Part shown: piece by piece, positions 1-64,000 of the stretch | Position numbering within the stretch: the first letter of the stretch is position 1 | Layout: the number at the start of each line of letters is the position of its first letter | From: Pueribacillus theae | GTDB lineage: Bacteria; Bacillota; Bacilli; Bacillales; UBA6769 | DNA length: 64,000 nucleotides | Direction: 5' to 3' | Assembly: GCF_003097615.1 (NCBI RefSeq) | Contig: NZ_QCZG01000013.1 | Span: forward strand, 16,016-80,015 | Notes under the pieces: generated by a model | Told to the model about the DNA's origin: nothing | Database searches by the model: none | What the model saw: the letters and a program-made list of their open reading frames with translations, nothing else | Position numbers and translations under genes: made by a program

Positions 1-41
1 AAACCTGCCCTTGTACCCCACTGGCCTCGACTTTCCATCAT
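1..41 (-). CDS. 5' end of an unidentified gene running off the window start. It begins ATGATGGAAAGTCGA and is preceded by AAGGAGGT
   Basis: Reverse complement of 36-52 gives AAGGAGGTCATATGATG. The reading frame stays open to position 1. Only 13 codons are visible. Confidence 0.35.
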   Translation of the reverse strand, partial: MMESRGQWGTRAG

Positions 42-301
42 ATGACCTCCTTTTTTAAAAGTTAAAGTTAAATTGGCAATTCGCCAATTTAAACCAATCC
101 TACCTATCACCTCCAAGAAAGACGCATCAGCGTTTTCTTAATAATAAGGTATACTTTCGAAGCTTGTTCAATTACTAAAATTGTCAAAAAATCGTTGGAA
201 TTCTACTTGTTTTCAAGTATAGCCTACTGTTTAAAAAAATGTCAAAGACAAACTTTATCCCCCATCATTGAAAATAAGACCCCACTTATTGGAGTCTCTC
301 T

Positions 302-1108
302 TTATCTCGCATTTGGAACGATGGCTGGCGGCATACCCTGATTGGAATTATTATAGAACTCTGGAACTTCTCCATTTATTAATGTAAATACGAGCGGAAC
401 ATTTGTTGTTACCGTATCTGTTTCCGTTGCGAATGGGACAACGACGTTTACGTTCACATCAAGTCTTATATTAATTTCAATCCAAATGTTATTAATCCCG
501 ACAAGCTTGACGTTGCTGATAGGCTGTGATTTAACCTCCCCTATCGTATGAAACCGGATTGGGATTTTCGGACCGAGGTTAGCAAGCAACGTATTATGTG
601 TTGCTTTACCGAGTGAAATGTAGTGGACGACCCCCTCTTCTCCATCTCTTATGCTCTCAGCCTCTGTACCGTCTGCCGTTTCAGTCCATTGATTAATTTC
701 ACCCCTCTCGACTTTATTCAAATATTCCTGTGCCCTCTTCGTGGCTTCCGACAATATATGATTAAAGACTTTTGAATTTATTCTCGCTGATGTAATTTTC
801 CCGTTTTGATCTATATCTGTAATAACGAGTTCATCATGCTCTTCCAATTTTTCAAGATCCCCAACCATTTTACTTGATACGGCATCATTAATCGCTTGCT
901 GAGCGATTCGTTGTGTTTCTGCCTTCGCAATTTCAATGAGCGTTGGCTTTATATTTCTTTCCACGAGCCATAAACCTTGTAATGTCATGATTGTAAAAAT
1001 AACAGAAGAAATAGCAAAAACCGTTCGAAAAGGCAATGGCCCTCGCACCCGACGGAGCCGTTTCCTTCTAAACAAGAAAACCCCCCCTTTCATGCTATAT
1101 ATATGCAT
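302..1108 (-). CDS. yunB: sporulation protein YunB
   Basis: 268-aa ORF with an N-terminal signal/TM segment and the characteristic YunB family sequence. The B. subtilis synteny yunB-yunC-yunD is preserved. The exact start is uncertain (M1 or M6), with no strong RBS. Confidence 0.8.
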   Translation of the reverse strand: MHIYSMKGGVFLFRRKRLRRVRGPLPFRTVFAISSVIFTIMTLQGLWLVERNIKPTLIEIAKAETQRIAQQAINDAVSSKMVGDLEKLEEHDELVITDIDQNGKITSARINSKVFNHILSEATKRAQEYLNKVERGEINQWTETADGTEAESIRDGEEGVVHYISLGKATHNTLLANLGPKIPIRFHTIGEVKSQPISNVKLVGINNIWIEINIRLDVNVNVVVPFATETDTVTTNVPLVFTLINGEVPEFYNNSNQGMPPAIVPNAR

Positions 1109-1145
1109 GATGGAGAGGTTTCACACATTTAATTTAAAGCGAGGC

Positions 1146-1448
1146 TCAAAACATTTTCAGCAAGGCATCCTTTCCTTTCATACCGGCTGTAATACCCAAT
1201 GATTCCGCTTCATATGTGACAGATTCCAGCGGCGCTTCCAGCAATTCATCAATTGTTCGAACGCCAACAGCTCTGCCGGCAATAATTTTCCTGTCTTTTA
1301 GTTTGTCGTTCAATAATTGCACATCGAGCGCGCCGCACATTATATATCCTTTTTCACTGCTGACTGACATAAAGTTTGTTTTCGGCAGTTTTACAGTTAC
1401 TGCAGTGAAAGGCTTTCCGTCGATAAACAGAGGCTCAACAGAGATCAT
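1146..1448 (-). CDS. yunC: DUF1805 protein YunC
   Basis: The ORF spans 1146..1502. I prefer the internal ATG at 1448 (MISVEPLFIDGK...) because AAAGGAGTG lies 9 nt upstream. That gives 101 aa, matching YunC in size and position. Confidence 0.75.
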   Translation of the reverse strand: MISVEPLFIDGKPFTAVTVKLPKTNFMSVSSEKGYIMCGALDVQLLNDKLKDRKIIAGRAVGVRTIDELLEAPLESVTYEAESLGITAGMKGKDALLKMF

Positions 1449-1588
1449 TTTATGCCCACTCCTTTCTCTATATATCCTTTTAAAAAATAACTTAATTTGC
1501 ACCTGCGTCTACCAGTTTAGCTCCGAAGCAGGATTTCTCGGCGCAGGGCAACAAAGATGTATTTCTTTGTAATCGCCTTGCTCTTTCG

Positions 1589-1643
1589 CAAATTTAGGCC
1601 AATCTGGCTTCTGGCCTCCTAAGAAAACGCGTTAGCGTTTTTC
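1589..1643 (+). repeat. copy 1 of a dispersed intergenic repeat, core CGCAAATTTAGGCCAATCTGGCTTCTGGCC ... ACGCGTTAGCG
   Basis: Near-identical sequence at 44367..44420 (same strand) and 31171..31223 (opposite strand). Lies in the yunD-yunC intergenic region. Confidence 0.6.
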
Positions 1644-1657
1644 TTATATATATGTCA

Positions 1658-3055
1658 CTAGGCGAACAAATGTCCCAACTTCCACGCAAGCAGATCACGA
1701 AGCATTTCCGGAAGAAAGTAGCGTTTTTCTTTCGCTTGGGCTATAGCAGGGTAAAGCCGGCCAAATGTAAACATATCAATCGTTGCAATGGTATAGGTCT
1801 CCTTCGGATCTAGCGGTTTCCCCATAATATAGATATCACGTGCCCTGTTTTCGCCATCGCTTAATTGCTGGATCTCAAACGAAATGCCGTCGTAAATCAT
1901 CGATCCCATTACCTTCCCGCGAAAACCAAGGCCTTGTATTGTTAGGCCAACCACTTCTCTCCTCAGGCTTTGGGCAATGATTTCTTTTATTTCACTGCCT
2001 TTCAGCTTGACAACACACGGATTGATTGGATGCGGGCAAACACGGTGCAAATCTTTTTTCGTAACAATTCCCTGGGGAAGCCCTTCAAGTAAAATCCCCG
2101 CATTCACCATCGAAATTTCAGTATTGCACCATTCTTTTAAACTTTCAGCCAAGAGCTTAGTAAATGGGGATTGGCCATACCATGACACTTGAAGCGGTTT
2201 CGAAAGTGTTGCCACTTCTTCCTTTAGCCGGTGATTGCCTTCTTCACGCAGTCTTTGCACAAGCCTTTCCGTTGTTTCATTTTTTTTCATTTTATCAACA
2301 GGGACGCAAGATGCTTCTGTGGAAACGAGTTGCTTCATGTCTCGATCATAGGTCAATGTAATTTGGCCGACATAATTTCCAAACTTTCCTGCCTGCGCAA
2401 TCAGTGTCCCTTTCACAATTTTTCCTTGCTGCAAAAGGTGATGGGTATGGGCCCCAATGATGACATCAATGCCTTCCATTGCTTCGGCTGCCTGCACATC
2501 CCATCCATATCCCATATGCGAGAGCAAAATTAAAATATCCACCTTTGGACGTAATTTTTTAATCAGCGGCGGAAGGATTTCCCAAGCATCGGCGATTTTC
2601 CAGCCAAGCATGTCATAAAAAGAATAATATGGAATAGTAATTCCGATGACGCCAACCTTTAAGCCGTTTTTTAAGTGATGAATATCATAGGCTTTTGACC
2701 AACTCGGCGATTCTCCATTTTTATGGAATAGGTTTGCAACTAATACTTGGAATTCGGCTTTTTCGTAAAGGGAATCCAACTCTTCTTTTGAAAACGTAAT
2801 GCCTTCGTTATTCCCAATTGTTGCATTATCGTATTTCAGTTCATTTAACAGTTCAATATTTCCTTTGCCTGACAGCCCTTCTGTTATGCTGTCAAATCGG
2901 TCACAATGATCGCCGATATCAAAAAGAAGCGTCTCTTCATTTTTCATGTGATGCAATTTTCTTTGCTGCTTGATGAAATGAGCGATTTCTGACCAATGGT
3001 CCAAATGACTATGAATATCGTTCGTATGATAAATATGAATCGTTTCGAGCGCCAT
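1658..3055 (-). CDS. yunD: bifunctional metallophosphatase/5'-nucleotidase YunD
   Basis: 465 aa with N-terminal calcineurin-like motifs (DIHSH, GDH, GNNE, HTHH) and a C-terminal 5'-nucleotidase domain. Synteny with B. subtilis yunD. Confidence 0.85.
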   Translation of the reverse strand: MALETIHIYHTNDIHSHLDHWSEIAHFIKQQRKLHHMKNEETLLFDIGDHCDRFDSITEGLSGKGNIELLNELKYDNATIGNNEGITFSKEELDSLYEKAEFQVLVANLFHKNGESPSWSKAYDIHHLKNGLKVGVIGITIPYYSFYDMLGWKIADAWEILPPLIKKLRPKVDILILLSHMGYGWDVQAAEAMEGIDVIIGAHTHHLLQQGKIVKGTLIAQAGKFGNYVGQITLTYDRDMKQLVSTEASCVPVDKMKKNETTERLVQRLREEGNHRLKEEVATLSKPLQVSWYGQSPFTKLLAESLKEWCNTEISMVNAGILLEGLPQGIVTKKDLHRVCPHPINPCVVKLKGSEIKEIIAQSLRREVVGLTIQGLGFRGKVMGSMIYDGISFEIQQLSDGENRARDIYIMGKPLDPKETYTIATIDMFTFGRLYPAIAQAKEKRYFLPEMLRDLLAWKLGHLFA

Positions 3056-3081
3056 GTCTTCCCCCCATTACGCTATCGCGC

Positions 3082-3927
3082 TTAAAATAAATCGAGTTGC
3101 CTTGGTGCGAGAGTTTCATATTGGATCCCAAGAATTTGCATCATTTCTTTTGCATTGTCAGCAGCATCGCCGCCTGAATTGTTATTAAACAAAGCATAAA
3201 CGTTTTCGCTTTGCTTCTCTAATTCGCGCAATTGATTGGCCAATCCTTTTAATTCCTCACTATTATAGCGATATAAGTAGCGGACTTCCCGCCAATTTTT
3301 ATCTTTTGGCCTGTTCCATCCATATGTATTCCTTCCATGAAAGCGGACAAGCGTTGCCGCTTTTGCCGTTGAACGTGTAATGAAGGGGACTGACGCCTCT
3401 CCTGCTTGTGGTTCATCACAAACGGTATGGATCCATCCTTCTTCTGCCATGAAGCGCAATGTTTTTTCCTTGTATGGCGGACGAAACCAAGATTGATGTC
3501 GAAATTCAAGCGCCACTGGCAAATCGCCCATTTGAGCCTTTATGTGTCGAAGCTTTGAGACGTTTTCTTTATTCAATGTAAACCATGGAGGAAATTGAAA
3601 AAGAATCATTGCTAGTTTACCCGCTTCATGTAAAGGAACAATGGATTCTATATATGCATCAAACATTTCCTTTTCCGAAAGAAATGGATTTTTCCCTCGA
3701 TCATGCCCAGTCATCCCTTGGTACGCCTTAGCGATAAACTTAAAGGAGTCGGGTGTGCTTTGTATCCAATTATCGATATTTCTTTTTGGCTGCACCGCAT
3801 AAAAACTTGCATCAAGCTCGACTATCGGAAAATGGCTTGCATAATGTGCAAGCTTTTCTGTTTGTTTAATTTTGTCAGGATAAAGCGTGTCATGGTCTCC
3901 CCAGCCTGTCACACCAATATAAATCAA
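3082..3927 (-). CDS. DUF72 family protein (YunF-like)
   Basis: 281 aa. The DUF72 signature is recognisable and the gene is adjacent to yunD as in B. subtilis. The yunE homolog is absent. Confidence 0.7.
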   Translation of the reverse strand: MIYIGVTGWGDHDTLYPDKIKQTEKLAHYASHFPIVELDASFYAVQPKRNIDNWIQSTPDSFKFIAKAYQGMTGHDRGKNPFLSEKEMFDAYIESIVPLHEAGKLAMILFQFPPWFTLNKENVSKLRHIKAQMGDLPVALEFRHQSWFRPPYKEKTLRFMAEEGWIHTVCDEPQAGEASVPFITRSTAKAATLVRFHGRNTYGWNRPKDKNWREVRYLYRYNSEELKGLANQLRELEKQSENVYALFNNNSGGDAADNAKEMMQILGIQYETLAPRQLDLF

Positions 3928-4203
3928 TGTTCCAATCCTCTCCTTTTCTTGATTTTATTTTGACTCTTTCCGTTAAAAAAGGCAACTTCTTGGCTTTAAA
4001 AACCATTACAATTTGATAGCATGTCTCGTTTTAAAGCTTTCTATTTTTTGTTATAATGTAAGGTATGTATTACAAGGGCGTTATGGAAAATGATAAAACT
4101 CCTTAAATGAATAGATGTTGCTAGAAGAAAATGAAGAATATGGGAATGGGTTTGGAGAGGAGAATCAAAACAAATTAAATAATTTCTGAAAGGCATGTGT
4201 AAA

Positions 4204-4476
4204 ATGGACAATGATAAACTTGATTTGATTTTAAGTGAGCTGAAAAACATCAAGTCCGAACAAGAACGTCATAGTGACTTACTCCATCAATTAATTAAAA
4301 CAGTTGGTGCCACAAACACAAAACTTGAGTCAACAGAATCGAACGTTCACAGGCTTCACGATGAACTCTCATCTCTCAAACAAGGACAAGAACGCCAAGA
4401 CAAAATTCTTGAATCGCTTGCCATGCGCTCCCTTGAACAAGAAACTGAACTGCGTGATTTGAAAAGGATTAAATAA
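4204..4476 (+). CDS. small coiled-coil hypothetical protein
   Basis: ORF 4195..4476. The ATG at 4204 (MDNDKL) has AAAGG upstream. Heptad-rich sequence (LESTESNVHRLHDELSSLKQ). A weak hairpin plus T-run follows at about 4545-4575. Confidence 0.45.
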   Translation: MDNDKLDLILSELKNIKSEQERHSDLLHQLIKTVGATNTKLESTESNVHRLHDELSSLKQGQERQDKILESLAMRSLEQETELRDLKRIK

Positions 4477-4770
4477 ATAACGCCCAAAATACAAATCAAC
4501 TCACAAAGTTTGTTAACATACGTTAACATACATAGAATGTACAGCACGGCATTTCGTCGTGTTTTATTTTTATTTACTATATAATGTCTAAAAAATAGAA
4601 GAAGACGAACTAGCAAAGGTCGCCTCCCTTTCTTACTAATACATACATTTATTCTTGTCGTTGTTGCAAAACAACAGCAGACACTTATCTGGATATCACA
4701 CCTCAGTATGAAAGTGATAATTGAATAAAATTGCCACCCATTTGAATTCTAACGTGGCAAAAACATGGCA

Positions 4771-4812
4771 AAATAACAAATTGAACCCTCGCCACTAATG
4801 CAGTAGTGACAA
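4771..4812 (-). terminator. stem-loop downstream of sufB
   Basis: GAACCCTCGCCACTAATGCAGTAGTGACAAGGGTTC with an inner CACTA/TAGTG stem. A T-rich tract follows on the minus strand. Confidence 0.4.
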
Positions 4813-4825
4813 GGGTTCCTATGAT

Positions 4826-6223
4826 TTATCCTACAGAACCTTCCATTTCGAATTTAATGAGACGGTTCATTTCAACGGCGTATTCCATTGGGAGTTCTTT
4901 CGTAAACGGCTCAATGAAGCCCATGACGATCATTTCAGTTGCTTCCTGCTCTGAGACACCGCGGCTCATTAAATAGAAGAGCTGTTCTTCCGATACTTTC
5001 GAAACTTTCGCTTCGTGTTCAAGCGAAATGTTATCGTTCATAATTTCGTTGTACGGAATGGTGTCTGAAGTAGAGATATTGTCCATCATTAAAGCATCAC
5101 ATTCAATGTTGGCGCGGGCCCCTTCTGCTTTCCGCCCAAAACGGACAATTCCTCGGTACGTTGTTTTTCCACCTTGCTTCGAAATTGATTTTGATACGAT
5201 AGAAGAGGTTGTGTTTGGCGCAAGGTGAATCATTTTCGCTCCAGCATCCTGGTGCTGCCCTTTTCCTGCAATTGCAATGGAAAGTGTTAAACCACGTGCA
5301 CCCTCGCCTCTTAAAAATACGGCAGGATATTTCATCGTAAGTTTTGAACCAATATTGCCGTCGATCCATTCCATCGTTGCGTTTTCATCACATACTGCGC
5401 GCTTTGTCACTAGGTTAAACACATTGTTGGCCCAGTTCTGGATCGTTGTGTAACGGCAGTATCCGTCCTTTTTCACGATGATCTCAACGACAGCGCTGTG
5501 AAGGGAGTTCGTTGTATAAACAGGTGCCGTACAGCCTTCTACATAATGGACAGAAGCCCCTTCATCAACGATGATAAGCGTTCTTTCAAATTGCCCCATA
5601 TTTTCCGAATTGATTCGAAAATAGGCTTGGAGAGGTGTTTCACACTTCACGCCTTTTGGAACATAGATGAAGGAACCGCCTGACCATACAGCTGAATTTA
5701 ACGCAGCAAATTTGTTATCTGATGGAGGTACAGTTTTTCCGAAATGTTCTCTAAAGATGTCTTCATTTTCTTTTAGGGCGGAATCTGTGTCTTTAAAGAC
5801 GATTCCCATGTCTTCCAAGTCTTTTTTCATGTTATGGTAGACAACTTCAGATTCATACTGGGCTGATACGCCTGCCAAGTACTTTTGCTCCGCTTCCGGA
5901 ATTCCAAGTTTATCAAATGTACGCTTAATTTCTTCCGGAACTTCATCCCATGAGCGTTCCGATTTTTCGGATGGTTTCACGTAATACGTAATTTCATCGA
6001 AGTTTAAATCGGATAAGTCGCCGCCCCATTGCGGCATCGGCATTTTATAAAATTGATCAAGCGATTTCAAGCGAAATTCGAGCATCCATTCAGGCTCATT
6101 TTTCATTCTCGAAATTTCTTCGACAATTTCACGGGTTAATCCGCGTTCCGAACGGAAAATAGAAACGTCTTTATCTCGAAAACCATATTTGTATTCGCCA
6201 ATTTCAGGCATTTTTTTAGCCAT
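4826..6223 (-). CDS. sufB: Fe-S cluster assembly protein SufB
   Basis: 465 aa with strong SufB family identity. Last gene of the sufCDSUB cluster. Confidence 0.9.
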
Positions 6224-6271
6224 TATTATTCCTCCTTTTCTAATTTAAAACAAGGAGCCCGTTATACTTCA

Positions 6272-9223
<2,952 letters not shown>

Positions 9224-9249
9224 TAATATTCCTCCTAGCTGCTGTGCTT

Positions 9250-10032
9250 CTATTTCTGGCCTACTGTTTCATCTTCAATGCCCAGTTCTGCTTTAATCCA
9301 ATCATACCCTTCAGCTTCCAGGCGCTCAGCAAGCTCTGGGCCGCCAGATTTTACAATTCTCCCTTGCATCATGACATGGACTTTATCCGGCTTAATATAA
9401 TTTAACAAACGTTGATAGTGTGTAATGATCAGCGCTCCAAACTCAGGATTCCTCATTTCGTTGACGCCTTTGGCAACAATTTTCAACGCATCAATATCAA
9501 GACCTGAATCAATTTCATCCAAAATTGCAATCTTCGGCTCAAGCATGAGCAACTGCAAAATTTCATTTCGCTTTTTTTCTCCGCCTGAAAAACCCTCATT
9601 TAAATAACGTTGGCTGAATGATTCATCCATATCAAGCAATTTCATTTTTTCATCAAGTTGGCGGATAAATTTCATTAGTTGAACTTCGTTGCCTTCCCCG
9701 CGCTTCGCATTGATGGCTGTTCTCATGAAATCCGCATTCGTTACACCACTGACTTCGCTCGGATATTGCATCGCAAGAAATAGACCTTCTCTTGCACGTT
9801 CATCAACTTCCATTTCAAGCAAGTCTTTGCCGTTGAACGTTACACTTCCTTGAGTGACTTCATATCTAGGGTGTCCCATAAGCGCAGAAGCAAGCGTTGA
9901 TTTTCCTGTTCCGTTAGGACCCATTACGGCATGGATTTCTCCGCCCTTAATTTCAAGGCTTAAATCTTTAATAATCTCTGTATCTTCAATCGATACATGT
10001 AAATTATCAATTTTTAAATGTGGTGCTGTCAT
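9250..10032 (-). CDS. sufC: Fe-S cluster assembly ATPase SufC
   Basis: 260 aa with Walker A (GPNGTGKST), ABC signature (FSGGEKKR) and Walker B (LDEIDSGLD). Confidence 0.9.
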   Translation of the reverse strand: MTAPHLKIDNLHVSIEDTEIIKDLSLEIKGGEIHAVMGPNGTGKSTLASALMGHPRYEVTQGSVTFNGKDLLEMEVDERAREGLFLAMQYPSEVSGVTNADFMRTAINAKRGEGNEVQLMKFIRQLDEKMKLLDMDESFSQRYLNEGFSGGEKKRNEILQLLMLEPKIAILDEIDSGLDIDALKIVAKGVNEMRNPEFGALIITHYQRLLNYIKPDKVHVMMQGRIVKSGGPELAERLEAEGYDWIKAELGIEDETVGQK

Positions 10033-10231
10033 GAAAAATACCTCCAGTAGATGAATGTAATTTCGATGTTAGGTTATCATTTGCAAATGGGAAAGTTTTG
10101 CCTAACACCCACAATTTCTCAACATGAATATTGGTTTTTGTATTCTCAATCTATTCTCATTACAATCTTATAACAAATAAAAATGTTTATCAAGTAATGT
10201 CCCTCTATAGCAATTAGGCTATCCAAACAGA

Positions 10232-10265
10232 TGAAAAGCCAGTCACCCATTGACTGGCTTTTCAT
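10232..10265. terminator. perfect inverted repeat AAAAGCCAGTCA-cccat-TGACTGGCTTTT
   Basis: 12-bp perfect stem flanked by an A-run and a T-run, so it can terminate in either direction. Lies between the small ORF and the suf promoter region. Confidence 0.6.
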
Positions 10266-10280
10266 CTATTTATCGTCATA

Positions 10281-10427
10281 CTAATGATCTTTCACAGCGT
10301 CCTTGACAACCCAGCGGCTTTTCTTGTAGCTTTGTTCCCTTGTTTTTTCCACTTCAATCCGTTTTTCAAAGCTTTGGCAATATTCGTCAAATCCAAAACC
10401 ATGCGCTTGATGCATTGCCCTTTCCAT
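10281..10427 (-). CDS. candidate 48-aa small protein (MERAMHQAHGFGFDEYCQSFEKRIEVEKTREQSYKKSRWVVKDAVKDH)
   Basis: ATG-initiated ORF below the 60-aa cutoff of the track. It sits between the metY terminator and the terminator at 10232. The RBS is weak (AAGTGA). Confidence 0.3.
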   Translation of the reverse strand: MERAMHQAHGFGFDEYCQSFEKRIEVEKTREQSYKKSRWVVKDAVKDH

Positions 10428-10641
10428 TTCACTTGTGTAATTCAAGTTTAATGGGGATAAAATAATAAACCAATCCTTTCAGTGTTTTTGATTTGGTTAA
10501 CACTATGACCATACCCTAACATTTTAATGTTGAAACAACAAACGTCATATTTGTAGAAAATCAACCGTATCTCTCCTTCTGCCACGGGCAGGCCAGATGA
10601 ACCTCATGGTTAGCAATAATCCTTAAAATCTCTGCGGAATC

Positions 10642-10665
10642 TATAAAGGCCTCTTAAACAGAGGC
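10642..10665 (-). terminator. metY terminator (GGCCTCTgtttaAGAGGCC plus T-tract)
   Basis: 7-bp perfect stem immediately 3' of the metY stop on the minus strand. TTTATAG follows. Confidence 0.6.
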
Positions 10666-10670
10666 CGAAG

Positions 10671-11963
10671 TTATGCTGATTTTGCTTTTTGAAATGCTTG
10701 TTCAAGATCTTCAATTAAATCTTCGACATTCTCAATACCAACGGATAGGCGAATCATATCGGCACTGACACCAGCGCTTTTCAATCCTTCTTCATCAAGC
10801 TGGGAATGCGTTGTACTTGCTGGGTGGACGATTAAGCTTTTCGCATCACCGACATTGACAAGATGTGACCAAAGGTTTACAGAATTGATAACCTTTTCCC
10901 CAGCTTCTCTTCCGCCTTTGATTCCGAATACGATGATAGAGCCTGCCCCTTTTGGCAAATATTTCGCCGCAAGTTCTTTTGATTCATGATCTTCCAGTTC
11001 GGGATACGATACCCATTCTACATCAGGATGGTTCTTTAAGTACTTAACGATTTCTCTCGTATTGGCAATATGCTCTTTCATTCTTACGTGAAGGGTTTCC
11101 AATCCAAGCGCCAACTGGTGGGCGTTAAATGGGCTTAAAGAAGGACCCATGTCACGAAGCAGCTGAACGCGTGCTTTCGTAATAAATGCCTGATTCCCTA
11201 ACGCTTCAGCGTATACTAATCCATTGTAGCTTGGGTCCGGCTCAGTGAAGCCCGGAAATTTCGGGGAGTTCCAGTCGAAATTGCCGCCATCAACGAGAAG
11301 GCCGCCCATTGTTGCTCCTGCGCCGCCGATCCATTTCGTTGCAGAGTGAACGACAATATTCGCCCCATGTTCAATTGGCCGGCATAAATATGGGGTACCG
11401 AACGTGTTGTCAACAATTAAAGGGATGCCATTTTCATTGGCAATCTTCGCTACTGCTTCGATGTCCAGTACGTTAAGCCCAGGATTGCCAATCGTTTCAG
11501 CAAAAATCGCTTTCGTCTTTGACGTGATCGCATTGCGGAAATTTTCCGGATCGGAAGGATCAACAAAAATTGTTTTTATTCCGTACTTTGGTAATGTAAC
11601 AGCAAACAAATTGTATGTACCGCCATATAATGTGGAAGCAGCCAGGATTTCATCCCCTGTGCCGGCTATGTTCATAATAGCCATCGTAATCGCAGCCGAA
11701 CCGCTTGCAAGCCCCAAGCTTCCAACCCCGCCTTCCATTTGTGTGATGCGTTCTTCTAAAGCACCAACGGTTGGATTCATAATCCGTGTATAAATATTGC
11801 CTGGTTCTGTAAGCGCAAAAAGATTCGCGGCATGTTCTGTATCTCTAAATTGGTAAGCGGTTGTCTGGTAAATTGGCAAGGCTCTCGATCCCGTCACAGG
11901 GTCGGCTTCAAGGCCAGCGTGAACGCCAAGTGTCTCTATACGATATTTTTTTTCTTCTGACAT
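10671..11963 (-). CDS. metY: O-acetylhomoserine aminocarboxypropyltransferase/sulfhydrylase (Cys/Met PLP-dependent family)
   Basis: The ORF extends to 11996. I prefer the ATG at 11963 (MSEEKKY), which follows AAGGAGG with correct spacing. Cys/Met-metabolism PLP-enzyme signature including the lysine in STKWIGG. Confidence 0.85.
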
Positions 11964-12051
11964 GGTCATTTCCTCCTTAATTCGCACTAAATACATTGGA
12001 ATAATAAAACTTTAACAACGTTTCCTTCGATTGTCAATGTTATCTTTAGTT

Positions 12052-12369
12052 TTATTCCGAAAACTTAGTTAACAAATAGAATAATTTCTCCAACTCGCCG
12101 AAAGCGACGAAACGTTCGACCGGCTCTCCGTTTTTAAAAAATACGAGAATGGGAACGCTCATAATTTTAAATGGCTCAGCTAAATCAGGCATTCGATTCA
12201 GATCACAAGAAACGATGGGAAACGTTACATTCATTTTACTTATTACTGTTTCCAGCATATTTCTGGCAAGCTTGCACGTTCCACAAAACGGGGTGTGGAA
12301 AAAAGCAGCCACTAAAGGCTCTTCTTGTAATTTTGTTTTAAATTGTGTTTCATTCAATTCTGAAATCAC
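12052..12369 (-). CDS. thioredoxin-like protein (YusE-like, CGTC active site)
   Basis: 105 aa with a GTG start. Motif FCGTCK in the expected position for a thioredoxin fold. Sits 55 nt upstream of metY on the same strand. Confidence 0.7.
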   Translation of the reverse strand: MISELNETQFKTKLQEEPLVAAFFHTPFCGTCKLARNMLETVISKMNVTFPIVSCDLNRMPDLAEPFKIMSVPILVFFKNGEPVERFVAFGELEKLFYLLTKFSE

Positions 12370-12407
12370 GCAACTAAAACTCCAATCTCTTTACAGTTTC
12401 CTCATTA

Positions 12408-12450
12408 AAAAAATCCTAGCAGAGCATAAAAGCGTGCTGTAGGATTTTTT
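12408..12450. terminator. gcvH terminator; hairpin flanked by an A-run and a T-run
   Basis: AAAAAAATCCTAGCAGAGC...GTGCTGTAGGATTTTTT, downstream of the gcvH stop on the minus strand. Confidence 0.55.
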
Positions 12451-12466
12451 CGTTTTGGTTCTATTG

Positions 12467-12512
12467 AAATTCCCGCGGAAGTCGATTTGCCTTCCGAGAA
12501 GCGGGTTTTTCT
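12467..12512 (+). other. GC-rich nested hairpin CCCGCGGAAG-tcgatttgc-CTTCCgagaaGCGGG followed by TTTTT
   Basis: Strong stem-loop with a T-run on the plus strand, but there is no plus-strand gene upstream. It lies right after the gcvH stop on the minus strand. Confidence 0.4.
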
Positions 12513-12576
12513 TACGAAAAAAGGTTCTCTCCAGGCAAAATCGCCCCGCTAACATTTCATATAGGCAATTGTTCGA

Positions 12577-12963
12577 TTATTCGTCCTCAGATACCATTTT
12601 TTCGTAGTCTTCCGCAGACATTAATTCATCGACTTCAGACATGTTCGTTGGTTCAATCACGATCATCCAAGCTTTTTCATAGGGTGATTCGTTTACGAAT
12701 TCTGGGCTGTCATCAAGGTCTTCATTAATTTCAACGACCTTGCCGTTCACTGGCGCATATAGTTCTGAGACTGTTTTGACTGATTCTACACTTCCGAACG
12801 GCTCGTCCGCCTCTACTTCGGCGCCAACTTCAGGCAATTCGACAAAGACGATGTCGCCTAATTCCGATTGTGCGAAATCGGTAATGCCAACTCTTACATT
12901 GTTTCCTTCAACTTTTACCCATACGTGTTCATCTGAATAGCGTAAATCGTTTGGCAAGTTCAT
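12577..12963 (-). CDS. gcvH: glycine cleavage system H protein
   Basis: The ORF extends to 12999. I prefer the ATG at 12963 (MNLPNDLRY), which follows GGAGGG. Lipoyl-lysine motif [14 protein letters not shown]. Confidence 0.9.
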
Positions 12964-13020
12964 TGAAATCCCTCCAATAAATAACTTAATTGGTATCATT
13001 ATGAATGATTATGATTTGTT

Positions 13021-13380
13021 TTACAACTTCCAAGCTTTCTCGTATAAATCTTCTTTAAAACCAACAGTTACGTTGTTTCCGTCAGTAGCGATTGGGCGTT
13101 TAATCAGCATGCCATCTGAAGCAAGCAGCTCAAGCATCTCTTCTTCAGATGCTGTTTTTAGACGATCTTTTAAACCGAGTTCACGGTATTTCATTCCACT
13201 TGTATTGAAAAATTTCTTCAACTCAAGTCCACTTTTTTCAAACAGGTCTTTTAACTGTTCTTTTGAAGGCGGGTTTTCGACAATATGAACTTCATTGAAG
13301 TCAATACCGTTTTCTTCTAGCCATTTTTTCGCTTTACGGCATGTCCCGCATTTCGGATACCAGTAAAATGTTAAAGCCAA
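13021..13380 (-). CDS. ArsC/Spx-family protein (YusI-like)
   Basis: 119 aa with N-terminal CGTC and an arsenate-reductase/Spx fold signature. Position matches yusI. Confidence 0.75.
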   Translation of the reverse strand: MALTFYWYPKCGTCRKAKKWLEENGIDFNEVHIVENPPSKEQLKDLFEKSGLELKKFFNTSGMKYRELGLKDRLKTASEEEMLELLASDGMLIKRPIATDGNNVTVGFKEDLYEKAWKL

Positions 13381-13404
13381 TGTTTTGTCCCCCCATCATA
13401 TCAT

Positions 13405-14568
13405 TTATCGGTATTCTAACAGCTTTTGTTTCAATTCATTTTCCATTGATAGCAAATCTTGTTCTGCCTGATTGCGTTTTGCACGGCCTTCCGCTTGAAT
13501 GCGAAGTGTTTCTTCGATTGTAGCGATTAAGTTTTCCTGTGTTTTTTTCAATGTTTCAATATCGACGAGGCCCCGTTCATTCTCTTTCGCTGTTTCGATT
13601 GTATTTGTTTTGAGCATTTCCGCATTTTTTAACAAAAGCTCATTTGTTGTTTTCGATACTTGCTTTTGTGCTTCAACCGCATTGCGCTGGCGAAGCAAGG
13701 AAAGGGCAATCGCAATTTGGTTCTTCCATAGCGGGATCGCCGTTAAAATCGATGATTGAATTTTTTCGACTAGCGCTTGGTTTGTGTTTTGGATAAGGCG
13801 GATTTGCGGTGCGCTTTGTAAGGTGATTTGCTGGCTCAACTTCAAATCGTGGATTCTCTTTTCAAGCCTCTCCGCAAATTGAACCATATCATTTACAGCT
13901 TGAAAATCCATTTGGTCTTGGCTCATTTCTGCTTTTTGTTTAAGCGCCGGTATGATCTTTGTTTCCAGTTCTTCTAATTTTAATTCACCGGCAGCGATAT
14001 AAATGGTTAGCGCGTGAAAGTAGTCTTTGTTTTCTTCAAATAATTTATTTAAAATCGCGTTGTCTTGTGTTAATGACTGTTTAAATTTATCAAGCTTTAC
14101 GCTAATGCGATCGATTTGCGCGCCGGTTTTTTGATATTTTGAAAGAATCTCATTGACTGAGTTTGACACCTTTCCAAACATACGGGAGAAGATGTTCCGC
14201 TTTTCTGCCTGTAGTTCATTTGGATTCACTTGCTCAAGTTTTTTCATTAATTCCGAAAGCACGTGGCCAATTTCGCCTGTGTCTTTCTTTTGGACATGTT
14301 CAAGCATCGTGTGTGAAAAGTTTAACAGCTTTCCTTGGGCCGCAGTTCCGTATTGCGCGATGGCATGCTGGTTTTTCGGGTCGATCTGTTTTGCCAGTTC
14401 CATTGCTTTTTCTTTGTCTTCATCCTCAAGCCTTTCAATCCGTTTAACCGGGCGATCACCCGATTTCTGAATTTCCTTGGCTTGTCCATTTTCTTCTTGG
14501 ATCCCAAATGGATTTGCCAGCAAATCATCAATTTTATCCGTTTGTTTTTGTCCGTTATGCTCGTTCAC
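13405..14568 (-). CDS. TelA-like toxic anion resistance protein (YaaN family)
   Basis: 387 aa, alpha-helical. Family resemblance to TelA/KlaA/YaaN. Co-oriented with an xpaC-like gene, as in the B. subtilis xpaC-yaaN pair. Confidence 0.65.
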
Positions 14569-15208
14569 TTGACGACCTCCTCTCGGTGTCTTTTAATCGA
14601 TTCACGGATTGCTTTGCTACGTCCAATTCAAAATGTAATGTATCAACGTCATCAACTAACATAGCCCGTAAATCTTCTTCAATTGCTTCATTGATTTGAG
14701 AAATCATCTCTCTTGTTTCCCTTAAAGATCTGGAAAGTTCTTTCGTTTTTGCGGGCTGTGAGGATAGAAAGGCATATTTCTCTGTTAATTCAACGAGAGA
14801 GTCTAAATGGCTATAGAAAAAACGTTCCGCTTGATAAAAACGCCTCGGTTCTTTTTTTGTGTTTGAATAAATTTTTTGGACCGTACGAATCATGTTGAAA
14901 TTTTGTTTGATGTGAGAAATCCCCCGCACACTTGTCATTGATTTTCGAAGCCTGACAATTTTCTGCTTCGCTTCTTTTAAATTTTCCTCAATAAATTTGT
15001 ACTCTCTTCTTGTAAGGCCGTTTTTTCGCAAATGCTGGAAATGTTCGATTTGCTTTAAAGAAAAATAAACAACTCCTCCACCAAGCAAAGCGTAAAAACT
15101 AGCCAACAAAAAAGATTGGTGAAAAGCAAAAAAGCTAACCGGCCAAACGATTCCGGCGCTAAAGAAAGCGGCTACCGAACGCAATATAAATTGAAGCAGT
15201 GCTTTCAT
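14555..15208 (-). CDS. xpaC: XpaC-like protein (5-bromo-4-chloroindolyl phosphate hydrolysis protein family)
   Basis: 217 aa with two N-terminal TM helices followed by a charged helical domain. Overlaps the TelA-like start by 14 nt. Confidence 0.6.
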
Positions 15209-15399
15209 TTATCCCAACTCCCGTTATTTTGCAATTAAAGTCTTCATAGTTCTATTGTAAACGATTCCTTCAAAAAGCAAAATGAAAAAGACAAGCTCCT
15301 ATTGAACATTTTTAGAATAAGTAGAAAAAGTCATTTTTCCACATTATTTTCCGGTTACCCATAAAATTAAGGCCTTGAAAGAAACCGTATAAAAAAAAT

Positions 15400-15421
15400 C
15401 GCCCCCTAAAAGGGAGCGAAC
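15400..15421 (-). terminator. fadE terminator
   Basis: TCGCCCCCTaaaAGGGAGCGA stem with one mismatch, followed by TTTTTTTT on the minus strand. Confidence 0.55.
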
Positions 15422-15435
15422 AACTGATGTTCATA

Positions 15436-17211
15436 TTAAACCACATATTTCTCTTCTTGAATGATCGCTTCTGCGATTTCGCGCTTTTTGGCGATGACGT
15501 TAATTGGGTTGTGGCGTGTTAGTTTGCGAAGGACTGACATCATCATGCGCAAGCTGTCGCCTTCCTCAATGAACAATAGAGATTCTTTTGCGTGTGCTTC
15601 AATTTTATTGAATGCTTCCTGGCAGTAAACCTCTGTCAAAAGCAGTTTTATTTTGCTGTTTTCCAGGCCGTCTTTGTTAATCGCCTTTTCCGTACGGAGC
15701 ACAGCCGATTCCATTGCGTAAATTTCACTTACGATGTCAGCTGCATTTGCAAGAACTTCTTGCTCATCGTTCAATTTTTTGCCAAGCTTTTGCAGCGCCA
15801 TGCCTGCGACAGACAAGAACACTTTTTTCGCCATTTTGATCAAATATTTCTCCTGGGCTAACGGCTCATCCCCCACTTCTTCAGGCATTAACGCCATGAT
15901 TTCAGCTTGCAGTTCTTGTGCTTTTTGTAAAAGCGGCAATTCGCCTTTCATCGCTTTTTTCACAAGCGTACCCGGTACAATCAGGCGGTTGATTTCGTTT
16001 GTTCCTTCAAAAATACGGTTAATGCGGGAATCACGGTACATTCTCTCAACTTCGTATTCTTGCATATAGCCATATCCGCCGTGAATTTGCACCGCTTCAT
16101 CAACGACGTAGTCCAAAACTTCAGACGCAAAAAATTTATTTAGTGAGCATTCAATGGCATATTCCGCAATCGCATTGGCTACGGCAGTGCCATCCTCTTT
16201 TTCCTCTTCTGAAAGATTTTGGAAGCGCTGCTCAAACAGGCCGACAGTACGGTATGTGGAACTTTCAGCCGCATATGTTTTCACCGCCATATTTGCAAGC
16301 TTCTCTTGGATAAGACGGAAATTTGAAATTGGCGTATTAAACTGCTTGCGTTCATTTGCATATTTTGCGGCAAGTTCAATGCCGATTTTCGAACTTCCTA
16401 CAGCGCCAACAGCAAGCTTGTAACGCCCAACATTTAAAATATTGAATGCGATAACATGGCCTTTGCCAACTTCATAAAGAAGATTTTCCTTTGGCACTTT
16501 TGCATCTTCCAAAATCAATGTACGGGTGGAAGAGCTTTTAATTCCCATCTTCTTCTCTTCCACACCGGTAGAAACCCCTTCGAAGTTTCGTTCAACGATA
16601 AACGCGCTGAATTTATCGCCGTCAATTTTTGCATAGACGACAAATACATCGGCAAATCCCGAGTTTGTGATCCATTGTTTTTCACCGTTTAAAATGTAGT
16701 GAGTACCTTCATCATTCAGCTTTGCCGTCGTTTTTGCACCCAGCGCGTCAGAACCTGAAGAAGGCTCTGTCAGTGCATAAGCGGCAATAAGTTCACCAGT
16801 CGCCAGTTTGGGAAGGTATTTTTTCTTTTGCTCTTCATTTCCGAAAAAGACAATCGGCAATGAACCGATGCCGACATGGGCGCCGTGCGTAATGCCGAAG
16901 CCGCCAGCTCCGCCCATTTTTTCAGTAATCAAGGCTGAACTGATTTTATCGAGGCCAAGGCCTCCATATCCTTCCGGTACATCGGCGCCTAGCAGTCCGA
17001 GTTCACCGGCTTTTTTTAGCAGTTGAACGGAATATTCAAATTCGTGGTTTTCGAGCTTCTCATGGACAGGCTTTACTTCTTTTTCAACATAATCTGCTGT
17101 TGTCTTAGCAATCATAAGCTGTTCTTCATTAAAGTCTTCTGGAGTAATAATATCTTCTGCATCGACATCTTCAACTAAAAAACTTCCGCCTTTTTTCATT
17201 ACTTCCACCAT
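15436..17211 (-). CDS. fadE: acyl-CoA dehydrogenase FadE
   Basis: 591-aa ACAD family protein. GAGGAGG RBS 9 nt upstream. Third gene of the fadN-fadA-fadE operon. Confidence 0.85.
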   Translation of the reverse strand: MVEVMKKGGSFLVEDVDAEDIITPEDFNEEQLMIAKTTADYVEKEVKPVHEKLENHEFEYSVQLLKKAGELGLLGADVPEGYGGLGLDKISSALITEKMGGAGGFGITHGAHVGIGSLPIVFFGNEEQKKKYLPKLATGELIAAYALTEPSSGSDALGAKTTAKLNDEGTHYILNGEKQWITNSGFADVFVVYAKIDGDKFSAFIVERNFEGVSTGVEEKKMGIKSSSTRTLILEDAKVPKENLLYEVGKGHVIAFNILNVGRYKLAVGAVGSSKIGIELAAKYANERKQFNTPISNFRLIQEKLANMAVKTYAAESSTYRTVGLFEQRFQNLSEEEKEDGTAVANAIAEYAIECSLNKFFASEVLDYVVDEAVQIHGGYGYMQEYEVERMYRDSRINRIFEGTNEINRLIVPGTLVKKAMKGELPLLQKAQELQAEIMALMPEEVGDEPLAQEKYLIKMAKKVFLSVAGMALQKLGKKLNDEQEVLANAADIVSEIYAMESAVLRTEKAINKDGLENSKIKLLLTEVYCQEAFNKIEAHAKESLLFIEEGDSLRMMMSVLRKLTRHNPINVIAKKREIAEAIIQEEKYVV

Positions 17212-17304
17212 CTTTTATTTCCTCCTCTAAGTCGTTTGTGAAGATTCTAAGTTATTGGATACATGATTTGTCATCGCATCGAACTTGTGAACATTTCCTC
17301 TTTC

Positions 17305-18480
17305 TTAAAGCAATTCAAAGACACCTGCGGCACCCATTCCTCCGCCGATACACATGGTGACAACGCCAAACTGCTCATTGCGGCGTTTTAATTCATGAAT
17401 AAGCGATAATGTTAATTTCGCACCTGTACATCCGAGCGGATGCCCGAGCGCAATAGCTCCTCCGTTTACGTTTACCTTGTCATGATCGAGGCCGAGTTCG
17501 CGGATAATTTGAATCGATTGAGAAGCAAATGCTTCATTTAACTCGAATAAAGCAATGTCTGATTTGCTTAATCCAGCAATTTCAAGCGCTCTTGGAATGG
17601 CTTTTACTGGACCGATTCCCATAATTTCCGGCGGAACACCTTCCACGGCAAATGAGCGGAACTTCGCAAGCGGCGTCAAGCCTTCCGCTTCTGCTTTCTC
17701 CCGATCCATGATTAAAACCGCCGCTGCACCGTCGCTCATTTGTGAAGCATTCCCGGCAGTAACCGTCCCATTTACTGAAAAAGCAGGTTTCAGTTTTGCG
17801 AGAACTTCCATTGTTGTGCCTTCCCTTACCCCTTCATCCATGCTGAAAGTAAAGGTGCGTTCTCGAAGTTTGTTATTTTCATCAAGTGAACGATTTGTCA
17901 CTTCTACCGGGACAATTTCATCAACGAATTTCCCGTTTTTGATCGCTTCGGCTGCACGCCGATGGCTTTCTACCGCAAAAGCATCTTGATCTTCCCGAGA
18001 GATTTCAAATCTTTTTGCTACCTCTTCTGCAGTATGCCCCATCCCCATATAATATTCAGGTGCTGTTTCGACAAGTTTTGAATTTAATCGATACACATGC
18101 CCGCCCATTGGAAGCATGCTCATCGATTCGACACCGCCCGCGATAATCGCTTCAGCGCTTCCAACCATAATCCGTTCCGCCCCGTAGGCAATCGTTTGAA
18201 GCCCTGATGAGCAATAGCGGTTGACGGTCACTCCCGGTACTGTGTCTGGCAGTCCGGCCAGTGCACCAATATTTCTTGCGACATTCATCCCTTGCTCAGC
18301 CTCTGGTGTGGCAGTTCCGATGATGATGTCATCAATCCGTCCATCATACCCATTCGCCCGCTTTAGCGTTTCTTTTACGACAAGCGCACCGAGATCATCA
18401 GGCCGGGTTTGGGCGAGGCTTCCGCGTTTTGCCTTGCCGACAGGTGTTCTTGCTCCGGCAACAATCACTGCTTCTCTCAC
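17305..18480 (-). CDS. fadA: acetyl-CoA C-acyltransferase (3-ketoacyl-CoA thiolase) FadA
   Basis: 391 aa with thiolase active-site motifs (NRYCSSG, GHPLGCTGA, CIGGGMG). Confidence 0.9.
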   Translation of the reverse strand: MREAVIVAGARTPVGKAKRGSLAQTRPDDLGALVVKETLKRANGYDGRIDDIIIGTATPEAEQGMNVARNIGALAGLPDTVPGVTVNRYCSSGLQTIAYGAERIMVGSAEAIIAGGVESMSMLPMGGHVYRLNSKLVETAPEYYMGMGHTAEEVAKRFEISREDQDAFAVESHRRAAEAIKNGKFVDEIVPVEVTNRSLDENNKLRERTFTFSMDEGVREGTTMEVLAKLKPAFSVNGTVTAGNASQMSDGAAAVLIMDREKAEAEGLTPLAKFRSFAVEGVPPEIMGIGPVKAIPRALEIAGLSKSDIALFELNEAFASQSIQIIRELGLDHDKVNVNGGAIALGHPLGCTGAKLTLSLIHELKRRNEQFGVVTMCIGGGMGAAGVFELL

Positions 18481-18516
18481 AGTTTTTTTACCCCCTCGAT
18501 ATTCTATAGACTGTTT

Positions 18517-20901
18517 TTAATTCCGCAACGGTTTTCCTTTTACAAGCATATGCTGCATTCTTTCCTGCGTTTTGCGTTCGCCAATTAAACTTAAAAATGC
18601 TTCTCTCTCAAGATCAAGCAAATATTGTTCATCAACTGGCGTTCCATACGGAAGCTTTCCGCCAGCGATAACGTTAGCAAGCTTCTTCGCAATATGGACA
18701 TCGTATTCACTGACGTAGCCTGAATATTGCATTGATTTGACACCCATGAGCATTGTGGCATAACCCGTTTCACCGACAACCGGAATTTTGATGCGTTTCG
18801 GTGCGCGATAGCCCTCATCTGCCAAATGAATCACTTGCTGTTTCGCGTCGTAAATCAAATGGTCGCCGTTCATGCTTATCCCGTCTTCATCATGTAAAAA
18901 TCCGTACTCTTTTGCTTCATCTGCTGAAGTAGATACTTTCGCCATTGCGATCGTTTCAAACGTTTTATTTGCGATTTTCTGCAAGTCCAGATCCGTTCCT
19001 TCGGGCAATCCTTCCAGCAGACGCCGGTAAAGTTCCTTGTTGCCTCCGCCGCCAGGGATAAGCCCAACGCCGACTTCTACAAGGCCCATATAGGTTTCTG
19101 ATGATGCTTGGATTTTTGCCGCCGGCATCGCCACTTCAGCCCCGCCGCCCAACGACATGGAAAACGGCGCTGCAACGACAGGCTTTGCCGAATAACGAAT
19201 GCGCATCATCGCATCTTGGAATTGGCGAATCGTCAATTCAAGTTCAAAAAAGTTATCATCCTGCGCCTCCATAAGCATAAGGGCGAGATTGGCGCCTACA
19301 CAGAAATTCTTTCCTTGGTTCCCGATGACAAGCCCTTTGTAATCCCCTTGCTCAGCTTCCTCAATGGCCGTATTTATCATTTGAATGATATCAAGGCCAA
19401 TCGCATTGTTCTGTGAATGGAATTCCAAATTTAAAACCCCGTCGCCAAGGTCAATCAGGCTTGCCCCGCTATTCTTTTTGATTACGTTGTTTTGCTCTTT
19501 TAATTTTACGAGGTTAATCGTTTTTGGGTTTTCTTCCGCTTTCTTGTAGCTTCCGTTATCATAATAAAATGTGCTTCCATTATCCTTTTTATAAAATGAA
19601 CGGTTGCCGGCAGCTAACATATCCTTTACCCAGCTTGGAACTGTTTTTCCTTCCTGTTCCATCTTGGCAACGGATTGTTCAACGCCGATTGCATCCCACG
19701 TTTCAAATGGGCCCTGTTCCCATCCAAAGCCCCATTTCATCGCTTGATCGACAGCATAAATATCATCTGCAATCTCATATGCCTTTTCTGCAGCGTAAAG
19801 CAATGAAAGACTTAATGTGTTCCATAGCAGCTGGCCGGCACGATCATCGGCATAAATTATTGTTTTTAAACGTTCAGATTTTTTTGCTTGCTTTGCAAGC
19901 TCAATGGACGGGGCCTTTAACTTTTTGCGTTGTTCATACTCCATTGTCTCCGGATTCAATTCCAAAATTTGTTTGCCTTCTTTTTTGTAGAAGCCTTGTC
20001 CTGTTTTGCTGCCGAGCCAGCCTTTTTCGAGCATTTCTTTCATAAAGTGCGGTACATGAAATCGATCTTTCTCTTCCCCGTCAACGTTTTCATAAACATT
20101 GTTTGCAACATGGATAAATGTATCAAGCCCTACAACATCCAATGTCCGAAATGTCGCACTCTTCGCTCTTCCAATGAGTGTTCCTGTTACAGAATCGATT
20201 TCACCGACAGAGTAGCCACTTTTCAATAGTTCTCCAACGGTTACAAGCAAACCGTACGTCCCGATCCGGTTGGCTATGAAGTTTGGCGTATCCTTTGCTT
20301 CGACTACCCCTTTGCCAAGGACATTTTCGCCAAATTGCTTCATATAAGCAACAACTTCCGGCTTTGTTTCTTTCGTTGGAATAATTTCAAGCAATTTTAG
20401 ATAGCGTGGAGGATTAAAAAAATGCGTTCCTAAAAAATGGGCCTTGAAATCAGCTGATCTCCCTTCAGCCATCGCTTCAATCGAAATGCCGGAAGTGTTT
20501 GAGCTGACAATCGTTCCCTCTTTTCGGTAAACGTCCACTTTTTCAAACAGTTGCTTCTTAATCTCAAGATTTTCTACGATGACCTCAATAATCCAGTCAA
20601 CCTCTGCCAGTTTCTCAAGATCATCCTCTAAATTTCCAGTTGTAATAAAACTGGCATTTTTCTTTTTAGTAAGTGGGGCGGGCTTTTGTTTAAATAACTT
20701 CGCCACCGCTGCATCTGCAAGACGGTTGCGCACCACCCGATTTGAAAGAGAAAGTCCCTTTTCTTTCTCTGCTTTCGTTAACTCATTTGGTACAATATCC
20801 AGCAGCAATGTAGGGATTCCAATATTCGCCAAGTGGGCAGCGATTCCTGAACCCATCACACCTGATCCAATCACGGCTGCTCTCTGTATTTCACGAGCCA
20901 T
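18517..20901 (-). CDS. fadN: fatty-acid oxidation multifunctional protein: 3-hydroxyacyl-CoA dehydrogenase / enoyl-CoA hydratase (FadN)
   Basis: 794 aa with an N-terminal NAD-binding GSGVMGSGIA motif and C-terminal crotonase-like domains. Confidence 0.9.
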   Translation of the reverse strand: MAREIQRAAVIGSGVMGSGIAAHLANIGIPTLLLDIVPNELTKAEKEKGLSLSNRVVRNRLADAAVAKLFKQKPAPLTKKKNASFITTGNLEDDLEKLAEVDWIIEVIVENLEIKKQLFEKVDVYRKEGTIVSSNTSGISIEAMAEGRSADFKAHFLGTHFFNPPRYLKLLEIIPTKETKPEVVAYMKQFGENVLGKGVVEAKDTPNFIANRIGTYGLLVTVGELLKSGYSVGEIDSVTGTLIGRAKSATFRTLDVVGLDTFIHVANNVYENVDGEEKDRFHVPHFMKEMLEKGWLGSKTGQGFYKKEGKQILELNPETMEYEQRKKLKAPSIELAKQAKKSERLKTIIYADDRAGQLLWNTLSLSLLYAAEKAYEIADDIYAVDQAMKWGFGWEQGPFETWDAIGVEQSVAKMEQEGKTVPSWVKDMLAAGNRSFYKKDNGSTFYYDNGSYKKAEENPKTINLVKLKEQNNVIKKNSGASLIDLGDGVLNLEFHSQNNAIGLDIIQMINTAIEEAEQGDYKGLVIGNQGKNFCVGANLALMLMEAQDDNFFELELTIRQFQDAMMRIRYSAKPVVAAPFSMSLGGGAEVAMPAAKIQASSETYMGLVEVGVGLIPGGGGNKELYRRLLEGLPEGTDLDLQKIANKTFETIAMAKVSTSADEAKEYGFLHDEDGISMNGDHLIYDAKQQVIHLADEGYRAPKRIKIPVVGETGYATMLMGVKSMQYSGYVSEYDVHIAKKLANVIAGGKLPYGTPVDEQYLLDLEREAFLSLIGERKTQERMQHMLVKGKPLRN

Positions 20902-20919
20902 AAAAGAACCTCCTCAATT

Positions 20920-20937
20920 TGAATGAATGCTCATTCA
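20920..20937 (-). promoter_or_regulatory. FadR (YsiA) operator-like box TGAATGAATGCTCATTCA
   Basis: Matches the B. subtilis FadR box TGAATGANTANTCATTCA. Located 19-36 nt upstream of the fadN start codon. Confidence 0.65.
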
Positions 20938-21119
20938 TTTTTGTTATAAAAAAATTTGAAATTTCCTTTTTCACTATTTAATATAACGGATTTTCTCGAT
21001 GAACGCAATAAAAAATTATGCAGAGAGAGCTTGAATTTCGACTCATTCAAGTTCATGCGTGATAATTTCATCCATTTTGCCGCATACTAAAATTAATTTT
21101 TTACGAGGAGGGAATTGTA

Positions 21120-21406
21120 TGGACAATCAGCAACCATTGCAAACCGAACAAAATATTATGCCACAGCCGCCAAACATCATATCAACAAAAGACCATTTGT
21201 ATATGACCGATATGTTATCGTGGAATTTGCTGGCTATGAAAAAAGCGTATCATTGGGCTGAAGAATGCACAGATCCCGAAGTAAAACAAGCAATCCAAAA
21301 GTCAGGTGACATGCACCAGCGCCATTATGAAAGATTACTTAGCCACTTAAAACCTCAGGCTATGTCAACACAACAAATGACAAATATGCCACAACAACAG
21401 CAATAA
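21120..21406 (+). CDS. CotF-like spore coat protein (Coat_F domain), YusN-like
   Basis: The ORF starts at 21059. I prefer the ATG at 21120 (MDNQQPLQ), which follows AGGAGGG. Gln-rich termini and a conserved Coat_F core (DHLYMTDMLSWNLLAMKKAYHWAEEC). Confidence 0.7.
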
Positions 21407-21419
21407 GGGAGGAATTCTC

Positions 21420-21749
21420 GTGCAATCGAATCAAAGCAATAAAATTAAAAACCCTCAATCACAAGTTCCCAAGACTGAGCTTATGAATGATCGCGATCGG
21501 TTAAATGATATGCTGTCAACTGAAAAATATATGACAGACGGCTATGATACCGCTTTGAATGAAGCAAGCCATGAGCAGCTTTATCAAGATATTCTCATGA
21601 TATACACCGAAACACAAAACTGCCAGCGTGATCTTTTCAATTTAATGTTTAAAAAAGGCTGGTATAAATTAGAGGCTGCGGACGGGCAACAGCTCCAACA
21701 ATCCCAGCAACAATTTGCCAATTACATGACAACACAGTTTCCCCATTAA
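21420..21749 (+). CDS. second CotF-like spore coat protein
   Basis: GTG start after GGGAGG. Coat_F-like core (MTDGYDTALNEASHEQLYQDIL). Followed by the terminator at 21773. Confidence 0.65.
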   Translation: MQSNQSNKIKNPQSQVPKTELMNDRDRLNDMLSTEKYMTDGYDTALNEASHEQLYQDILMIYTETQNCQRDLFNLMFKKGWYKLEAADGQQLQQSQQQFANYMTTQFPH

Positions 21750-21772
21750 TTTAACCCATTTTTACTGATAAA

Positions 21773-21797
21773 TAAGGGGCTTATCAAGTAGCCCCTT
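21773..21797 (+). terminator. terminator AAGGGGCTtatcaagtAGCCCCTT plus T-rich tract
   Basis: 8-bp perfect stem directly after the second CotF-like gene. Confidence 0.6.
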
Positions 21798-22015
21798 GTT
21801 TACCAGTGCCTTAACGGCTCAATATATAGATTGAAATGGCTACATTATCCTTCTCGACTTTGGTGTTCCCTTCAATCGACCCAAAACGTTCATTTGTTTT
21901 ATTTACGTAATTTTCTACCTGAAACTCTTGGATGGAGCACAAATCTGATTCTAACAGGTGAGCGGACTAAACATTACGCTTTTAATATAAGCTGTAATAT
22001 CTAGCCTGGATCTCA

Positions 22016-23131
22016 TTAATAAGGCGTGGCCTGCCAGGTGTGATAGCCCAGATTAGCCAATGTAGCGAGAATGTTGCGCGTGCCGATCGCTTTTGTGATG
22101 GGTTGGAAACCCGTAGCTAAGAGCTGGCCAGCGAGAATCCGGCGACATGCTTCTGCCGCTAATGCGCCGGTTTGCAAGTAAGGCGAATTTCCTCGCAGTA
22201 CTACATTTACGCCACCGGTGTTACCACGACCGATACAAGAGATGACCGACCGGTTGACATCTGGATTCTCCCGGGATGGTTCTTCAGGAGTGATGGTTCC
22301 GCCAATTTCATTTGTAACCTTTTCCTGCTCTTTGGCACTCAAAGAACGATACTTTTCTTCGAACTCCTCGAGTACTTTTAAAATGCCGCCGAACATGACT
22401 TCATTCTTAAAGCCCACCAACGTCGCACAGTTGGTCACCCGCTCGTCATTCTCGAACCACACCGTTTCACCGCCACCAGACCAAGGTAAAGCTTTGAATA
22501 ACCGGTGCTGATCCGGAGTCTTAACATCATATGCTTTTGCGTATGGCCACATCCGCAAGGTATTGTTTTCTAGGTAGTATTGTGGCTTGGTGCACATCCT
22601 TAGAAAAGACTTGGTAGAAGTAGTGCTGGTAGACGAGTCTGCAAAATAAAGGATATCCAACGAGTTCACACCGGGAGTTTCCAACGCTATCTCAGCCGCC
22701 ATCATTCCAGCAGTCCACATATAAGCTGAGGCCGGAGCTAAAAGTAAGGCTTTCTTGTCAAACTTCTCACCATATTGATCGCGTAAGAAGAACATCCAAT
22801 CAGTTTCGCCGGTTGAGTCAAGGTAGTGGCAATTAGCCGTCAGTGCTGCCTTTACCACAGTTTCACCGACTTGCATAAACGGCCCTACAACGTTGTAGAC
22901 CACCTTTTTTCCTGTGAACAAATCGGTTAGCGCTGCTTCCTTATGGGCCACCTCGACTACGCTATAGTCTGCGTTCTCAAGCTCGGGCACTAGGGTACAT
23001 TGCTCTTTCAAGCGAGACATACTTCTTCCAGCGGCAATGAAAGGAATCCCCAGTTCAGCCAGATGTTTCATAATCAGTTTGCCTGTATAACCACTAGCAC
23101 CATAAACAACTACGTCTTTATTTTTCATCAT
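22016..23131 (-). CDS. saccharopine-dehydrogenase-like NAD(P)-binding oxidoreductase (putative enoyl reductase)
   Basis: 371 aa with an N-terminal Rossmann motif VVYGASGYTGK. GAGGAGG RBS. Last gene of the sigma-54 operon. GC-rich codon usage. Confidence 0.65.
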   Translation of the reverse strand: MMKNKDVVVYGASGYTGKLIMKHLAELGIPFIAAGRSMSRLKEQCTLVPELENADYSVVEVAHKEAALTDLFTGKKVVYNVVGPFMQVGETVVKAALTANCHYLDSTGETDWMFFLRDQYGEKFDKKALLLAPASAYMWTAGMMAAEIALETPGVNSLDILYFADSSTSTTSTKSFLRMCTKPQYYLENNTLRMWPYAKAYDVKTPDQHRLFKALPWSGGGETVWFENDERVTNCATLVGFKNEVMFGGILKVLEEFEEKYRSLSAKEQEKVTNEIGGTITPEEPSRENPDVNRSVISCIGRGNTGGVNVVLRGNSPYLQTGALAAEACRRILAGQLLATGFQPITKAIGTRNILATLANLGYHTWQATPY

Positions 23132-23146
23132 TACTGCCTCCTCTTT

Positions 23147-24778
23147 TTAATTGTTAACACGAACGGAATCAACCCGGTCCCCTCTGCGAGAGAAAATAAC
23201 TCCCTCACCAGTATTCAGGTGTTGAACTAGAAATCTCTCTACTGGTTTCTCCGACGCTGTTTTAGGAATTTCAGCAAGTACTTGAAAGTAATCGGGATGA
23301 GGGCCTTGACCGATAACCTCGCTAACCTTAGATAGAAAGTCATCGATAACTAGTTTTCTCTTTTCATTCAACACGATAGCGGCAATCACCGTTTTTTCAC
23401 CTGGAGAGTTGCTGTCTAAGGCTACACCGTAGACATACACATCGTTAATGTCGGGATGTTTGGCCAACGCTGTCATCATGTCCTCGACAATAATGAATTC
23501 GCCGTTTCTTCTGACAGCACTGCCACCACGATAGGAGAAGTATACCCAGCCTTCTTCATCTTTGTAGCCGCAGTCTCCGCTTCGAAACCAATTCCCCTTG
23601 GTTTTCTTTTTCGATGCCTCGGGATCCTTAAAGTAGTTGACTGGGTCTGCTTTACCATCGGCATTCCTGAAGCAGATCTCACCGATATCAAAAGGTGCAC
23701 AAGGTTGATCGTGTCTATCAAGAATTTCGCACTGGATACCAGCGGGCGGTTTACCAATGGATCCTACCGGACCAACTCCGGGCGGATTGAAAGTCATCCC
23801 GCCTTCTGCAGTTCCGTAAAATTCAAATATCTTGACGTTGAAACGCCTTTCGAACTCTTCCCACATAGCCGCCGGCATGCCAGCGCTTAAAACAAAACGA
23901 ACATTATGCTGGCGTTCAGAAGGACTTTCCGGCTCGGAGAAAAGCGCTGTCGCCATGCCACCGAGCAAATTGAAAGTGGTGCATCCGTAGTGTGCGACGA
24001 TGTCCCAGAGCCGGCTTTTCGTGAATGTTCGACTAATCACAAGAGGCAGACCCAAAGTAAGGGAATACCCTAAGCTAATAAGTTGAGCATTGGCGTGGGT
24101 TAGAGACAGACCAGTGTAGGGACGGTCCTCTGGTGTCAATCCGAGAAGCGTATGCAACGCGCCCACGCTGGCGAATCGATGGTAATTGGATTGAATGGCT
24201 TTAGGATCGCCAGTGGTGCCAGAAGTAAACAGCATTTGCATAGTATCGCTTAACGGTCTAGGCTTAGCTGGGCTCGGCAATTCTTTTTCCTTGTCAATAG
24301 ATTGAAAAATATGATTTAAGGATGCAACGTAAGGGGTAGAGCAGTAATCGTTATCACTGTCTATCACCCAAGCCCACTCTAGGGGCTCTGGCCATGCCTT
24401 AAGTGCATGAATTTTACCAAGACCTTCTTCAGATACTAGCGCTCCGCGACAATCGGTGTGCAGCACCATAAACGCCAGACGTTCGGGTTGCACCCTAACA
24501 TCGATAGGCACAAAAACTGTCCCCAATATTTCCGATGCTAGCATAGCTTCAACGAACTCTGGATGGTTTCTCATCACCAAAGCAAAACGATCGCCTTCCC
24601 TCAAGCCTACATTTGCTAGTGCAGAAGCCAACATCAAACCATTGTTTAACAATTGTTCAGCGGTACGATTTTCTTCCACGAATGTGTCGTCTTCGATTGA
24701 CACGAAGGTCAGTAATAACTTGTTGGGCTCCTTTTTCGCCCAATGTTGAACGGCTCCCAAAGGAGTAAACATATTCAT
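23147..24778 (-). CDS. AMP-dependent acyl-CoA synthetase/ligase
   Basis: 543 aa with AMP-binding motifs (TSGTTGDPK, YGTAEGG, GDCGY). The start ATG lies inside copy A of the tandem duplication, with AAGGTGA 7 nt upstream. Confidence 0.8.
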   Translation of the reverse strand: MNMFTPLGAVQHWAKKEPNKLLLTFVSIEDDTFVEENRTAEQLLNNGLMLASALANVGLREGDRFALVMRNHPEFVEAMLASEILGTVFVPIDVRVQPERLAFMVLHTDCRGALVSEEGLGKIHALKAWPEPLEWAWVIDSDNDYCSTPYVASLNHIFQSIDKEKELPSPAKPRPLSDTMQMLFTSGTTGDPKAIQSNYHRFASVGALHTLLGLTPEDRPYTGLSLTHANAQLISLGYSLTLGLPLVISRTFTKSRLWDIVAHYGCTTFNLLGGMATALFSEPESPSERQHNVRFVLSAGMPAAMWEEFERRFNVKIFEFYGTAEGGMTFNPPGVGPVGSIGKPPAGIQCEILDRHDQPCAPFDIGEICFRNADGKADPVNYFKDPEASKKKTKGNWFRSGDCGYKDEEGWVYFSYRGGSAVRRNGEFIIVEDMMTALAKHPDINDVYVYGVALDSNSPGEKTVIAAIVLNEKRKLVIDDFLSKVSEVIGQGPHPDYFQVLAEIPKTASEKPVERFLVQHLNTGEGVIFSRRGDRVDSVRVNN

Positions 24779-24880
24779 GATAAAATCACCTTGACTACGA
24801 TGGCAGCGGCATCATTATCAAGCCAGTTGCCACCGTTTTCCACTAAGACGCTCTTGGCGCCTTCCGTTTTATTTTTCATA
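24650..24880. repeat. copy A of a diverged ~250-bp tandem duplication spanning the thiolase-stop/synthetase-start junction
   Basis: Aligns base-for-base (roughly 80% by eye) with 24903..25133. Both copies carry an ATGA stop/start overlap (24775-24778 and 25027-25030). Confidence 0.7.
24775..24879 (-). pseudogene. decayed duplicate of the thiolase 3' end (MKNKTEGAKSVLVENGGNWLDNDAAAIVVKVILS*)
   Basis: Homologous to the C-terminus of the intact thiolase (...VEGAKVALAENGGGWLGNDAAAIVITVLSS). It lies in copy A, and its stop overlaps the synthetase ATG. Confidence 0.6.
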
Positions 24881-24902
24881 GTTACTCCATCCCCTTTCAC
24901 AT

Positions 24903-25133
24903 GTTGACATTAATGCAACCAATTCTGTCCGCCAATGTGTCGCCTTCGAGTAACACGAAGGTTATCAGTAATCTGTTAGGATTCTTTTCCGTCAAATATT
25001 GGACTGCCCCAAAGGAGAAAATATACTCATGATGAAAGCACTGTGATTACGATGGCAGCGGCATCATTACCAAGCCAACCACCGCCATTTTCCGCTAAGG
25101 CAACCTTGGCACCTTCTACTTGACGGGCACCGG
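24903..25133. repeat. copy B of the tandem duplication
   Basis: Contains the real thiolase 3' end plus a decayed synthetase 5' fragment. Confidence 0.7.
24992..25030 (-). pseudogene. decayed duplicate of the synthetase 5' end (MSIFSPLGQSNI*)
   Basis: Homologous to the real N-terminus MNMFTPLGAVQHW. Interrupted by a stop after 12 codons. Its ATG overlaps the thiolase TGA (ATGA). Confidence 0.55.
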
Positions 25134-26226
25134 CAAGACCTCGGAGTTGTTGAGTAAGCTCAAAAATCTGCGCTAAGCCGGTGGCTCCAATAGGATGACC
25201 CTTACGAATTAAGCCTCCAGAAACACTGACAGGAATTCGCCCACCAAGTGAAGTTGCTCCATCTTCCACCAACGCGGGGCCTTCACCTTGACCACACAAC
25301 CCGAGAGCCTCGTAATACATCATTTCCGCCGGCGAAGTAGCGTCGTGAAGCTCGACGAAATCGATTTCCGCGGGATCGATCCCTGCTTGCTGATAGGCTT
25401 TTAGCGCGGTGCTTGCGGTAAGATCCGGTAAATTCTCCAAGTTGGCCCCACTGGCTAAAACCGAACTGCGAACATATACCGACGTTGTTAGACCTAGCTT
25501 TTTTGCCATTTTCGGTGAAACAAGCACAGCGGCCGCGGCACCATCGCCAAGCGGTGAACACATCGGGAGTGTCAGTGGATCGACAATGGTTCTTGCATTC
25601 ATCACATCGTCCACGCTGAGCACATTATGAAATTGCGCGTATTCGTTCAGGCTTCCGTGGTAGGAGTTTTTGGCCGCGATTTGTGCGAAGTGTCGCTTTG
25701 TAGCCCCGCTCGCGTCCATATACTTTTGGGCCATATCCGCATAAATATCCATGAACACAGAATGCCTTTGCGCACTATCCACTTTTCTCCCTAAAAATCG
25801 AGTTAAAACATCTGGGTCAGTCGTATCTGTACAGCCCATAAAAACTTGCCCCACCCGTTGCCTCTCCGGATGGTAGAGCTTTTCCACCCCGAAAGCCAGT
25901 ACCGCATCATAAGCGCCTAGTTCTACCATGGCAGCGGCTTGTTGGAATGCGGTCGAAGCGGTGGCACATGCATTTTCCACATTTATAACTGGAATTTGTT
26001 TATCATTGATGTCTTGAAGCACCACTTGGCCGTTAATACAAACTTGTCCAGTGATTAGCGGCGCACCGGCGGATCCGGCCCAGACCGCTTCAATACTTGA
26101 AAAATCAAGACCGCTGTCACTCAACGCCTGATTGATAGCAAGCAATCCCAAATCTTTGAGAGTCTTATCCGAATGATCACCGAACGGTGTCATACCTACG
26201 CCAGCAATGATCGCTTTCGTATTCAA
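25027..26226 (-). CDS. thiolase-like protein, SCP2/nonspecific-lipid-transfer-type (acetyl-CoA acetyltransferase superfamily)
   Basis: 399-aa thiolase fold (NACATASTA, HDATSPAEMM). GC-rich. Confidence 0.75.
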   Translation of the reverse strand: MNTKAIIAGVGMTPFGDHSDKTLKDLGLLAINQALSDSGLDFSSIEAVWAGSAGAPLITGQVCINGQVVLQDINDKQIPVINVENACATASTAFQQAAAMVELGAYDAVLAFGVEKLYHPERQRVGQVFMGCTDTTDPDVLTRFLGRKVDSAQRHSVFMDIYADMAQKYMDASGATKRHFAQIAAKNSYHGSLNEYAQFHNVLSVDDVMNARTIVDPLTLPMCSPLGDGAAAAVLVSPKMAKKLGLTTSVYVRSSVLASGANLENLPDLTASTALKAYQQAGIDPAEIDFVELHDATSPAEMMYYEALGLCGQGEGPALVEDGATSLGGRIPVSVSGGLIRKGHPIGATGLAQIFELTQQLRGLAGARQVEGAKVALAENGGGWLGNDAAAIVITVLSS

Positions 26227-26228
26227 GA

Positions 26229-27521
26229 CTACATCCCCGCTCTTTCAAAATCGGTCAATAGATCCCCGCCCATAATGGACAGAGCTTCATTACAGCCATC
26301 TTCAATCAATGATGATCGTGCGTCCCGGAAGATTTTTTCTACGGGATATTCCAGTGTCACCCCATTACCACCAAACAACTGTACCGCGGCACTTGCCACT
26401 TCTAGGGCGTGCTCAGTGGCAGTGATTTTTGTAAACATAGCTGCTTGTAAGGCTGGCAAACGGGAAAGCATGTTGTAACGAGCCACTCTTCGTGTTATTG
26501 CACGTGATAGTTCAACTTTCCGTGCCATGTGGAAGATTCGGCGTTTGACGTCCTGATGCTGAATGATAGGAACACCACCTTGCCTTCTTTCGTGAGCGTA
26601 ATCGTAAGCATACTCATAGGCGGCTCTAGCACAACCGGTAAACACCGCGCCCATCAAGGTGTTGGCCTCACTATGTATGGCGTACAATCCTTTTTCGTAA
26701 TCTTTAGGCTCAATCAATAAATGATCAATATCCAATTTGACATTCTCAAAAAAGATTTCCCCTTGCGGTAAAGACCGTTGACCCATTTTCTCCAGCGCGG
26801 GACCCTTTGAGACACCCGGCGCATCCAACGGAACGATTACAACCGCTCCATGGGAAGGATCCACTTTGCCGTCTTTCGTTTTCACTTGGCAATAAAGAAT
26901 AGCTAGTTCCGCGATCGGGCCATTCGATACCCAGGCAGATTTTTGACCGTTAATAATAATCTTCCCATCGGTTATTTCGGCTGAACAACCTGGTGTTCCG
27001 TAGTCTCCGCCTTTCTGGAAAGCGCGTCCTTCAGGATCTAAGCTATCCGTTCCGTGATCGGGTTCAGTAATCGCCCAGCATCCGATCAAAGATTCGTCAT
27101 ATTTTTTTGCGACAAAGTCATTGCCAAATTTCGACGCCATATAATGCGGTAAAAGATCGACGCCCGTCGAGATAGCAAGCCCTGCATCTCCATAACCCAA
27201 TTCTTCGAAGATGACGCAGAAAATATCCGGAATATCTTCCGGCGCAAATGTTGCAAGGGCTTCCACATTGATTCCGAATTGGGTGTACTGTTTTCTGAAC
27301 TCCCAAAATTGAGACTCTTCAGCAATAACTTTTTCGGCTGACAGTCTGTCTAGGGTTTGTCCAATCGGGCGCATTTTGTTTTTCGCGAAATCATTCAGTT
27401 GAGTCTGTAACGCCGATGCGGTTTCATACAGTCCTATTTCCGCCCCTAAATCACCTAGTTTTACTTTGGGGCGTGCGGGCCATTCGTTAAACGTCATGAC
27501 ATCAGATAGATTAGTACTCAA
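26229..27521 (-). CDS. acyl-CoA dehydrogenase family protein
   Basis: 430-aa ACAD fold. TTG start with AGGAGG 9 nt upstream. An alternative ATG lies at 27497. First gene downstream of the sigma-54 promoter. Confidence 0.75.
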   Translation of the reverse strand: MSTNLSDVMTFNEWPARPKVKLGDLGAEIGLYETASALQTQLNDFAKNKMRPIGQTLDRLSAEKVIAEESQFWEFRKQYTQFGINVEALATFAPEDIPDIFCVIFEELGYGDAGLAISTGVDLLPHYMASKFGNDFVAKKYDESLIGCWAITEPDHGTDSLDPEGRAFQKGGDYGTPGCSAEITDGKIIINGQKSAWVSNGPIAELAILYCQVKTKDGKVDPSHGAVVIVPLDAPGVSKGPALEKMGQRSLPQGEIFFENVKLDIDHLLIEPKDYEKGLYAIHSEANTLMGAVFTGCARAAYEYAYDYAHERRQGGVPIIQHQDVKRRIFHMARKVELSRAITRRVARYNMLSRLPALQAAMFTKITATEHALEVASAAVQLFGGNGVTLEYPVEKIFRDARSSLIEDGCNEALSIMGGDLLTDFERAGM

Positions 27522-27569
27522 AATTACTTCCTCCTTAAGAATTATTTGATTCGCTTTATTACTAAACTA

Positions 27570-27585
27570 TGCAATTCTTATGCCA
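27570..27585 (-). promoter_or_regulatory. sigma-54 (-24/-12) promoter TGGCAT-aagaa-TTGCA
   Basis: Reverse complement of tgcaattcttatgcca. Matches the consensus TGGCAC-N5-TTGCA exactly in spacing and at the GG/GC dinucleotides. Lies about 50 nt upstream of the ACAD start. Confidence 0.75.
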
Positions 27586-27603
27586 ACCTTAAAAACATCA
27601 AAA

Positions 27604-27700
27604 AGCACAGGACATAAAGAACCTGTGCTGTAAAGTAAGGTAACAAGGAACTGTCACGTTACAGTATGTGACACTGTAACAAGTTGTAACGTGACACTTT
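27604..27700 (-). promoter_or_regulatory. enhancer (UAS) region with three inverted-repeat sites
   Basis: The sites are AGCACAGG-N10-CCTGTGCT (27604-27629), TGTCACGTTACA (27652-27663) and its reverse complement TGTAACGTGACA (27685-27696). They have the TGT-N-ACA architecture of bacterial enhancer-binding protein sites, at about -40 to -140 from the sigma-54 promoter. Confidence 0.6.
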
Positions 27701-29635
27701 TTACTTTAGTTGAAATTCCTCTTTTTTTCGATAGATTGTCATGCGGGACACATTCAATAATTTTGCAGCTTGTGTTACATTCCCATTTGTCTTTTCCAGT
27801 GCTAGCATTAGCTCATTTTTCCCAATTTTAAATTTCTGCTGCGGAAAACGTTGTTTTTCATTCACTTTCTTCTTATTGGCCGGTAAGATTTCCTTTGGTA
27901 AATGTTTTGGCAAAATTTGTCTCCCGTTCGCATTAAATTTTGACTGTTCGATACAATTTTTTAACTGGCGGATGTTCCCCGGCCATTCGTACTTCATCAG
28001 TAAATCTATTGCTTCACCAGACATCTCGAATAACTTTTTTCCATTCTCAGTAAGGAAAGAGTCAACAAGTAACGGAATATCATCTTTTCTTTCGCGCAAC
28101 GGAGGGAGAGAAAGAGAAATCACATTCAACCGGTAATACAAGTCTTCCCTAAAATTCCCTTTTCTTACCTCTTCCTTTAAATTTTTATGTGTTGCGCAAA
28201 TAACCCTGACATTAATCGGAATAGGTTCTTTTGCGCCTATAGGAAAAACTTCTCTTTCTTCAAGTACCCGTAGTAGATAAACTTGTATGTCGATAGGTAA
28301 ATCAGCAATTTCGTCCAAAAAAATGGTTCCGAGGTCAGCTAACAAAAATTTCCCCTTTTTTCCTTTGGACTTAGCCCCTGTAAAGCTTCCTCCTTCATAG
28401 CCAAACAGTTCGCTGGCAATCAAATCTTTTGGGATCGCTCCACAATTTACTGCAACAAAAGGATATTCACTTCTCGGTCCAAAATAATGAATCGACTGCA
28501 CTAATACCTCTTTCCCTGTTCCGGTCTCTCCAAATATCATCATATTTTGATCACTAAAAGCTGCCTTTTTCGCTTTCTTTATCACTTTTAACATTTCTGG
28601 ATCATTCGTTACAATATTACTAAAATCTTTCTTAGCTGAATTTTTTGATAATTTTAGCAATTTATAGGGTTGCTTTTGAAAAATAACAATTCCCCCAAGC
28701 AAATTACCGCCTAGCTTGTAGGATTGAACATTTACTTTCCACAAATTATCAGCCTGCTGAAATTGTTCAATATTAAATCGTCCCAGTGATTCTAAATTTT
28801 GTACCTCTGAAAATTGTAGGATGTCATATATTGATGAACCTTCTGATATATTTAATAGATAACTAGCCGCTTTGTTACATCTAGTAACTTTTCCATTTAT
28901 GTCAAAGATCAGAAACGGATCCTGCATAAAATCTAGAAGAGATTGCAATGATAATAAGTGATCTTCCATGAGGCGATGCCCTAAAGCCTTTTCGATCTGC
29001 AAAGCCTGATTTATAACGAGATGAATATTATGCGCATGAACAAGTTCTTTCTCGCCAGTAATATTTAGAATTCCAATTATTTGATTGGTCATAGGATCTC
29101 TTATAGGTGCTGCTGAACATACCCAACGATGCCAACCTTGGCAATAGTGTTCGCTTGAAAAAATTTGAATAGGTTTTTCTTCAATTAATGCTGTCCCAAT
29201 AGCATTTGTACCTGTGCTAAGTTCATCCCAGTTACTTCCAGGTACAAAACGATGTCTTTCAACATCCATCCACATTTGGCTGTTCGATTTCGCTTCAATG
29301 ATTACTCCGGTTTTATCACATAAAACCACAGCAATTTTTTGATCAAAGAAATATTGATGAAGTTGCTCCATATATGGATTGGCAATATCTAATAAGAATT
29401 CGTTTTGTTCTATTTTTTCCTTAAGAGAATCACCTTTATATACTAAATCGGCTTCTTTCTTTAACGGATTTATAAAGCTTTGCTTACATCTTCTCCAAGA
29501 TGACAGAATAATCGGGCGCAGATCTTTAGGAAAAACATCCGAAGAATGAAAGCGCTCCCATTTTTTCATAAGAGATTTTTCTAGGGAATGGAATTCATTA
29601 AAAGCACCTACAACCATATTGCGATATTTTTTCAT
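27701..29635 (-). CDS. sigma-54-dependent Fis-family transcriptional activator (AcoR-like: N-terminal GAF/PAS sensor, AAA+ domain, C-terminal HTH)
   Basis: 644 aa with Walker A GETGTGKE, the sigma-54 contact motif GSFTGA, RERKDDI, and a C-terminal HTH (QAAKLLNVSRMTIYRK). GGAGGG RBS. This gene has lower GC than the operon it presumably controls. Confidence 0.85.
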   Translation of the reverse strand: MKKYRNMVVGAFNEFHSLEKSLMKKWERFHSSDVFPKDLRPIILSSWRRCKQSFINPLKKEADLVYKGDSLKEKIEQNEFLLDIANPYMEQLHQYFFDQKIAVVLCDKTGVIIEAKSNSQMWMDVERHRFVPGSNWDELSTGTNAIGTALIEEKPIQIFSSEHYCQGWHRWVCSAAPIRDPMTNQIIGILNITGEKELVHAHNIHLVINQALQIEKALGHRLMEDHLLSLQSLLDFMQDPFLIFDINGKVTRCNKAASYLLNISEGSSIYDILQFSEVQNLESLGRFNIEQFQQADNLWKVNVQSYKLGGNLLGGIVIFQKQPYKLLKLSKNSAKKDFSNIVTNDPEMLKVIKKAKKAAFSDQNMMIFGETGTGKEVLVQSIHYFGPRSEYPFVAVNCGAIPKDLIASELFGYEGGSFTGAKSKGKKGKFLLADLGTIFLDEIADLPIDIQVYLLRVLEEREVFPIGAKEPIPINVRVICATHKNLKEEVRKGNFREDLYYRLNVISLSLPPLRERKDDIPLLVDSFLTENGKKLFEMSGEAIDLLMKYEWPGNIRQLKNCIEQSKFNANGRQILPKHLPKEILPANKKKVNEKQRFPQQKFKIGKNELMLALEKTNGNVTQAAKLLNVSRMTIYRKKEEFQLK

Positions 29636-30034
29636 TCCCGCCCTCCTCTCAAAAAAAATTCTTTGTGAAATATCATTTATAATGCCTGTTTCAACGAGTT
29701 AAATGTGTGCTTCCGTTCGTTTATTAACTAGAGTCATTCTATATAAAATTGCACAAATAGAACAATGCCTCCTTTTTCCAAATAGTAACATAAATATTCA
29801 AAAAAGTTAAACTTCCTAAAAACATATTGTATGAATTATAAGAAACAGTGAGAATTAGCTTTTCAACGAATCCTTATAAGTGTCTACGACTTTCCCCCAC
29901 ACTGTGCCAACACTATCGTCCTCAAAATTGCAAACTCCAGCAACACCAATGTTCCAACACATCTTGGTGCCGTGGAGGTTTTTTTATTCATTTAATCTTA
30001 TGATTTTTTATTTCTTATAAGCCTGCTTTACCTA

Positions 30035-30898
30035 TTATTCACTTTTTAACGTAAACACCGTTAATTCAGGAGAAGAGAGAAAACGCAAAGGCATTCTTGT
30101 CATCCCAATTCCCCTGTTTACGTAAACCACCATGTCAGAATTTCCCACTTTGTACAAGCCTTCCACATATTTTCTTCCAAATTTAGGAGTTACCACTGCG
30201 CCGAAAAACGGAAGCTTAATTTGCCCTCCGTGACTATGGCCGGAAATTTGAAGATCGACAGGGTACCTCGAAGCTAGCTCCGCAATATCCGGTTCATGAG
30301 CAAGCAAAATATTAAAGTGCCGCGGAGATAAATGGCCTAGCGCTTGTTCCAAATGATGCCGGTTAAACACGACATCATCAATGCCCGCAATGCCTATATG
30401 TTCATTTTCTTTCTTAATTTTTACCGTATTGTTTATGAGCAATCTGAAACCTGAATGTTCCATTAGAATTCTATAAAGAAACGTTCCATTGCCGCCGTGA
30501 TCATGGTTTCCATAAATAGCGTATTTTCCAAATGGGGCTCTTATATTTTTCAAAATTGAAGGGATTTCATCCGCTTTCCTGTATGTAAACGGATTATCGA
30601 TTAAATCCCCTGTAAATACCACGATATCAGGTTTCAGTTGGTTGATCTGGCTGGCAAGTTCTTCCAATCGGCCAATTTCATAAAAGCTGCACAAATGGGT
30701 ATCGCTAAATTGGACGATTTTAAAGTGGTTAAAAGCCAGCGGGATTTTCCCTGAAATAATGGGGATTTCCTGAACTGTGAGCCTTCTCGGTTCGATAAAT
30801 CGCGAATAGAAATAGAGTGAGCTAGACAAGGCCACTCCACCAATGAAAAATTTTTTAAAAAATGAACATTTTGTTATCGTCTGATTTTCCCCTTTCAT
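30035..30898 (-). CDS. metallophosphoesterase (YkuE-like), N-terminal TM/signal
   Basis: 287 aa with calcineurin-like motifs (DTH, GDLID, GNHD, GHSHGGQ). Confidence 0.75.
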   Translation of the reverse strand: MKGENQTITKCSFFKKFFIGGVALSSSLYFYSRFIEPRRLTVQEIPIISGKIPLAFNHFKIVQFSDTHLCSFYEIGRLEELASQINQLKPDIVVFTGDLIDNPFTYRKADEIPSILKNIRAPFGKYAIYGNHDHGGNGTFLYRILMEHSGFRLLINNTVKIKKENEHIGIAGIDDVVFNRHHLEQALGHLSPRHFNILLAHEPDIAELASRYPVDLQISGHSHGGQIKLPFFGAVVTPKFGRKYVEGLYKVGNSDMVVYVNRGIGMTRMPLRFLSSPELTVFTLKSE

Positions 30899-30905
30899 TC
30901 AAAAC

Positions 30906-31136
30906 CTACAATCTGCGAAAGTATTCTTGAAACCAACCATCATCCGCAATGGATTTCACTTCAGAAGCGATCATATGCTGCTCGCCTTCATCATCTATTG
31001 TTAGCCAATTGTCTAATTCATCTTTAAAAACGGGATAAACGTATCCCTTTGTGAACAGTACTTGCGCATTTTCAATTTCAATATAGTCATGCAACACTTT
31101 CGCATATACGTTTTTTATGCACTGAACGAGTTCCAT
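30906..31136 (-). CDS. small hypothetical protein (76 aa)
   Basis: ORF directly upstream of the phosphoesterase and likely co-transcribed. No family recognised. Confidence 0.45.
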   Translation of the reverse strand: MELVQCIKNVYAKVLHDYIEIENAQVLFTKGYVYPVFKDELDNWLTIDDEGEQHMIASEVKSIADDGWFQEYFRRL

Positions 31137-31170
31137 TTTTATTCACACCCACTTTCTCATATCTATTTTA

Positions 31171-31223
31171 CCACGGTACAACCGTCCGTAAGAAGTCAGA
31201 GGCCAGATTGGTCTAAATTTGCG
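31171..31223 (-). repeat. copy 3 of the dispersed intergenic repeat (reverse orientation)
   Basis: The reverse complement reads CGCAAATTTAGACCAATCTGGCCTCTGACTTCTTACGG. Lies between the floT terminator and the 76-aa gene. Confidence 0.6.
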
Positions 31224-31248
31224 ACAAAGCAAATTTATACATATTTTT

Positions 31249-31277
31249 TAAAAAGGCAACCCATTAAGAGTTGCCTT
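31249..31277 (-). terminator. floT terminator (AAGGCAAC/GTTGCCTT stem, T-run on minus strand)
   Basis: 8-bp stem. The reverse complement gives hairpin plus TTTTTAAAAAAT. Confidence 0.55.
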
Positions 31278-31286
31278 CAAAATGAA

Positions 31287-32714
31287 TCACTCCTGATTTT
31301 CATTTTTGGTGATTGGCTCATCAGTATCAATTGTTTTTTGTTCATCATTTAAAACGTCATTCGAATCGGAAGGATTGTTCCCTGCTATTCGATTCAATAT
31401 GTCATTTACATCTATGCCCGTCATTTGAGCCAAGCTCTCCTGTAAGTTTACCATCGTATTCGTCACTGTTTGCGGCAAACTATTTATCTGTTTGCCACTC
31501 CCGCCATCTAAAATACGAATGGATTCCACTTTACTAATTGGTTCAGATACAGCTGAAGCAAACTCAGGCATCATTTTTATAATCATTTCTGTTAACATAA
31601 CTTCCTTGTGCTTATGAAGCGCTTCCGCCCTTCTTTCGATTGCTGCCACTTCTGCTAAGCTTTTTTCTTCTATCTTTTTCGCCTCGGCTTCGGCTTCTTT
31701 CATTTTTTCATAGAATAACGCATCTGCTTGTTCTCTTCTTACCTTTACTTTTTCTTGTTCCAACTTTACATTGTTTTCTTGCTCTAATTGCTGCAGCAGC
31801 AATTCCCCTTCTTTTTTCTGTCTGTCAATTTTAATGCGTTCCTTTTCAATTTCAAGTCTTCTCGCTTCTTTTTCCAACTCATATGTCGCTTCTGCTTTCG
31901 CTTTTTCACGATTGGTTTCCGCTAAAATTTGGGAATCCTTAATTTCTTTTTCTTTTCTTGAATCAGCAATATTCATTTTACGCAAATATTCTTCTTTTGC
32001 AATTTCTTCGTTCATTTGAGCGACATGGACTTTTGTTTCTCTTTCATTCGTACTTTCTGCAATATCTGCTTGTTTTTTGACTTCGGATATTTTAGGCCGC
32101 CCAAGGTTCTCTAAATACCCTTCATCATCGGTAATATTTGTAAGCCCTAATGACGTGATTTTAAAACCCATTTCATCCAACTGGCTTTGCGCAATTTCTC
32201 TCACCTGTTCATTAAAGCTCTCACGGTTGCTATTAATATCTTCCACTGTCATTTTTGACAAAATGGCTCGTAAATTTGACCCTAGTACTTCTGAAATCTC
32301 ATCCTCAATTTCTTTTTGTTTTTTTCCAAGAAATTGTTCAGCATATTTCACAATCCCTTCTAACGTATCGGCAACCTTTACAGTTGCTACCGCTTCACCA
32401 AAAATACCGACACCTTGAAGCGTGTATACTTTCGGAGTGGTTATTTTCAGCTGAAAGGATGTTAGTGAAACAGGCGTATGCGTTTGAAACAACCTCAAAC
32501 GATGCCCACCACCACGGACAACCTTCATATACCGCCCTTGTTCATCTTGGAAAATATTCGATTCTTTATCGGGATCTCCTAATTTGGGCCCGGTAATAAT
32601 CATTGCTTCATTTGAAGGAACCGTTTTGTATCGTATCTTCATATAGAAATACCAAACAATTCCGCCAACTAACGCCAAGACTAATAAAATGAAAAGTACA
32701 GCCATTCCAATCAT
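31287..32714 (-). CDS. floT: flotillin-like protein FloT (SPFH/band-7 domain with C-terminal EA-rich coiled region)
   Basis: The ORF extends to 32723. I prefer the ATG at 32714, given AAAGGGG at suitable spacing. N-terminal TM, SPFH core and a long charged coiled-coil, as in B. subtilis YuaG. Confidence 0.8.
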   Translation of the reverse strand: MIGMAVLFILLVLALVGGIVWYFYMKIRYKTVPSNEAMIITGPKLGDPDKESNIFQDEQGRYMKVVRGGGHRLRLFQTHTPVSLTSFQLKITTPKVYTLQGVGIFGEAVATVKVADTLEGIVKYAEQFLGKKQKEIEDEISEVLGSNLRAILSKMTVEDINSNRESFNEQVREIAQSQLDEMGFKITSLGLTNITDDEGYLENLGRPKISEVKKQADIAESTNERETKVHVAQMNEEIAKEEYLRKMNIADSRKEKEIKDSQILAETNREKAKAEATYELEKEARRLEIEKERIKIDRQKKEGELLLQQLEQENNVKLEQEKVKVRREQADALFYEKMKEAEAEAKKIEEKSLAEVAAIERRAEALHKHKEVMLTEMIIKMMPEFASAVSEPISKVESIRILDGGSGKQINSLPQTVTNTMVNLQESLAQMTGIDVNDILNRIAGNNPSDSNDVLNDEQKTIDTDEPITKNENQE

Positions 32715-32985
32715 TTGAATCATCCCCTTTATAATAAATATACTTTACTAAACAATAATATTGAAGATCCCAGATCCAATTACTTTACAGGCGAGTTTAT
32801 GCGGGATAAAATTTTTCATTAAAAAAAGAACAGAGGCAATGTCTGTTCTTCATTTCAATCGATTTCATTGTCTATAAGGCAATGGTGAATCATCGGCCTA
32901 CTCATTCATAGGGGAATGCCAGTCATTTACGCATCCTTTTCATGAATGAACCATCATTCACTAATTTTAAAAAAATAAAAGAAGC

Positions 32986-34677
32986 TTAATTTTGACTCTC
33001 TTTCTTTTTCTCTTCCTCTACTAAATTTCTTCGCAAGATTTTGCCAATGGCTGTTTTAGGAAGCTCTTTTCGGAATTCATACAGTCTAGGAACCTTATAT
33101 GCAGCAAGATGTTTTCTGCAGTACTTGTCAAGCTCCTCTTCGGTACATTGTTTTCCTTCTTTTAAAACGATAAACGCTTTTACCGTTTCGCCTCTATATT
33201 TATCAGGAACGCCTACGACGACTGCTTCTTGGACACATTCGTTTTCATAAAGCACTTCTTCGACTTCACGCGGATAAATATTGTATCCTCCTGCAATAAT
33301 CATGTCTTTCTTTCGATCGACAATATAGAAATAGCCATTTTCATCCATATACCCCATATCACCTGTATAAAGCCAGCCATCCTTCAACACTTCGTCTGTT
33401 TCTTCAGGACGGTTCCAATATCCTTTCATCACTTGGGGGCCTTTTACGGCTAATTCCCCGATTTCATTTATCTCTGCAGTGCTTCCGTCAGGTCTCAAAA
33501 TCGCAGAATTTGTGTCAGGCCATGGAACGCCGATGCTGCCTTTGACACGTTCTCCCCAAATAAAATTCGCATGGGTGACTGGTGATGCTTCCGTTAAACC
33601 GTATCCTTCCACAAGCCTTCCCTTTGTTATTTCTTCGAATTTCTGTTGAACTTCTACAGGCAATGGTGCCGATCCGCTTATACAAGCATTTATTGATGAA
33701 AGGTCATATTTCTCAATGTCAGGATGATTCAACAAACCAATATACATCGTCGGCGCACCCGGGAACAATGTCGGCTTTTGCTTTTGGATCACCTTCAAAA
33801 CATCTTCTGGTTTAAACTGAGGCATCAAAATCATTTCGGACATCATCATAATCGATAGGTTCATTACAACTGTCATGCCATATACATGAAAGAAAGGTAG
33901 AATGGCAAGAATTCGCTCTTCTCCAGTTTTAGATTTATAAAGCCATGCCCGGCATTGCTGCGTGTTTGCAACAAGGTTATAGTGAGTCAACATGACACCC
34001 TTCGCAAGCCCGGTTGTACCGCCCGTATATTGCAAAAGGGCTATATCTTCTTTCGGGTTAATCGATACTTCAATGTCTTGGGCGACGCCTTTTTTTAGTA
34101 AGGAAACGAAGCGATGTGTGGAATCGTTATAATGGATGTTAACGATTAAGCCTTTTTGCTGTTTCTTCTGAACGATTGGATAAAGAAAATTCTTTGGAAA
34201 TGGCAAATAATCCTTCACACCCGTTACAATTACGTGTTCAAGTTTCGTTTTGTCTTTGACTTTCATCACTCTGGGATAAACTAAATCCAAGCAGATAATG
34301 ATCTTGGCGCCAGCGTCCGCCAACTGATGCTCAAGCTCCCTTTCCGTATAAAGGGGATTCGTTTGGACAACGACACCCCCGACTAACAAAATCGCATAAT
34401 AACTTATCACACTTTGTGGACAATTTGGAAGCATGACAGCTGCTCGATCACCTTTTTGCAAACCTAGTTTCTGCAACTCATTCGCTAATTTCAAAGCACT
34501 TTCATAAAGCTCCCCGTATGTCATTTCTTTCCCTAAAAAATGGATTGCCTTTTTCTCAGGGTGCTGTCTTACAGCTTCTTCTAAATAATAAAATAGAGGC
34601 TTTTCATCATAGAAAAGCGTTTTTGCAATCTCATCAGGATAATGCTCAAGCCACTTTTTTTCTAATGCTTGCGTCAT
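32986..34677 (-). CDS. lcfA: long-chain-fatty-acid--CoA ligase (LcfA/FadD-like)
   Basis: 563 aa with AMP-binding motifs (YTGGTTGLAKG, EGYGLTE, YTGDMGYMDENGYFYIVDRKKD). Confidence 0.8.
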   Translation of the reverse strand: MTQALEKKWLEHYPDEIAKTLFYDEKPLFYYLEEAVRQHPEKKAIHFLGKEMTYGELYESALKLANELQKLGLQKGDRAAVMLPNCPQSVISYYAILLVGGVVVQTNPLYTERELEHQLADAGAKIIICLDLVYPRVMKVKDKTKLEHVIVTGVKDYLPFPKNFLYPIVQKKQQKGLIVNIHYNDSTHRFVSLLKKGVAQDIEVSINPKEDIALLQYTGGTTGLAKGVMLTHYNLVANTQQCRAWLYKSKTGEERILAILPFFHVYGMTVVMNLSIMMMSEMILMPQFKPEDVLKVIQKQKPTLFPGAPTMYIGLLNHPDIEKYDLSSINACISGSAPLPVEVQQKFEEITKGRLVEGYGLTEASPVTHANFIWGERVKGSIGVPWPDTNSAILRPDGSTAEINEIGELAVKGPQVMKGYWNRPEETDEVLKDGWLYTGDMGYMDENGYFYIVDRKKDMIIAGGYNIYPREVEEVLYENECVQEAVVVGVPDKYRGETVKAFIVLKEGKQCTEEELDKYCRKHLAAYKVPRLYEFRKELPKTAIGKILRRNLVEEEKKKESQN

Positions 34678-34758
34678 GGCAAATCCTCCTCTTTACTTAT
34701 TTCACCCTTTCTACAGTATAAATGAAAACGATTACTTTAAGAAGGGCGAATTTATAGT

Positions 34759-35073
34759 TCAAGAGATTAGTTTTAATCCTATCGCTGCCACAACAACCAT
34801 GCTAATAAAAAGAATACGCAGCCAGTCTTTTGACTCTCCGTAAAAAAACATGCCTAATAGAACACCGCCGACCGTGCCAATGCCCGTCCAAACAGCATAA
34901 GCAGTCCCCATTGGTATGGTCTTCATCGCAAAGGTTAAGAGCGTTAAACTAATCGCAAATCCTCCTAGTAAAAGCGCAAACCATTTTAATTCTTTTTTTT
35001 CGCTGATCTTATTAAGCGCGAACACACCAAGCACTTCAAACATCCCGGCCAACACAAGTATAAACCACTCCAT
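34759..35073 (-). CDS. ykkD: SMR-family guanidinium exporter subunit (YkkD/GdnD-like)
   Basis: 104 aa, 4-TM SMR protein. Its start overlaps the upstream gene's stop (TAATG). Lies downstream of the guanidine-I riboswitch. Confidence 0.8.
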   Translation of the reverse strand: MEWFILVLAGMFEVLGVFALNKISEKKELKWFALLLGGFAISLTLLTFAMKTIPMGTAYAVWTGIGTVGGVLLGMFFYGESKDWLRILFISMVVVAAIGLKLIS

Positions 35074-35414
35074 TAGCCTCTCTCCTCTTTAAACTCTTTT
35101 TCTTCCGTTACCAATTGCAAACCGATGACTCCTGAAAGAAGCAGAAGAATAAGCAGCAGTTTTGCAATTTTAAATGGTTCCCCAAAAATAAGCATTTCCA
35201 CTAGGACTGTTCCGCCTGTTCCGAGCCCTGCAAAAACGGCATACGCTGTACCAACTGGCAGCTTTTTTGTTCCTTTAATCAATAAAATCGTACAGCTTAT
35301 AATCGCGATGATTGTTCCTGTCCATGTCAACCAATCATTCGCGTGCTTAAGGCCTGCCACCCAAACGATTTCAAAGCCTGCGGCTGAAAAAATATACAAC
35401 CAGTTCCTGTCCAA
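35073..35414 (-). CDS. ykkC: SMR-family guanidinium exporter subunit (YkkC/GdnC-like)
   Basis: 113 aa with a TTG start after GGAGTG. Aligns with B. subtilis YkkC (FEIVWVAGLKHA). Confidence 0.8.
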   Translation of the reverse strand: MDRNWLYIFSAAGFEIVWVAGLKHANDWLTWTGTIIAIISCTILLIKGTKKLPVGTAYAVFAGLGTGGTVLVEMLIFGEPFKIAKLLLILLLLSGVIGLQLVTEEKEFKEERG

Positions 35415-35444
35415 TTCAAAACCACTCCTTTACAGCATGTTTTT

Positions 35445-35570
35445 CCCAAACAAAAAAGCCCGAGAGATATCTAATATCGATATCCTCCCGGGCTTTTATC
35501 CCTCCGTGTACACAGGTAAACCGTGCGTTTTCTCTCGGACCAGTCCAGGCAAAGCTGCGGAACCCTAGAA
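35445..35570 (-). ncRNA. guanidine-I riboswitch (ykkC-ykkD leader) with intrinsic terminator
   Basis: The minus strand reads UCUAGGGUUCCG...CUGGACUGGUCCGAGAGAAAACGCACGG...ACACGGAGGGAUAAAAGCCCGGGAGG, matching the conserved guanidine-I aptamer blocks. A terminator follows at 35452-35497 (GCCCGGGAGG..CUCUCGGGCUUUUUU). An extended -10 (TGcTATAAT) sits at 35584-35592. Confidence 0.85.
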
Positions 35571-35584
35571 AACAATTATTTCTA

Positions 35585-36451
35585 TTATAGCATATTTTTC
35601 TTCATACGGGGGCAATAAGAACACATGGAACAGCCAGGTATTTCAAAAAAGAAACAGCACGTTACACGTTTGTAGTCGTTCATTGCTTCCTCTAATGTCC
35701 GTCTATTCAAAAAACGTCCAAAAGGGGAACGGCGCTCAATTCCTTCCCATACTCCATTTTGTATAAGAAAGTCCAGATCTGCAAGGGCTTTATCCTTTTC
35801 TGGTATAAGCATTGAATACATCCATATAACATAACCCCATACGTTTTCCCATAAAATAAGTCTAGAGATTTTAGTTTTTTTAGCAAGATGTTGGATAGTG
35901 TCGCCAGCAAATGTACCTAAAATCGTCTGAAAAGCTTTTTTAGCTTCTTTATCAGAAACCTTTACCCATTCATCTTTTTCAAAGTAAAAAGACGGTAGCC
36001 AATTCTCGCCTTGAAAAGAGTCAATAACATGGATATTCTTTAATGTTCCTGTCCATAACAGCCGATATTTGCTTAGCATAAACAACAGGGCAACAACTAC
36101 AAAAGCATATCTTCTCACCCACATTGAACTCTTTACTCTTGGAATGCTCGCCTTTGTATGTTTTTCTGTCGTGCGGAGTGCTTCGGCATAATTAGATGCG
36201 AGAAAAATAGCATTGTCTTTTTCTTTGACAATCCGGTATTGCTTTAACTCTTTCCACTGTTCTTTTGTCAGTTTATGCACCTGAAACTGCCTCTTTGTCT
36301 TTAAACAAGCAGCGTCCTCTTCCGTAAGGGACACAAAATGGCGTGCCAAACATCGGATCGGTTGAGATGTGACACTCCATATTAAACACATGACGTACGG
36401 TCTCGCAGGTAACCACTTGCTCTGGTTTGCCTTGTACATAGACGGTTCCAT
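35585..36451 (-). CDS. FhuF-like ferric-siderophore reductase family protein (C-terminal C-C-x9-C-x2-C-x2-C cluster); start uncertain
   Basis: C-terminal CCFFFEIPGCSMCSYCPR resembles the FhuF 2Fe-2S ligand pattern. The ORF as drawn overlaps the upstream ATPase by 179 nt in another frame. No start candidate has a good RBS. Confidence 0.5.
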   Translation of the reverse strand: MEPSMYKANQSKWLPARPYVMCLIWSVTSQPIRCLARHFVSLTEEDAACLKTKRQFQVHKLTKEQWKELKQYRIVKEKDNAIFLASNYAEALRTTEKHTKASIPRVKSSMWVRRYAFVVVALLFMLSKYRLLWTGTLKNIHVIDSFQGENWLPSFYFEKDEWVKVSDKEAKKAFQTILGTFAGDTIQHLAKKTKISRLILWENVWGYVIWMYSMLIPEKDKALADLDFLIQNGVWEGIERRSPFGRFLNRRTLEEAMNDYKRVTCCFFFEIPGCSMCSYCPRMKKNML

Positions 36452-37097
36452 CTTTTATTGCCACTAAATTGTGGGCATATCGGCAAGCTAAATTTAAATC
36501 ATGCAACACCATAATAATCGTCCGTTTTTCTTTTTCATTTAACTCAAACAATAAATCCAATATTTCAATTTGATGCGCCATATCCAAATATGTTGTCGGC
36601 TCATCAAGTAAAATTGTATCAGTGTCTTGCGCCAATGTCATTGCGATCCACGCCCGTTGGCGCTGGCCGCCAGACAGTTCATCAACAGGCTGATCACTCA
36701 GCTCTTCCAATTTCGTTGCTTTAATGGCGCCTTGAACCTTTAATTCATCTGTTTTTGACCATTTTTTCAACCAGGAATGATGCGGATATCTCCCCTGTTT
36801 AACGAGCTGATAGACCGTTAACCCTTCCGGAGCAATTGGGGATTGCGGCAAAATTGCCATTTTTTTAGCGACTTCTTTCGTAGACATTTTTGCAATATCA
36901 TTTCCTTCAAGCATGACAGCTCCGGCTTTTGCTTTAAGCAGGCGGGCTGCTGAACGAAGCAATGTTGATTTTCCACAACCATTCGCTCCGATAAACACCG
37001 TAATTTCTCCTTTTGATATTTCAAGATCCAGTTCTTTAATAATTAGCTTATCTCCGTAACCAAGAGATAATGAGTGTGCAGAAAGCATAGTTTTCAT
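36273..37097 (-). CDS. iron-siderophore ABC transporter ATP-binding protein (FecE/FhuC/YusV-like)
   Basis: Walker A GANGCGKST, ABC signature LSGGQRQR, Walker B ILLDEPTTYLD. GAGGAGAG RBS. Confidence 0.85.
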   Translation of the reverse strand: MKTMLSAHSLSLGYGDKLIIKELDLEISKGEITVFIGANGCGKSTLLRSAARLLKAKAGAVMLEGNDIAKMSTKEVAKKMAILPQSPIAPEGLTVYQLVKQGRYPHHSWLKKWSKTDELKVQGAIKATKLEELSDQPVDELSGGQRQRAWIAMTLAQDTDTILLDEPTTYLDMAHQIEILDLLFELNEKEKRTIIMVLHDLNLACRYAHNLVAIKDGTVYVQGKPEQVVTCETVRHVFNMECHISTDPMFGTPFCVPYGRGRCLFKDKEAVSGA

Positions 37098-37149
37098 TAA
37101 GATGCTCTCCTCTCATTTCAAATGATTTTCATTCTCAATTAAGTATATT

Positions 37150-37168
37150 GAAAATGATTCTCACTGTC
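37150..37168. promoter_or_regulatory. Fur box-like site GAAAATGATTCTCACTGTC (about 14 of 19 positions match the consensus)
   Basis: Lies in the divergent intergenic region between the ABC ATPase and the binding-protein gene. Confidence 0.45.
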
Positions 37169-37229
37169 AATTTTCCTTTTTTCTGAAAAATAATGCTTGT
37201 TATTTTTCAAATGAATGAATACAATAAAT

Positions 37230-37248
37230 GAGAATGATTATCATAATC
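37230..37248. promoter_or_regulatory. Fur box GAGAATGATTATCATAATC (about 16 of 19 positions match GATAATGATAATCATTATC)
   Basis: Lies 25-45 nt upstream of the binding-protein start. Additional AATGA repeats are adjacent. Confidence 0.65.
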
Positions 37249-37273
37249 AATAAAATTCTGGAGGTAATAACAA

Positions 37274-38284
37274 GTGAAAAAATTTTCCCTTTTATTCCCT
37301 GTACTTATCATATTCTTACTCATAGCAGCTTGCTCTCAAAATGACAAGCAAAGTAAGAACAGTAACGAAAACGACGATAAAACGTCAGAGGCAGCCCAAG
37401 GAAACCCTGTGACCATTTCAGGCGTACTTGGGGATGTACAGCTTGATGAACCTGCCAAAAAAGTCGTTGTACTCGAATGGACATATGCTGAAAATTTGCT
37501 GGCAGTTGGCATTCAGCCGACAGGTGTTGCAGATATTCAAGGATATAAAGATTGGGTCAAGATCGATAAGGAGCTTGATGGAAATACAGTTGATGTTGGG
37601 ACAAGGCAAGAACCAAGCCTTGAAAAAATTGCTTCACTTGAACCAGATTTAATTATTGCAATTAAATTCCGGCATGAAGCAATAAAAAATGAACTTGAAA
37701 ATATTGCTCCGACCGTCTTTTTCGATCCTTACCCAACAGATGAATCGTTCGATCAATATACTGAGATGGAATCCACATTCAAAGAAATTGCAAAAGCGGT
37801 TGGAAAATCCGAGGAAGCGGAAAACGTTCTTAAAGAGTTAGATGAAGTATATGCAGACGCGAAAGAAAAAATTGAAAATGGAGACTTAGAAACAAAAGAT
37901 GTTGTTTTAACACAAGCGTACAGTGCAAACCAGGCGCCTGAAATTCGTTTGTTTACACCGAATTCTCTCGCATCCGTCATTCTGGAAAAGATTGGGTTGA
38001 ATAATCTTCATCAATCCAAACAATTTGAAGTATATGGCTATAGCACAGTGAATGTTGAAGCATTAACGAAATATGAAAATGCAAATTTCCTTTATGTCGT
38101 TCAGGATAACGACAATGTGTTTGAAAACCAGCTGAAAAATAATAAAGTATGGAATAATCTTTCATTTGTGAAAGAAAACCGCACTTATTCTTTAGGTGGA
38201 GATACGTGGCTGTTTGGCGGACCTTTATCTGCAAAAACCTTGGCTGAGCAAATCGTTGATGTGATGGTGACGGAAGAAAAATGA
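37274..38284 (+). CDS. iron-siderophore ABC transporter substrate-binding lipoprotein (FhuD/FeuA-like)
   Basis: GTG start after GGAGGT. Lipobox LIAACSQ. Class III periplasmic binding protein signature. Confidence 0.8.
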   Translation: MKKFSLLFPVLIIFLLIAACSQNDKQSKNSNENDDKTSEAAQGNPVTISGVLGDVQLDEPAKKVVVLEWTYAENLLAVGIQPTGVADIQGYKDWVKIDKELDGNTVDVGTRQEPSLEKIASLEPDLIIAIKFRHEAIKNELENIAPTVFFDPYPTDESFDQYTEMESTFKEIAKAVGKSEEAENVLKELDEVYADAKEKIENGDLETKDVVLTQAYSANQAPEIRLFTPNSLASVILEKIGLNNLHQSKQFEVYGYSTVNVEALTKYENANFLYVVQDNDNVFENQLKNNKVWNNLSFVKENRTYSLGGDTWLFGGPLSAKTLAEQIVDVMVTEEK

Positions 38285-40248
38285 GTGTTTTCCACTGGAA
38301 GTCCTTGTGTTCTTTAGCAGGGGGCTTCCTTATCTTATTGATTGTCAGTATCATTCACCTTACTCAAGGACAAGCAGACTATACCTTTCAACAAATGTTT
38401 TCAGAAGTATGGATAGAAGGGCGTTTTCAGGATATTTTTCTCGGCCTTCGCCTTCCGCGTCTTGTGGTTGGGGTTTTAACCGGAGGAGCACTTGCAGTGT
38501 CAGGCGTCATCCTCCAAACATTGACGAACAATCCACTTGCATCTGCCAGTACACTTGGCATCAATGCCGGCGCCTTCTTTTTCGTCGTATTTTCGATGAT
38601 CTTTTTCCCTAACATTCTTGGCCAATATCCGTTCATTGTTGCATTGTTTGGTGCAGTTTTCTCTACATTTCTTGTTCTGACGCTTGCAGGAAAAACACTG
38701 GATCCTGTACGCGTTGCTTTAACAGGCATGATTGTGTCTTTATTATTTTCTTCTTTAACCGGAGCACTTCAATTATTGTTTGAAAATGAAACGAACGGCC
38801 TTTTTTTATGGGGATCTGGTACGCTTATTCAACTTGATTGGAACGGAATTCAATTCTCACTTCCTTTTATTGCGGTTGGTACTATTGCTGCAATTATGAT
38901 CGGCAAATCACTTGATGTGTTATCTCTTGGCGATGATATTGCAAGATCGCTTGGCCAATCAATCGTAAAAATGAAATTTTTTGCATGGGGAATTGCGGTT
39001 GGCCTTGCTGCGGTCACGGTTAGCGTTGTCGGGCCAATCGGCTTTATCGGTTTAATTGCGCCGCATATTGTTCGGCTACTCGGGATACGGGGACACCGCA
39101 ATGTCATCATCCATTCATTTTTATGGGGAAGTGTGCTTCTCATTTCCGCCGATGTACTCGCACGCTGGATTCAACCGGCCGAAGAATTTCCTGTCGGCGC
39201 GATGACAGCGCTCATTGGGGCACCATGGCTAATGTATTTGGCTTACCGTACAGCCAAGCGGCAAAAAAGAGGTGAGAAATCACTCGGCGGTACAAAAAGG
39301 CCTGTCCCCCTAAAATGGGTAATCCCTCTCATTGCTGCTGGAATTTGTACGATGTTTTTTATTTCTTTTTCTTACAGCGGCGCATCTGCCTGGTCCCCGG
39401 TTTCTGAATGGACCTCTACGATTGTGTGGAACTTTCGCATTCCGCGCGTTATTACTGCATTTGTAATTGGTGTCATGCTTGCAATTAGCGGTGTTTTGCT
39501 TCAAGGTGTCCTGCGTAATCCTTTAGCTGATGCAAGTGTGCTTGGGATTACTTCAATGGGCGGAGCAGGCGCGATGACATTGCTCATTCTTTTGCCTGTC
39601 CTCTCTTATTCTTGGATGCCAATAGGCGCCATCATTGGTTCTGCCCTGGCGATCGCAATCATTATAGTCATCTCTAGGAAGAACAACTTTCAGCCGATCC
39701 TAGTCGCATTGATAGGAATTTCTGTTTCTGCTTTCGGCTCAGCCTTGATTCAGATCATGATTGTAAAATCAAGGCTTGTTGTTGCAGCAGCGTTAGTGTG
39801 GCTCTCTGGAAGCACCTACGCGAAAGGATGGGAAGATGTATCACTTATTCTTATTCTCTCAGTCATTCTTATTCCAATTGCCCTTTATTTCACCCGTCCG
39901 CTTGATGCACTGTCTTTCGGCGATGATCTTGCCGCAAGCCATGGTCTTGTCGTTTCAAAAACACGTATTTGGTCGCTTCTTATCGGAGTTGCGTTAAGTG
40001 CAGTCGCTGTTTCGATTGTCGGAACGATTGGTTTTATCGGCCTGCTTGCGCCCCATGCCGCCCGCCGCCTAGTTGGCTACAGACATTTGCCTCTCATGCT
40101 TGTAAGCGGTCTTTTAGGCGGCTTGCTTCTCGTAACTGCTGACTTTATCAGCCGGGTAGCGCTAGCACCAAAGGAGATTCCCTCAGGGCTTATGGTTGCG
40201 TTAATTGGTACACCTTATTTGCTTTATTTATTACGAAAGATTAGATAA
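38281..40248 (+). CDS. fused two-domain FecCD-family iron-siderophore ABC permease (FhuB-like)
   Basis: 655 aa with two tandem FecCD permease halves. Overlaps the binding-protein stop by 4 nt. Confidence 0.8.
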   Translation: MSVFHWKSLCSLAGGFLILLIVSIIHLTQGQADYTFQQMFSEVWIEGRFQDIFLGLRLPRLVVGVLTGGALAVSGVILQTLTNNPLASASTLGINAGAFFFVVFSMIFFPNILGQYPFIVALFGAVFSTFLVLTLAGKTLDPVRVALTGMIVSLLFSSLTGALQLLFENETNGLFLWGSGTLIQLDWNGIQFSLPFIAVGTIAAIMIGKSLDVLSLGDDIARSLGQSIVKMKFFAWGIAVGLAAVTVSVVGPIGFIGLIAPHIVRLLGIRGHRNVIIHSFLWGSVLLISADVLARWIQPAEEFPVGAMTALIGAPWLMYLAYRTAKRQKRGEKSLGGTKRPVPLKWVIPLIAAGICTMFFISFSYSGASAWSPVSEWTSTIVWNFRIPRVITAFVIGVMLAISGVLLQGVLRNPLADASVLGITSMGGAGAMTLLILLPVLSYSWMPIGAIIGSALAIAIIIVISRKNNFQPILVALIGISVSAFGSALIQIMIVKSRLVVAAALVWLSGSTYAKGWEDVSLILILSVILIPIALYFTRPLDALSFGDDLAASHGLVVSKTRIWSLLIGVALSAVAVSIVGTIGFIGLLAPHAARRLVGYRHLPLMLVSGLLGGLLLVTADFISRVALAPKEIPSGLMVALIGTPYLLYLLRKIR

Positions 40249-40410
40249 TTGCATTTGGATCCTCTGGTGCTGATACAATTTTTTTTCATGTTTATTTACC
40301 GCTTGTTCAATCCTTTAAAACGGCGAACTCTCTTTTTCGTATAGGCAGCGGTTCTTTTCTTATTCGTTTAATTATCGTGGCAATCATTAAAAACTAACTT
40401 TCAGAAGAAA

Positions 40411-40450
40411 AGGCACCCCTATCCACAAGAAAAATAGAGGTGCCGATTCG
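40411..40450 (-). terminator. terminator downstream of the LLM oxidoreductase
   Basis: GGCACCCCTAT...ATAGAGGTGCC stem with one mismatch, followed by a T-rich tract on the minus strand. Confidence 0.45.
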
Positions 40451-40476
40451 ATTAATTTCGGAATATGGAGGGAAAA

Positions 40477-41481
40477 TTATCCCAACTTCGAAAGAATTTC
40501 ATACGAACGAAGCCTTGCTTCATGATCATAAATCTGCGTGTTAATGATAAGCTCATCCGCTTTTGTTCGCTCAATAAACGCTGTCAATTCTTTTCTAACT
40601 TTTTCTGGCCCTCCAACGATGGATGAATTTAACCTTTGTTGTAGCGCCGCTTTTTCAAATTCGGTGTAAAGCCCTTCCATACTCTCGACCGGCGGCTGAA
40701 GCGGCATCGGAGTATTGCGAATCAAGTTTAGAAATTGCTGCTGCATCGATGTCGACAAACGCTCTGCTTCAGCATCTGTGTCAGCGGCAATCACGTTAAC
40801 GCCAAGCATGGCGTATGGGTTTTCGAGAACTTCTGACGGCTCAAAATGAGAACGGTAGATTTCCAAAGCAGGCATCGTATTTTCTGCGGCAAAATGGCTC
40901 GCGAAAGAAAATGGGAGCCCAAGCTGCGCAGAAAGCCTGGCACTAAAGCCGCTAGACCCGAGCAGCCAAATAGGAATGTTTAACCCTTCCCCTGGGAATG
41001 CACGTACGCGCCGCCTTCCCGTATCATCACGTTCAAAGTAGGAACGCAACTCTGCGAGCTGTTCAGGGAAATCACTCCCGTCACTCATATGATTTCGACG
41101 TAATGCAAACATTGTCATTTGATCCGTACCCGGCGCCCGGCCAAGCCCAAGATCGATACGTCCCGGGTAGAGTGATTCCAACGTTCCGAACTGTTCCGCG
41201 ATGACAAGAGGTGCGTGATTCGGCAGCATAATCCCACCAGAACCGACGCGGATACTCGATGTTCCTCCCGCAACGTATCCGATTAAAACAGAGGTTGCCG
41301 AGCTTCCGATGCCAGGCATATTGTGATGCTCCGCCAGCCAGTATCTGTTGTAACCTAACCGCTCTGCATGCTGTGCAAGATCAAGTGTATTGCGGAACGA
41401 ATCAGCAGCTGTCCCTCCGGAAAGAATAGGTGAAAGATCAAGAACTGATAATGGTACATTATGAAAAGTAAGAGTAGACAT
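40477..41481 (-). CDS. LLM-class (luciferase-like) flavin-dependent oxidoreductase
   Basis: 334-aa bacterial luciferase-like TIM-barrel signature ([16 protein letters not shown]). Confidence 0.75.
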
Positions 41482-41561
41482 ATGTTCATCTTCTTTCTTA
41501 GATAATGTTATATTTAGTTTACAATAGCCAACTCTTTTTTCAAAACAGAAAGGTTGATTTG

Positions 41562-42044
41562 ATGTCAGTACTCATATGGATGATCATCACTTTGTTATTT
41601 ATTGGGAGTTTCGTTGGCCTCATTTTTCCGCTTATTCCTTCGATTCTTCTTGTATGGGCAGGTTTTTTGCTTTACTTTTTTGGGATGAGCAGAGAAGAGC
41701 TTTCCGCCATCTTTTGGATTGGAATGGCGATACTTACGATTTTAATTTTCGTGTCGGATATCATGGCAAATAGTTTTTTCGTGAAGAAATATGGGGGATC
41801 GAAATGGGGAGAGCGAGTGGCGGTCATCGGTGTTATCGTCGGCTCTTTTGTCATGCCGCCATTCGGCGTTTTTCTAGTGCCATTCGCCGCTGTCATTATT
41901 ACAGAACTTTTTCTTCAAAAGGACGCCAGAAAGGCGGTTGCGATAGGCTTTGCTACATTCATTGGCTTTTTAAGCAGCACCCTTGCAAAATTCGTTATAC
42001 AGCTTATCATGATCGGCTGGTTCATCCTTGAAGTGATCTTCTAG
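41562..42044 (+). CDS. DUF456-family small membrane protein
   Basis: The ORF starts at 41505. I prefer the ATG at 41562 (MSVLIW), which follows GAAAGG. Four predicted TM helices. Confidence 0.55.
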
Positions 42045-43441
42045 AATGAATTCATGACAGAAATGGCGAAAGACGCAACTAGAATAACCGTAAGCACATA
42101 TTTTACATTCCATTGGGTAATTTCAAAGGTTTTCGTTCTAAATATGCTCCCAACTAATAAATTCGTCGCCGCAATTGGTGAAAGCAATGGCTGGATTCCC
42201 CAACATAAAATGAGAGTCAAAGCGAACAACTCTGGTTTTAAACCAACCACTTCAGGTGAGAGTGATGTCGCAAACACAAAAATTGGCAGCACTTGATGAG
42301 TAAAAAATGAAACACTTAGGCTAACAACCAAAATAATGGCAACGACCAAAACAACCGAAAGCTGGCTAATCTGTAAAAACATCTTTGATAACAAATCAGG
42401 AAAGCTTGTCAACTGAACCATTTGGGTAAAAAAAGTTGCCGCGATGATCATCACTGATTCATTGTGAATATTTGGAACAACGTTAAAAACGTAATCTTTC
42501 AAAGAATGGGTGAATGCCTTTATCTTTTTTATAAATAAAGACCAAATGATCGGATACGTAAACGCAATGAGCGCGATAAGCAACACAACATCAAAATGAA
42601 GCCATTTTTCAAGAAAAATCAACGATAAAAACAAGCCTGCAAAAACGATTAAGAGCTCAAGTCCTTTCCGGTAGCTGATCGGTTCCTTTTCAGTGGCAGT
42701 CTGTTCCGCTTCAGAAGCAGCTGCCATTTCTTGATACGCTTTCTGTTGCTTTTCTTTACGAAGGTCAAGCGAGATTAAAGCGACCGAAATCGAAAAGCAA
42801 AGCACTGCCATCATCAATCCATAACCGACAAAGGAATTGAAGCGGACACCGACAAGATGCAAAATAATCGCCACGCCTGCGAAATATGGAGACCATAGCG
42901 CTGCCAAGGAAAACCCTTGGATCATACTTTTGACAAAGATTTTTTTCATTTTGCCTAAACGCTGGAAAAATAAATCAAAAATAATCCGGACGGATCCTAA
43001 ATTAATAAATGAACTGGTAATGCCTGTCAGCGCCACAACGAGCGCAATCACTTGCATATCTTTTTTCATAAATTGGCCGATGATCTTATTGATATATCCA
43101 ATATACCCTCCGTTTTGCAGCGGATATGCGAGCAGAGGCACGGAAACAAACAAGGCGATCAATCCAACATTGTTTAAAAGCGATTCTATCCAGTAAGCCT
43201 TCGTGCCGCCATGAAGAAAAAAAAGAAAATGGCCGACAATCATCATAAGAATGCTAATGATTCTCGGCAAAGGCGCCATCCCCGGCCATGATACGAAAAA
43301 AATCAAGATAACGAACGCAATCAGCAGAAAAGTAAGTGATTCGTGAAAAAATACATTGATAATATAACCTACGGCCAACGATAGCAAAAGCAAGCCGCGT
43401 ATAAATGGCACTGAGATTCCTTGATGCTGCATGAAAAACAA
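42041..43441 (-). CDS. polytopic integral membrane protein of unknown function (466 aa, at least 10 predicted TM helices, two hydrophobic halves separated by a charged linker)
   Basis: Long hydrophobic ORF. No family confidently recognised. Lies 12 nt downstream of the CtaG-like gene. Confidence 0.55.
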   Translation of the reverse strand: MFFMQHQGISVPFIRGLLLLSLAVGYIINVFFHESLTFLLIAFVILIFFVSWPGMAPLPRIISILMMIVGHFLFFLHGGTKAYWIESLLNNVGLIALFVSVPLLAYPLQNGGYIGYINKIIGQFMKKDMQVIALVVALTGITSSFINLGSVRIIFDLFFQRLGKMKKIFVKSMIQGFSLAALWSPYFAGVAIILHLVGVRFNSFVGYGLMMAVLCFSISVALISLDLRKEKQQKAYQEMAAASEAEQTATEKEPISYRKGLELLIVFAGLFLSLIFLEKWLHFDVVLLIALIAFTYPIIWSLFIKKIKAFTHSLKDYVFNVVPNIHNESVMIIAATFFTQMVQLTSFPDLLSKMFLQISQLSVVLVVAIILVVSLSVSFFTHQVLPIFVFATSLSPEVVGLKPELFALTLILCWGIQPLLSPIAATNLLVGSIFRTKTFEITQWNVKYVLTVILVASFAISVMNSF

Positions 43442-43452
43442 CCCTAACCAAA

Positions 43453-44310
43453 TTATTTTTTATCGGGAAAATGGATGACAACGCCTTGCACAACACGAAG
43501 GCTCTCATCGTCAATTTTTCCTTCTTTATCTTCCTCTTTCTTCGCCCATCTCATAATCAAATAAAATAATGCGATGCCGTAACTTGTCAGTTGAATAGCC
43601 TTTAAAAGGCCACCCGCAAGCTGCTGATCGTAAATCGCATTAATCGCAGGAATAATCATCCCCGCTACCGCTTCATACGCAGGGTAATGTGCGGTTTCGA
43701 TAATGATAAAAAAGATGCCAATAGGCATTAACAACATCGCCGTACAAAAAACATAGGCTGTTCTCGTAAAGTCGGAAAGCTTGCTTACCTCAGGCAACGG
43801 CGTAATAATCGTCCACCACATTAAAAAGGCGTTAAACATAAGAATGATTTGTGCAATGGAAGTCAATAAGAAGCTTTGATGAATTGTGTTAAATACACTT
43901 GGCACAAAATAAACCGTCAATAAACCGTTGAAAAAAATCGCGGTCATCCATGGATGCGCAAACAGCTTTATCGCATTCCTCATCCGATAATCCCAAAAGT
44001 ATCTTCGAATAAAATCCGTCGGCAAACTAAGGATAAATAAAGGCGTCACAACAAATAACATGATGGATAGCTGGAGAACATGCATGCTAAACATATAATC
44101 GTCAGCGATGATGGAAAAAGGGCTTCCCTTCGCCAAATAAAGCAAAATGGCCGCAAAGAAAAAGTATTTCACCTTCTCGCCTGCAACACGATACTGATGT
44201 GAAAGGGCAATTTTTCTAATATACAAATACGAAAGCAATGCCAAAACAGCGATCCAAACCGGTCCCCACATTTCATACCAAGTATAGTTCGAAAAAAGAG
44301 AGCCGCCCAC
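43453..44310 (-). CDS. membrane protein, possibly a cytochrome-c-oxidase assembly factor CtaG-like (Caa3_CtaG family)
   Basis: 285 aa, 7-8 TM helices. GTG start after AAGGGGA. The family assignment is from memory only. Confidence 0.4.
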   Translation of the reverse strand: MGGSLFSNYTWYEMWGPVWIAVLALLSYLYIRKIALSHQYRVAGEKVKYFFFAAILLYLAKGSPFSIIADDYMFSMHVLQLSIMLFVVTPLFILSLPTDFIRRYFWDYRMRNAIKLFAHPWMTAIFFNGLLTVYFVPSVFNTIHQSFLLTSIAQIILMFNAFLMWWTIITPLPEVSKLSDFTRTAYVFCTAMLLMPIGIFFIIIETAHYPAYEAVAGMIIPAINAIYDQQLAGGLLKAIQLTSYGIALFYLIMRWAKKEEDKEGKIDDESLRVVQGVVIHFPDKK

Positions 44311-44366
44311 CGATCATTCATCCCCTTATCGCTTCTTAAAAAATAAGAAAATATAAATTTGCTTTT

Positions 44367-44420
44367 CGTAAATTTAGACCAATCCTGGCTTCTGAACTCT
44401 GAACAAGGACGCGTTAGCGT
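44367..44420 (+). repeat. copy 2 of the dispersed intergenic repeat
   Basis: Reads CGTAAATTTAGACCAATCCTGGCTTCTGAAC...ACGCGTTAGCGTC. About 60-110 nt upstream of the CtaG-like start. Confidence 0.6.
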
Positions 44421-45004
44421 CATTGTTCCATTTGGTAGCCTTTGTCCGTGACATAATCTTCAATGCTCCAGATGCCTTTCTTCTTTTTCTTTGCTTCTTT
44501 TTCGATCTTTAGATAGTCATCGAGATGCCTTTTATCATTGTAAACGTAAGCCACTCTTGCAAGTCCTTCCTCCAGCAATACTTCCTGCAAACTGACGCCA
44601 TCAACATACAAATAGCCTAACAGCCTGCCGTACTTGTCTCTTTCTTGAATGCCGAGTTCGATTTCAACTTTGCCGTCTTTAAGCAGTTCTTCCACTTTTT
44701 CCTTCGCTTCGACTGCATACGGCTGAGGGCCGTCAAATTGTTTATGGCGCATTTCCGGTGTATCGATTAATAAAAATCGGATATTTTCTTCTTTTCCTTC
44801 ATAATTAATTTTGATCGTGTCTCCGTCAATGACTTTTACAACGTCTGCAAGAATGCGTTCTTGGCTGATCTCATGCGTGCTTCCACTCTGTTCCGCCGGT
44901 TCAAGCAGTTCGTTGACATCAATCCCGTAGTATGCCCCAATTCCGATGACAAATACTGCCAGCAGAGTAGGCAACAATGTTTTCTTTGTTTTCTTTTTCT
45001 TCAA
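44420..45004 (-). CDS. thermonuclease-family (SNase-like) secreted/membrane-anchored nuclease (YncB-like)
   Basis: 194 aa with a Lys-rich N-terminus plus TM segment. SNase-domain motifs (VIDGDTIK, RFLLIDTPE, YGRLLGYLY). Confidence 0.75.
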   Translation of the reverse strand: MKKKKTKKTLLPTLLAVFVIGIGAYYGIDVNELLEPAEQSGSTHEISQERILADVVKVIDGDTIKINYEGKEENIRFLLIDTPEMRHKQFDGPQPYAVEAKEKVEELLKDGKVEIELGIQERDKYGRLLGYLYVDGVSLQEVLLEEGLARVAYVYNDKRHLDDYLKIEKEAKKKKKGIWSIEDYVTDKGYQMEQ

Positions 45005-45099
45005 TGACGTTTCCTCTCATCCTAGAACATTTTACTCTCTCTATTTTAGCAAGAATTCCTGTAAAGGGAAACTCATCCTCCAAGCTAGGGAGTATACAA

Positions 45100-47373
45100 T
45101 TAATGAAATAATCCTGTTTTCCGCGACTTTTTCATTAAAGCATCTGTCTTTTTATTGATTGGCTCCTTCAGAAAGATCCCGAGCATAAGAAAAATGAATC
45201 CAAATATCGCTAAGGCTAATAAGTCTCGGATAACCCGTGACCAAACAATGCCGGAAACCGCTTCACGCATGACATCTACCGCATACGTAAACGGCAAAAA
45301 AGGATGAATCATTTGGAAAAACTGCGGAAGAAGCACAACGGGGTACGTTCCCCCTGAACCTGCAATTTGAAGCACTAGCAAGACGATAGCCATTGCTTTT
45401 CCAACATCGCCAAAAATAGAAACGAGCGTGTAAACAATGAGCATAAATATAAGGCTGATGAAAAGCCCGAATAGAACGAACCAAACCGGATGAACGATCG
45501 GTACGTTAATAATAAAAATATCCCCAATTGTAACAACGAGCGTCTGCAATAGTCCAATCGTTACAAAGGTCAATAATTTACCGATATATCTTTGCCTTGC
45601 CGAAAACTCTTCAACCTCATGGACATCCGCCGCTAAAAGTGAAATAAGCAGCAATGAACCGACCCAAATTGCCAATACCGTGTAAAACGGTGTCATTCCT
45701 GTTCCGTAATTTGCAACCGGGAAAATTTGATTTTTGTTCAGTTTAACCGGTTCGGCAAAGAAGCCCCGCTCTGCTTCCGGATCGTTCCGAAGCAGTTCAA
45801 TGATTTCATTAATGTCTGTTTCACCTTGCACTTCCCGAATTTTATTTGCAAGCTCCCGAATTTTGTCATTTATGTAAGGGTACTCGCCAAGCAGATATTT
45901 AAGCATATCTTGCCCTTCCCCTAAATTTTTTTCCGTCCGGTTTAAGATTTTTTCCACTTCTGGGATGGTCGATTGGATTCCAGTCAACATTTCCTTTGCG
46001 CTTGCGAGGGTTGATTTCGCGCTTTTGATCTCTTTTATGACCGTTGGCTCAATGTTTTCTTTGTATTCTTTCATAAATGCATCAATTTTGTTCACAGTAT
46101 TCCCGGATAATTTTTGCAAGTCACCGATTACTTTATCAACTTCTTGCTTTTTCTCTCCGATAAACGTGTCAATTTTTTTCGCATCCGTTTGGATCGTCTC
46201 TAAGGCAGACTTCAATTGATTCAAATTCGCAATGGCCTCGTCAATTTTCTGATTTTGTTCTTGTTTATTTTTTTGTTCAGCCGCTGTACTGCCACTTCCC
46301 TGTGGGCTTGTTTGTTGTCCCGCTGTTCCATCTCCCTCTTCTGGACTTTCTACGGCGGGCGGAGGCGTTACAGGCCTTTGATTGTTTAATTCTTTTAACT
46401 GGTTTAATGCTTGTTCAACCGAATTTATTTGGGCTATCGCTTTTCCGGCTCGTTCATTCAACTGCTTCTTAATCTCTTCTCCTGCACTGAAATCAATATT
46501 TGCTGTATTGACACCTTGAATAAAGTTGTTAACGTCTTTTGCAATCGTTTGGGCTTTTTTCAAATCATTTTCTACTTTTGGGGCAAGATCGTTTAACCGT
46601 TTTTCAGCTTTATTCAAAAAAGCGGTTGTTTCATTTATCGTCTGCAGCCCTTGTTTCGTCGTTTGTTCCGCTTTCGGAATCATACCTTGTGCCTTATCAA
46701 TAATGTCTCGAGCATGTTTCGCATCGCTGTTCGACTCAGATAGCAATTGATTGATTTCCGGTAAACTTTCTTCCGCTTTAAAAACATAGTCTTCAAAACG
46801 TCTAATATCCGGTAAATCTTTTTCAAGCTCTATGCCGAGTTCGTTAAAGATGTCAAAAATGACACCGTTGACTGTTGAAATAAAGTTGCTCGTAATTTGC
46901 TCAACGATTGTACTGGCGCCTTTTTCCGTAATTTTAGGTGCAATTGCGTTAATTTTTTCATTCACGAAATAGTCAACTTCCGCCTTTTCAGGGCGATCGG
47001 ACACGACTGTAGCCAGCTGTTCCGAAAAATTTTCTGGAATAATAATGACGGCAAAATAATCACCGTATTCGACTTTGTCCATTGCCTTCTCACGTTTGTC
47101 GAAATGCCAGTCCATCGAATCGTTTTCTTTCAGTGTACGGACTAATTCATCTCCAGCATTTATATCGTTATCACGAATGGTCGCTCCTTTATCTTCGTTC
47201 ACGACTCCAACAGGCATTTGATCCGTTTGTCCATACGGATCCCAAGAAGCCTTTATGTTGAACCAAGCATACAAAGAAGGCAGGATAATCAGCCCGCCAA
47301 TTAAAATTGCCGCTACCCAGTTTGTCCCAACACTTTTCATGTCATGCCCATAAATACGCCAAATGCTTTTCAT
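45100..47373 (-). CDS. YhgE/Pip domain membrane protein (phage infection protein family)
   Basis: 757 aa with an N-terminal TM, a long extracellular coiled region with repeats and a C-terminal ABC-2-like 5-TM bundle. Confidence 0.8.
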   Translation of the reverse strand: MKSIWRIYGHDMKSVGTNWVAAILIGGLIILPSLYAWFNIKASWDPYGQTDQMPVGVVNEDKGATIRDNDINAGDELVRTLKENDSMDWHFDKREKAMDKVEYGDYFAVIIIPENFSEQLATVVSDRPEKAEVDYFVNEKINAIAPKITEKGASTIVEQITSNFISTVNGVIFDIFNELGIELEKDLPDIRRFEDYVFKAEESLPEINQLLSESNSDAKHARDIIDKAQGMIPKAEQTTKQGLQTINETTAFLNKAEKRLNDLAPKVENDLKKAQTIAKDVNNFIQGVNTANIDFSAGEEIKKQLNERAGKAIAQINSVEQALNQLKELNNQRPVTPPPAVESPEEGDGTAGQQTSPQGSGSTAAEQKNKQEQNQKIDEAIANLNQLKSALETIQTDAKKIDTFIGEKKQEVDKVIGDLQKLSGNTVNKIDAFMKEYKENIEPTVIKEIKSAKSTLASAKEMLTGIQSTIPEVEKILNRTEKNLGEGQDMLKYLLGEYPYINDKIRELANKIREVQGETDINEIIELLRNDPEAERGFFAEPVKLNKNQIFPVANYGTGMTPFYTVLAIWVGSLLLISLLAADVHEVEEFSARQRYIGKLLTFVTIGLLQTLVVTIGDIFIINVPIVHPVWFVLFGLFISLIFMLIVYTLVSIFGDVGKAMAIVLLVLQIAGSGGTYPVVLLPQFFQMIHPFLPFTYAVDVMREAVSGIVWSRVIRDLLALAIFGFIFLMLGIFLKEPINKKTDALMKKSRKTGLFH

Positions 47374-47462
47374 ATGTAAAACTCCTTGTCCGGCAAAATA
47401 ATGAAGTTAATTTCTTATTGTAGCAGTATTTATATGTTGAATCTACAAACCGGATTTCAATT

Positions 47463-47499
47463 AAAAAAAGCCTACAGAGAAATGATTCTCTGCAAGCTT
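47463..47499 (-). terminator. terminator of the acyl-CoA ligase gene
   Basis: AAGCTTGCAGAGAAtcatTTCTCTGTAGGCTT followed by TTTTTT on the minus strand. Confidence 0.5.
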
Positions 47500-47506
47500 T
47501 TTCCAA

Positions 47507-49120
47507 TCAGCTGTTCAAGTTTTCATACATATCCCTTAATGTCCGTTTTAACACTTTCCCGCTTGGATTTTTTGGCAGGCTGTCTGTAAACTCAATCAAT
47601 TTGGGCACTTTAAATCCAGCCAGTTTTTCTTTACAGAAAGAAAGGATGTCTTCTTTCTGTAAATTTGCTCCTTCTTTAGGAACGATAATCGCAGTGACAG
47701 CTTCAATCCAGTAGGGGTCCGGTACGCTAATGACAGCTACTTCAGAAACGCCGGGAAATTCATAAATAGCTTCTTCAACCTCACGGCTTGAAACATTTTC
47801 ACCGCCTGTTTTGATCATATCTTTTTTGCGGTCAACAATCGTCAAGTATCCTTCTTCATCCATGACCCCCAAGTCGCCGCTATGAAACCATCCGCCTTTA
47901 AAAGCTTCCGCTGTTTTTTCTGGATCATGCAAATAGCCTTTCATCGCGTGGGATGTCCGGTGAACGATTTCGCCTACCTGTCCTGGCGGCACTTCATTCC
48001 CATCATCGTCTACAATTTTCGTTTGGACGTTTAAAGACGGTTTCCCGGCGGAACCGAGCTTGCGCAATTGATCTTCCGGCTGAAGCACAGTAGCGAGTGG
48101 CGCCACTTCCGTCTGTCCATAGAAATTCCAGAACTTTGCTTGGGGTAGCCGCTCGGACAGCTCCTTTAGAATTTCTCTCGGCATAATTGCCGCACCATAA
48201 TAACATTTCTGTAATGAAGATAAATCCCGCTTATCAAAATCAGGGTGGCGCAAAAGAGAGATCCATACCGTCGGCGGACAGAACAGCTGCGTAGCCTGTT
48301 CCTTTTCAATCGTCTCTAAAATGAGCTCAGGGTTTGCTTGATCGAGGATAATTCCGCTTGCCCCTAAATAAATGCTTGGCCCTAGAAAACAATGCAGTTG
48401 GGCACTATGAAACAGTGGAAGCGCATGGATGAATACATCAGATGAAGCCATTCCGCCGTCCACGATACAGCTGACATATTCACTAATCAAGTTCGAATGA
48501 GTCAACATGACGCCTTTCGGTTTTGACTCCGTTCCGCTCGTATACAACACATGAGCTAGGTCGTCATCATTGAGAGAAGCCTCGACTAATTCAGTCGGCA
48601 TACCTTGGCGTTTATTCGATAAAAGTTCCCAGTGCTGCAAGATTGCTGGTAATCTAGTATCGGCTTTCACGTCCATAAGATAACGCTTCTTGATTTGCGG
48701 ATCATTTTGCTGGATCGCTTTATCTAGTAACGGAGCATACTCCAAAGATGCAATGAAACTCGTAATTTTCGCATGTTGGAGAATATAGGAAACCTCATCC
48801 ACATTAAGCATATAGTTAATGGGTACCATAACGGCTCCTATACGCGCCAATGCAAAATTGACAACGCAAAAGTCAAGACTGTTTTTTGATAAAACGGCAA
48901 CCATCGTCCCTTTTTTTAACCCATCTTGAATAAAAGCATGCGCCGTTTGATTGACACGCTCCTCCAGCTGGGCATATGTAAGCCTCTCCTCTCCATACGC
49001 CAAAGCAAATTTTTCAGGCATTCTGCGACTCGTCCGCTCCAGAATATCGGAAAGCGTATTGCGCCGTGCTCGTTGTAATTGTGCAGTCAAATTGCCATCT
49101 TGATTTGCTGAAATAGCCAT
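47507..49120 (-). CDS. AMP-dependent acyl-CoA synthetase / long-chain-fatty-acid--CoA ligase
   Basis: 537 aa with AMP-binding motifs (YTSGTESKPKG, GQTE, GDLGVMDEEGYLTIVDRKKD). Confidence 0.8.
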   Translation of the reverse strand: MAISANQDGNLTAQLQRARRNTLSDILERTSRRMPEKFALAYGEERLTYAQLEERVNQTAHAFIQDGLKKGTMVAVLSKNSLDFCVVNFALARIGAVMVPINYMLNVDEVSYILQHAKITSFIASLEYAPLLDKAIQQNDPQIKKRYLMDVKADTRLPAILQHWELLSNKRQGMPTELVEASLNDDDLAHVLYTSGTESKPKGVMLTHSNLISEYVSCIVDGGMASSDVFIHALPLFHSAQLHCFLGPSIYLGASGIILDQANPELILETIEKEQATQLFCPPTVWISLLRHPDFDKRDLSSLQKCYYGAAIMPREILKELSERLPQAKFWNFYGQTEVAPLATVLQPEDQLRKLGSAGKPSLNVQTKIVDDDGNEVPPGQVGEIVHRTSHAMKGYLHDPEKTAEAFKGGWFHSGDLGVMDEEGYLTIVDRKKDMIKTGGENVSSREVEEAIYEFPGVSEVAVISVPDPYWIEAVTAIIVPKEGANLQKEDILSFCKEKLAGFKVPKLIEFTDSLPKNPSGKVLKRTLRDMYENLNS

Positions 49121-49263
49121 TTTCCTCTCTCCCTTTTTAAAAAGTTAGAATTATCAATAGTATACATTTGTTATTTCCGAATTTAAACAAAATTTAATTG
49201 AATGTAACTTTAAAAGTTTTACTTGGTTTGAACTAAAACCAATGTTTAAATTGGAATAATAAA

Positions 49264-49283
49264 CAATTCAATCGATTGAATTG
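49264..49283. promoter_or_regulatory. perfect 20-bp palindrome CAATTCAATCGATTGAATTG
   Basis: Self-complementary over all 20 nt. Lies about 145-165 nt upstream of the acyl-CoA ligase start. Candidate operator. Confidence 0.4.
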
Positions 49284-49323
49284 TGAATTTTATACCCCCG
49301 AAGAAGTCTTATCACAATAAAAA

Positions 49324-49352
49324 ACCGTAGCCCAATTGAATATTTGGCTACG
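49324..49352 (-). terminator. terminator of the dehydrogenase gene (CCGTAGCC/GGCTACGG stem, T-run on minus strand)
   Basis: 8-bp perfect stem. The reverse complement is followed by TTTTTT. Confidence 0.6.
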
Positions 49353-49450
49353 GAATATAATTTATGAAAAAGAAACGAACGCCTCAGGCCTGCAGGCTTT
49401 TTTCAAAACCGCGAACATCTCCCAGGTTATCGGCCATCTAAAACATAAAA

Positions 49451-50830
49451 TTAATATAATTTTCCTTGGGTATACAAAATAGTCGAGATTCTCCTCACAG
49501 CATGAGCATAGCAAAATTGCCGCAGTGATTTCCCATTGCCGAAAAAGGATGGGTAGATCGCTTTCATTGTCTGTTCCATTTTGTTAAATAACCTTTCATA
49601 GACTTCCTTCTCGCTTAAAAATTGCGTTTCCCGGCCTTGCAGCCATTCAATATAAGAAACAATCACTCCTCCCGCATTCGCCAAAATGTCTGGAATGATG
49701 ATGCCTCCTTTTTCAGTAAGCACCTGATCTGCCTCTCCCGAAACAGGCGCATTTGCTCCTTCGACGATAATCCGCGCCTTCACTTCTTCAACGTTATCCT
49801 CTCTGATTTGGTTTTCAAGTGCAGCTAGTACCAGAACGTCAACATCAAGTGAAAGGATCTCTTCTCTGTTTAAAATGTTCGCTTTAATGCCGGCTTTATC
49901 CAGTTCTTCCTGCTCTTTAGGAAGTTCTTTATAATTATTGTTCGCATATTCAGCCAAAGAGGGAATATCCAGCCCTTCCGGATTGTAGAGCGTTACATTG
50001 CGGTCACTTACTGCAACAACCTTATTTTGCAAGTATTCACAACGGTATGCTTCAAGCGCCACAACAGATCCGACATTTCCAAACCCTTGTATTGCCAACG
50101 TCTGTGGCTGGTTAATCTGGGAAAAAACTGATTTGGAAAATGTTTGCTTTGAGCTTGCAAGCAATTCCTGGTTTTCATTTAAAAAGTTATGTAATAAATA
50201 GCGGAGCGTGAAATAAACCCCTTTGCCGGTTGCCTCTCGCCTGCCTAATGAGCCGCCATTTATCACACTTTTCCCTGTAAAACTGCCAAGATACGGTTTT
50301 CCCGGATTAATGTTTTTATATTCACCCGTCATCCAATCCATCTCCCTCTGCCCAGTACCAACATCGGGAGCGGGAATATCTTTGTCTGGGCCTAAAATAT
50401 CGTTGAAGTATTGAACATATTTTTTGCAAATCAGATTCAATTCTTTATCCGAATAATCACGTGGATTAATCACCACTCCTCCCTTGCCGCCGCCAAAAGG
50501 AACATCATGCAGCGCATTTTTGAGCGTCATCAGCGCAGCCATATTTATGATTTCTTCTTCATTTACCGTCTCATGAAAGCGAATCCCGCCTTTATACGGC
50601 CCAAGTGTATTGTTATGCTGGATTCGAAAAGCTGGGATGCGCACGACCACATTGGTATCTAAAACGATTCGGAGATAGGAACGATGGATATGATTCGGGG
50701 TTGATAGAATAGCCGAAATCGAACTAAACGCTTTATCTCTCGCTTCTTGTTTTAATTCGGGTAAAAAATCAGGCTCGTTGAACAATTGGCGTAACGATTG
50801 TTCAATAATGTCAATCGTTTGATTTGTCAT
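49451..50830 (-). CDS. Glu/Leu/Phe/Val-family amino-acid dehydrogenase (GDH-like)
   Basis: 459 aa with GGGKGG and other ELFV-dehydrogenase motifs (KGGIRFH, PAPDVGT). C-terminal Rossmann GFGNVG. Confidence 0.8.
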   Translation of the reverse strand: MTNQTIDIIEQSLRQLFNEPDFLPELKQEARDKAFSSISAILSTPNHIHRSYLRIVLDTNVVVRIPAFRIQHNNTLGPYKGGIRFHETVNEEEIINMAALMTLKNALHDVPFGGGKGGVVINPRDYSDKELNLICKKYVQYFNDILGPDKDIPAPDVGTGQREMDWMTGEYKNINPGKPYLGSFTGKSVINGGSLGRREATGKGVYFTLRYLLHNFLNENQELLASSKQTFSKSVFSQINQPQTLAIQGFGNVGSVVALEAYRCEYLQNKVVAVSDRNVTLYNPEGLDIPSLAEYANNNYKELPKEQEELDKAGIKANILNREEILSLDVDVLVLAALENQIREDNVEEVKARIIVEGANAPVSGEADQVLTEKGGIIIPDILANAGGVIVSYIEWLQGRETQFLSEKEVYERLFNKMEQTMKAIYPSFFGNGKSLRQFCYAHAVRRISTILYTQGKLY

Positions 50831-51136
50831 AAGAAAATCACCTCAACCTTTTTTTGACAATAGCTGTCCTGTTACTATAACGTATACCCGTTAACGAGAA
50901 AAACTTGCTTAAATTTTATGACCTTACATCACCAAGGGAATTTTCCTTCTTTACCATTTAATACAATGAAGCAATCCATGCCAAAGTTTCGAGGCATAAT
51001 AATAAAAAGAAATGCTTTACCGTTTTCAATCATTCAGCGTCAAAATTGAATCAGTGACGTGAACGTATAAAGCATACCGAATGTAAACAAACGGCTCCAG
51101 TGTGAAAGATGGCAAGCGAAAATGGCATTAATCAAT

Positions 51137-52772
51137 TTATCTTTTCTTTTTCATTGAGACGATGGCAATGAGGAATACAATAACCGGAATAATAAACCAC
51201 CACATCGTTCCTAATTTATGCACAATATTTTCAACTAGCGAACGTTCTACCGAAATCCTTCCATCTTCTGAAGTAATAACTACGTCTTGAACTTCAACTT
51301 TATTTGACATTTCTTTCAAATCAACCCATTCATATTCATCATAGGCTTTCATTTCCTCTATCGTTTCCTTTAGCAGTTCAATTCCTAAGTAAGGGTGATA
51401 AAAGAATGATAAGTAGCTGTCTGAAAATGATGAAACTTCCTCTGCTTTTTTAACGATGTTTTTATATGAATCTAGGTTGCTGCCATCAACATACCCTAAT
51501 GTTTCCGGAAGTAATGTCATTCCACCCAGATAGGATGGTGTACTTTCAAATAGAGGGGGAAAAGTTGCCTGATAGGTTTCATCGGATATTTGAATTTGCC
51601 CTACATACGTTGAGAAATAGTTTGCTAACTCTTTGTATCCTGTTGATGACATTGTATAGTGCGGGGCTTCGAATGCCAATGGGTACAACTTTTGCTCGAG
51701 TAATTCATCAACCCCTTGTTCCACTGTTGATTGAATATAATCCCTTTCAAATTGCAAGCCTTTCTTAACATATTCTTGAAATTCTTCATCAGATTCAAAG
51801 TCTTCCCGAAAGAATACAGGTTCTTCATTTTCTTGATAAACTGGCCGATCATACTTTACATCCCAATATTCAAAGCCTTCCCCAGTTTCATTCTCTCTAT
51901 AATTGATGCCGATAACCATGCATAACAATGCTTCCGCCATGTTCTTGCATATAGCGGAGGACTTTCACAATCTCCCTTGCATCGGGCATGTGGACTTCCT
52001 TTCCGGTCTCTGGGTTCTTATAAACGGGGATGACCGCAATCATGTATGGGATATTTTCCCCATATAAATAATCGGCAACAGCTTTTAATTTCTCAGGATC
52101 ACTGTTTGGATGAACATCTTCGATTCGCAAATATTTTTTAGGTTTTCCTTTTTCCGCTTGAAAAAAATCAAAAAGAGATTCACCTAAGTAATGGCTTTGG
52201 GGTCCATTCACTGATTCTGTCGCCATAAAGAAATCTGATTTTCGTTTAAAAATGGCAGGTAAGCTTTCATTTCCTGCTTTTCCTTCATATAACGTTTCAA
52301 CCGCTTCCTTCGCTTGATACGCAATCGCGGATAGGCCTATTGAAAGCTTCTGTTCCTGTCTCTGATTGCCAATATGCGTAAGTATTTTATATTCATCCCG
52401 TGTTAAAAAAGAGGTTCGCTTAAAATCGCTGATATGATTTCCAATGTAGAAAACTGGTCCTTCATAGCGATCAATCGCTTCAATTTCCTCATCTAAAAGC
52501 GGTTCCCTGCTCACGCCGAGATAAAAAACGTGTGAAAAGCCATTGATATTCTCTATATTGTCTATTTCCCCAACAGAAACCGTTGTGATTTCATTCGTAA
52601 AATGCCCAACAAGTAAATCCAAAACATGAACTTCTCTTTTTTGCTCTTCATTATCGGCATGATAAATCAGTAAAACATTTGGCTGCCCATTCTCTGCTTC
52701 AGCCTGTTTGGCCGGAAAGCAAAAAACAGTTGCTGCAATGCCTAATAAAAAGATAATCATTACTTTTCGCAT
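51137..52772 (-). pseudogene. YdaL-like DUF2334 (polysaccharide-deacetylase-like) gene split by a frameshift
   Basis: Two ORFs (51897..52772 and 51137..51940) overlap by 44 nt in different frames. Together they match the length of YdaL (~560 aa). Removing one T in CAATTATAG (about 51900) would read ...HGYRHQYRENETGEGFEYWDV continuously. Confidence 0.6.
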
Positions 52773-52787
52773 TCCTGTTTCCTCTTC

Positions 52788-53792
52788 TTAGTCGTTTTCT
52801 TTTAGCATTTGTTGGTAATGGATATAGTCAAAAAAGTGTGCTTTTCCAATCGTAGACTCATCTGCCAGTTGCTGCGCATGTTTTACTACTTCATTAGCCA
52901 AATCGTTTTTATTAATTTCTCTAAAGTATTGTTGCAAAAAATAATAAACGGATAGCGACTCATAATTGACAGTTGCCTCTTTCGTTTCGCGGTTATACCT
53001 TCCGTACAGCTTACCTTGACTGCGCCATTCCGTTGTCACCCACTCTTCAAACGACGGGGAAGGTTGACCGATGTTCTCCCTGTTTAAAGCAATCAAAAGC
53101 TGATCAATAAGATGGACTTCCTCACGATCATTAAACATCCCAGACTTTGTATCAAAATACTCCGGAAAAAATGTTAAGGAGCCATCAAGACTTTCCAACA
53201 ATTGCTTTGTTCCGTGATTGTCTGAAAATGCCGTGAAAAACTCTCGTGTTAAATAGCTTAATGTCACTCGACTCGCAGGAGAATCTGTTGACCAATCATA
53301 GAAATCAACGTAGTATCCATCTGGAGTTTGTTTTTTTTGGATTGATGATGCCAACTTCTTTGCCAACGTTTCATATGTAGGCTTGTTAAATACTTTGCTG
53401 GCCGATTGCAGCGCATCAATGATACGAAGATCGTCGATTAAGGCATTTACATTTGTAGCTTCATTTAATGCCCACTGAATGTAAAGATCGCCATTTTTCC
53501 GGACAATGAAGTAATCTTGTAATTGTTCTACCTGCTGTTCAAATGTGTTACGATCATGGACAAGGACTAAATATTGCATATACAAACCAATACTCTCAGA
53601 TAAATATTGAGAATTTTGCTGCTTAGGATAAGCATGAATTAGCCCTTGTTCGTTCATATAATTATTTTTCACAGTTGCTTGGACGCTTTCTTCTTTCCCG
53701 TCAATACCTAACCATTTGCCTATTCCATAAACAACTAAAAACATCAGAGCAACTCCAATTGCCCAATTTACCCATTTAGTCTTCAACATCAA
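52788..53792 (-). CDS. YdaJ-like glycoside hydrolase family 8-like protein (N-terminal TM anchor)
   Basis: 334 aa, alpha/alpha-barrel GH8-like. Sits in the ydaJKLM-like operon. Confidence 0.55.
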   Translation of the reverse strand: MMLKTKWVNWAIGVALMFLVVYGIGKWLGIDGKEESVQATVKNNYMNEQGLIHAYPKQQNSQYLSESIGLYMQYLVLVHDRNTFEQQVEQLQDYFIVRKNGDLYIQWALNEATNVNALIDDLRIIDALQSASKVFNKPTYETLAKKLASSIQKKQTPDGYYVDFYDWSTDSPASRVTLSYLTREFFTAFSDNHGTKQLLESLDGSLTFFPEYFDTKSGMFNDREEVHLIDQLLIALNRENIGQPSPSFEEWVTTEWRSQGKLYGRYNRETKEATVNYESLSVYYFLQQYFREINKNDLANEVVKHAQQLADESTIGKAHFFDYIHYQQMLKEND

Positions 53793-55023
53793 CTTTTTCC
53801 TTTACTTTAAATCGCTTCGTCTTATCCCAACCAATTGTTTTTCCCCGTATTCTGCTCCAAACGTACATCGGAAAGCTGCGAAGCAACAAAATAATAATAA
53901 ACACTTGAGCATACGTAAAATACATGACAAACGTATAAAAGACCGTCTTCACCGTAACATTCCGATCGATCACAATGGCACTCAAGAGTTGTGCAGTGTA
54001 GACGACATAGCTCATATACCATAGAAGAAATAAAGGTGTCGGTATAGAGGGGAATTTAAAACCAAATAAACTTAAAATAAAAAATACATCAGACACTAAA
54101 AGTAGCAAAATAAAGACAATATACGTCAATAAATGCTGAAGCGTGAGAACGAATGTCCTCCCTCTCCAATGCGAAAATTCACGAATCGATTTTTCTAATA
54201 GATAAATATTACCTGTTAGCCATCTTGTTCGTTGCTTGATAAACGTTTTTAGACGTTCAGGCTCTTGCTCCCATGTGCGGGAAACAGGAACAACTGGCAA
54301 TAAATATCCTGCTGCCGTAATGCGAACAGTAAGCTCAGCGTCTTCCGCAAGGGCATATACATCATAGCCACCGACTTCTGCTAATACCGAACGCTTTAAT
54401 AACATATTTGTTCCTGCCAGCGAGCCTAACTTAAATAACTTCCATCGGCCACATTGCATTAACAATTGAAAAACTTGAAACTCAAGCCCAATCATCCCTG
54501 TTAACGTATTTTTTCCTGCATTCATCGTTTTTACATAACCGACTGCCCCTGCCGCCTTTTCCGTGGATTCCGCTGCTTCGACCAACTTTTCGACTGCATC
54601 TGGTTCTGGTTGATTATCCGCATCATAGATGACAAAATAATCGGATTGCGAGATGCTTAAACCATAATTTAGAACGCGGGATTTCCCTTTTGGCTCTCCT
54701 GGCGGAACAGAAATATAGTGAATATGAGAAAAAACTTTTGAGAATTCCTTTGCAATATCAGCTGTATCATCTTCAGAGTTGTCATCTAATAAATAAATAT
54801 CTAATTTTCCTTGATATTGTAATCTCCCCATCGCTCTTAATGTATCTTCAATCACGACACCCTCATTGTGGGCAGGGATTAATACAGCGACACTCGGATA
54901 TTTATCTAATGCTGGATGATCTATATAACGGATTCGAAACCAAACACCCGCGAGTGTTATAATCGAATAATAAATAAGCAATCCCCAAAAAAATGCCATC
55001 GTAATGATTAGAAGCCAAGTCAT
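53776..55023 (-). CDS. family-2 glycosyltransferase, processive synthase-like (YdaM-like)
   Basis: 415 aa with GT-A motifs (DDNSEDDT, DAD, QRTRW-like QxxRW) and multiple TM helices. Confidence 0.75.
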   Translation of the reverse strand: MTWLLIITMAFFWGLLIYYSIITLAGVWFRIRYIDHPALDKYPSVAVLIPAHNEGVVIEDTLRAMGRLQYQGKLDIYLLDDNSEDDTADIAKEFSKVFSHIHYISVPPGEPKGKSRVLNYGLSISQSDYFVIYDADNQPEPDAVEKLVEAAESTEKAAGAVGYVKTMNAGKNTLTGMIGLEFQVFQLLMQCGRWKLFKLGSLAGTNMLLKRSVLAEVGGYDVYALAEDAELTVRITAAGYLLPVVPVSRTWEQEPERLKTFIKQRTRWLTGNIYLLEKSIREFSHWRGRTFVLTLQHLLTYIVFILLLLVSDVFFILSLFGFKFPSIPTPLFLLWYMSYVVYTAQLLSAIVIDRNVTVKTVFYTFVMYFTYAQVFIIILLLRSFPMYVWSRIRGKTIGWDKTKRFKVKEKVDVED

Positions 55024-55799
55024 TCCGCTTCCTCCCTCACTTTAGACAACTGGCTTAACTCTTTTACCATTTCCATTTTAATTTTGTAAGGGGTGTCGAC
55101 GAAATTTAATTCTTTTTTAGATAATTCATGAATCCGATTTAGAACAATTTCCACACCTTCTTCATGGGTATCTTTCAGCAAAATATAGATTGTATTCTTC
55201 GTGGCTGTAACTAAATCGAACTTCTCGCGAATAGATTGCAGCACAACTTTTTCAAGTAATTCCTGTAAATTTTTTTGAATTCGTTTATTTTTGTATGTTA
55301 TGGTTATTTCGACAAACCATGCTTCTCCATGCCCGCGCGCGATTGACTTTATGACCCATTCTGCTTGATTCATAAATTCATTTCTCGTTAAAATCCCCGT
55401 TTTTTGATTATATTTTTGTAATTCATGCACCTGTTCTATTAATCCATCAACCTTGTAACCAATTTTTTTAATATAATTTAATAAAATCCAAAAAGATAAA
55501 ATAAAGCTTGTAAACAGCAAATGATTATAAACATATAGCAATTGAACATCGGATGTTTCAATATGTAAAAAGGCTTGTACTGTAAGAAAAATACCATAAC
55601 AAAGCACTAAAGTAACCGCATATAGAAAAGCAAAACGCTCCCTAACCAATGCCATGAATAAAATGGATAGAAGCGCTACAAGAATAGCCTCGCCAGAAAA
55701 AGGCAATTGTAAATAAACAAAAAACCACCCATTAATTAAAAGAAAAATAATGAGTAATCCGATTACAAAATTATATTTCAATACATTCATCCCCTGCAT
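55020..55799 (-). CDS. YdaK-like membrane protein with a degenerate GGDEF-like domain (putative c-di-GMP receptor)
   Basis: 259 aa with four N-terminal TM helices and a cytoplasmic domain. First gene of the operon, overlapping the GT2 gene by 4 nt. Confidence 0.55.
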   Translation of the reverse strand: MQGMNVLKYNFVIGLLIIFLLINGWFFVYLQLPFSGEAILVALLSILFMALVRERFAFLYAVTLVLCYGIFLTVQAFLHIETSDVQLLYVYNHLLFTSFILSFWILLNYIKKIGYKVDGLIEQVHELQKYNQKTGILTRNEFMNQAEWVIKSIARGHGEAWFVEITITYKNKRIQKNLQELLEKVVLQSIREKFDLVTATKNTIYILLKDTHEEGVEIVLNRIHELSKKELNFVDTPYKIKMEMVKELSQLSKVREEAE

Positions 55800-56203
55800 G
55801 TAATCCTGTTATTAAAAAACCTCCGCCAAACCCACCTTTTTGATATTAAACACCTGACGATAACTGGTAAACTTCCCTTTCTATTGCATAATACCTTATT
55901 TATTTTTAAAAAACTATTTTAAAAGAAATAAAATAGCTTTTCATAAACAACAATTCCTTAAATAGACATATTTCGCGAGGTAGCGGTAAGAATCTATTAA
56001 AAGCGTAACTGCAACAACATATTTTTAAAACATACTGTATTTTCCAAATTTACAATGTCAAAAATCACTGTTTTAAGAATATACTCATAAAGTAGTTCTT
56101 GCAGTAATAAAGTAAAAAGGCAATAATGTTAGTGGACATTCAACAATTTTTAATAAATTTCAGATAACATTATTGGCTAAAAAATTATAAAAAAGGAATT
56201 AAA

Positions 56204-56854
56204 ATGATGGATTTAATCAAGCATTTAATCAGCTTCATCTTGCATATCGACGAACATCTAGTCGATATTATTCAAATCTTCGATTTATGGTCATATGCAG
56301 TATTATTTTTCATTGTTTTTATTGAAACGGGTGTTGTTATCTTTCCTTTTTTGCCTGGCGACTCTTTATTGTTTGCGAGTGGTGCTTTTGCAGCAGTAGG
56401 CGCCTTTAACATCCTATTTCTTCTCTGCATTTTTTTTGCTGCTGCTGTTATCGGAGATACTGTCAATTACCATATTGGCAAAAAAGTTGGGACATCGATT
56501 CCACCAGATAGCTGGTTTGGAAAGTTGGTAAACAAAGAAAAAATGGCCAAAGCAGAGGAATTCTTTAATAAACATGGAGGCAAAACAATTGTATTGGCCC
56601 GGTTTATGCCATTTGTCCGTACATTTGCACCGTTTGTAGCGGGGGCTAGCCGAATGAACTATCGTTATTTTATCGCCTACAATGTAATCGGTGCAGCGCT
56701 TTGGGTGAGCCTATGCACGATGGCTGGATATTTCTTTGGGAATATACGTGTTATAAAAAATAACTTCTCAACAGTCATTTTACTTATCATCTTTTTGTCT
56801 GTTTTGCCCTCACTAATCGGTTTTATTAGAAGCCGGTTAGCAAAGACCTACTAA
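56204..56854 (+). CDS. DedA-family membrane protein
   Basis: 216 aa with the DedA/SNARE-associated signature (FIETGVVIFPFLPGDSLLF, LARFMPFVRTF). The terminator at 56855-56890 follows. Confidence 0.8.
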   Translation: MMDLIKHLISFILHIDEHLVDIIQIFDLWSYAVLFFIVFIETGVVIFPFLPGDSLLFASGAFAAVGAFNILFLLCIFFAAAVIGDTVNYHIGKKVGTSIPPDSWFGKLVNKEKMAKAEEFFNKHGGKTIVLARFMPFVRTFAPFVAGASRMNYRYFIAYNVIGAALWVSLCTMAGYFFGNIRVIKNNFSTVILLIIFLSVLPSLIGFIRSRLAKTY

Positions 56855-56890
56855 AAGCCCTCGCCCCATGTCAAGGGCTTCTTTCTTTTA
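56855..56890 (+). terminator. dedA terminator AAGCCCTcgccccatgtcAAGGGCTT plus T-rich tract
   Basis: 7-bp stem then CTTTCTTTTAT. A second bidirectional hairpin lies at 56916-56951 (ATCACCACTTC/GAAGTGGTGAT plus TTTTTT). Confidence 0.55.
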
Positions 56891-57004
56891 TAAATATAAG
56901 AAATGGAAAAAAATGATCACCACTTCTAAATTTATTGAAGTGGTGATTTTTTGCATGTTTCAAGGAATCTTCTAAAAATTACCGATTTTGCAATCCCCTT
57001 TTTA

Positions 57005-57033
57005 ATTGACAAACAAACTATTTGAATATAACA
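57005..57033 (+). promoter_or_regulatory. sigma-A-type promoter TTGACA-17-TAACAT upstream of atoE
   Basis: Canonical -35 hexamer and 17-nt spacer, about 85 nt upstream of the atoE start. Confidence 0.45.
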
Positions 57034-57116
57034 TTTTGTTATTAATTGTCTAACTACATGCTAATCTTTGGCTTTAATATATTACTAGATAAAAGGGTAT
57101 AAAAGGGGGAACAAAC

Positions 57117-58448
57117 ATGCAGAAAGTGACGAACTTTTTTACAACGATCATGAGAAAGTATTTACCAGACCCTTTTGTTTTTGCAATTGGACTTACACTA
57201 TTAACGATGGTATTAGCTATGGCGGTGGAAGGGCAAGGGTTTAAAGAGGTCGCAACGAGTTGGGGAAATGGGTTTTGGGACTTGCTTGCCTTTACTACAC
57301 AAATGGCTGTTATATTAGCAATGGGATACGTGCTGGCTACTGCACCTATTACTGATAAATTGCTTAATAAGATTACTAGCTTTGTGCATACGCCGAAAAT
57401 GGCAATTATCGTTGCCACTTTAGTCGGTGGAATCGGGAGTTATTTAAACTGGGGATTTGGACTAGTCATTGGTGGGATCATTGCAAAAAAATTAGCAACT
57501 AAAATTAAAGGAATTCACTATCCTTTAATTATTGCTGCTGCATATAGTGGTTTTACTTTTTACGGATTAGGATTTTCTTCAAGTATTCCAGTATTGATCT
57601 CCACACCAGGACATCCGATGGAAGGTGATATGGGGATTATCCCGCTTGCGGAGACAATCTTTTCATTACCAATGATGATTACTACAATTGTTCTTCTTGT
57701 TACTCTGCCTTTAGTGAATGCAATGCTACATCCTAAGAAAAAAGAAGACATTATTGAATTTAATCCCGCACTCTATACGGAAAAGAAGGAAGCTGCCTTA
57801 GAGTTAACGGAAGATAATACCTTGGCAACAAGATTGAATAATAGCCGGTTGTTATCTTATACAATCGGCATCATCGGTATCCTTTATGTATTCTGGTATT
57901 TTACAGATGGAAATACATTAAACTTGAATATTGTTAACTTTATCATTTTATTTTTAGGTATCATTTTATTAGGTACCCCATCTAAATATGTACAAAGTTT
58001 AACGGAAGGGATTAAAACGATTTCCGGGATCATCCTTCAATACCCTTTCTATGCTGGCATTATGGCCATTATGGCCGCATCAGGTTTAGTAGATACGATT
58101 GCAGGGGGCTTTGTAAACTTTTCATCAGCAGAAACTCTACCATTTTGGGGTCTAGTTAGTTCTTTCTTTATTAATTTCTTTGCTCCATCTGGTGGCGGGC
58201 ACTGGGTAGTCCAAGGTCCATTCATGATTGATGCGGCAAAAGAATTAGGTGCTTCTATAAGTTCAACATCCATGTCTGTCATGTTGGGGAACGCATGGAA
58301 TGACCTCGTTCAACCATTCTGGATTCTGCCTGCGTTAGCACTTTCTAAACTAAAACTAAAAGACATTATGGGATATTTGGTCATGATGATGTTCTATGTA
58401 GGAATGATCTATATTATTGCTGTTTTATGTATGGGCTATTTCTTTTAA
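57117..58448 (+). CDS. atoE: short-chain fatty acid transporter AtoE family
   Basis: 443-aa polytopic protein with the AtoE family signature. RBS AAAGGGGG. Confidence 0.75.
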   Translation: MQKVTNFFTTIMRKYLPDPFVFAIGLTLLTMVLAMAVEGQGFKEVATSWGNGFWDLLAFTTQMAVILAMGYVLATAPITDKLLNKITSFVHTPKMAIIVATLVGGIGSYLNWGFGLVIGGIIAKKLATKIKGIHYPLIIAAAYSGFTFYGLGFSSSIPVLISTPGHPMEGDMGIIPLAETIFSLPMMITTIVLLVTLPLVNAMLHPKKKEDIIEFNPALYTEKKEAALELTEDNTLATRLNNSRLLSYTIGIIGILYVFWYFTDGNTLNLNIVNFIILFLGIILLGTPSKYVQSLTEGIKTISGIILQYPFYAGIMAIMAASGLVDTIAGGFVNFSSAETLPFWGLVSSFFINFFAPSGGGHWVVQGPFMIDAAKELGASISSTSMSVMLGNAWNDLVQPFWILPALALSKLKLKDIMGYLVMMMFYVGMIYIIAVLCMGYFF

Positions 58449-58470
58449 TATTTAAATTGGAGGTATTCTT

Positions 58471-59148
58471 ATGAGGGTTGTAGATTTATCTGTACTATTA
58501 TACGATGGCCTTGTTTCATTTCCTTCACATCCTAAAGTGGTGATGATGGACCATATTACACACGACTTTTCAAAACCGAGATACCAGGCACCATGTGAAG
58601 GTTATGCAAGTAAAATGATTATGATGTCGGATCATAGTGGTACACATATGGATGCACCTTACCATTTCTTTAAGGACGGCTTAACAGTCGAGAATATTCC
58701 AATCGAAGCGACGATGGGCAATGCCGTATTGATTGATGTTTCTGATAAAGGTTCGAACGAACCAGTAACAAAAGAAATGATAGAAAAAGTTGTAGAAAAA
58801 GAGCAGCTAGAAATTAAAGAAAATGATATTGTTCTCTTCCGATGCTGGCCTGGCGAGTGGAATGCGGAGGGCTTTCATGACTGTAAATCATTAGCCCCAT
58901 CTGTAGCGGAATGGGTTCTTGAGAAGAAGGTTAAAGCAATTGGACTCGATTTACCGAACGCAGACATCAATGATAACATGCAGCGGACTGTTCATTTAGC
59001 ATTACTTAGCCGGAATATCTTAATCATGGAAAATATTGTGAATCTAGAAAAACTATCTAAAAAACGGTTCTATTTTATTGGTACCCCTTTAAATTTGAAA
59101 GGTCTTACTGGCTCACCGATTCGGGCGTTAGCTATTGAAGAATGGTAA
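58471..59148 (+). CDS. cyclase-family protein (kynurenine formamidase-like metal-dependent hydrolase)
   Basis: 225 aa with the HxGTHxDxPxH motif (SDHSGTHMDAPYH). RBS GGAGGT. Lies 22 nt after atoE. Confidence 0.75.
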   Translation: MRVVDLSVLLYDGLVSFPSHPKVVMMDHITHDFSKPRYQAPCEGYASKMIMMSDHSGTHMDAPYHFFKDGLTVENIPIEATMGNAVLIDVSDKGSNEPVTKEMIEKVVEKEQLEIKENDIVLFRCWPGEWNAEGFHDCKSLAPSVAEWVLEKKVKAIGLDLPNADINDNMQRTVHLALLSRNILIMENIVNLEKLSKKRFYFIGTPLNLKGLTGSPIRALAIEEW

Positions 59149-59192
59149 TTCATTCAAAAAAATTGGGGCTGCCTAATAAATCCCTAAAATGA

Positions 59193-59237
59193 AAGCGAGA
59201 GAAGAAAAGCATCACGCCTTTCTTCTCTCGCTTTTTA
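59193..59237. terminator. bidirectional terminator AAGCGAGAGAAGAAA...TTTCTTCTCTCGCTT
   Basis: 15-bp perfect stem with T-runs on both strands. Lies between the convergent cyclase and membrane-protein genes. Confidence 0.7.
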
Positions 59238-59765
59238 TTTTGTAGTGGATTTCTTGGACAGCCCAGTTATCCAGAAACATGTAACAAAAGCGACTAAAGA
59301 AACAAACATCGCAAATATTAGCCCAAAAAAAGCCATACCTGTGTCATGTTCTGGTGTACCTGGTTCAAGGGTCACCAGCATATAGAGGAAGATAAGGAGA
59401 AGCAGGAAATAAAAACTGCTGCCAACTGATCCCATGATGAAAGATTCTCTCCGGCCCCTGTTCACTGCTTCGCGGAAAACGAACCATAGATAAATGCTTA
59501 AAACTGTTGCAAGAAACATCACAACTAGATGAAAGAATGGAATTGGTAACATTCCTGTCAAAATAAAAGCGGCTGCTGCCAGCCCAAATAAAAAAGCGTT
59601 TAAAAAAAATAAAAAAATGCCGGCAAGCCATTCATTCTGAAACCAGCTAAAGCTCTCTAATTTTCTAACGAAAAAAGAATTTGAATGGACAAAACGGGCA
59701 AGTCTCCGCTTGTTTAATAAAACGATCAAAACAAATAAGCACCCAATTAGTAATAAAGTAGACAT
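59235..59765 (-). CDS. hypothetical membrane protein (176 aa, 4-5 TM)
   Basis: Hydrophobic ORF, last gene of the PadR-led operon. Confidence 0.5.
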   Translation of the reverse strand: MSTLLLIGCLFVLIVLLNKRRLARFVHSNSFFVRKLESFSWFQNEWLAGIFLFFLNAFLFGLAAAAFILTGMLPIPFFHLVVMFLATVLSIYLWFVFREAVNRGRRESFIMGSVGSSFYFLLLLIFLYMLVTLEPGTPEHDTGMAFFGLIFAMFVSLVAFVTCFWITGLSKKSTTK

Positions 59766-59785
59766 ACCTAGCTCCTTTCAAAAAC

Positions 59786-60085
59786 CTAGGAATTTTTTAT
59801 AAACGGATCACAAAGATAAGGAGGAATTCCGGCCTCTGGCAACATAAAGGCAAAAAGAAAGAAAAAGATCATAAGCCAAGCGATGATAACAACAATCAGT
59901 GACAAAATAGGATAAAGATTTCTTGCAAACGAATAGACACCAAGCTGCAAACTGGCAATAGCAAGTAGAAGAGTTATCATTGCGGCAATAATTGGGTCCA
60001 TCTTAGCCACAGCAGCGGATAGAAACAGCGAAAAATAAATCAATTGCATGAGAATGGCTATACAAGGGATTAACGCTTTCTTCAT
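59786..60085 (-). CDS. hypothetical small membrane protein (99 aa, 3 TM)
   Basis: Hydrophobic ORF between the DUF1700 gene and the 176-aa gene. Confidence 0.45.
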   Translation of the reverse strand: MKKALIPCIAILMQLIYFSLFLSAAVAKMDPIIAAMITLLLAIASLQLGVYSFARNLYPILSLIVVIIAWLMIFFFLFAFMLPEAGIPPYLCDPFIKNS

Positions 60086-60173
60086 ATTTTTCTCCTTAGT
60101 TTTTTAAGATGAATGCTCATTACGGAATGAGTATACCTAGCTAATCTATGTATAAGGGTAAAAATTTCAGGCC

Positions 60174-60815
60174 TTATACGGCCTGATGCCTTCCAAAATA
60201 ATAACCGAATTGACTAAACGGATAGAATAAGAGTGTAACGCCGAGGCAAGCCACTACAAAAGATGGGGTTAAAAAAGGGCTAAACCATTGGGTAGGAAAT
60301 ACCCCGTAAAGAATCCCAAACATTAACACCAAATTTGGGATAAGGGCGCAACTCATTGTTTCAAAAAGGATTCTCTTCCCTTTCGCACCAAACTCTTTAC
60401 CGATTTGATAGCCAATAAACAACCAAAAACCAGTATACATGAATAGGATAAGCAAGCTGTATTGTCCGAGCACTTCCCAAGCAATCTGCAAAAATGGCAT
60501 ATTACCAAGATGATAACATACTGTTAAGCAGGCCCCCATCAAAAAAAGAAAATGGTTGCTTAAAACAAGCCAAAGTTTAACTTTGTTAGGTGCTGTTGTA
60601 CATATCTTTCCAAATTGGGCAGCCAATTCGTTTGGATGGCCAAATTGCTCGATCATGGCTTGTACAGCTTCTGGTTCACTCATTCCTTTTCTCAGCAAAT
60701 CCGCCATTTCTTCTTCAATATGTACGATAAGTTCAGCCATAATTAATTCCTTTTCAGGGTGAGCTTCCATCTCTTGCTCGAACTGCTTGATATACTTTTC
60801 TTTTGTCTGAATCAT
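60174..60815 (-). CDS. DUF1700-like membrane protein (N-terminal cytoplasmic helical domain plus C-terminal TM region), PadR partner
   Basis: The ORF extends to 60866. I prefer the ATG at 60815 ([13 protein letters not shown]...), which forms an ATGA overlap with the padR stop. Confidence 0.55.
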
Positions 60816-61144
60816 GGCCCGCTTCTTCCCAACATCTGATTCATCATATTCGAAAAGGACATCCATTCTTTTGTTTTTTCTTGCAACAATTTTTTCCCGG
60901 CAGATGTCAACTTATAATACTTTCTTGCAGGGCCTTTTTCCTTTTTCTCCCAGTAAGCTTCAACATAACCTTGTTGCTCAAGTTTATGCAAGGCGGGATA
61001 TAACGTTCCTTCTTTCACTTGTAACGTATTTTGGCTCCTTTTTTCCATTTCTTTGACAAGCTCATAACCGTACATCGCTCGTTCGTTAAGCAATTGCAAC
61101 AGTAATAATGAGGTACTGCCTTTTAAAAGCTCTCGGTTATACAT
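60812..61144 (-). CDS. PadR-family transcriptional regulator
   Basis: 110 aa with a winged-HTH PadR signature ([20 protein letters not shown]...[16 protein letters not shown]). Confidence 0.85.
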
Positions 61145-61532
61145 ACACCCACCTACCTAGATTTAATAGGTACATTCAAGAATATATTATTTCACTTTGT
61201 AATTGATGTCAACCCTTGATAATATAAGTGACAACCGAATGATACTTCATTACGGATAATTAATGGCTTTTTAACATTTTTCTTCAAGCGAATAACTTAA
61301 AGCAAAGGGATTTAACACCGTGCCTAATGGGTAAAATACATTTATCGCAAGAAGGATGGCAGTAACGTTTCACAAACAGGATAAATCTTTTTTTAATGAT
61401 AGAACGAAAAAAAGAATGTTCGTTTTTTATTGTAATATCATGATAATGAAGTTCGGCAATCCAAGAAAGTGAAAAACCGTTTCAAACGCAATCTATTTTT
61501 ATAAATTTCGTAAAAGGAGCCCTTTTTTCATT

Positions 61533-62348
61533 ATGGTAGATTTTTTTAAGAGTTTTGACCCAATTACACAAGCTTTCATCGCTACATTATTCACGTGGGG
61601 AATGACAGCATTGGGGGCTTCAGTCGTTTTTGCTACAAAAACGTTAAACCAACGATTGCTGGATAGCATGTTAGGCTTTGCAGCCGGTGTCATGATTGCA
61701 GCCAGCTACTGGTCGCTGCTTTCTCCGGCCATAGAAATGTCGGGTGGCAATCCAATAGGAAAATGGTTCCCGGCTGCGTTTGGTTTTGTATTAGGAGGGA
61801 TTTTTTTGTGGGGAATTGATAAAATATTACCTCATCTCCATCCAAACGCACCGATAGGCCAAGGAGAGGGATTTGAATTTAAAAAAAGAAAAAGGAGTAC
61901 CTTGTTAGTGCTTGCGATAACATTACATAACATTCCGGAAGGATTAGCTGTCGGGATTGCTTTCGGTGCACTAGCAAATGGAGGAACGGAAGCATCTCTA
62001 GCAAGTGCCATAACGTTAGCCATAGGAATCGGCATTCAAAACTTTCCCGAAGGTGTGGCCGTGTCCATGCCTTTGAGGGGGGATGGAATGTCACGCAGCA
62101 CAAGTTTCTTCTACGGGCAGCTCTCAGGCATGGTCGAACCGATTGCAGCGATGATTGGTGCATTCGCTGTCGCATTTATTGAACCATTATTACCCTACGC
62201 ATTAAGCTTTGCCGCTGGAGCCATGATCTTTGTTGTAGCGGAAGAAGTTATCCCGAGCTCACAGGAAAAAGGCAATAAAGACCTGGCTTCAATGAGTTTG
62301 ATGTTTGGTTTTGTTTTAATGATGATTTTGGATGTGGCGTTGGGGTAG
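61533..62348 (+). CDS. zupT: ZIP-family divalent metal transporter (ZupT-like)
   Basis: 271 aa, 8 TM, with the [10 protein letters not shown] and HNFPEG motifs typical of ZIP transporters. Confidence 0.8.
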
Positions 62349-62704
62349 GGTTTACATAAAAGCACTTTCTTTATCAAACGAGAGATTCATAAGTTCATCA
62401 ATCATACAAACAAGGTGGATTGTATCCATTGGCACAAGTTTCATTAACTCTTATTTTAGGTTGCATAAAATACTCGAATTTTAGGTTGATAGGAGGAAAA
62501 TACCCTAAGCCTTTTATGAAATTCGATATGAACATTTAAAACTCCCCCACACAAAAAAATAGCATTTAAATGGGGGAGTACTGTGATCCAATTGGAAGGA
62601 TTTTGGAAAATCAGGCCTTTTTTACAAGGTATTAAACGATCCGATACATGTTACCCCCTAACCCTATATTAACATCTAATTTTTCGTGCTTCAATTTTCA
62701 TTGG

Positions 62705-62746
62705 ATAAAAAAGAGCTCTCCCTTAATAACTTGAAGGAAAGCTCTT
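62705..62746 (-). terminator. terminator downstream of the Uma2 gene
   Basis: AAGAGCTCTCC...GGAAAGCTCTT stem with one mismatch, followed by TTTTTT on the minus strand. A second hairpin (ACTCCCCCA/TGGGGGAGT) lies at 62541-62583. Confidence 0.45.
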
Positions 62747-62791
62747 GCATCAAATTGACACGAGCAATATCAACGAACAATCTTTAAACAC

Positions 62792-63370
62792 TTATTTCTC
62801 AAATTCTTCTCTAAAAACATTTTTTAGATCTATAGATAAATCATCAAAAATTCTAACTTCAATAACTTCATCATTCGTATATGTGCCATTATGTTTGTAT
62901 AGCTCGTTTTCTAATACATATGCGTCAATTGTTTCGTGTGCAGGGTCAACAATCCAGTATTCCTTAACACCTGCTCTTTGATATCGATGAAACTTAATCA
63001 TTCTGTCTGTTTTTGCAGTAGACTTTGATAGTATTTCAACAATTAAATCTGGCGCACCTACAATGCGGCTTTTGTGTATTTTATCTTCATCACATACAAT
63101 CACTATGTCCGGTTTCACCCATTCGTTTACTTTGGTGAGGTCTTCTTCTTCACAAAGACAAACGTCAACTTCAGCAAGAACTCTACATGATTTATTTCTT
63201 AAATACACGTTGAACTCTGTTGAAAGTTCCATTGCAATCGATTGATGTTTTACATTAGGTGATGGTGACATATTATATATTCGCCCATCAATCACCTCAT
63301 ATTGAACTTCTTCATCTAACTTTAAGTATTCAGCATACGTTAACGAATTGTTCTCATGCGGCGGAGCCAA
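62792..63370 (-). CDS. Uma2-family (DUF820) putative restriction-endonuclease-fold protein
   Basis: 192 aa with a TTG start after GGGAGGGG. Uma2 core (YEVIDGRIY...PDIVIVCDEDK...APDLIVEILS). Confidence 0.7.
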   Translation of the reverse strand: MAPPHENNSLTYAEYLKLDEEVQYEVIDGRIYNMSPSPNVKHQSIAMELSTEFNVYLRNKSCRVLAEVDVCLCEEEDLTKVNEWVKPDIVIVCDEDKIHKSRIVGAPDLIVEILSKSTAKTDRMIKFHRYQRAGVKEYWIVDPAHETIDAYVLENELYKHNGTYTNDEVIEVRIFDDLSIDLKNVFREEFEK

Positions 63371-63539
63371 TTTAACCCCTCCCTTATTCGTTTTTAAAAA
63401 AATTTTATTCCTAATTCTGCTACTTTACAACTTCATTATACAACATCCCTTTAGCACTTCGCATATTGTGTCAAATAAGCAACACCGTTGTGAACCTTAC
63501 CTGCCAAACACTAGCATGTACTCTCAAATAAAGGTGTAA

Positions 63540-63696
63540 ATGTTGCTTTATACGTTCATCTGAAATTTGAATCTGAACTAATAAATAGGAGATAGAACAT
63601 TTATTGCTCCTTCGGGGTTGAACTACTCCACCTTAATTTCTTACGAAATTTGAAGATGGAGATTCCTAAGAACACCTTCGTAACCGAAAGTTTTGC
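63540..63696 (-). mobile_element. right-end region of an IS200/IS605-family element (structured; candidate omega-RNA scaffold)
   Basis: Lies immediately 3' of tnpB. Hairpins: AATTTCttacGAAATT (63627-63642), CTTCGtaacCGAAG, CCGCAGttcCTGCGG and a CCTTCGGGG tetraloop. The exact IS terminus is not determinable. Confidence 0.5.
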
Positions 63697-64000
63697 TTAG
63701 GCTATCCCCGCAGTTCCTGCGGTTAGAAGTCTTATGGCTGCATTTTTAAGATTCCTACTTGCGTTAATATCCCTGTCGTGATGCGTACCACATTCTTTGC
63801 ATTCCCACTCACGCAATGCGAGATTCTTAACGTCTTTATTGCGGTAGCCACAACTAGAACATAGCTGGCTGGAAGGGAAGTTTTTCGCAACCGTTATAAC
63901 CTGTTTTCCGTACCATTTCGCCTTGTATTCAAGCATGGTGCGAAACTCTGACCAACTTACTTCACTAATGGCTTTTGCTAATTTGTGGTTCTGTAACAGA
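63697..64000 (-). CDS. tnpB: IS200/IS605-family TnpB (RNA-guided endonuclease), C-terminal part; the gene continues beyond the window end
   Basis: The open frame runs to position 64000 (...[26 protein letters not shown]...). C-terminal zinc finger CSSCG...CKECG and RuvC-III-like ...[10 protein letters not shown]. Confidence 0.8.

Follow-up and report, generated by a model that had tools for sequence, protein, structure and literature searches.

The 64-kb window analyzed here (the whole stretch of Pueribacillus theae DNA under study) contains four copies of a short sequence block, each located between two co-oriented genes of the minus strand: a gene for an SNF-type transporter and yunB (copy 4), yunC and yunD (copy 1), a gene for a 76-aa protein and the flotillin gene (copy 2), and a gene for a Caa3_CtaG-like protein and a thermonuclease gene (copy 3). 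The YunC protein encoded in the window is 100% identical to that of P. theae. The flanking genes of the copies are functionally unrelated. Pfam searches back the identities assigned to these genes in the first-pass annotation, namely, YunB, 5′-nucleotidase (yunD), flotillin, Caa3_CtaG-like protein and thermonuclease, and the location between co-oriented minus-strand genes, described there for three copies, holds for all four; the 76-aa protein matches no family in Pfam.

The recurrence of a nearly identical core in three intergenic sites, from which the analysis started, is real. The core, AAATTTAGRCCAATC(C)TGGCYTCTG, has exact matches at 1590-1613 (+), 31197-31220 (-) and 44370-44394 (+), that is, three in the 64-kb window against none expected by chance; no match to this 24-25 nt pattern was produced by 100 dinucleotide-preserving shuffles. 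In a repeat search of the window, the copies were the top inverted-repeat pairs (I1 and I8), and no other comparable dispersed repeat was detected. A three-way alignment extends the similarity about 20 nt upstream of the core, to (TA)TAAATTTGCTTT, and, for two of the copies, downstream as far as ACGCGTTAGCG; the flanks beyond are unrelated. The two copies that share ACGCGTTAGCG are 1 (at 1627) and 3 (at 44409), rather than 1 and 2 as originally reported, and the inverted copy is copy 2 (31171-31223), as the title of the first-pass annotation had it, and not copy 3, as its text did. An nhmmer profile built from the copies recovered exactly one additional, diverged copy in the window (copy 4; E = 6.5e-7). 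With a refined profile made from eight versions of the element (E-values 1e-16 to 1e-19), copy 4 was retrieved with E = 1e-16, and exactly four copies, and nothing else, were found in the window.

The window also contains two direct copies of a 109-nt sequence (24756-24864 and 25008-25116; 81% identity, 252 nt apart) that are unrelated to the element. An inverted repeat with 25-nt arms, a 1-nt gap and 80% complementarity (AACTGTCACGTTACAGTATGTGACA / TGTAACAAGTTGTAACGTGACACTT) that could be an operator or a hairpin is located at 27649-27699.

Modular organization of the element

Aligned in the orientation of the core, the different versions define the element as a discrete block of 60-100 bp that consists of five modules. 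Module A is an A-run, AAAA(A/G), that always directly follows a T-run of the host sequence. Module B is an AT-rich hairpin, TAAATTTGC-N5-6-GCAAATTTA, followed by the core, RCCAATC(C)TGG (module C), and by 2-5 tandem heptads CYTCTGR, the number of which is polymorphic (module D). Module E is an optional terminator-like hairpin, AAGAAA(G)ACGC-N4-GCGTTTTTCTTA, that ends in TTTTTCTTA; in such long forms, the right boundary of the element is the end of the T-tract that follows this hairpin (TTTTTCTT). The core itself includes a 1-bp indel between copies (CCAATCTGG versus CCAATCCTGG), and the spacers vary as well. The heptad tract (1604-1624, 31189-31205 and 44387-44403 in the window) is a variable-number tandem repeat that differs between P. 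theae and a sister lineage (660-710 in contig L015 and 3610-3650 in contig L026).

Copy 1 is interrupted. Its left part, at 1482-1500 (+), comprises the A-run and the left arm of hairpin B (TTAATTTGC), and is cut off from the rest by a nested insertion of 81 bp at 1501-1581 (+), with the direct repeat TTGC at 1497-1500 and 1578-1581. The 81-bp block is unique in the window and, as shown by alignment, is missing from the sister-lineage contigs L015, L018 and L019; it holds hairpins of its own (CCTGCG...CGCAGG and GCTCCGAAGCAGGATTTCTCGGCGC). The main part of the copy, at 1582-1646 (+), encompasses the right arm of hairpin B (GCAAATTT), the core (GGCCAATCTGG), the heptads CTTCTGG and CCTCCTA, and the 3′ hairpin AAGAAAACGC-GTTA-GCGTTTTTCTTA, which scored as terminator-like at 1623-1642 (+). 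The copy begins 12 nt past the stop codon of yunD (1658-1660), on the opposite strand. The fold TTAGGCCA...TGGCCTcCTAA that had been proposed for this copy is indeed found there; it is not kept in the other copies.

Copy 2, at 31189-31249 (-), is a short form of 60 bp without the 3′ hairpin, consisting of AAAAAATATG, the hairpin TAAATTTGC-TTTGTC-GCAAATTTA, the core GACCAATCTGG and the heptads CCTCTGA and CTTCTTA. The T-tail of the terminator-like hairpin of the flotillin gene directly precedes this copy, which lies upstream of the gene for the 76-aa protein. The bases at 31171-31188 (ACGGACGGTTGTACCGT), previously included in this copy, are found as well in a sister strain in which the site is empty (see below) and hence belong to the flank, outside the element.

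Copy 3, at 44338-44421 (+), consists of the A-run, the hairpin TAAATTTGC-TTTTC-GTAAATTTA with one G.T pair, the core GACCAATCCTGG, the heptads CTTCTGA and ACTCTGA, and the 3′ hairpin GGACGC-GTTA-GCGTC. This hairpin abuts the stop codon of the thermonuclease gene (44420-44422) and overlaps with it; the copy is upstream of the CtaG-like gene. The C-terminus of the thermonuclease encoded next to this copy is of the same length as those of its homologues.

Copy 4, at 57-140 (+) (54-139 in the profile match), is a diverged long form that was identified by the profile match and is new compared with the first-pass annotation. It includes an A-run, the hairpin TTAAATTGGC-AATTC-GCCAATTTAA, the core CCAATCC, the degenerate heptads CTATCA and CCTCCAA, and the 3′ hairpin AAGAAAGACGC-ATCA-GCGTTTTCTTA, and is located between yunB (302-1108, -) and the start, at about 45, of the minus-strand gene for the SNF-family transporter. 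In the same spacer, just downstream of the terminator-like hairpin of yunB (298-276), there is a near-consensus sigma-A-type promoter at 245-216 (-), TTGACA-18-TATACT, with 11 of 12 matches; a transcript from this promoter would cross copy 4 in antisense and run into the transporter gene.

Hairpin B, in which the pairs were read by eye (MAFFT displaced the arms of copies 3 and 4), is whole in most copies, with at least one mismatch in two versions; copy 4 has a double compensatory change (T-A to G-C), in addition to the G.T pair of copy 3. Hairpin E combines a stem that is kept with a loop that differs between versions (GTTA, ATCA, ACCG). Hairpins B and E are the only structures recovered in minimum-free-energy folds; with z-scores between -5 and +1 on either strand, no global structure is common to the copies. 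Consensus scans detected no sigma-70-type promoter in the copies or directly upstream of them. At the gathering threshold, Rfam produced no match to the element in the window, and at E<=10, over the copies, it yielded noise only (LPR69 at 14.6 bits, compared with a cutoff of 40); the sole Rfam family match in the window is a Guanidine-I riboswitch (RF00442) at 35483-35579 (-), with 86.3 bits against a gathering threshold of 63. Reading frames across the copies are not conserved, being disrupted by 1-nt indels.

Filled and empty sites

The ends of the element were derived from two pairs of filled and empty sites. The first pair, in the spacer between the flotillin gene floT and the gene for the 76-aa protein, involves two short public contigs, L002 and L003, that encode the identical 76-aa protein. 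The window and L002 are filled, with the 60-bp block between GCCTTTTT and ACGGACGG; L003 is empty (GCCTTTTTACGGACGG, in the context ...GGGTTGCCTTTTTACGGACGG...), and the 60-bp block is missing exactly. No difference separates L002 from L003 in the 491 bp that follow, and the same 13 positions distinguish both of them from the window. Given that the window, although more distant than these two near-clonal contigs, has the element, the most parsimonious scenario is its precise loss in a near-clonal background.

The second pair comes from another genus. In Siminovitchia sp. 179-K, the element is found between the TRAP transporter genes dctP and dctQ, inside the operon. The filled sites of L001 and L013 contain a block of about 95 bp between GATTTTTTTA and AGAATG, and the empty counterpart, AATTTTTTTAAGAATG, comes from L027, which encodes a 99% identical DctQ. 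The two Siminovitchia versions (3374-3470 in L001 and 170-269 in L013) are one base apart in hairpin E (ACGCACCGCCGT versus ACGCACCGGCGT), and the full ACGC/GCGT stem is possible only in L013.

In both pairs, the insert lies directly 3′ of T5-7+A, after a hairpin, and ends in TTCTT(A); the left end of the element is AAAAA(A/G)... and the right end is ...TTCTTA. An imperfect direct repeat of 7-8 bp, TT(T/C)TTA, flanks the element in both pairs; a perfect target-site duplication comprises at most 3 bp (TTA) in the first pair and at most 1 bp (A) in the second one. The left junction of T-run and AAAA is present in the other copies as well, and the right end is ...(C/G)TTA, except in copy 3, where it is the thermonuclease stop codon. 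The element has no terminal inverted repeats: at best, in copy 2, 6 of 10 low-complexity terminal bases match (read by eye). Relative to the flanking genes, copy 2 and the Siminovitchia copy in L001 are in the sense orientation, and copies 1, 3 and 4 are antisense.

No transposase is encoded in the window or adjoining any of the copies, and a tblastn search with an IS200 TnpA query produced no match in the window or in the fetched loci. At 1-478 of L003 (a Logan SRR11914005 contig from the sister strain), the end of an open reading frame appears, by eye, to be transposase-like (WKIENEGFNHQKN...); the protein fragment had no convincing match in Pfam, NCBIfam or plasmid entries. The reading frame is followed by a non-coding IS end of about 195 bp; the insertion interrupts the flotillin terminator in its left arm and lies 22 bp away from the site where the element is missing. 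Derivation of the element from this IS is not supported: the two share an 11-mer, TCTAAATTTAC, along with a heptad, which is not significant against shuffles. In local alignments with the IS end, 60-292 of 1000 shuffles attained the score of the element for four of the five copies tested, and 5 of 1000 did so for the remaining copy, c1_L015.

Occurrence in relatives and in sequence databases

In the sister lineage (97% YunC identity), the element occupies the sites orthologous to those of copies 1, 3 and 4, and it has changed at each of them. At the site of copy 1, the sister lineage has an additional 16 nt of heptads (about two units), and the window has the 81-bp insertion that splits hairpin B. 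At the site of copy 3, the sister lineage (L026) has exactly one heptad more than the window. At the site of copy 4, the window harbors the diverged long form and the sister lineage has a near-consensus short form without modules D and E. The mismatch rate between the window and the sister lineage is higher in the element than in the flanks at two of the three sites, those of copy 1 (12/88 in the element, 5/82 in the flanks) and copy 4 (14/54 and 26/222, respectively); at the site of copy 3, there are 1/83 and 0/67 mismatches.

Beyond the sister lineage, the orthologous spacers yunD-yunC and downstream of yunB in relatives with 85-88% YunC identity (L022-L025 and L031/L032) contain no element; in one of these lineages, the yunD-yunC spacer is merely 59 bp long. 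A scan of about 185,000 species genomes with the strict core pattern produced a single match, in Siminovitchia sp. 179-K, and none in P. theae, the genome of which appears to be absent from the collection. Among the 11 loci from a metagenome scan, L013 alone is real and represents the same Siminovitchia locus; the other 10 match the short core only, with a far lower element-profile score, and appear to be chance matches. Searches of plasmids, phages and viral contigs with the element yielded no match. The first-pass annotation had proposed further copies and conservation in relatives as the means of telling a genuine repeat from fortuitous similarity; one more copy was found among the species genomes, and the copies are kept only in the very close sister lineage.

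Discussion

Taken together, these observations identify a new, previously undescribed family of small modular insertion repeats that is present in Pueribacillus and Siminovitchia. We hold with considerable confidence that the motif belongs to a discrete insertion-type repeat and is not a conserved regulatory site. The case rests on the exact boundaries, the presence/absence polymorphism, the absence from orthologous sites in relatives and the near-identical copy elsewhere in another genus, complemented by the occurrence in both orientations, the unrelated neighbors, the fast evolution by indels and the nested insertion. The element lands either way round at junctions of a T-run and A, twice directly after a terminator-like hairpin, and changes rapidly: heptads are gained and lost, modules D and E can drop out by internal deletion, and other sequence can be inserted within it. 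Because it has been inserted into, and once cleanly removed from, gaps between unrelated genes, it behaves as a mobile-type repeat rather than as a gene switch. The more specific interpretation, which on balance we favor and consider probable, is that the motif forms the core of an insertion element of the MITE/REP/BOX class, non-autonomous and lineage-restricted, with enzyme-mediated mobility. The presence of a single strict-core copy in the Siminovitchia genome is odd for an active family and counts against mobility.

Of the candidates listed in the first-pass annotation, the REP/MITE-like element is supported if the term is taken broadly, for a small insertion-type repeat with dispersed copies; it is not a MITE in the strict sense, given that there are no terminal inverted repeats. 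Among known systems, the BOX elements of Streptococcus pneumoniae reportedly consist of the modules boxA-boxB(n)-boxC (Martin et al. 1992; Croucher et al. 2011). The element resembles BOX in its modularity, with variable internal units between two end modules, in the capacity to form hairpins and in the intergenic location; it differs in the internal unit, 7 nt as opposed to about 45 nt, and in the host lineage, and no relationship between the sequences was recognized. The Bacillus cereus group is said to harbor the repeats bcr1-bcr18, of ~100-400 bp (Okstad et al. 2004; Tourasse et al. 2006), several of which reportedly have terminal inverted repeats and TA duplications, with some being MITE-like and transcribed. 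Like these, the element is a lineage-restricted dispersed intergenic repeat of Bacillaceae; by recognition alone, no sequence similarity was apparent.

Bacterial MITEs (reviewed in PMC10969869) share with the element the small size, the non-coding character, the intergenic location, the dispersed copies in either orientation and the presence/absence polymorphism: there are four short, dispersed, non-coding copies of 60-165 bp in the window and one in Siminovitchia. Another parallel is a MITE of Porphyromonas gingivalis that contains a minisatellite (PMC4596501); the element likewise has an internal tandem repeat with a strain-variable copy number. Unlike MITEs, the element lacks terminal inverted repeats, has a target duplication of at most 1-3 bp and is much smaller (60-100 bp), and no parent IS with matching ends was found.

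The non-autonomous elements known as PATEs, which derive from IS200/IS605 and are linked to single-strand "peel and paste" transposition (PMC5027513, PMC7290912, PMC4810608), are similar to the element in the lack of terminal inverted repeats, the essential lack of target duplication, the insertion 3′ of a short target (T5-7+A, with a T-run at every left junction), the hairpins near both ends of the long forms and the one apparently seamless loss. However, PATEs have similar left and right subterminal hairpins, whereas hairpins B and E (the latter with ACGC/GCGT and A/T extensions) are unrelated; furthermore, copy 2 and the sister form of copy 4 have no hairpin E, and tblastn with the IS200 TnpA query revealed no Y1 transposase in the available sequence. 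With REP/BIME, which are associated with RAYT (TnpAREP) transposases (PMC8266576, PMC3184786), the element has in common short extragenic palindromic units that often follow the 3′ end of a gene and can influence termination or the stability of mRNA. Yet REPs are G+C-rich palindromes with a GTAG-type 5′ tetranucleotide that occur in hundreds of copies, mostly in Proteobacteria; the palindrome of the element is AT-rich and there is no conserved GTAG in the aligned copies, so the element is not a REP.

As for the mechanism, an enzyme whose gene lies elsewhere in the genome would move the element in trans, or would have done so until recently, and would probably recognize the two hairpins. The heptads, which are similar to the TTCTTA motif at the terminus, might represent reiterated end or target-like sites. 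Effects on neighboring genes would be by-products rather than the purpose of the element, as in the case of hairpin E potentially acting as a bidirectional terminator after yunD and the nuclease gene, or of the insertion between dctP and dctQ.

Movement without a dedicated transposase is the alternative that survives best, and we consider it rather unlikely. Under this scenario, the element spreads and is lost by template switching or illegitimate recombination between T-runs located after hairpins. When a nascent strand stalls at the T-tract of a terminator, it would switch to another locus, copy the segment between the T-run there and the T-run that follows hairpin E, and then return; loss would occur by slippage between the flanking TT(T/C)TTA repeats, which could indeed provide a route to transposase-independent deletion or template switching. 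Several features fit this scenario: every copy begins right after a host T-run and the long forms end with a hairpin and TTTTTCTT; both resolved sites follow a hairpin and are flanked by imperfect T-rich direct repeats; neither a transposase nor terminal inverted repeats were found; and the number of heptads shifts in slippage-like steps. However, the microhomologies are imperfect and only 3-8 bp long, and the two independent events with exact boundaries are more typical of enzyme-mediated cleavage. Moreover, the presence of the same block, with a near-identical core, at unrelated loci in two genera requires horizontal transfer and ectopic insertion.

It is also unlikely that the long form encodes a small RNA, or that it serves as a mobile cassette (cis-acting RNA or terminator), with an action on near or distant genes. 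The parts for such a function can be named: a 5′ stem-loop, single-stranded C/U-rich heptads that could pair with the Shine-Dalgarno sequence (CCUCC), and a terminator formed by hairpin E and the U-tract. The 3′ module does look like an intrinsic terminator (hairpin E with TTTTTCTT, at 1623-1642 (+) in copy 1), the right boundary of the long forms coincides with the end of the T-tract, CCTCC is present in several heptads, and hairpin B is kept in most copies, including the double compensatory change in copy 4 and the G.T pair in copy 3. This conservation, however, equally fits recognition of single-stranded DNA. The sRNA family suggested in the first-pass annotation is further weakened by the failure to detect a sigma-70-type promoter in or directly upstream of the copies, an Rfam match even at E<=10, or a consistent global fold (z-scores from -5 to +1); in addition, the short forms lack the terminator, CCTCC is found in some copies only, and the element is not kept in relatives.

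A related and quite improbable variant is that the long form is the complete DNA copy of a small transcript that spreads by RNA-mediated or terminator-coupled copying rather than by classical transposition. The right boundary at the end of the terminator T-tract and the left one at the A-run would then be the ends of the copied molecule, and new copies would arise at T-tracts after other terminators. If so, the anti-Shine-Dalgarno-like heptads can rewire the expression of adjoining genes.

We regard it as very improbable that the core is a transcription-factor operator, possibly carried by a repeat, that defines a small regulon. Conservation of the core is very high over about 30 nt; module B, a 22-bp palindrome, has the typical shape of an operator, with inverted arms of 9 bp separated by 5-6 bp; and every copy is found in an intergenic region upstream of the start of a gene. 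However, the element is not found at the orthologous promoters: it is missing from the yun spacers of the relatives with 85-88% YunC identity (L022-L025, L031/L032) and likewise from L003, the near-identical strain, and from L027. In copy 1, the inverted repeat is split by the 81-bp insertion, the core includes the 1-bp indel and the spacers vary, and the flanking genes are unrelated, with the Siminovitchia copy residing inside an operon, dctP|dctQ. The operator consensus sequences of the Spo0A box, CodY, Zur, MntR and DtxR/IdeR showed only partial, copy-specific resemblances to the element. A riboswitch is disfavored as well.

Two other candidates were tried and rejected. A sigma-54 promoter was suggested by the reverse-strand sequence TGGCCTAAATTTGC, which resembles TGGCAC-N5-TTGC; the distance between GG and GC, however, falls short by 1 bp, and copy 3 has AC in place of GC. 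A small open reading frame was suggested by the shared peptide DWSKF; 1-nt indels break the frame on both sides of it. Finally, fortuitous similarity or a remnant of a local segmental duplication, for which the small copy number is the sole support, can practically be discarded, considering the 0 of 100 shuffles, the profile E-values of 1e-16 to 1e-19 and the unrelated flanks of the copies.

With respect to genome annotation, the strikingly conserved intergenic motif in the P. theae genome should not be taken for a regulon signal or a riboswitch. The long form brings along a bidirectional terminator-like hairpin, so that its insertion can split operons, as between dctP and dctQ, or supply terminators, as after yunD and the nuclease gene. 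Such insertions would be one way to rewire gene expression between very close strains. If the family is active, it would be among the smallest insertion elements of Bacillaceae with resolved boundaries, unusual in lacking terminal inverted repeats and in targeting the T-tails that follow terminator hairpins, and the 7-nt variable-number repeat could serve as a marker for strain typing. The family might also provide a small model for insertion targeted to terminator T-tracts.

Follow-up and report, generated by a model that had tools for sequence, protein, structure and literature searches.

AcoR-family sigma-54 activators are associated with catabolic operons, as exemplified by AcoR and acoABCL of Bacillus subtilis, AcxR and acetone carboxylase, and MimR and mimABCD. 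Sigma-54 also controls acyl-CoA-forming catabolism, through BkdR at the bkd operon of B. subtilis and through AtoC at the atoDAEB operon of E. coli. BkdR controls a 2-oxo-acid dehydrogenase complex, and AtoC is a response regulator whose target operon includes a thiolase. LvaR is the sigma-54 activator of the levulinate operon lvaABCDE of Pseudomonas putida. LvaC from this operon and mammalian ACAD10 and ACAD11 are members of the acyl-CoA dehydrogenase family in which Asp occupies the catalytic position (PMC12440821).

Pueribacillus theae carries a 7.7-kb block of five genes, all on the minus strand, that encode a sigma-54 activator and four enzymes. The block was analysed within a 64-kb stretch of DNA, hereafter the window. 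The architecture of the activator is that of AcoR, AcxR and MimR, an N-terminal sensor with GAF followed by PAS, AAA+ and HTH_8, and its gene likewise adjoins the -24/-12 promoter of a catabolic operon. Its homologues carry the MimR_N domain, and a close relative lies upstream of a gene of the hydantoinase family, the family that includes acetone carboxylase. The targets are different, however: acetoin dehydrogenase, acetone carboxylase and a binuclear-iron monooxygenase in the known systems, four acyl-CoA enzymes of proteobacterial affinity in P. theae. The bkd and ato systems also place a dedicated sigma-54 activator gene beside an operon that makes or cleaves acyl-CoA thioesters, but their enzymes and sensor domains differ from those of the block. 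The block resembles the lva operon in being governed by a sigma-54 activator and in its genes for an acyl-CoA synthetase, for an NAD(P)H oxidoreductase and for an Asp-type acyl-CoA dehydrogenase-family protein. In contrast to lva, the block lacks an LvaA/LvaB kinase, the HCMR motif is not seen, the reductase has a saccharopine-reductase fold instead of being a short-chain dehydrogenase, a thiolase is included, and ETF genes lie beside the set in high-GC loci. The block is probably (about 70%) a horizontally acquired, sigma-54-controlled catabolic module in which the regulator has been exchanged. As a horizontal transfer accompanied by a regulator change, it would be clear-cut though rather ordinary.

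Limits and setting of the block

The metagenomic contig L080 is 79-87% identical in nucleotide sequence to the window exactly across positions 21924-29656, and not outside them (blastn). The whole transferable block, the activator gene with the four-gene operon, is therefore placed at 21924..29656 on the minus strand, close to the limits 21800-29700 of the preliminary description. L080 carries the same five genes with the same ends in unrelated flanks, where one encoded protein shows weak similarity to plasmid replication-relaxation proteins. A conserved non-coding 3' tail of the block (21924..22015, minus strand) is defined by the end of this alignment at position 21924.

The block lies, as previously described, between two CotF-like genes, preceded by those for FadN, FadA and FadE, on the left and a gene for a YkuE/YaeI-like metallophosphoesterase on the right. 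Host fatty-acid genes flank the block, with fadNAE to one side and a gene for a long-chain acyl-CoA ligase to the other. Outside the block, between it and the second cotF-like gene, a host hairpin at 21774..21797 (-22.2 kcal/mol, z -5.3) is probably a bidirectional terminator, at which transcription of the operon would stop as well. Neither integrase nor transposase genes are present at the borders, in agreement with the preliminary description. There are also no tRNA genes at 15-36 kb in the window, no matches to Rfam families in 20.5-31.5 kb, and no terminal or flanking repeats in a repeat search. The closest genome found through a flanking gene is just 54% identical in that protein.

Activator gene and intergenic control region

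The activator gene (27701..29635, minus strand) encodes a 644-residue protein of AcoR/AcxR/MimR type according to Pfam and NCBIfam matches. The domains GAF, PAS_8, Sigma54_activat (220 bits), AAA_lid_14 and HTH_8 agree with its earlier assignment as an AcoR-like GAF/PAS-AAA+-HTH protein, and the sequence has the GETGTGKE and FLDEI motifs and the GSFTGA loop. MimR_N (PF26965) is present in homologues at 56-71% identity. Named homologues are almost all from Firmicutes, and the nearest relatives are encoded upstream of other catabolic genes, namely those for Acyl-CoA_dh_2 flavoproteins and the hydantoinase-family gene.

A sigma-54 promoter, TGGCATaagaaTTGCA, with TGGCAT at -24 and TTGCA at -12, is located by pattern matching at 27570..27585 on the minus strand, 48 nt upstream of the dehydrogenase start. 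The pattern TGGCAYN5TTGCW matches only here on both strands of the 64-kb window, and shuffled sequences give 0.23 matches per window. The position of this promoter, in the right orientation and in the single 180-bp spacer between activator gene and operon, is far beyond chance. Both elements are identical in L080. They are also kept in L093-L095, in which all five spacer bases are changed (TGGCATggttaTTGCA). The promoter is as given in the preliminary description. A related activator gene in L097 is likewise followed directly by a -24/-12 promoter. The sigL gene is absent from the 64-kb window.

An imperfect 25-nt inverted repeat found by a repeat search at 27649..27699 (minus strand), with the cores TGTCACGTTACA and TGTAACGTGACA and its centre ~90 nt upstream of the -24 element, is a candidate activator binding site. 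The site is almost unchanged in L080, and at the same position L093 and L094 have TGTTACA/TGTAACA repeats. Between this repeat and the promoter lies a hairpin followed by a U-tract (27592..27629, minus strand; -12.5 kcal/mol, z -3.4), which is kept in L080 and is terminator-like, such that it would end the activator transcript. The homology with L080 starts ~20 nt before the activator start codon, and the block is without an activator promoter of its own.

This arrangement suggests that the activator may be expressed from a promoter supplied by the host, with its transcript terminating at the hairpin, and that its binding site may be the inverted repeat that directly follows the stop codon of its gene. 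The small effector that its MimR_N/GAF-PAS sensor would bind could be a ketone, an oxo-acid or the substrate of the pathway itself. The AAA+ domain of the effector-bound activator would then remodel the sigma-54 holoenzyme at TGGCAT-N5-TTGCA, and the four enzyme genes would be transcribed as a single operon; dependence on sigL is predicted.

The four enzymes

All five reading frames are intact, and domain matches confirm the gene content initially proposed: an acyl-CoA dehydrogenase, an SCP2-type thiolase, an acyl-CoA synthetase and a saccharopine-dehydrogenase-like reductase, all encoded on the minus strand. The acyl-CoA dehydrogenase-family flavoprotein (26229..27521, 430 aa, TTG start; Pfam) has Asp408 at the position of the catalytic Glu376 when it is aligned to human MCAD. 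This Asp, within an (E/A)DGCNE motif, is invariant in eight of eight orthologues.

The SCP2-type thiolase (25027..26226, 399 aa; PDB matches and alignments) is most similar in the PDB to SCP2 (SCPx) thiolases, which are found in eukaryotes and bacteria, the top match being SCP2-thiolase type-1 (E 2e-62), and to benzoylsuccinyl-CoA thiolase BbsB (E 6e-61). It shares with them the nucleophilic Cys and the His of the GHP motif. Its HDCF motif reads HDAT, so that the second catalytic (acid/base) Cys is missing, and this substitution is conserved in eight orthologues. BbsB also lacks this Cys, having HDAF; a partner gene of the DUF35/BbsA type is, in contrast, absent from the block.

The AMP-forming acyl-CoA synthetase (23147..24778, 543 aa) has the Pfam domains AMP-binding and AMP-binding_C. 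No substrate can be assigned to it, because all NCBIfam matches are below the cut-offs. The junction where the 3' end of the thiolase gene meets the 5' end of the synthetase gene has undergone a tandem duplication, now diverged (24675..25116, minus strand; ~252 bp per copy, direct repeats 74-81% identical), which leaves a 248-bp spacer (24779-25026) with two decayed gene fragments; the ends of both genes are recognisable in small open reading frames. L080 has the duplication too (85-87%), but it is not detected in L093, L090 or L088.

The fourth enzyme is an NAD(P)-binding oxidoreductase with Sacchrp_dh_NADP and DUF5938 domains (22016..23131, 370/371 aa; Pfam), 100% identical to a Pueribacillus theae protein. 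Its AlphaFold model (pLDDT 92) matches carboxyspermidine dehydrogenase, L-lysine dehydrogenase and saccharopine reductase in Foldseek (TM 0.61-0.76, 11-16% identity). These PDB relatives act on C-N bonds, which the acyl-CoA context leaves unexplained.

A domain search of the block reveals neither a hydratase nor a 3-hydroxyacyl-CoA dehydrogenase gene. The label 'beta-oxidation-like' given earlier is loose, because these two steps are absent from the set and two active sites are atypical. As a working scheme, an organic acid, probably hydrophobic or branched, would be activated to its CoA thioester and oxidised at the alpha,beta position with transfer of electrons to ETF. The product would be processed by the NAD(P) enzyme and then cleaved thiolytically, although the order of these reactions is tentative. 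The hydratase and 3-hydroxyacyl-CoA dehydrogenase steps, if needed, may be provided by host enzymes such as the adjacent FadN.

Origin of the block and alternative readings

The four enzymes are a functional set that is widespread in Proteobacteria. Of the 25 loci with 5 kb or more of sequence to either side, 24 have the four genes together, and no fewer than five gene orders occur. The nearest named homologues are from Sphingomonadales and other Proteobacteria, with 70-74% identity for the DUF5938 protein. Apart from P. theae, the named DUF5938 homologues are all proteobacterial (Novosphingobium, Sphingopyxis, Sphingosinicella, Niveispirillum, Cupriavidus, Thauera, Aromatoleum and Amphritea). 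Named examples of the set are those of Sphingopyxis alaskensis, a Thauera sp. contig and the conjugative plasmid pMPC6-328K of Pseudomonas sp. MPC6. The four enzymes of the Sphingopyxis and Thauera loci are orthologous to those of P. theae (44-71% identity in these two loci), and the sphingomonad-type set has the same gene order. The proteobacterial set differs in regulator class, in its high GC content and in the outer-membrane uptake genes nearby. AraC or MalT/LuxR genes accompany it in contigs of 52-68% GC, whereas association with a sigma-54 activator is confined to the window and to contigs with 39-46% GC. No sigma-54 promoter precedes the set in Sphingopyxis, Thauera or L088, the three loci examined for one. 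Genes beside the set in high-GC loci encode ETF (adjoining it in several loci), TonB-dependent receptors, DUF1302/DUF1329/MMPL proteins, short-chain dehydrogenases and an FMO-like monooxygenase. A literature search for the combination of acyl-CoA dehydrogenase, SCP2-thiolase, acyl-CoA synthetase and DUF5938 protein found no paper.

A neighbour-joining tree, midpoint-rooted and restricted to the 120 proteins nearest to the query, places the low-GC clade beside a sister clade that contains sphingomonads. The closest homologues (75-89% identity) include that of L088, which nests inside the low-GC clade despite a GC content of 55% and an AraC regulator; any direction and number of transfers are accordingly tentative.

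Base composition is less informative. The enzyme genes have a GC content of 47-50%, compared with 41% for the whole window, and much of the excess is due to amino-acid content. After correction for it, GC3 exceeds expectation in all four (+0.044 to +0.099, z 1.1-2.4), but each of these values is still in the range of native genes, in its upper tail. The activator gene has 36% GC and a GC3 of 0.30 (corrected deviation -0.080, z -1.7). The GC-rich block of ~8 kb initially described is thus GC-rich in its enzyme genes, and this part is ~5.5 kb long because the activator gene is not GC-rich. The compositional signal by itself is weak and would not carry a claim of horizontal origin. The acquisition proposed in the preliminary description is supported instead by the proteobacterial homologues, by the conserved set there and by the L080 block in another context, such that the case for a horizontal origin rests mainly on phylogeny and context.

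A mosaic origin had also been suggested, and the contrast between an activator with almost exclusively Firmicute relatives and enzymes of proteobacterial affinity bears it out. The assembly, however, predates arrival at this site, because L080 has the same AT-rich activator and GC-rich enzymes, with comparable dS in the five genes (0.5-1.0). The change of regulator may have taken place in a low-GC (Firmicute) lineage, where the four-gene set would have acquired a -24/-12 promoter and an activator of the AcoR/AcxR/MimR type from Firmicutes. Spread of the resulting five-gene unit would then have brought one copy to its present site in P. theae, with the cotF-like genes on one side and the ykuE-like gene on the other.

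It is improbable that the operon is native and vertically inherited, its GC content reflecting Ala/Gly-rich enzymes and codon preference. The GC3 values inside the native range, the 43-49% GC of the neighbouring fadNAE genes (fadA 49%), the borders without mobility genes, tRNA genes or repeats, and the host fatty-acid genes on both sides are all consistent with such an origin. It is opposed by the identical ends of the L080 block in unrelated flanks, by the otherwise proteobacterial distribution of the set with up to 74% identity to sphingomonad proteins, by the differing affinities of activator and enzymes, and by the presence of the set in 0 of 79 ykuE loci of other Bacillota. A block acquired horizontally might also be a silent passenger in P. 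theae, with sigma-54 or the effector lacking. The missing activator promoter would fit this, but it is very improbable given five intact reading frames, the conserved promoter, inverted repeat and hairpin, and dN/dS values against L080 of 0.06-0.23 (0.23 for the activator), according to which all five genes are under purifying selection.

The acquired module may, with a lower but appreciable likelihood, perform an acyl-CoA transformation other than beta-oxidation-like breakdown. The Asp base, as in ACAD10/11 and LvaC (PMC12440821), the BbsB-like loss of the second thiolase Cys and the lack of hydratase and 3-hydroxyacyl-CoA dehydrogenase indicate that the chemistry may not be a turn of beta-oxidation. 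The imine-forming dehydrogenases among the fold relatives of the DUF5938 protein, the hydantoinase-family and flavoprotein genes downstream of related activators, and the FMO-like (possibly Baeyer-Villiger) monooxygenase gene adjoining the set in L088 point in the same direction. One possibility is that an acid with an oxo, hydroxy or amino substituent is processed independently of a kinase; the Asp flavoprotein would then catalyse elimination or isomerisation, and the saccharopine-reductase-fold enzyme would reduce C=O, C=N or C=C. Alternatively, the role of the enzymes could be biosynthetic and involve condensation. The absence of an LvaA-type kinase and of a visible HCMR motif argues against such a transformation, as does the occurrence of an aminotransferase gene beside the set in one neighbourhood only. 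The catabolic-type regulators and uptake genes speak for breakdown, and the ETF genes beside the set favour a true dehydrogenase.

Gene content and base composition of the block

The block (window 21924-29656, minus strand) consists of an activator gene and a four-gene operon. Its genes, all on the minus strand, encode a sigma-54 activator of 644 aa with GAF, PAS, Sigma54_activat, AAA_lid_14 and HTH_8 domains (27701-29635), an acyl-CoA dehydrogenase (ACAD) family protein (26229-27521), an SCP2-type thiolase (25027-26226), an AMP-forming acyl-CoA synthetase (23147-24778) and a protein that combines Sacchrp_dh_NADP with DUF5938 (22016-23131). The last of these is 100% identical to a protein of Pueribacillus theae. 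These domain matches, obtained with Pfam and NCBIfam, agree with the four enzyme types and the adjoining activator named in the preliminary description; the finding is real and its interpretation there is largely right. The five proteins have no NCBIfam match above cut-off, so that these models assign no substrate.

The block is flanked on one side by two CotF-like genes followed by those for FadN, FadA and FadE, with the host FadN 1.1 kb past the block end, and on the other side by genes for a YkuE/YaeI-like metallophosphoesterase, a FloT-like protein and a long-chain acyl-CoA ligase. The suf genes are located at 4.8-10 kb of the window, which fits the yur-yus gene order of B. subtilis, the species with which the preliminary description invoked synteny. 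The CotF-like genes form a tandem pair (21059-21749), the first of which is a weak Coat_F match of 19.8 bits, under the cut-off. Elsewhere in the window, a gene for a 655-aa protein with two FecCD permease stretches, a fused double permease (38281-40248), adjoins a Peripla_BP_2 binding-protein gene, and an FhuF-like reductase gene is near (35585-36451); these genes suggest a putative iron-siderophore uptake locus.

The GC content of the four enzyme genes is 47-50%, as compared to the window mean of 40.8%, and that of the activator gene is 35.7%. The native neighbour fadA has a GC content of 48.9%. When amino-acid content is fixed, all four enzyme genes are shifted in the same direction in GC3, with an excess of +0.044 to +0.099 (z 1.1-2.4) that lies inside the range of native genes in each case, and the activator deviates by -0.080 (z -1.7). 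Thus, the windowed GC and codon analysis bears out the reported GC richness for the enzyme genes, but not for the activator gene, nor as an excess beyond the native range. The block is only mildly foreign in composition, and composition alone would not establish its transfer.

The activator and the sigma-54 promoter

The activator gives a PF00158 match of 220 bits together with AAA_lid_14 and HTH_8 matches, and contains the Walker A motif GETGTGKE, the Walker B motif FLDEI and the GAFTGA-type loop GSFTGA. It reads as a functional activator at the level of these motifs. Its GAF domain is matched by Pfam, which does not report PF26965 (MimR_N) either for this protein or for its homologue on the metagenomic contig L080, for which PF26965 is on record. 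This domain is carried by all the listed homologues with identities of 35-56% and by the L080 protein (70%). By its predicted domain content, the activator is a probable member of the AcoR/AcxR/MimR group, as its earlier designation as AcoR-like had it.

The activator stop codon and the dehydrogenase start codon are separated by 179 nt, in which an inverted repeat, a hairpin and a promoter follow one another in this order. The imperfect 25-nt inverted repeat with the cores TGTCACGTTACA and TGTAACGTGACA (27649-27699, minus strand), detected by a repeat search, is a candidate activator binding site. The hairpin with a U-tract (27592-27629, minus strand) has a folding energy of -12.5 kcal/mol (z -3.4). 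The sigma-54 promoter TGGCATaagaaTTGCA (27570-27585, minus strand) has the -24 GG and -12 GC elements at canonical spacing upstream of the operon. Downstream of it come AAGGAGG and a TTG start codon. The -24/-12 promoter proposed previously is the only match to TGGCAYN5TTGCW on both strands of the whole window, as compared to 0.23 matches in shuffled sequence. Related contigs share the arrangement. The promoter is conserved in identical form in L080, and is kept in the low-GC contigs L093-L095 as TGGCATggttaTTGCA, in which the -24 and -12 elements are retained and all five spacer bases are changed. The 25-nt inverted repeat is also conserved in L080, and related TGTTACA/TGTAACA repeats are located upstream of the promoter in L080 and L093-L095. 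The predicted elements have the layout of a standard enhancer-dependent promoter, according to which the activator would bind at the inverted repeat and the operon would depend on sigL. Transcription of the operon probably stops at a host hairpin (21774-21797). Homology to L080 begins only at the ribosome-binding site of the activator gene, and therefore this gene must be transcribed from host sequence at 29657-30034, where only a weak sigma-70-like match was found (29854-29826). This region, which separates the block from the ykuE-like gene, is an AT-rich non-coding stretch of ~380 bp that is not shared with L080.

The named homologues of the activator are almost all from Firmicutes, among them Niallia, Kyrpidia, Alkalihalobacterium, Thermoflavimicrobium, Alicyclobacillus and Brevibacillus. 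Neighbour joining places the activators of the window and L080 as sister to activators located upstream of other genes. The genes downstream of these nearest relatives encode Acyl-CoA_dh_2 flavoproteins unrelated to the block ACAD in Niallia sp. (L096, 8001-11340) and in the contig L097 (8001-11415), and a member of the hydantoinase family, which includes acetone carboxylase, in the contig L178 (8001-12200). A match to TGGCAY-N5-TTGCW is present between the activator gene and its target gene in L097. Several catabolic operons of Bacillales seem to have recruited activators of this subfamily.

The control of catabolic operons by sigma-54 activators is well known, and the operon is a variant of this familiar design. 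It shares its regulatory layout with AcoR/aco, AcxR/acetone carboxylase, BkdR/bkd, AtoC/ato and LvaR/lva. However, the aco, acx and mim activators control genes for acetoin dehydrogenase, acetone carboxylase and the mim monooxygenase, whereas the genes downstream of the activator here encode ACAD, thiolase, synthetase and DUF5938 proteins, so that the operon is not the aco operon, as the preliminary description held. A literature search on DUF5938, the enzyme combination and MimR yielded nothing on the four-gene set, and the set matches no characterised operon found. The locus does not overturn current understanding. It brings to notice a gene set that is widespread and tightly linked, yet uncharacterised, and its activator offers a practical handle on the substrate through inducers.

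Putative pathway of the four-gene set

The block does not encode a plain turn of beta-oxidation: Pfam detects neither a crotonase (hydratase) nor a 3-hydroxyacyl-CoA dehydrogenase (3HCDH) domain in it, the catalytic-base position of its ACAD is occupied by Asp instead of Glu, and its thiolase has an HDAT motif. The beta-oxidation-like pathway proposed previously is retained to the extent that a synthetase, a dehydrogenase and a thiolase are present, but the full cycle is incomplete and the catalytic Glu is replaced. Asp408 of the ACAD aligns with the catalytic Glu376 of human MCAD (Glu401 of the precursor), and is invariant in the (E/A)DGCNE motif of eight orthologues. Arg256 of MCAD is replaced by Asn in the block ACAD. 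A catalytic Asp at the position equivalent to Glu376 is reported for ACAD10, ACAD11 and LvaC (PMC12440821), enzymes that act on 4-phosphoacyl-CoA by phosphate elimination. Membership in this lva/ACAD10-11 pathway, considered for the catalytic Asp, is judged unlikely, because neither Pfam nor NCBIfam detects a kinase domain (LvaA or APH) in the five block proteins, and reading of the ACAD sequence reveals no HCMR string, the motif being defined in PMC12440821.

The thiolase retains the nucleophilic Cys (ENACATAS) and the His of the GHP motif. Its HDCF motif reads HDAT (Ala296), and thus the acid/base Cys of SCP2-thiolase type 1 is absent. The benzoylsuccinyl-CoA thiolase BbsB likewise lacks this Cys, with HDAF at this position instead of the HDAT of the block thiolase. 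These atypical active-site residues make the set a reasonable target for pathway discovery.

The DUF5938 protein gives a PF03435 match of 30.1 bits (cut-off 25.1), and no match in a sequence search of the PDB. Its structural model is confident (pLDDT 92) and resembles in Foldseek the carboxyspermidine and L-lysine dehydrogenases (TM 0.70-0.76) and the saccharopine reductases (TM 0.61-0.65), with 11-16% sequence identity. Judged from its predicted NADP-binding Rossmann domain and modelled fold, this protein is a member of the saccharopine dehydrogenase/reductase superfamily. These fold relatives work on C-N bonds, a chemistry that has no obvious place in an acyl-CoA context. A role in amine catabolism, to which the fold would point, is kept only as a minority reading, because an aminotransferase gene is present in only one neighbourhood of the set.

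In high-GC loci, the genes next to the set encode ETF alpha and beta, TonB-dependent receptors, proteins of the DUF1302/DUF1329/BNR/MMPL group, and dehydrogenases of the short-chain and zinc types; one such locus also has a gene for an FMO-like monooxygenase. This gene content points to the degradation of an imported, probably hydrophobic compound by a set that would carry out a real ETF-linked dehydrogenation. The working reading is that some acid is activated with CoA by the set, oxidised in an ETF-linked reaction, processed in an NAD(P)-dependent step and cleaved by thiolysis, and there is about one chance in five that the chemistry is other than this. A further proposal is speculative and rather unlikely: the set would represent an undescribed CoA-dependent pathway for a substituted (oxo-, hydroxy- or amino-) or ketone-derived acid, in which the DUF5938 protein acts on the acyl-CoA, and which would have come in Firmicutes under the control of a ketone-sensing sigma-54 activator of the AcoR/AcxR type. 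Such an activator would indicate the inducer and, through it, the substrate.

Distribution, probable transfer and age of the block

A search with the DUF5938 protein yields 1,394 homologues. Of 25 loci in which the DUF5938 gene is flanked by at least 5 kb on either side, 24 have the four genes within 6 kb, in at least five different orders. The final neighbour counts come from tblastn, since simple ORF calling in contigs of high GC yielded spurious antisense genes (cluster c1). The named carriers other than P. theae are all proteobacteria (Novosphingobium, Sphingopyxis, Sphingosinicella, Niveispirillum, Cupriavidus, Thauera, Aromatoleum and Amphritea), the DUF5938 protein is up to 70-74% identical to those of sphingomonads, and Pseudomonas sp. 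MPC6 carries a copy of the set on a conjugative plasmid of the MOBP type. In a midpoint-rooted neighbour-joining tree of the 120 best DUF5938 matches, the window protein groups with eleven sequences that lack taxon labels. Four contigs of these clade-mates were read, of which three have a GC content of 39-46% and the other (L088) has a GC content of 55% and an AraC regulator gene. This clade is sister to a clade with sphingomonads, Niveispirillum and Cupriavidus, and Thauera and Aromatoleum are next out. The apparent nesting of the low-GC copies among proteobacterial clades, in a midpoint-rooted tree of the most similar sequences only, is suggestive.

The regulator differs between these groups. 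An AraC-type or large MalT/LuxR-type regulator gene adjoins the set in high-GC loci of proteobacterial type (52-68% GC), whereas a sigma-54 activator gene is located beside it only in low-GC loci (L080 and L093-L095) and the window. The locus documents the crossing of phyla by a metabolic gene set with a change of regulator class. The contigs L090-L092 carry a low-GC version of the set without a sigma-54 activator gene directly upstream, and the strict sigma-54 promoter pattern is not matched in their upstream spacer. A sodium:solute symporter gene follows the set in all three contigs, and genes of the M20 peptidase and MR_MLE racemase types precede it in L090. The protein cluster of these contigs has 13 members, one sequence of which is recorded on 51 contigs.

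The metagenomic contig L080 and its near-duplicate L081 contain a homologue of the whole block (21924-29656) with 79-87% nucleotide identity. The homology begins ~20 nt ahead of the start codon of the activator gene and ends 92 nt past the DUF5938 stop codon, and the flanks of L080 are unrelated to those of the window. The presence of the block in unrelated contexts and the phylogeny of its enzymes, which is at odds with the host, are the marks of transfer, and together with the plasmid-borne copy of the set they support the horizontal origin proposed in the preliminary description. A 401-aa protein encoded next to the L080 block (L080 10410-11615) is weakly similar to plasmid replication-relaxation proteins, with a sub-threshold Pfam score and 27% identity to a Staphylospora marina plasmid protein, a hint that the L080 copy may be on mobile DNA.

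Neither integrase or transposase genes at the block borders, as already noted in the preliminary description, nor terminal or flanking direct repeats of the block were found. No tRNA gene is present within 15-36 kb, and no Rfam match within 20.5-31.5 kb. When 185,579 species genomes were scanned with the YkuE-like protein, the best match (Priestia) was only 54% identical and not syntenic; none of 79 ykuE loci contains the block or the fadN-cotF-ykuE arrangement, and the closest, at 54% identity, is too distant to show an empty site. When the whole block is searched against PLSDB, the matches are all short and fall in generic genes for sigma-54 activators or AMP-binding proteins, and thus no known plasmid carries the block. 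An exact-sequence look-up of the window DUF5938 protein gives no contig on record.

The mosaic origin suspected previously is upheld by homologue searches, in which the activator is of the Firmicute type and the enzymes are of proteobacterial affinity. L080 shows a similar GC contrast (activator 38%, enzyme genes 48-51%). Compared with L080, the activator of the window has a dS of 0.73 and a dN/dS of 0.23, and the enzymes have a dS of 0.50-1.03 and a dN/dS of 0.06-0.13. These similar dS and low dN/dS values across the block indicate that the five genes diverged together under purifying selection. According to these sequence comparisons, the mosaic was assembled before the block reached the P. 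theae genome.

Where the thiolase gene ends and the synthetase gene begins, a diverged tandem duplication of ~252 bp covers the junction (24675-25116). The result is a spacer of 248 bp that holds two decayed gene fragments. A direct repeat search at this junction is negative in L088, L090 and L093, and the thiolase and synthetase genes overlap by 4 bp in L088, the AraC-linked version. The two copies of the duplication share 74-81% identity in the window and 85-87% in L080, and the duplication is a further mark common to the window and L080.

Follow-up and report, generated by a model that had tools for sequence, protein, structure and literature searches.

An ancient tandem duplication of a thiolase–ligase gene junction in Pueribacillus theae and its relatives, and the possible recruitment of a thiolase fragment as a leader ORF

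In E. coli, uof–fur exemplifies a short upstream ORF coupled to a downstream gene. In the refactoring of phage T7, overlapping genes were reportedly separated through the engineered duplication of their shared segment. Translational coupling operates at 4-nt ATGA or 1-nt TAATG overlaps by termination–reinitiation (Huber et al. 2019, 2023; PMC6728339, PMC10666635), a process that requires an overlap or a gap of less than ~20 nt and for which the final 15–99 nt of the upstream gene are enough (PMC10666635). Moreover, short upstream ORFs may bring ribosomes to a coupled gene (PMC12548453). In mitochondrial genomes, the TDRL model describes how a tandem duplication whose redundant parts decay or are lost leaves gene remnants in the spacers (PMC2576254). 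Gene remnants and tandem duplications are ordinary in themselves; what is unusual at the locus described here is that related genomes keep every stage, namely an intact ATGA, a duplicated junction with both remnants, the loss of one remnant, the other remnant kept as a short ORF that has a ribosome-binding site of its own, and an in-frame fusion to the enzyme. It is a neat evolutionary case and not a new system.

The operon lies on the minus strand of the window, i.e., the whole 64-kb stretch of Pueribacillus theae DNA that was analyzed, and comprises, in order, the genes of an acyl-CoA dehydrogenase and a thiolase, a 248-nt spacer, and the genes of an acyl-CoA ligase and a DUF5938 reductase, with intergenic gaps of 2, 248, and 15 nt (gap table). 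A regex scan found a sigma-54-type promoter, TGGCATAAGAATTGCA, on the same strand 5' of the dehydrogenase gene (27570-27585), near a sigma-54 activator gene (27701-29635). The ORF list and Pfam identify an intact SCP2-type thiolase of 399 aa (25027-26226; Thiolase_N and Thiolase_C_1), with homologues at 99–71% identity, and an intact ATP-dependent acyl-CoA ligase of 543 aa (23147-24778; AMP-binding), 100% identical to an NCBI protein of P. theae. Exact-sequence look-ups of the window thiolase and ligase returned no match; the relatives were obtained through homologue look-ups and are designated below by L-numbers, which refer to their contigs and include independent metagenome assemblies. A scan of species-representative genomes gave, among the matches listed, one Firmicute (L014), the rest being outgroups, with no close relatives.

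The initial annotation had described two direct repeats of ~230 bp at roughly 80% identity. Self-alignment bears out both the repeat and its identity (78–81%, E about 1e-30), but not the unit size, since homology is detectable over ~194 nt and the edges had been drawn ~20 nt too far on each side. The repeat search returned two blocks, 24756-24864 vs 25008-25116 (109 nt, 81%, spacing 252) and 24675-24760 vs 24928-25013 (86 nt, 74%, spacing 253), which blastn merges into a single match of 194 nt (24671-24864 vs 24923-25116; 78.3% identity, E = 1e-29 to 2e-32), and no third copy was found by blastn within the 64-kb window. The copies are ~20% divergent with few indels, and the period of 252–253 nt is the sum of spacer (248 nt) and overlap (4 nt), i.e., the duplication is head-to-tail. 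According to repeat search, blastn, and alignment, copy B (24923-25116, minus strand) contains the intact thiolase 3' end, corresponding to the final ~90 nt of the gene, the old ATGA junction, and a dead ligase 5' remnant, and copy A (24671-24864, minus strand) runs from a thiolase remnant through the new ATGA junction into the 5' end of the intact ligase gene. The ATGA overlap reported in each unit is present, at 25030-25027 in copy B, where the thiolase TGA is still used and the ATG opens nothing but a dead 12-codon ORF, and at 24778-24775 in copy A, where the stop of the remnant ORF overlaps the ligase start. The four peptides quoted for these ends are likewise correct letter for letter, namely MSIFSPLGQSNI with its stop vs MNMFTPLGAVQHW for the ligase and ...GAKSVLVENGGNWLDNDAAAIVVKVILS vs ...GAKVALAENGGGWLGNDAAAIVITVLSS for the thiolase. 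The duplication joint (24880-24922, minus strand) shows no confident alignment to either parent gene; alignments show its sequence (GTAGTAACTATGAAAAATAAAGTG-like) to be homologous from lineage to lineage. A microhomology, GAAGGYG, was considered as breakpoint and dropped; beyond the motif, the joint fits the thiolase side better, as judged by eye.

The proposal that an ancestral ATGA junction was duplicated in tandem predicts a single junction in orthologous clusters. This is the state of L005, with one single ATGA, and the junction is also tight in the proteobacterial outgroups, with gaps ≤30 nt in ~55/64 loci among the matches listed, many of them ATGA or GTGA. The duplicated architecture is common to the independent metagenome assemblies L001, L002, L003, L094, L095, and L096, with thiolase–ligase gaps of 248 nt in L001, 246 nt in L002, and 253 nt in L096. 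The remnants of the window, L001, and L002 have derived characters in common, and remnants group by copy type and not by genome, the closest intact genes being those of the same clade, within the limited resolution of such short segments; the duplication is shared by descent. It is also old. Fourfold sites are 27–65% identical among the lineages compared, and synonymous sites are near saturation. In the closest pair, the window and L001, the spacer has diverged by 6.9% vs 5.2% at synonymous sites, i.e., roughly at the synonymous rate throughout. The 78–81% identity between copies was rejected as a means of dating the event, because the copies undergo gene conversion and because remnant decay is unequal among lineages: conversion between copies left a 42-nt identical tract in L002 (P about 5e-4), and the thiolase remnant matches the intact thiolase end of its own lineage at 71–78% identity in the window, L001, and L002, at 63% in L094, and at 51% in L096. 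The tandem duplication of the thiolase-stop/ligase-start junction is confirmed as real and ancient. Two other relatives, L006 (27-nt gap) and L011 (119-nt gap), may carry further-deleted descendants of the same duplication, as AAGGTGA and ATAGGGGGG suggest.

The two halves of the duplicated segment have met different fates. The ligase 5' remnant (24923-25026, minus strand, possibly reaching towards 24895) does begin as the stop-interrupted start that had been noticed, its ORF (25030-24992) ending after 12 codons, but it does not end there: after a 1-nt deletion near 25007, identical in the window, L001, and L002, homology continues for ~30–40 codons in another frame (three-frame translations). 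Elsewhere the remnant carries multiple stops (L003, L095, and L096) or is almost totally deleted (L094), and its indels are out of frame. With truncated homology and disabling mutations it is a pseudogene fragment, and is, as far as its sequence tells, non-functional junk. The initial annotation had counted both leftovers as decayed gene fragments. This description suits the ligase half but not the thiolase half, in which SD, ATG, frame, and overlap are all kept; and neither decayed from a working copy, both fragments having been partial at birth.

The 34-codon thiolase remnant is present as reported (24775-24879, minus strand; MKNKTEGAKSVLVENGGNWLDNDAAAIVVKVILS and a stop), but as a complete ORF, with a Shine–Dalgarno (SD) sequence of its own, AAAGGGGA (24897-24890, minus strand), inside the duplication joint, an ATG at 24879-24877, and a TGA that overlaps the ligase ATG; it is the proposed leader or coupler. 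In the five lineages in which it is not fused to the ligase (the window, L001, L002, L094, and L096), it retains an ATG and remains open over 34, 34, 34, 33, and 34 codons, respectively, uninterrupted by stop or frameshift, and so shows neither the disabling mutations nor the loss of translation signals of a pseudogene fragment. The SD amounts to −11.9 to −13.9 kcal/mol in 5/5 of these lineages. In each of them, the ORF ends on the start codon of the ligase, as ATGA in the window, L001, L002, and L094 and as TAATG in L096, i.e., by the −4 or −1 nt found in coupled ORF pairs. Indels in this remnant are either in frame or fusion-producing. Substitutions are spread evenly across codon positions (e.g., 12/12/13 and 12/15/9), and conservation is limited to the last few codons, which overlap the ligase SD; the peptide sequence evolves neutrally and unconstrained. 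The chance of the frame staying open was estimated at 0.19, 0.035, and about 0.05 from local stop density and at 0.39, 0.28, and about 0.18 by substitution-only simulation, so that the joint probability over three roughly independent lineages is ~3e-4 to 0.02, the higher value being that of the simulation. Statistical support for the leader ORF having been maintained is moderate. Moreover, a neutral SD and ATG would be expected to have eroded, because fourfold sites are only 27–65% identical between lineages.

The ligase start has changed as well. A new ribosome-binding site, AAGGTGA, had been proposed inside the thiolase remnant; it is found there at 24792-24786, as part of the SD AAGGTGAT (24785-24792, minus strand), 6 nt 5' of the ATG, three substitutions away from the intact copy (ACAGTGCT), and it is conserved in the window, L001, L002, and L094. 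Its pairing with the anti-SD reaches −10.2 kcal/mol vs −2.3 kcal/mol for the weak SD of the old ATGA junction, and ligase-start values range from −10.2 to −19.4 kcal/mol. Given this strong SD, the ligase may not need coupling. In L003, L095, and L010, an identical deletion of 50 nt, which is 2 mod 3 and provides the required shift, has joined the thiolase remnant in frame to the ligase, where it forms 17–19 additional N-terminal residues. The joint start serves as the ligase start in these fused lineages and is therefore a usable initiation site.

The best explanation, which we hold with slightly better than even confidence, is that the thiolase relic of the duplicated junction acts as a short leader ORF restoring translational coupling, beside the new ligase SD. 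In the Bacillales ancestor of the operon, the thiolase stop and ligase start overlapped as ATGA, a translationally coupled arrangement. A tandem duplication of ~253 nt, in which about 100 nt came from the thiolase 3' end and about 150 nt from the ligase 5' end, placed ~249 nt between the two genes, with both extra pieces partial from the outset. The ligase piece, just 3' of the thiolase stop, has no function and is free to decay and be lost. The thiolase piece, directly 5' of the ligase, has a strong SD and a start codon (ATG), both located at the joint, and would be translated as a leader ORF of ~34 codons, the peptide content of which would be irrelevant. In turn, ribosomes ending the leader at the kept ATGA would re-initiate on the ligase start or open it, the latter having additionally acquired a strong SD inside the relic, and in some lineages the 50-nt deletion joined leader and ligase. 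The event had been said to uncouple the two genes, and they are indeed separated by the spacer, but rather than being simply lost, coupling was probably re-routed through the relic. Translation of the leader, and a benefit of it to ligase expression, are what we infer. The evidence for translation of the upstream ORF is indirect, namely its strong, conserved SD and ATG and the use of its start for the ligase in the fused lineages. Dependence of the ligase on leader translation may be partial, given the ligase's own strong SD. The wider claim, that a fragment stillborn from a duplicated coupled junction became domesticated, serving as a leader ORF whatever its sequence, and was absorbed in sister lineages into the N-terminus of an enzyme, seems to us evenly balanced; as part of it, the leader ORF would have kept termination–reinitiation going at the original ATGA while synonymous sites diverged to saturation.

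A clearly less probable, though still substantial, alternative is a pure mutational scar. In this case neither leftover would be more than neutral junk, the new SD alone would drive translation of the ligase, and the open frame, SD, and ATG would persist through chance, slow decay, or recurrent gene conversion by the intact 3' end of the thiolase gene. The about neutral divergence of the spacer between the window and L001, the unconstrained peptide, and the fact that the strong SD belongs to the ligase itself are all as this explanation would have it; moreover, the frame began open, conversion of the kind shown in L002 can repair it without selection, and the joint probability from the substitution-only simulation is only ~0.02. 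However, gene conversion does not explain the remnants of L094 and L096, which at 63% and 51% identity are still open, of equal length, and ending on the ligase start, nor is there any donor copy for conversion of the joint SD and ATG, which are nevertheless strong in 5/5 lineages. The equally old ligase remnant has meanwhile gained stops and been deleted, and its indels are out of frame, whereas indels in the thiolase counterpart either preserve the frame or produce the fusion.

An unequal crossover between two diverged operon alleles, e.g., after horizontal transfer, would have left thiolase and ligase from different lineages, their ends overlapping, and might account for copies ~20% diverged with few indels and for partly incongruent gene trees, as L005 is 80% identical in thiolase vs 70% in ligase and L003 shifts in the dehydrogenase tree. 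Despite this incongruence, such a foreign-allele or recombination origin was rejected on copy-level identities and trees and is highly improbable: the thiolase remnant is 75–82% identical to its own clade vs 58–68% to L005, L006, L010, and L011, the ligase remnant 65–70% vs 46–60%, continuing gene conversion accounts for the retained similarity, and the spacer length suits a simple head-to-tail unit. Still less credible is that the 34-codon ORF is a functional small protein by itself, as its conserved SD, ATG, and length in five lineages might suggest; the even spread of differences over codon positions led to its rejection, the amino-acid identity between the window and L094 is ~one third (by eye), the L096 peptide is unrecognizable as thiolase, no Pfam match was obtained, and the conserved codons are the last few, overlapping the ligase SD. 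An assembly artefact, raised at the outset as a risk, or chance similarity has a negligible probability, given an E value of about 1e-30 and the recurrence of the architecture, with lineage-specific substitutions, in independently assembled contigs from seven different samples and two repositories (Logan and ENA).

Searches of the spacer for other regulatory features gave no candidate that persisted. Rfam returned no match at E up to 1, the spacer RNA folds no better than shuffled sequences (z = −0.94), and the consensus fold (−12 kcal/mol; covariation term −0.08) reveals no conserved structure masking the ligase start, so that the spacer does not qualify as a structured cis-regulatory RNA. 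A weak candidate helix would pair leader codons 10–12 with the ligase SD. No terminator was found in the spacer, where promoter-like matches are 9-of-12 at best, and an internal promoter candidate, TGGAAA-17-GATAAT, was discarded, not being conserved in L002 (by eye). Antisense ORFs of 38–43 aa in the spacer region scanned are not conserved.

If the leader is translated and useful, the locus would be a natural case of coupling that needs just a short translated 3' stub, an idea in agreement with reporter experiments in E. coli. Its confirmation would provide a concrete bacterial origin of short upstream ORFs and N-terminal extensions and, if domestication is true, a traceable natural path by which a gene fragment became first a coupler uORF and then new coding sequence. 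Moreover, unannotated coupler ORFs may hide in the long spacers of otherwise tight operons.

With ATGA-coupled genes, the locus has in common the canonical −4 overlap, both at the ancestral thiolase/ligase and at the present leader/ligase junction (−1 in L096), and a thiolase 3' piece of ~100 nt that falls about within the experimental range of 15–99 nt; it differs in that the upstream partner is a duplicated 3' fragment with its own start and in that coupling is predicted here. As in described leader ORFs (PMC12548453), the ORF is short, has an SD of its own, encodes an unconstrained peptide, and has a stop that overlaps the next start. However, the P. theae ORF is traceable to a fragment of a neighboring gene, is located within the operon and not in a 5' leader, and has no evident regulatory role. 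The TDRL model shares with it the head-to-tail duplication, the degradation of redundant parts, and a long spacer homologous to the flanking genes, whereas the P. theae event is bacterial, copied a junction and not whole genes, involved no choice among functional copies, and left one remnant that was seemingly co-opted. Finally, as in T7 refactoring, a duplicated overlap region parts two coupled genes that both stay intact, but in P. theae the event is natural and the duplicated segment is far longer than the overlap.

The operon on the minus strand comprises the genes of an acyl-CoA dehydrogenase (26229-27521), an SCP2-type thiolase (25027-26226), a ligase (23147-24778) that matches the Pueribacillus theae protein named "ATP-dependent acyl-CoA ligase" at NCBI with 100% identity, and a saccharopine-dehydrogenase-like/DUF5938 protein (22016-23131). 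The intergenic gaps measure 2, 248 and 15 nt and, thus, the 248-nt thiolase–ligase spacer is the sole long gap of an otherwise tight operon. The window holds a genuine tandem duplication, of ancient date, in which a coupled junction between two genes was copied. Repeat-finding yields two direct-repeat blocks in register, namely 24756-24864 against 25008-25116 (81%, spacing 252) and 24675-24760 against 24928-25013 (74%, spacing 253), which blastn merges into one 194-nt match (24671-24864 against 24923-25116, 78.3% identity, E 1e-29 to 2e-32); the MAFFT alignment of the copies is consistent with this match, and blastn found no third copy within the 64-kb window. Copy B (24923-25116) carries the intact thiolase 3' end and a ligase 5' remnant, and copy A (24671-24864) a thiolase 3' remnant and the intact ligase start, with ATGA overlaps at 25030-25027 and 24778-24775. 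The duplication claimed in the initial annotation therefore holds in self-alignment, where the two units are significantly similar, and the sequence bears out its two ATGA overlaps, four quoted peptides and AAGGTGA motif. Its unit of ~230 nt is reduced to ~194 detectable nt, and its 12-codon ligase remnant continues for ~30 further codons in another frame past a 1-nt deletion near 25007.

Contigs bearing close homologues, which come from different samples and assemblers, were compared with the window. The gap is 248 nt in L001 (thiolase 99% identical to that of the window), 246 nt in L002 (89%) and 253 nt in L096 (77%), and the same layout occurs in modified form in L003 (thiolase 83%), L094 (ligase 80%) and L095 (ligase 73%). 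This recurrence across samples and assemblers excludes an assembly artefact. The ancestral junction was tight and overlapping, and the long spacer is derived, since the contig L005 (thiolase 80%) has the single ATGA overlap expected of orthologues, and the estimated gap is ≤30 nt in ~55 of 64 proteobacterial loci with the same gene order among the matches listed (thiolase identity ≤62%); in many of these outgroup loci the thiolase stop lies within ATGA or GTGA. In L005 (thiolase 3946-5145, ligase 5142-6773), the dehydrogenase, thiolase and DUF5938 genes are 80-83% identical to those of the window and the ligase 70%; this ligase takes a basal position among the Firmicute ligases and could be replaced or fast-evolving. 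An AraC-type regulator takes the place of the sigma-54 activator in this contig, and a flavin monooxygenase gene lies downstream. Within the 119-nt spacer of another relative, L011 (7195-7313), lie a perfect 9-bp inverted repeat (TTCGTAGTT...AACTACGAA) and an SD, ATAGGGGGG, similar to that of L010; this spacer may have arisen from the same duplication by further reduction.

The ligase 5' remnant is frameshifted in the Pueribacillus group, interrupted by several stops in L003, L095 and L096, and almost wholly deleted in L094; it behaves as junk. The thiolase 3' remnant (24775-24879 in the window) is open in all five unfused lineages (34, 34, 34, 33 and 34 codons, ATG start), where its SD has a pairing energy of -11.9 to -13.9 kcal/mol against the anti-SD and its stop overlaps the ligase start (ATGA four times, TAATG once). 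The encoded peptide is unconserved, with differences evenly spread over codon positions (12/12/13 between the window and L094, 12/15/9 between the window and L096), and is unrecognisable as thiolase in L096. For three roughly independent lineages, the chance of an open frame is 0.19, 0.035 and ~0.05 from local stop density, or 0.39, 0.28 and ~0.18 from substitution-only simulation, which gives a joint probability of ~3e-4 to 0.02 per the two estimates. The SD and ATG of the joint (24880-24922, minus strand) have no intact donor copy for repair by conversion. Directly 5' of the leader ATG, GGAGTAA (24879-24886, minus strand) is perfectly complementary to TTACTCC of ligase codons 4-6 (24765-24772), with which it pairs as the outer helix in the minimum-energy fold; G is replaced by T in L001 and L002, and this helix is absent from the consensus fold. 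L003, L095 and L010 have in common one 50-nt deletion that takes out the ATGA and the remnant's 3' part; since 50 = 2 mod 3, the thiolase frame shifts into the ligase frame and the leader start becomes the ligase start, adding 17-19 N-terminal residues (MENKVKSNKGALSKKSNPT-, MNNKHKNSTSSVNNNLK- or MEKKADQSNLAKAANKKPR-). This service as the ligase start shows, at the level of sequence, that the joint site should be usable as a real initiation site. The mechanism initially proposed is broadly right, except that its "decayed" thiolase-derived half has most likely been kept as a short leader ORF; elsewhere this half has become fused to the ligase.

The SD is weak at the old start site within the intact thiolase end (-0.3 to -6.0 kcal/mol) and gives -6.0 kcal/mol at the junction of L005, where the genes still overlap; the SD of the present ligase start, AAGGTGAT, reaches -10.2 kcal/mol and up to -19.4 in L096. 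This new RBS, already proposed from the window, is confirmed and conserved in the window, L001, L002 and L094. In reporter work, termination-reinitiation collapses at gaps above ~20 nt, and the last 15-99 nt of the upstream gene suffice for it (PMC10666635); according to a review, short upstream ORFs may exist solely for ribosome delivery to the coupled gene (PMC12548453). Coupling of the ligase to the thiolase must have been lost through the duplication. With an SD of its own and the original ATGA, the relic ORF is well placed to bring ribosomes to the ligase start again or to keep this start unfolded, and direct initiation at the new SD would work beside it. We lean slightly towards the relic ORF being a coupler for the ligase, restored delivery being the step that we infer. 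A pure scar is a possible but less favoured explanation, to which three observations point: the ligase has an SD strong enough to work alone, spacer divergence in the closest pair is about the synonymous rate (6.9% vs 5.2%), and a conserved structure masking the ligase start was not found. Neither an Rfam family match nor a conserved antisense ORF was detected, and the spacer contains no terminator and only weak promoter-like matches.

Upstream of the operon lie a sigma-54-type promoter, TGGCATAAGAATTGCA (27585-27570, minus strand), and a sigma-54 activator gene (MimR_N-GAF-sigma-54; 27701-29635). Between them, a hairpin that leads into a T run (AGCACAGG...CCTGTGCTTTTT; ~27600-27630, minus strand) looks like a candidate intrinsic terminator of the activator gene, and a perfect 12-nt inverted repeat (TGTCACGTTACA ... 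TGTAACGTGACA; 27652-27696, minus strand), ~70-110 nt upstream of the promoter, is likely a UAS, predicted to be bound by the adjacent activator. Among the matches listed, the four-gene cluster (22016-27521) is rare in Firmicutes (just metagenome contigs and one Bacillaceae MAG), and its nearest named relatives (L015-L093) are Sphingomonadaceae and other Proteobacteria at ~60% identity with gene order kept, which suggests putative horizontal acquisition. Mobile-element genes adjoin the operon in several relatives, namely a faint replication-relaxation family match in L002 (10410-11615), ISL3 transposase fragments in L006, L007 and L008 (10811-11550) and an rve integrase in L008 (816-1713), hinting that the cluster moves between genomes.

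The joint sequence is without counterpart in thiolase or ligase and is recognisably the same in the window, L001, L002, L003, L094 and L096, so the duplicated architecture goes back to one shared event. The lineages sharing it lie far apart: identity at fourfold-degenerate sites is 49-73% between the window and L002 and 37-53% between the window and L003, near saturation beyond. The thiolase remnants of the window, L001 and L002 group together, as do their ligase remnants, and these remnants have derived states in common (the 1-nt deletion; VVKVI instead of ITVL). Both remnant types are nearer to their own clade's intact genes than to L005, L006, L010 or L011, a closeness that counters unequal crossover with a diverged allele. 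A 42-nt remnant tract of L002 is identical to the intact copy of that contig, the same columns differing at 7 positions in the window, and identity outside the tract is 37/54 in both; this tract is evidently a product of gene conversion (P ~5e-4) and, thus, the 78-81% between the window copies provides no date for the event. As a case of evolution the junction is instructive; it is built from mechanisms already known and does not represent a novel type of system.

What the first reader, a model, noticed from the sequence alone, without database searches (positions are those of the whole stretch)
27570..27700. Complete sigma-54 promoter architecture: -24/-12 element plus three inverted-repeat enhancer sites overlapping the activator gene's 3' end
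TGGCAT-aagaa-TTGCA (27585-27570, minus strand) fits the sigma-54 consensus in spacing and at the invariant GG/GC. At 20-130 nt further upstream lie AGCACAGG-N10-CCTGTGCT and the mirror pair TGTCACGTTACA / TGTAACGTGACA. These are TGT-N10-12-ACA type sites, as bound by NtrC-family activators. They sit at the very end of, and partly within, the activator's own coding sequence. This gives a testable regulatory model for the island from sequence alone.
Basis: partly seen in the sequence, partly recalled or inferred. Interest (0 to 1): 0.55.

Follow-up and report, generated by a model that had tools for sequence, protein, structure and literature searches.

The report
Sigma-54 promoter, enhancer array, terminator

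Summary
The sequence elements are all present at the stated coordinates. TTGGCAT-N5-TTGCA (27586-27570, minus strand) is the best sigma-54 promoter match in the 64-kb window. The same element occurs in 11 of 11 other independent loci that carry relatives of the 644-aa activator, including two true orthologous operons.

The TGTCACGTTACA / TGTAACGTGACA pair belongs to a 45-bp pseudo-palindrome (27696-27652) built from six TGTNACA-type units. Arrays of 2-6 such units lie 50-145 nt upstream of the promoter's -24 GG dinucleotide in every related locus. They are absent from 80 control loci of distant activators. This array is very probably the activator's enhancer.

Three parts of the reading fail:
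- AGCACAGG-N10-CCTGTGCT followed by a T-run is an intrinsic terminator. Its sequence is not conserved, it appears as an insertion relative to the orthologues, and equivalent hairpins sit before or after the array in other loci.
- The units are not TGT-N10-12-ACA sites.
- The array starts 4 nt after the stop codon, not inside the coding sequence.

This is a new member of a known kind, of modest interest. Binding, the effector and sigma-54 dependence remain inferred.

The parts
27701..29635 (-). Activator gene, 644 aa. Domains: GAF, weak PAS, sigma-54-interaction AAA+ domain with a GSFTGA loop, and a C-terminal Fis-type HTH (..LNVSRMTIYRK..).
   Evidence: Pfam: Sigma54_activat 2.5e-65, AAA_lid_14, HTH_8, GAF. 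Homologues carry MimR_N plus GAF. The GSFTGA loop and the near-invariant recognition helix are shown.
27652..27696 (-). Enhancer (UAS). A 45-bp pseudo-palindrome centred on 27674, made of six TGTNACA-type units: TGTCAC 27696-27691, GTTACA 27690-27685, TGTTACA 27681-27675, TGTCACA 27673-27667, TGTAAC 27663-27658, GTGACA 27657-27652. It spans about -137 to -93 from the predicted start site.
   Evidence: (repeat I1: 25-nt arms, 80% complementary). Conserved as an array in all 12 loci. The core GTTACAGTGTCACA is identical in orthologue L091.
27640..27645 (-). Possible seventh, weaker unit (TGTTAC, then C instead of A).
   Evidence: Hexamer hit counted. Not conserved in the orthologue alignment.
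27591..27629 (-). Intrinsic terminator of the activator gene: 8-bp stem AGCACAGG/CCTGTGCT, 10-nt loop, tail TTTTTGATGTTTTT. It lies between the enhancer and the promoter.
   Evidence: Hairpin dG -11.9 kcal/mol with a T-rich tail. The consensus scan missed it only because its loop limit is 8. Absent at this position in orthologues L091 and L093, whose terminators lie upstream of the array.
27570..27586 (-). Sigma-54 promoter TTGGCAT-AAGAA-TTGCA. GG is at 27584-27583 and GC at 27572-27571. The predicted start site is near 27559.
   Evidence: Top weight-matrix hit in the window. The same element is the only match per locus in the 9 homologue loci scanned whole. It is also present upstream of both orthologous operons.
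27530..27536 (-). Ribosome-binding site AAGGAGG, 8 nt before the TTG start codon at 27521.
   Evidence: Homologues at 79-83% identity cover the N-terminus, which favours the TTG start.
22016..27521 (-). Target operon: acyl-CoA dehydrogenase (27521-26229), SCP-x/lipid-transfer-type thiolase (26226-25027), acyl-CoA ligase (24778-23147), and a saccharopine-dehydrogenase-like DUF5938 protein (23131-22016).
   Evidence: Pfam and NCBIfam. The same four-gene order follows the activator in L091 and L093, and follows a LuxR-type regulator on a Pseudomonas plasmid.

Best explanation
The 180-nt spacer between the activator gene and the acyl-CoA operon contains three different devices, in this order on the minus strand:
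1. An enhancer of six TGTNACA-type units (27696-27652).
2. The activator gene's own Rho-independent terminator (27629-27591).
3. A sigma-54 -24/-12 promoter (27586-27570).

Proposed mechanism:
- The activator is made from its own upstream promoter. Its transcript stops at the terminator, so read-through does not express the operon.
- Activator subunits bind the TGTNACA array through the conserved Fis-type helix-turn-helix. Probably one HTH binds per 7-bp unit, because the spacing between units varies between loci.
- The array nucleates the AAA+ oligomer about 95-135 nt upstream of the start site.
- A small ligand is sensed by the N-terminal MimR_N/GAF module. By analogy with relatives that sit next to acetone carboxylase and Baeyer-Villiger-type monooxygenase genes, it is probably a ketone or a related carbonyl compound.
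- With ligand bound, the oligomer loops over to sigma-54 RNA polymerase held in a closed complex at TTGGCAT-N5-TTGCA. It uses ATP to open the complex, and transcription starts near 27559.

Shown: the elements, their order, their statistical uniqueness and their conservation.
Inferred: binding, stoichiometry, the effector, the start site, and the presence of sigL in the genome.
For: Activator:
- It has all the domains of a bacterial enhancer-binding protein.

Promoter:
- It is the top-scoring site in the window with a matrix trained on other loci.
- A -24/-12 element is present in all 12 independent loci. These are the window, L081, L083-L090, L091 (L092 is the same locus) and L093 (L094 is the same locus).
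- No sigma-70-like promoter was found on the minus strand between 27521 and 27700.

Enhancer:
- In each of the 9 homologue loci scanned, the strongest TGTNAC/GTNACA cluster of the whole locus lies between the activator gene and its target.
- The array centres lie 49-143 nt upstream of the -24 GG.
- The motif tracks the regulator, not the target genes. The targets are acetone carboxylase, Acyl-CoA_dh_2, an FMO-like monooxygenase, or this cassette.
- The 80 control loci of distant enhancer-binding proteins (888 kb) reach at most 5 hits per 80 bp. Nine of the ten family loci tested reach 7-11.
- The recognition helix VSRMT[IV]YRK is nearly invariant.

Terminator:
- dG is -11.9 kcal/mol and the hairpin has a T-tail.
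- Analogous hairpins of unrelated sequence occur in the co-directional loci, upstream or downstream of the array; the one in L090 is weak (dG -6.4). The divergent locus L088 has none stronger than -5.6.
- The hairpin is an insertion relative to the orthologues.

Literature:
- Multiple enhancer sites, a regulator gene adjacent to its target, and the Firmicute consensus TTGGCATNNNNNTTGCT are typical (PMC6615313).
Against: - There are no experimental data for this organism.
- sigL is not in the window (no RpoN-box ORF), so its presence is assumed.
- The promoter scores 17.6 bits, lower than any training site's self-score of 18.5-27.4. Self-scores are inflated.
- Only two of the six units are perfect TGTNACA. 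The other four are 6/7 matches fused into two 12-mers.
- The 10-nt terminator loop is longer than typical, and the T-tract is interrupted by GATG.
- The palindromic array would also fold as an RNA hairpin in the activator's 3' UTR. A role at the RNA level is therefore not excluded.
Confidence: 0.85

Rival explanations
1. One reading: all three inverted repeats, including AGCACAGG-N10-CCTGTGCT, are enhancer sites for the activator.
For: The repeat is a perfect 8-bp inverted repeat, 19-44 nt upstream of the promoter. Some enhancer-binding proteins use three sites, for example NorR (PMC2831303, listed).
Against: - It shares no sequence with the TGTNACA units.
- It is followed directly by a T-run.
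- It is absent at this position in orthologues L091 and L093.
- Other loci have hairpins of unrelated sequence with a T-run at variable positions, and the divergent locus has none comparable.
- It lies only about 5-40 nt from the -24 element, too close for a looping enhancer.
Confidence: 0.05
2. The TGTNACA array is not the activator's site. It is an operator for another regulator, such as a repressor or a global carbon-control factor. Alternatively it acts mainly as an RNA hairpin that stabilises or terminates the activator mRNA.
For: The 12-nt arms give a strong RNA hairpin. The region folds at -36.6 kcal/mol, z = -3.9. Palindromic TGT/ACA motifs are used by many regulator families.
Against: - The array co-occurs with this activator subfamily across unrelated target operons. 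In the divergent locus L088 it lies in the spacer between the divergent genes, not in a 3' UTR.
- In many loci the units are direct repeats, not hairpin-forming (L084, L089).
- It is not followed by a T-run.
- There is no Rfam match above noise.
- Distant enhancer-binding-protein loci lack it.
Confidence: 0.07
3. The -24/-12 match is fortuitous. The operon is transcribed by the housekeeping sigma factor or by read-through from the activator gene.
For: The pattern with one mismatch occurs at chance frequency in the window.
Against: - It is the top weight-matrix hit.
- It is conserved in 12/12 loci at a consistent distance from the array.
- No sigma-70-like site lies in the spacer.
- A terminator lies immediately upstream.
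Confidence: 0.03

Closest known systems
Bacillus subtilis AcoR / acoABCL sigma-L promoter and its palindromic operator
   Same: Both use a GAF-type, Fis-HTH enhancer-binding protein of Bacilli acting on a sigma-54 (SigL) promoter. In both, the enhancer is a roughly 30-45-bp palindrome built from four or more short hexamer units. The Bacillales consensus is GAGACA-N4-GAGACA-TA-TGTCTC-N4-TGTCTC (PMC10018347 text and supplement). Both respond to a small carbonyl compound; for the window activator this is inferred.
   Different: The unit sequence is GT(N)ACA / TGTNACA here, not GAGACA. The activator is not among AcoR's close relatives: no B. subtilis AcoR appears in the top 120 hits, and the best hits are 56% identical. 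The target is an acyl-CoA cassette, not acetoin dehydrogenase. Here the regulator gene lies upstream and co-directional, with its terminator between the enhancer and the promoter.
AcxR / MimR-type acetone-responsive sigma-54 activators (acetone carboxylase and mimABCD regulators)
   Same: The closest sequence relatives (46-56% identity) carry the MimR_N plus GAF N-terminus and sit next to acetone carboxylase operons with the same TGTNACA array and TTGGCAY-N5-TTGC promoter.
   Different: The window's target operon encodes no acetone carboxylase or monooxygenase. The effector is unknown. I found no published enhancer motif for these regulators in the searchable literature. The motif assignment is therefore from this analysis, not from a known family definition.
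   Same: TGT and ACA triplets in dyad symmetry, bound by a Fis-type HTH upstream of a sigma-54 promoter. About 15 Clostridial enhancer-binding-protein groups use TGT-N10-12-ACA (PMC6615313).
   Different: The spacing is N1 (TGTNACA), with N6 and N9 composites. No N10-12 site is present. Unit-to-unit spacing varies from 7 to 26 bp between loci, which does not fit a fixed 16-bp dyad.
Rho-independent (intrinsic) terminators
   Same: A GC-containing stem followed by a U-tract, placed after a stop codon at the end of a transcription unit.
   Different: It lies inside the enhancer-to-promoter loop of the next operon. This is compact but not unprecedented, and is also seen in L081, L087, L089 and L090.

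Membership tests
Sigma-54 (-24/-12) promoter | GG and GC dinucleotides exactly 10 bp apart, within TGGCAC-N5-TTGCW | tested here: met
   TTGGCAT-AAGAA-TTGCA at 27586-27570, one mismatch (C to T). T at this position is the Firmicute consensus (PMC6615313).
Sigma-54 (-24/-12) promoter | Better than background and conserved at orthologous or paralogous positions | tested here: met
   Top weight-matrix hit in the window. Present in 12/12 loci, and the only match per locus in the 9 homologue loci scanned whole.
Sigma-54 (-24/-12) promoter | A cognate enhancer-binding protein encoded nearby | tested here: met
   The 644-aa Sigma54_activat protein is encoded immediately upstream.
Sigma-54 (-24/-12) promoter | The genome encodes sigma-54 (sigL/rpoN), and the transcript depends on it | not testable with these tools
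   No RpoN-box ORF in the 64-kb window. The rest of the genome could not be reached, and there are no expression data.
Bacterial enhancer-binding protein (activator) | AAA+ sigma-54 interaction domain with a GAFTGA-type loop | tested here: met
   PF00158 at 2.5e-65. The loop is GSFTGA, a variant reported as functional (PMC6615313).
Bacterial enhancer-binding protein (activator) | C-terminal DNA-binding HTH and an N-terminal sensory domain | tested here: met
   HTH_8 at 2.4e-10 and GAF at 7.3e-09. Homologues are annotated with MimR_N.
Enhancer (UAS) of this activator subfamily: TGTNACA array | Three or more TGTNACA-type units clustered 50-150 nt upstream of the -24 element, next to the regulator gene | tested here: met
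   Window: six units at 27696-27652. Same in 10 of the 11 other loci; L090 has only two units. Controls are negative. This definition was derived here, not taken from the literature.
Enhancer (UAS) of this activator subfamily: TGTNACA array | Physical binding by the activator | not testable with these tools
   Needs EMSA or footprinting.
NifA/NtrC-type TGT-N10-12-ACA enhancer | [quoted passage not shown] | tested here: not met
   No TGT-N10, N11 or N12-ACA in 27635-27705. Only N6 (twice) and N9 (once) occur.
Bacillus AcoR operator | Palindromic array of GAGACA/TGTCTC units | tested here: not met
   No GAGACA units. The units are GT(N)ACA. The architecture is similar but the sequence differs.
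Intrinsic terminator (for AGCACAGG-N10-CCTGTGCT) | A stable stem-loop immediately followed by a T-rich tract, downstream of a stop codon on the same strand | tested here: met
   8-bp stem, dG -11.9 kcal/mol, tail TTTTTGATGTTTTT, 72 nt after the stop codon.
Intrinsic terminator (for AGCACAGG-N10-CCTGTGCT) | Structure but not sequence conserved at the equivalent gene end; absent where no gene end exists | tested here: met
   The co-directional loci have hairpins of unrelated sequence (dG -9.7 to -22.6; weak in L090, -6.4). The divergent L088 has nothing stronger than -5.6.
Intrinsic terminator (for AGCACAGG-N10-CCTGTGCT) | RNA 3' ends map to the T-tract | not testable with these tools
   Needs 3'-end mapping or Term-seq.

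The most novel reading that the evidence does not exclude
TGTNACA arrays may be the shared enhancer code of the whole MimR_N/GAF (AcxR/MimR-like) clade of sigma-54 activators. The clade would reach from Bacillota to at least one Gammaproteobacterium. Halomonas locus L011 has GTNACA-type units upstream of a TGGCAC-N5-CTGC element, next to an FMO-like monooxygenase gene. In this reading one HTH reads one 7-bp palindrome at flexible spacing, rather than a dimer reading a fixed dyad. Because the clade's other targets are ketone-attacking enzymes, the widespread and uncharacterised cassette of ACAD, thiolase, ligase and DUF5938 would then be a ketone- or keto-acid-linked catabolic module whose inducer could be found through this regulator.
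Probability: 0.45. Interest if true: 0.45.

Novelty: new member of a known kind. Interest (0 to 1): 0.3.

Why it matters
The result gives a concrete, testable regulatory map for an uncharacterised four-gene acyl-CoA cassette, with the promoter, enhancer units and insulating terminator located to the base. The cassette occurs in Bacillota, next to transposase genes in one metagenomic contig, and on a conjugative Pseudomonas plasmid.

The comparative result has practical uses. A simple TGTNACA array accompanies this activator subfamily wherever it sits. That could support regulon prediction in Bacilli. It could also support inducible sigma-54 expression cassettes or biosensors, as has been done with the AcoR operator.

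It does not change any concept of sigma-54 regulation.

Tried and rejected
- **Genome-collection scan.** The scan with the activator alignment picked generic AAA+ peptide patterns and returned only distant enhancer-binding proteins. It was useless for orthology, so I reused the 80 loci as a negative control.
- **Consensus terminator scan.** It missed the hairpin because its loop limit is 8. I replaced it with direct folding.
- **Exact TGTNACA count.** The count over the whole window is not enriched (15 against 12.7 expected). Only the clustering is significant.
- **Catabolite-control (cre) or CRP/Fnr-like reading of the 12-mers.** I considered this by eye and dropped it: the central CG and the half-sites are out of register. 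No tool test was run.
- **Clostridial AcoR motif (ATTG..CAAT).** Different from the units here.
- **Rfam scan of 27300-27900.** Only a spurious microRNA hit, 19 bits against a gathering score of 84.
- **Literature searches.** Searches for AcxR, MimR and DUF5938 enhancer or function data found nothing specific.
- **Plasmid tblastn with the ACAD.** Hits were at most 50% identical. One showed the same cassette under a LuxR-type regulator.
- **P0026 lookup.** Returned no contig.

Full report
**What is in the sequence**

All coordinates below are read on the minus strand.
- The 644-aa ORF 29635-27701 ends with TAA at 27703-27701.
- Four nucleotides later comes TGTCACGTTACA (27696-27685).
- Next are ACTT, GTTACA, G, TGTCACA and TAC, followed by TGTAACGTGACA (27663-27652).
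- After 22 nt comes AGCACAGG-N10-CCTGTGCT (27629-27604), followed directly by TTTTGATGTTTTT.
- Then come AAGG, and TTGGCAT-AAGAA-TTGCA (27586-27570).
- A 33-nt spacer follows, then AAGGAGG (27536-27530) and, 8 nt later, the TTG start codon (27521) of a 430-aa ORF.

Two details are wrong. The repeats begin after the stop codon, not within the coding sequence. None of them is a TGT-N10-12-ACA site: the 12-mers are TGT-N6-ACA and the central pair is TGT-N9-ACA.

**The genes**

The upstream ORF is a complete bacterial enhancer-binding protein. It has a GAF domain, a weak PAS domain, a sigma-54 interaction domain (2.5e-65), an AAA lid and a Fis-type HTH. Its sigma-54 contact loop is GSFTGA, a variant reported as tolerated (PMC6615313).

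The downstream genes encode four proteins:
- an acyl-CoA dehydrogenase;
- an SCP-x/lipid-transfer-type thiolase;
- an AMP-forming acyl-CoA ligase;
- a saccharopine-dehydrogenase-like DUF5938 protein.

The dehydrogenase is 100% identical to a Pueribacillus theae protein. This species belongs to the Bacillaceae.

**Is the promoter more than chance?**

The bare pattern with one mismatch occurs twice in the window against 2.5 expected, so on its own it proves nothing. Two independent lines of evidence make it convincing.

First, a weight matrix built only from the promoters of 11 related loci ranks this site first among about 128,000 positions. It scores 17.6 bits. The runner-up scores 14.5 bits and lacks the invariant dinucleotides.

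Second, the element is conserved. I retrieved the genomic context of nine activator homologues at 46-56% identity: L081 and L083-L090. I also retrieved two independent true orthologous modules with the order activator, ACAD, thiolase, ligase, DUF5938: L091/L092 and L093/L094. In these the ACAD is 82-83% identical and the activator 52-53% identical.
- All 11 other loci carry TTGGCA[CT]-N5-[TAC]TGC[AT] between the activator gene and the adjacent operon.
- In each of the nine homologue loci scanned whole (5-14 kb), it is the only match.
- No sigma-70-like promoter was found in the window's spacer.

**The enhancer**

The mirror pair is part of a larger object. It is a 45-bp pseudo-palindrome centred on 27674; one search reports 25-nt arms that are 80% complementary. 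It is made of six units of the 7-bp palindrome TGTNACA. Two units are perfect. Four match 6 of 7 positions and are fused into the two 12-mers.

Counting TGTNAC/GTNACA hexamers gives these figures:
- The region has 9 hits in 60 bp and is the only such cluster in the window. The maximum in 300 first-order Markov simulations was 5.
- In each of the nine homologue loci scanned, the strongest cluster of the whole locus lies between the activator gene and its target.
- The loci hold 2-6 perfect TGTNACA units. Their centres lie 49-143 nt upstream of the -24 GG.
- The motif follows the regulator and not the target. The targets are acetone carboxylase (L081, L086, L087, L088, L090, probably L085), an Acyl-CoA_dh_2 gene (L083, L084), an FMO-like monooxygenase (L089), or the present cassette (L091, L093).
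- The 80 loci of distant enhancer-binding proteins returned by a mis-targeted genome scan served as controls. In 888 kb the maximum was 5 hits per 80 bp, against 7-11 in nine of the ten family loci tested.
- The presumed recognition helix, VSRMT[IV]YRK, is nearly invariant in the family.
- In the three-way alignment of the window with its orthologues, the conserved blocks are exactly the units and the -24 and -12 elements. The core GTTACAGTGTCACA is identical in L091.
- There is no conservation beyond the 7-mer, and the centre-to-centre spacing varies from 7 to 26 bp.

From the variable spacing I infer that one HTH reads one unit. A dimer reading a fixed 16-bp dyad, as at NifA-type sites, does not fit.

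**The third repeat is a terminator**

AGCACAGG-N10-CCTGTGCT forms an 8-bp hairpin with dG -11.9 kcal/mol, followed by TTTTTGATGTTTTT. The consensus scan missed it only because its loop limit is 8 nt.

Three comparative facts decide the matter:
- Its sequence is unrelated to the TGTNACA units, and it appears as an insertion relative to orthologues L091 and L093.
- The co-directional loci have a hairpin of unrelated sequence with a T-run between the activator's stop codon and the promoter. It lies upstream of the array in L083-L086, L091 and L093. It lies downstream of the array in the window, L081, L087, L089 and L090. The hairpin in L090 is weak (dG -6.4).
- The one divergently arranged locus, L088, has no gene end to terminate. 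It has no hairpin stronger than -5.6 kcal/mol.

The T-tract ends 5 nt before the -24 element. That is too close for a looping activator site. The position suits an insulator that stops activator transcripts from reading into the regulated operon.

**Mechanism (inferred)**

- The activator is expressed from its own promoter. A weak sigma-70-like candidate lies at 29854-29826.
- Its mRNA ends at 27603-27591.
- The protein binds the TGTNACA array at about -137 to -93.
- A ligand sensed by the MimR_N/GAF module releases the AAA+ domain.
- The oligomer contacts sigma-54 holoenzyme at 27586-27570 by DNA looping.
- Transcription of the four-gene operon starts near 27559.

By analogy with neighbours that control acetone carboxylase and Baeyer-Villiger-type monooxygenases, the ligand is likely a small ketone or a related carbonyl compound. 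That is a guess from context.

**Comparison with known systems**

The overall design is textbook: an adjacent regulator gene, multiple upstream sites and a TTGGCAT-N5-TTGC promoter. It matches what was catalogued for Clostridiales (PMC6615313).

The nearest characterised analogue is the B. subtilis AcoR operator. That operator is a palindromic array of four GAGACA units (PMC10018347 and its supplement). The architecture is the same but the unit sequence differs. The Clostridial AcoR motif is different again.

I found no published enhancer motif for AcxR/MimR-type regulators in the searchable library. The TGTNACA assignment may therefore be new as a detail, but I cannot exclude prior description in literature that is not held.

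**Verdict**

- The promoter and the mirror-pair enhancer stand.
- The third 'enhancer' is a terminator.
- The site class and the claimed overlap with the coding sequence are wrong.
- This is a new member of a known kind, and interest is modest (0.3).
- The more interesting residue is the apparent family-wide TGTNACA code. It may reach a Halomonas locus. It also offers a handle on an uncharacterised, mobile acyl-CoA cassette.

Noticed in passing
window 24779-25026 (minus strand), between the thiolase and ligase genes: The 250-nt gap repeats the gene junction. It holds a decayed copy of the ligase 5' end (MSIFSPLGQSNI*), followed by a fragment resembling a thiolase C-terminus (..ENGGNWLDNDAAAIVVKVILS*) just before the real ligase start. 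This looks like the scar of a duplication or recombination between paralogous thiolase-ligase junctions.
   Followed up: no
L096 (Pseudomonas sp. MPC6 plasmid pMPC6-328K) 6977-12227; L093 3111-4008 and 13106-13845: The four-gene cassette (ACAD, thiolase, AMP-ligase, DUF5938) is conserved in order on a conjugative Pseudomonas plasmid. There it sits behind a LuxR-type regulator instead of a sigma-54 activator. In metagenomic contig L093 the activator-plus-cassette module lies between transposase genes (rve/HTH_Tnp_1 on one side, ISL3 on the other). The cassette therefore looks like a mobile module of unknown function whose regulator has been swapped.
   Followed up: partly
window 27701-29635 versus 26229-27521: The ACAD has a 100%-identical database entry (Pueribacillus theae) and orthologues at 79-83% identity. 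The adjacent, intact activator has no hit above 56% in the same 5.8-billion-protein collection. It is only 52-53% identical to the activators of the orthologous modules. Either the regulator evolves much faster than the enzymes, or it is missing or annotated as a pseudogene in the public record.
   Followed up: partly
window 27497-27521: The public P. theae ACAD entry is 422 aa, which implies a start at the internal ATG (27497). AAGGAGG lies 8 nt upstream of the TTG at 27521, and homologues at 79-83% identity cover the extra N-terminal residues. Both favour the 430-aa form.
   Followed up: partly
L093 6420-7000 (same sequence in L094 2350-2930): In this orthologous locus the sigma-54 promoter is followed by about 550 nt of frameshifted fragments that begin MKVIVADGSGFVSREVV.., an N-terminus that looks like a saccharopine-dehydrogenase/Rossmann fold by eye. 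This is probably a decayed first gene of the operon that the window lacks.
   Followed up: no
L011 5680-5800 (Halomonas smyrnensis, 69% GC) and L041 7320-7370: Two 'control' loci with full-length or partial AcoR-like activators (30-34% identity) also show small clusters of GTNACA/TGTNACA units. In L011 the cluster lies about 95 nt upstream of CTGGCAC-N5-CTGC and a divergent FMO-like monooxygenase gene. The motif may extend beyond Bacillota.
   Followed up: partly
window 38877-38892 (+) and 43406-43421 (+): Two other loose -24/-12 pattern matches. The first is TGGTAC.., inside a 655-aa ORF. The second lacks the -12 GC. Both are judged to be chance.
   Followed up: yes
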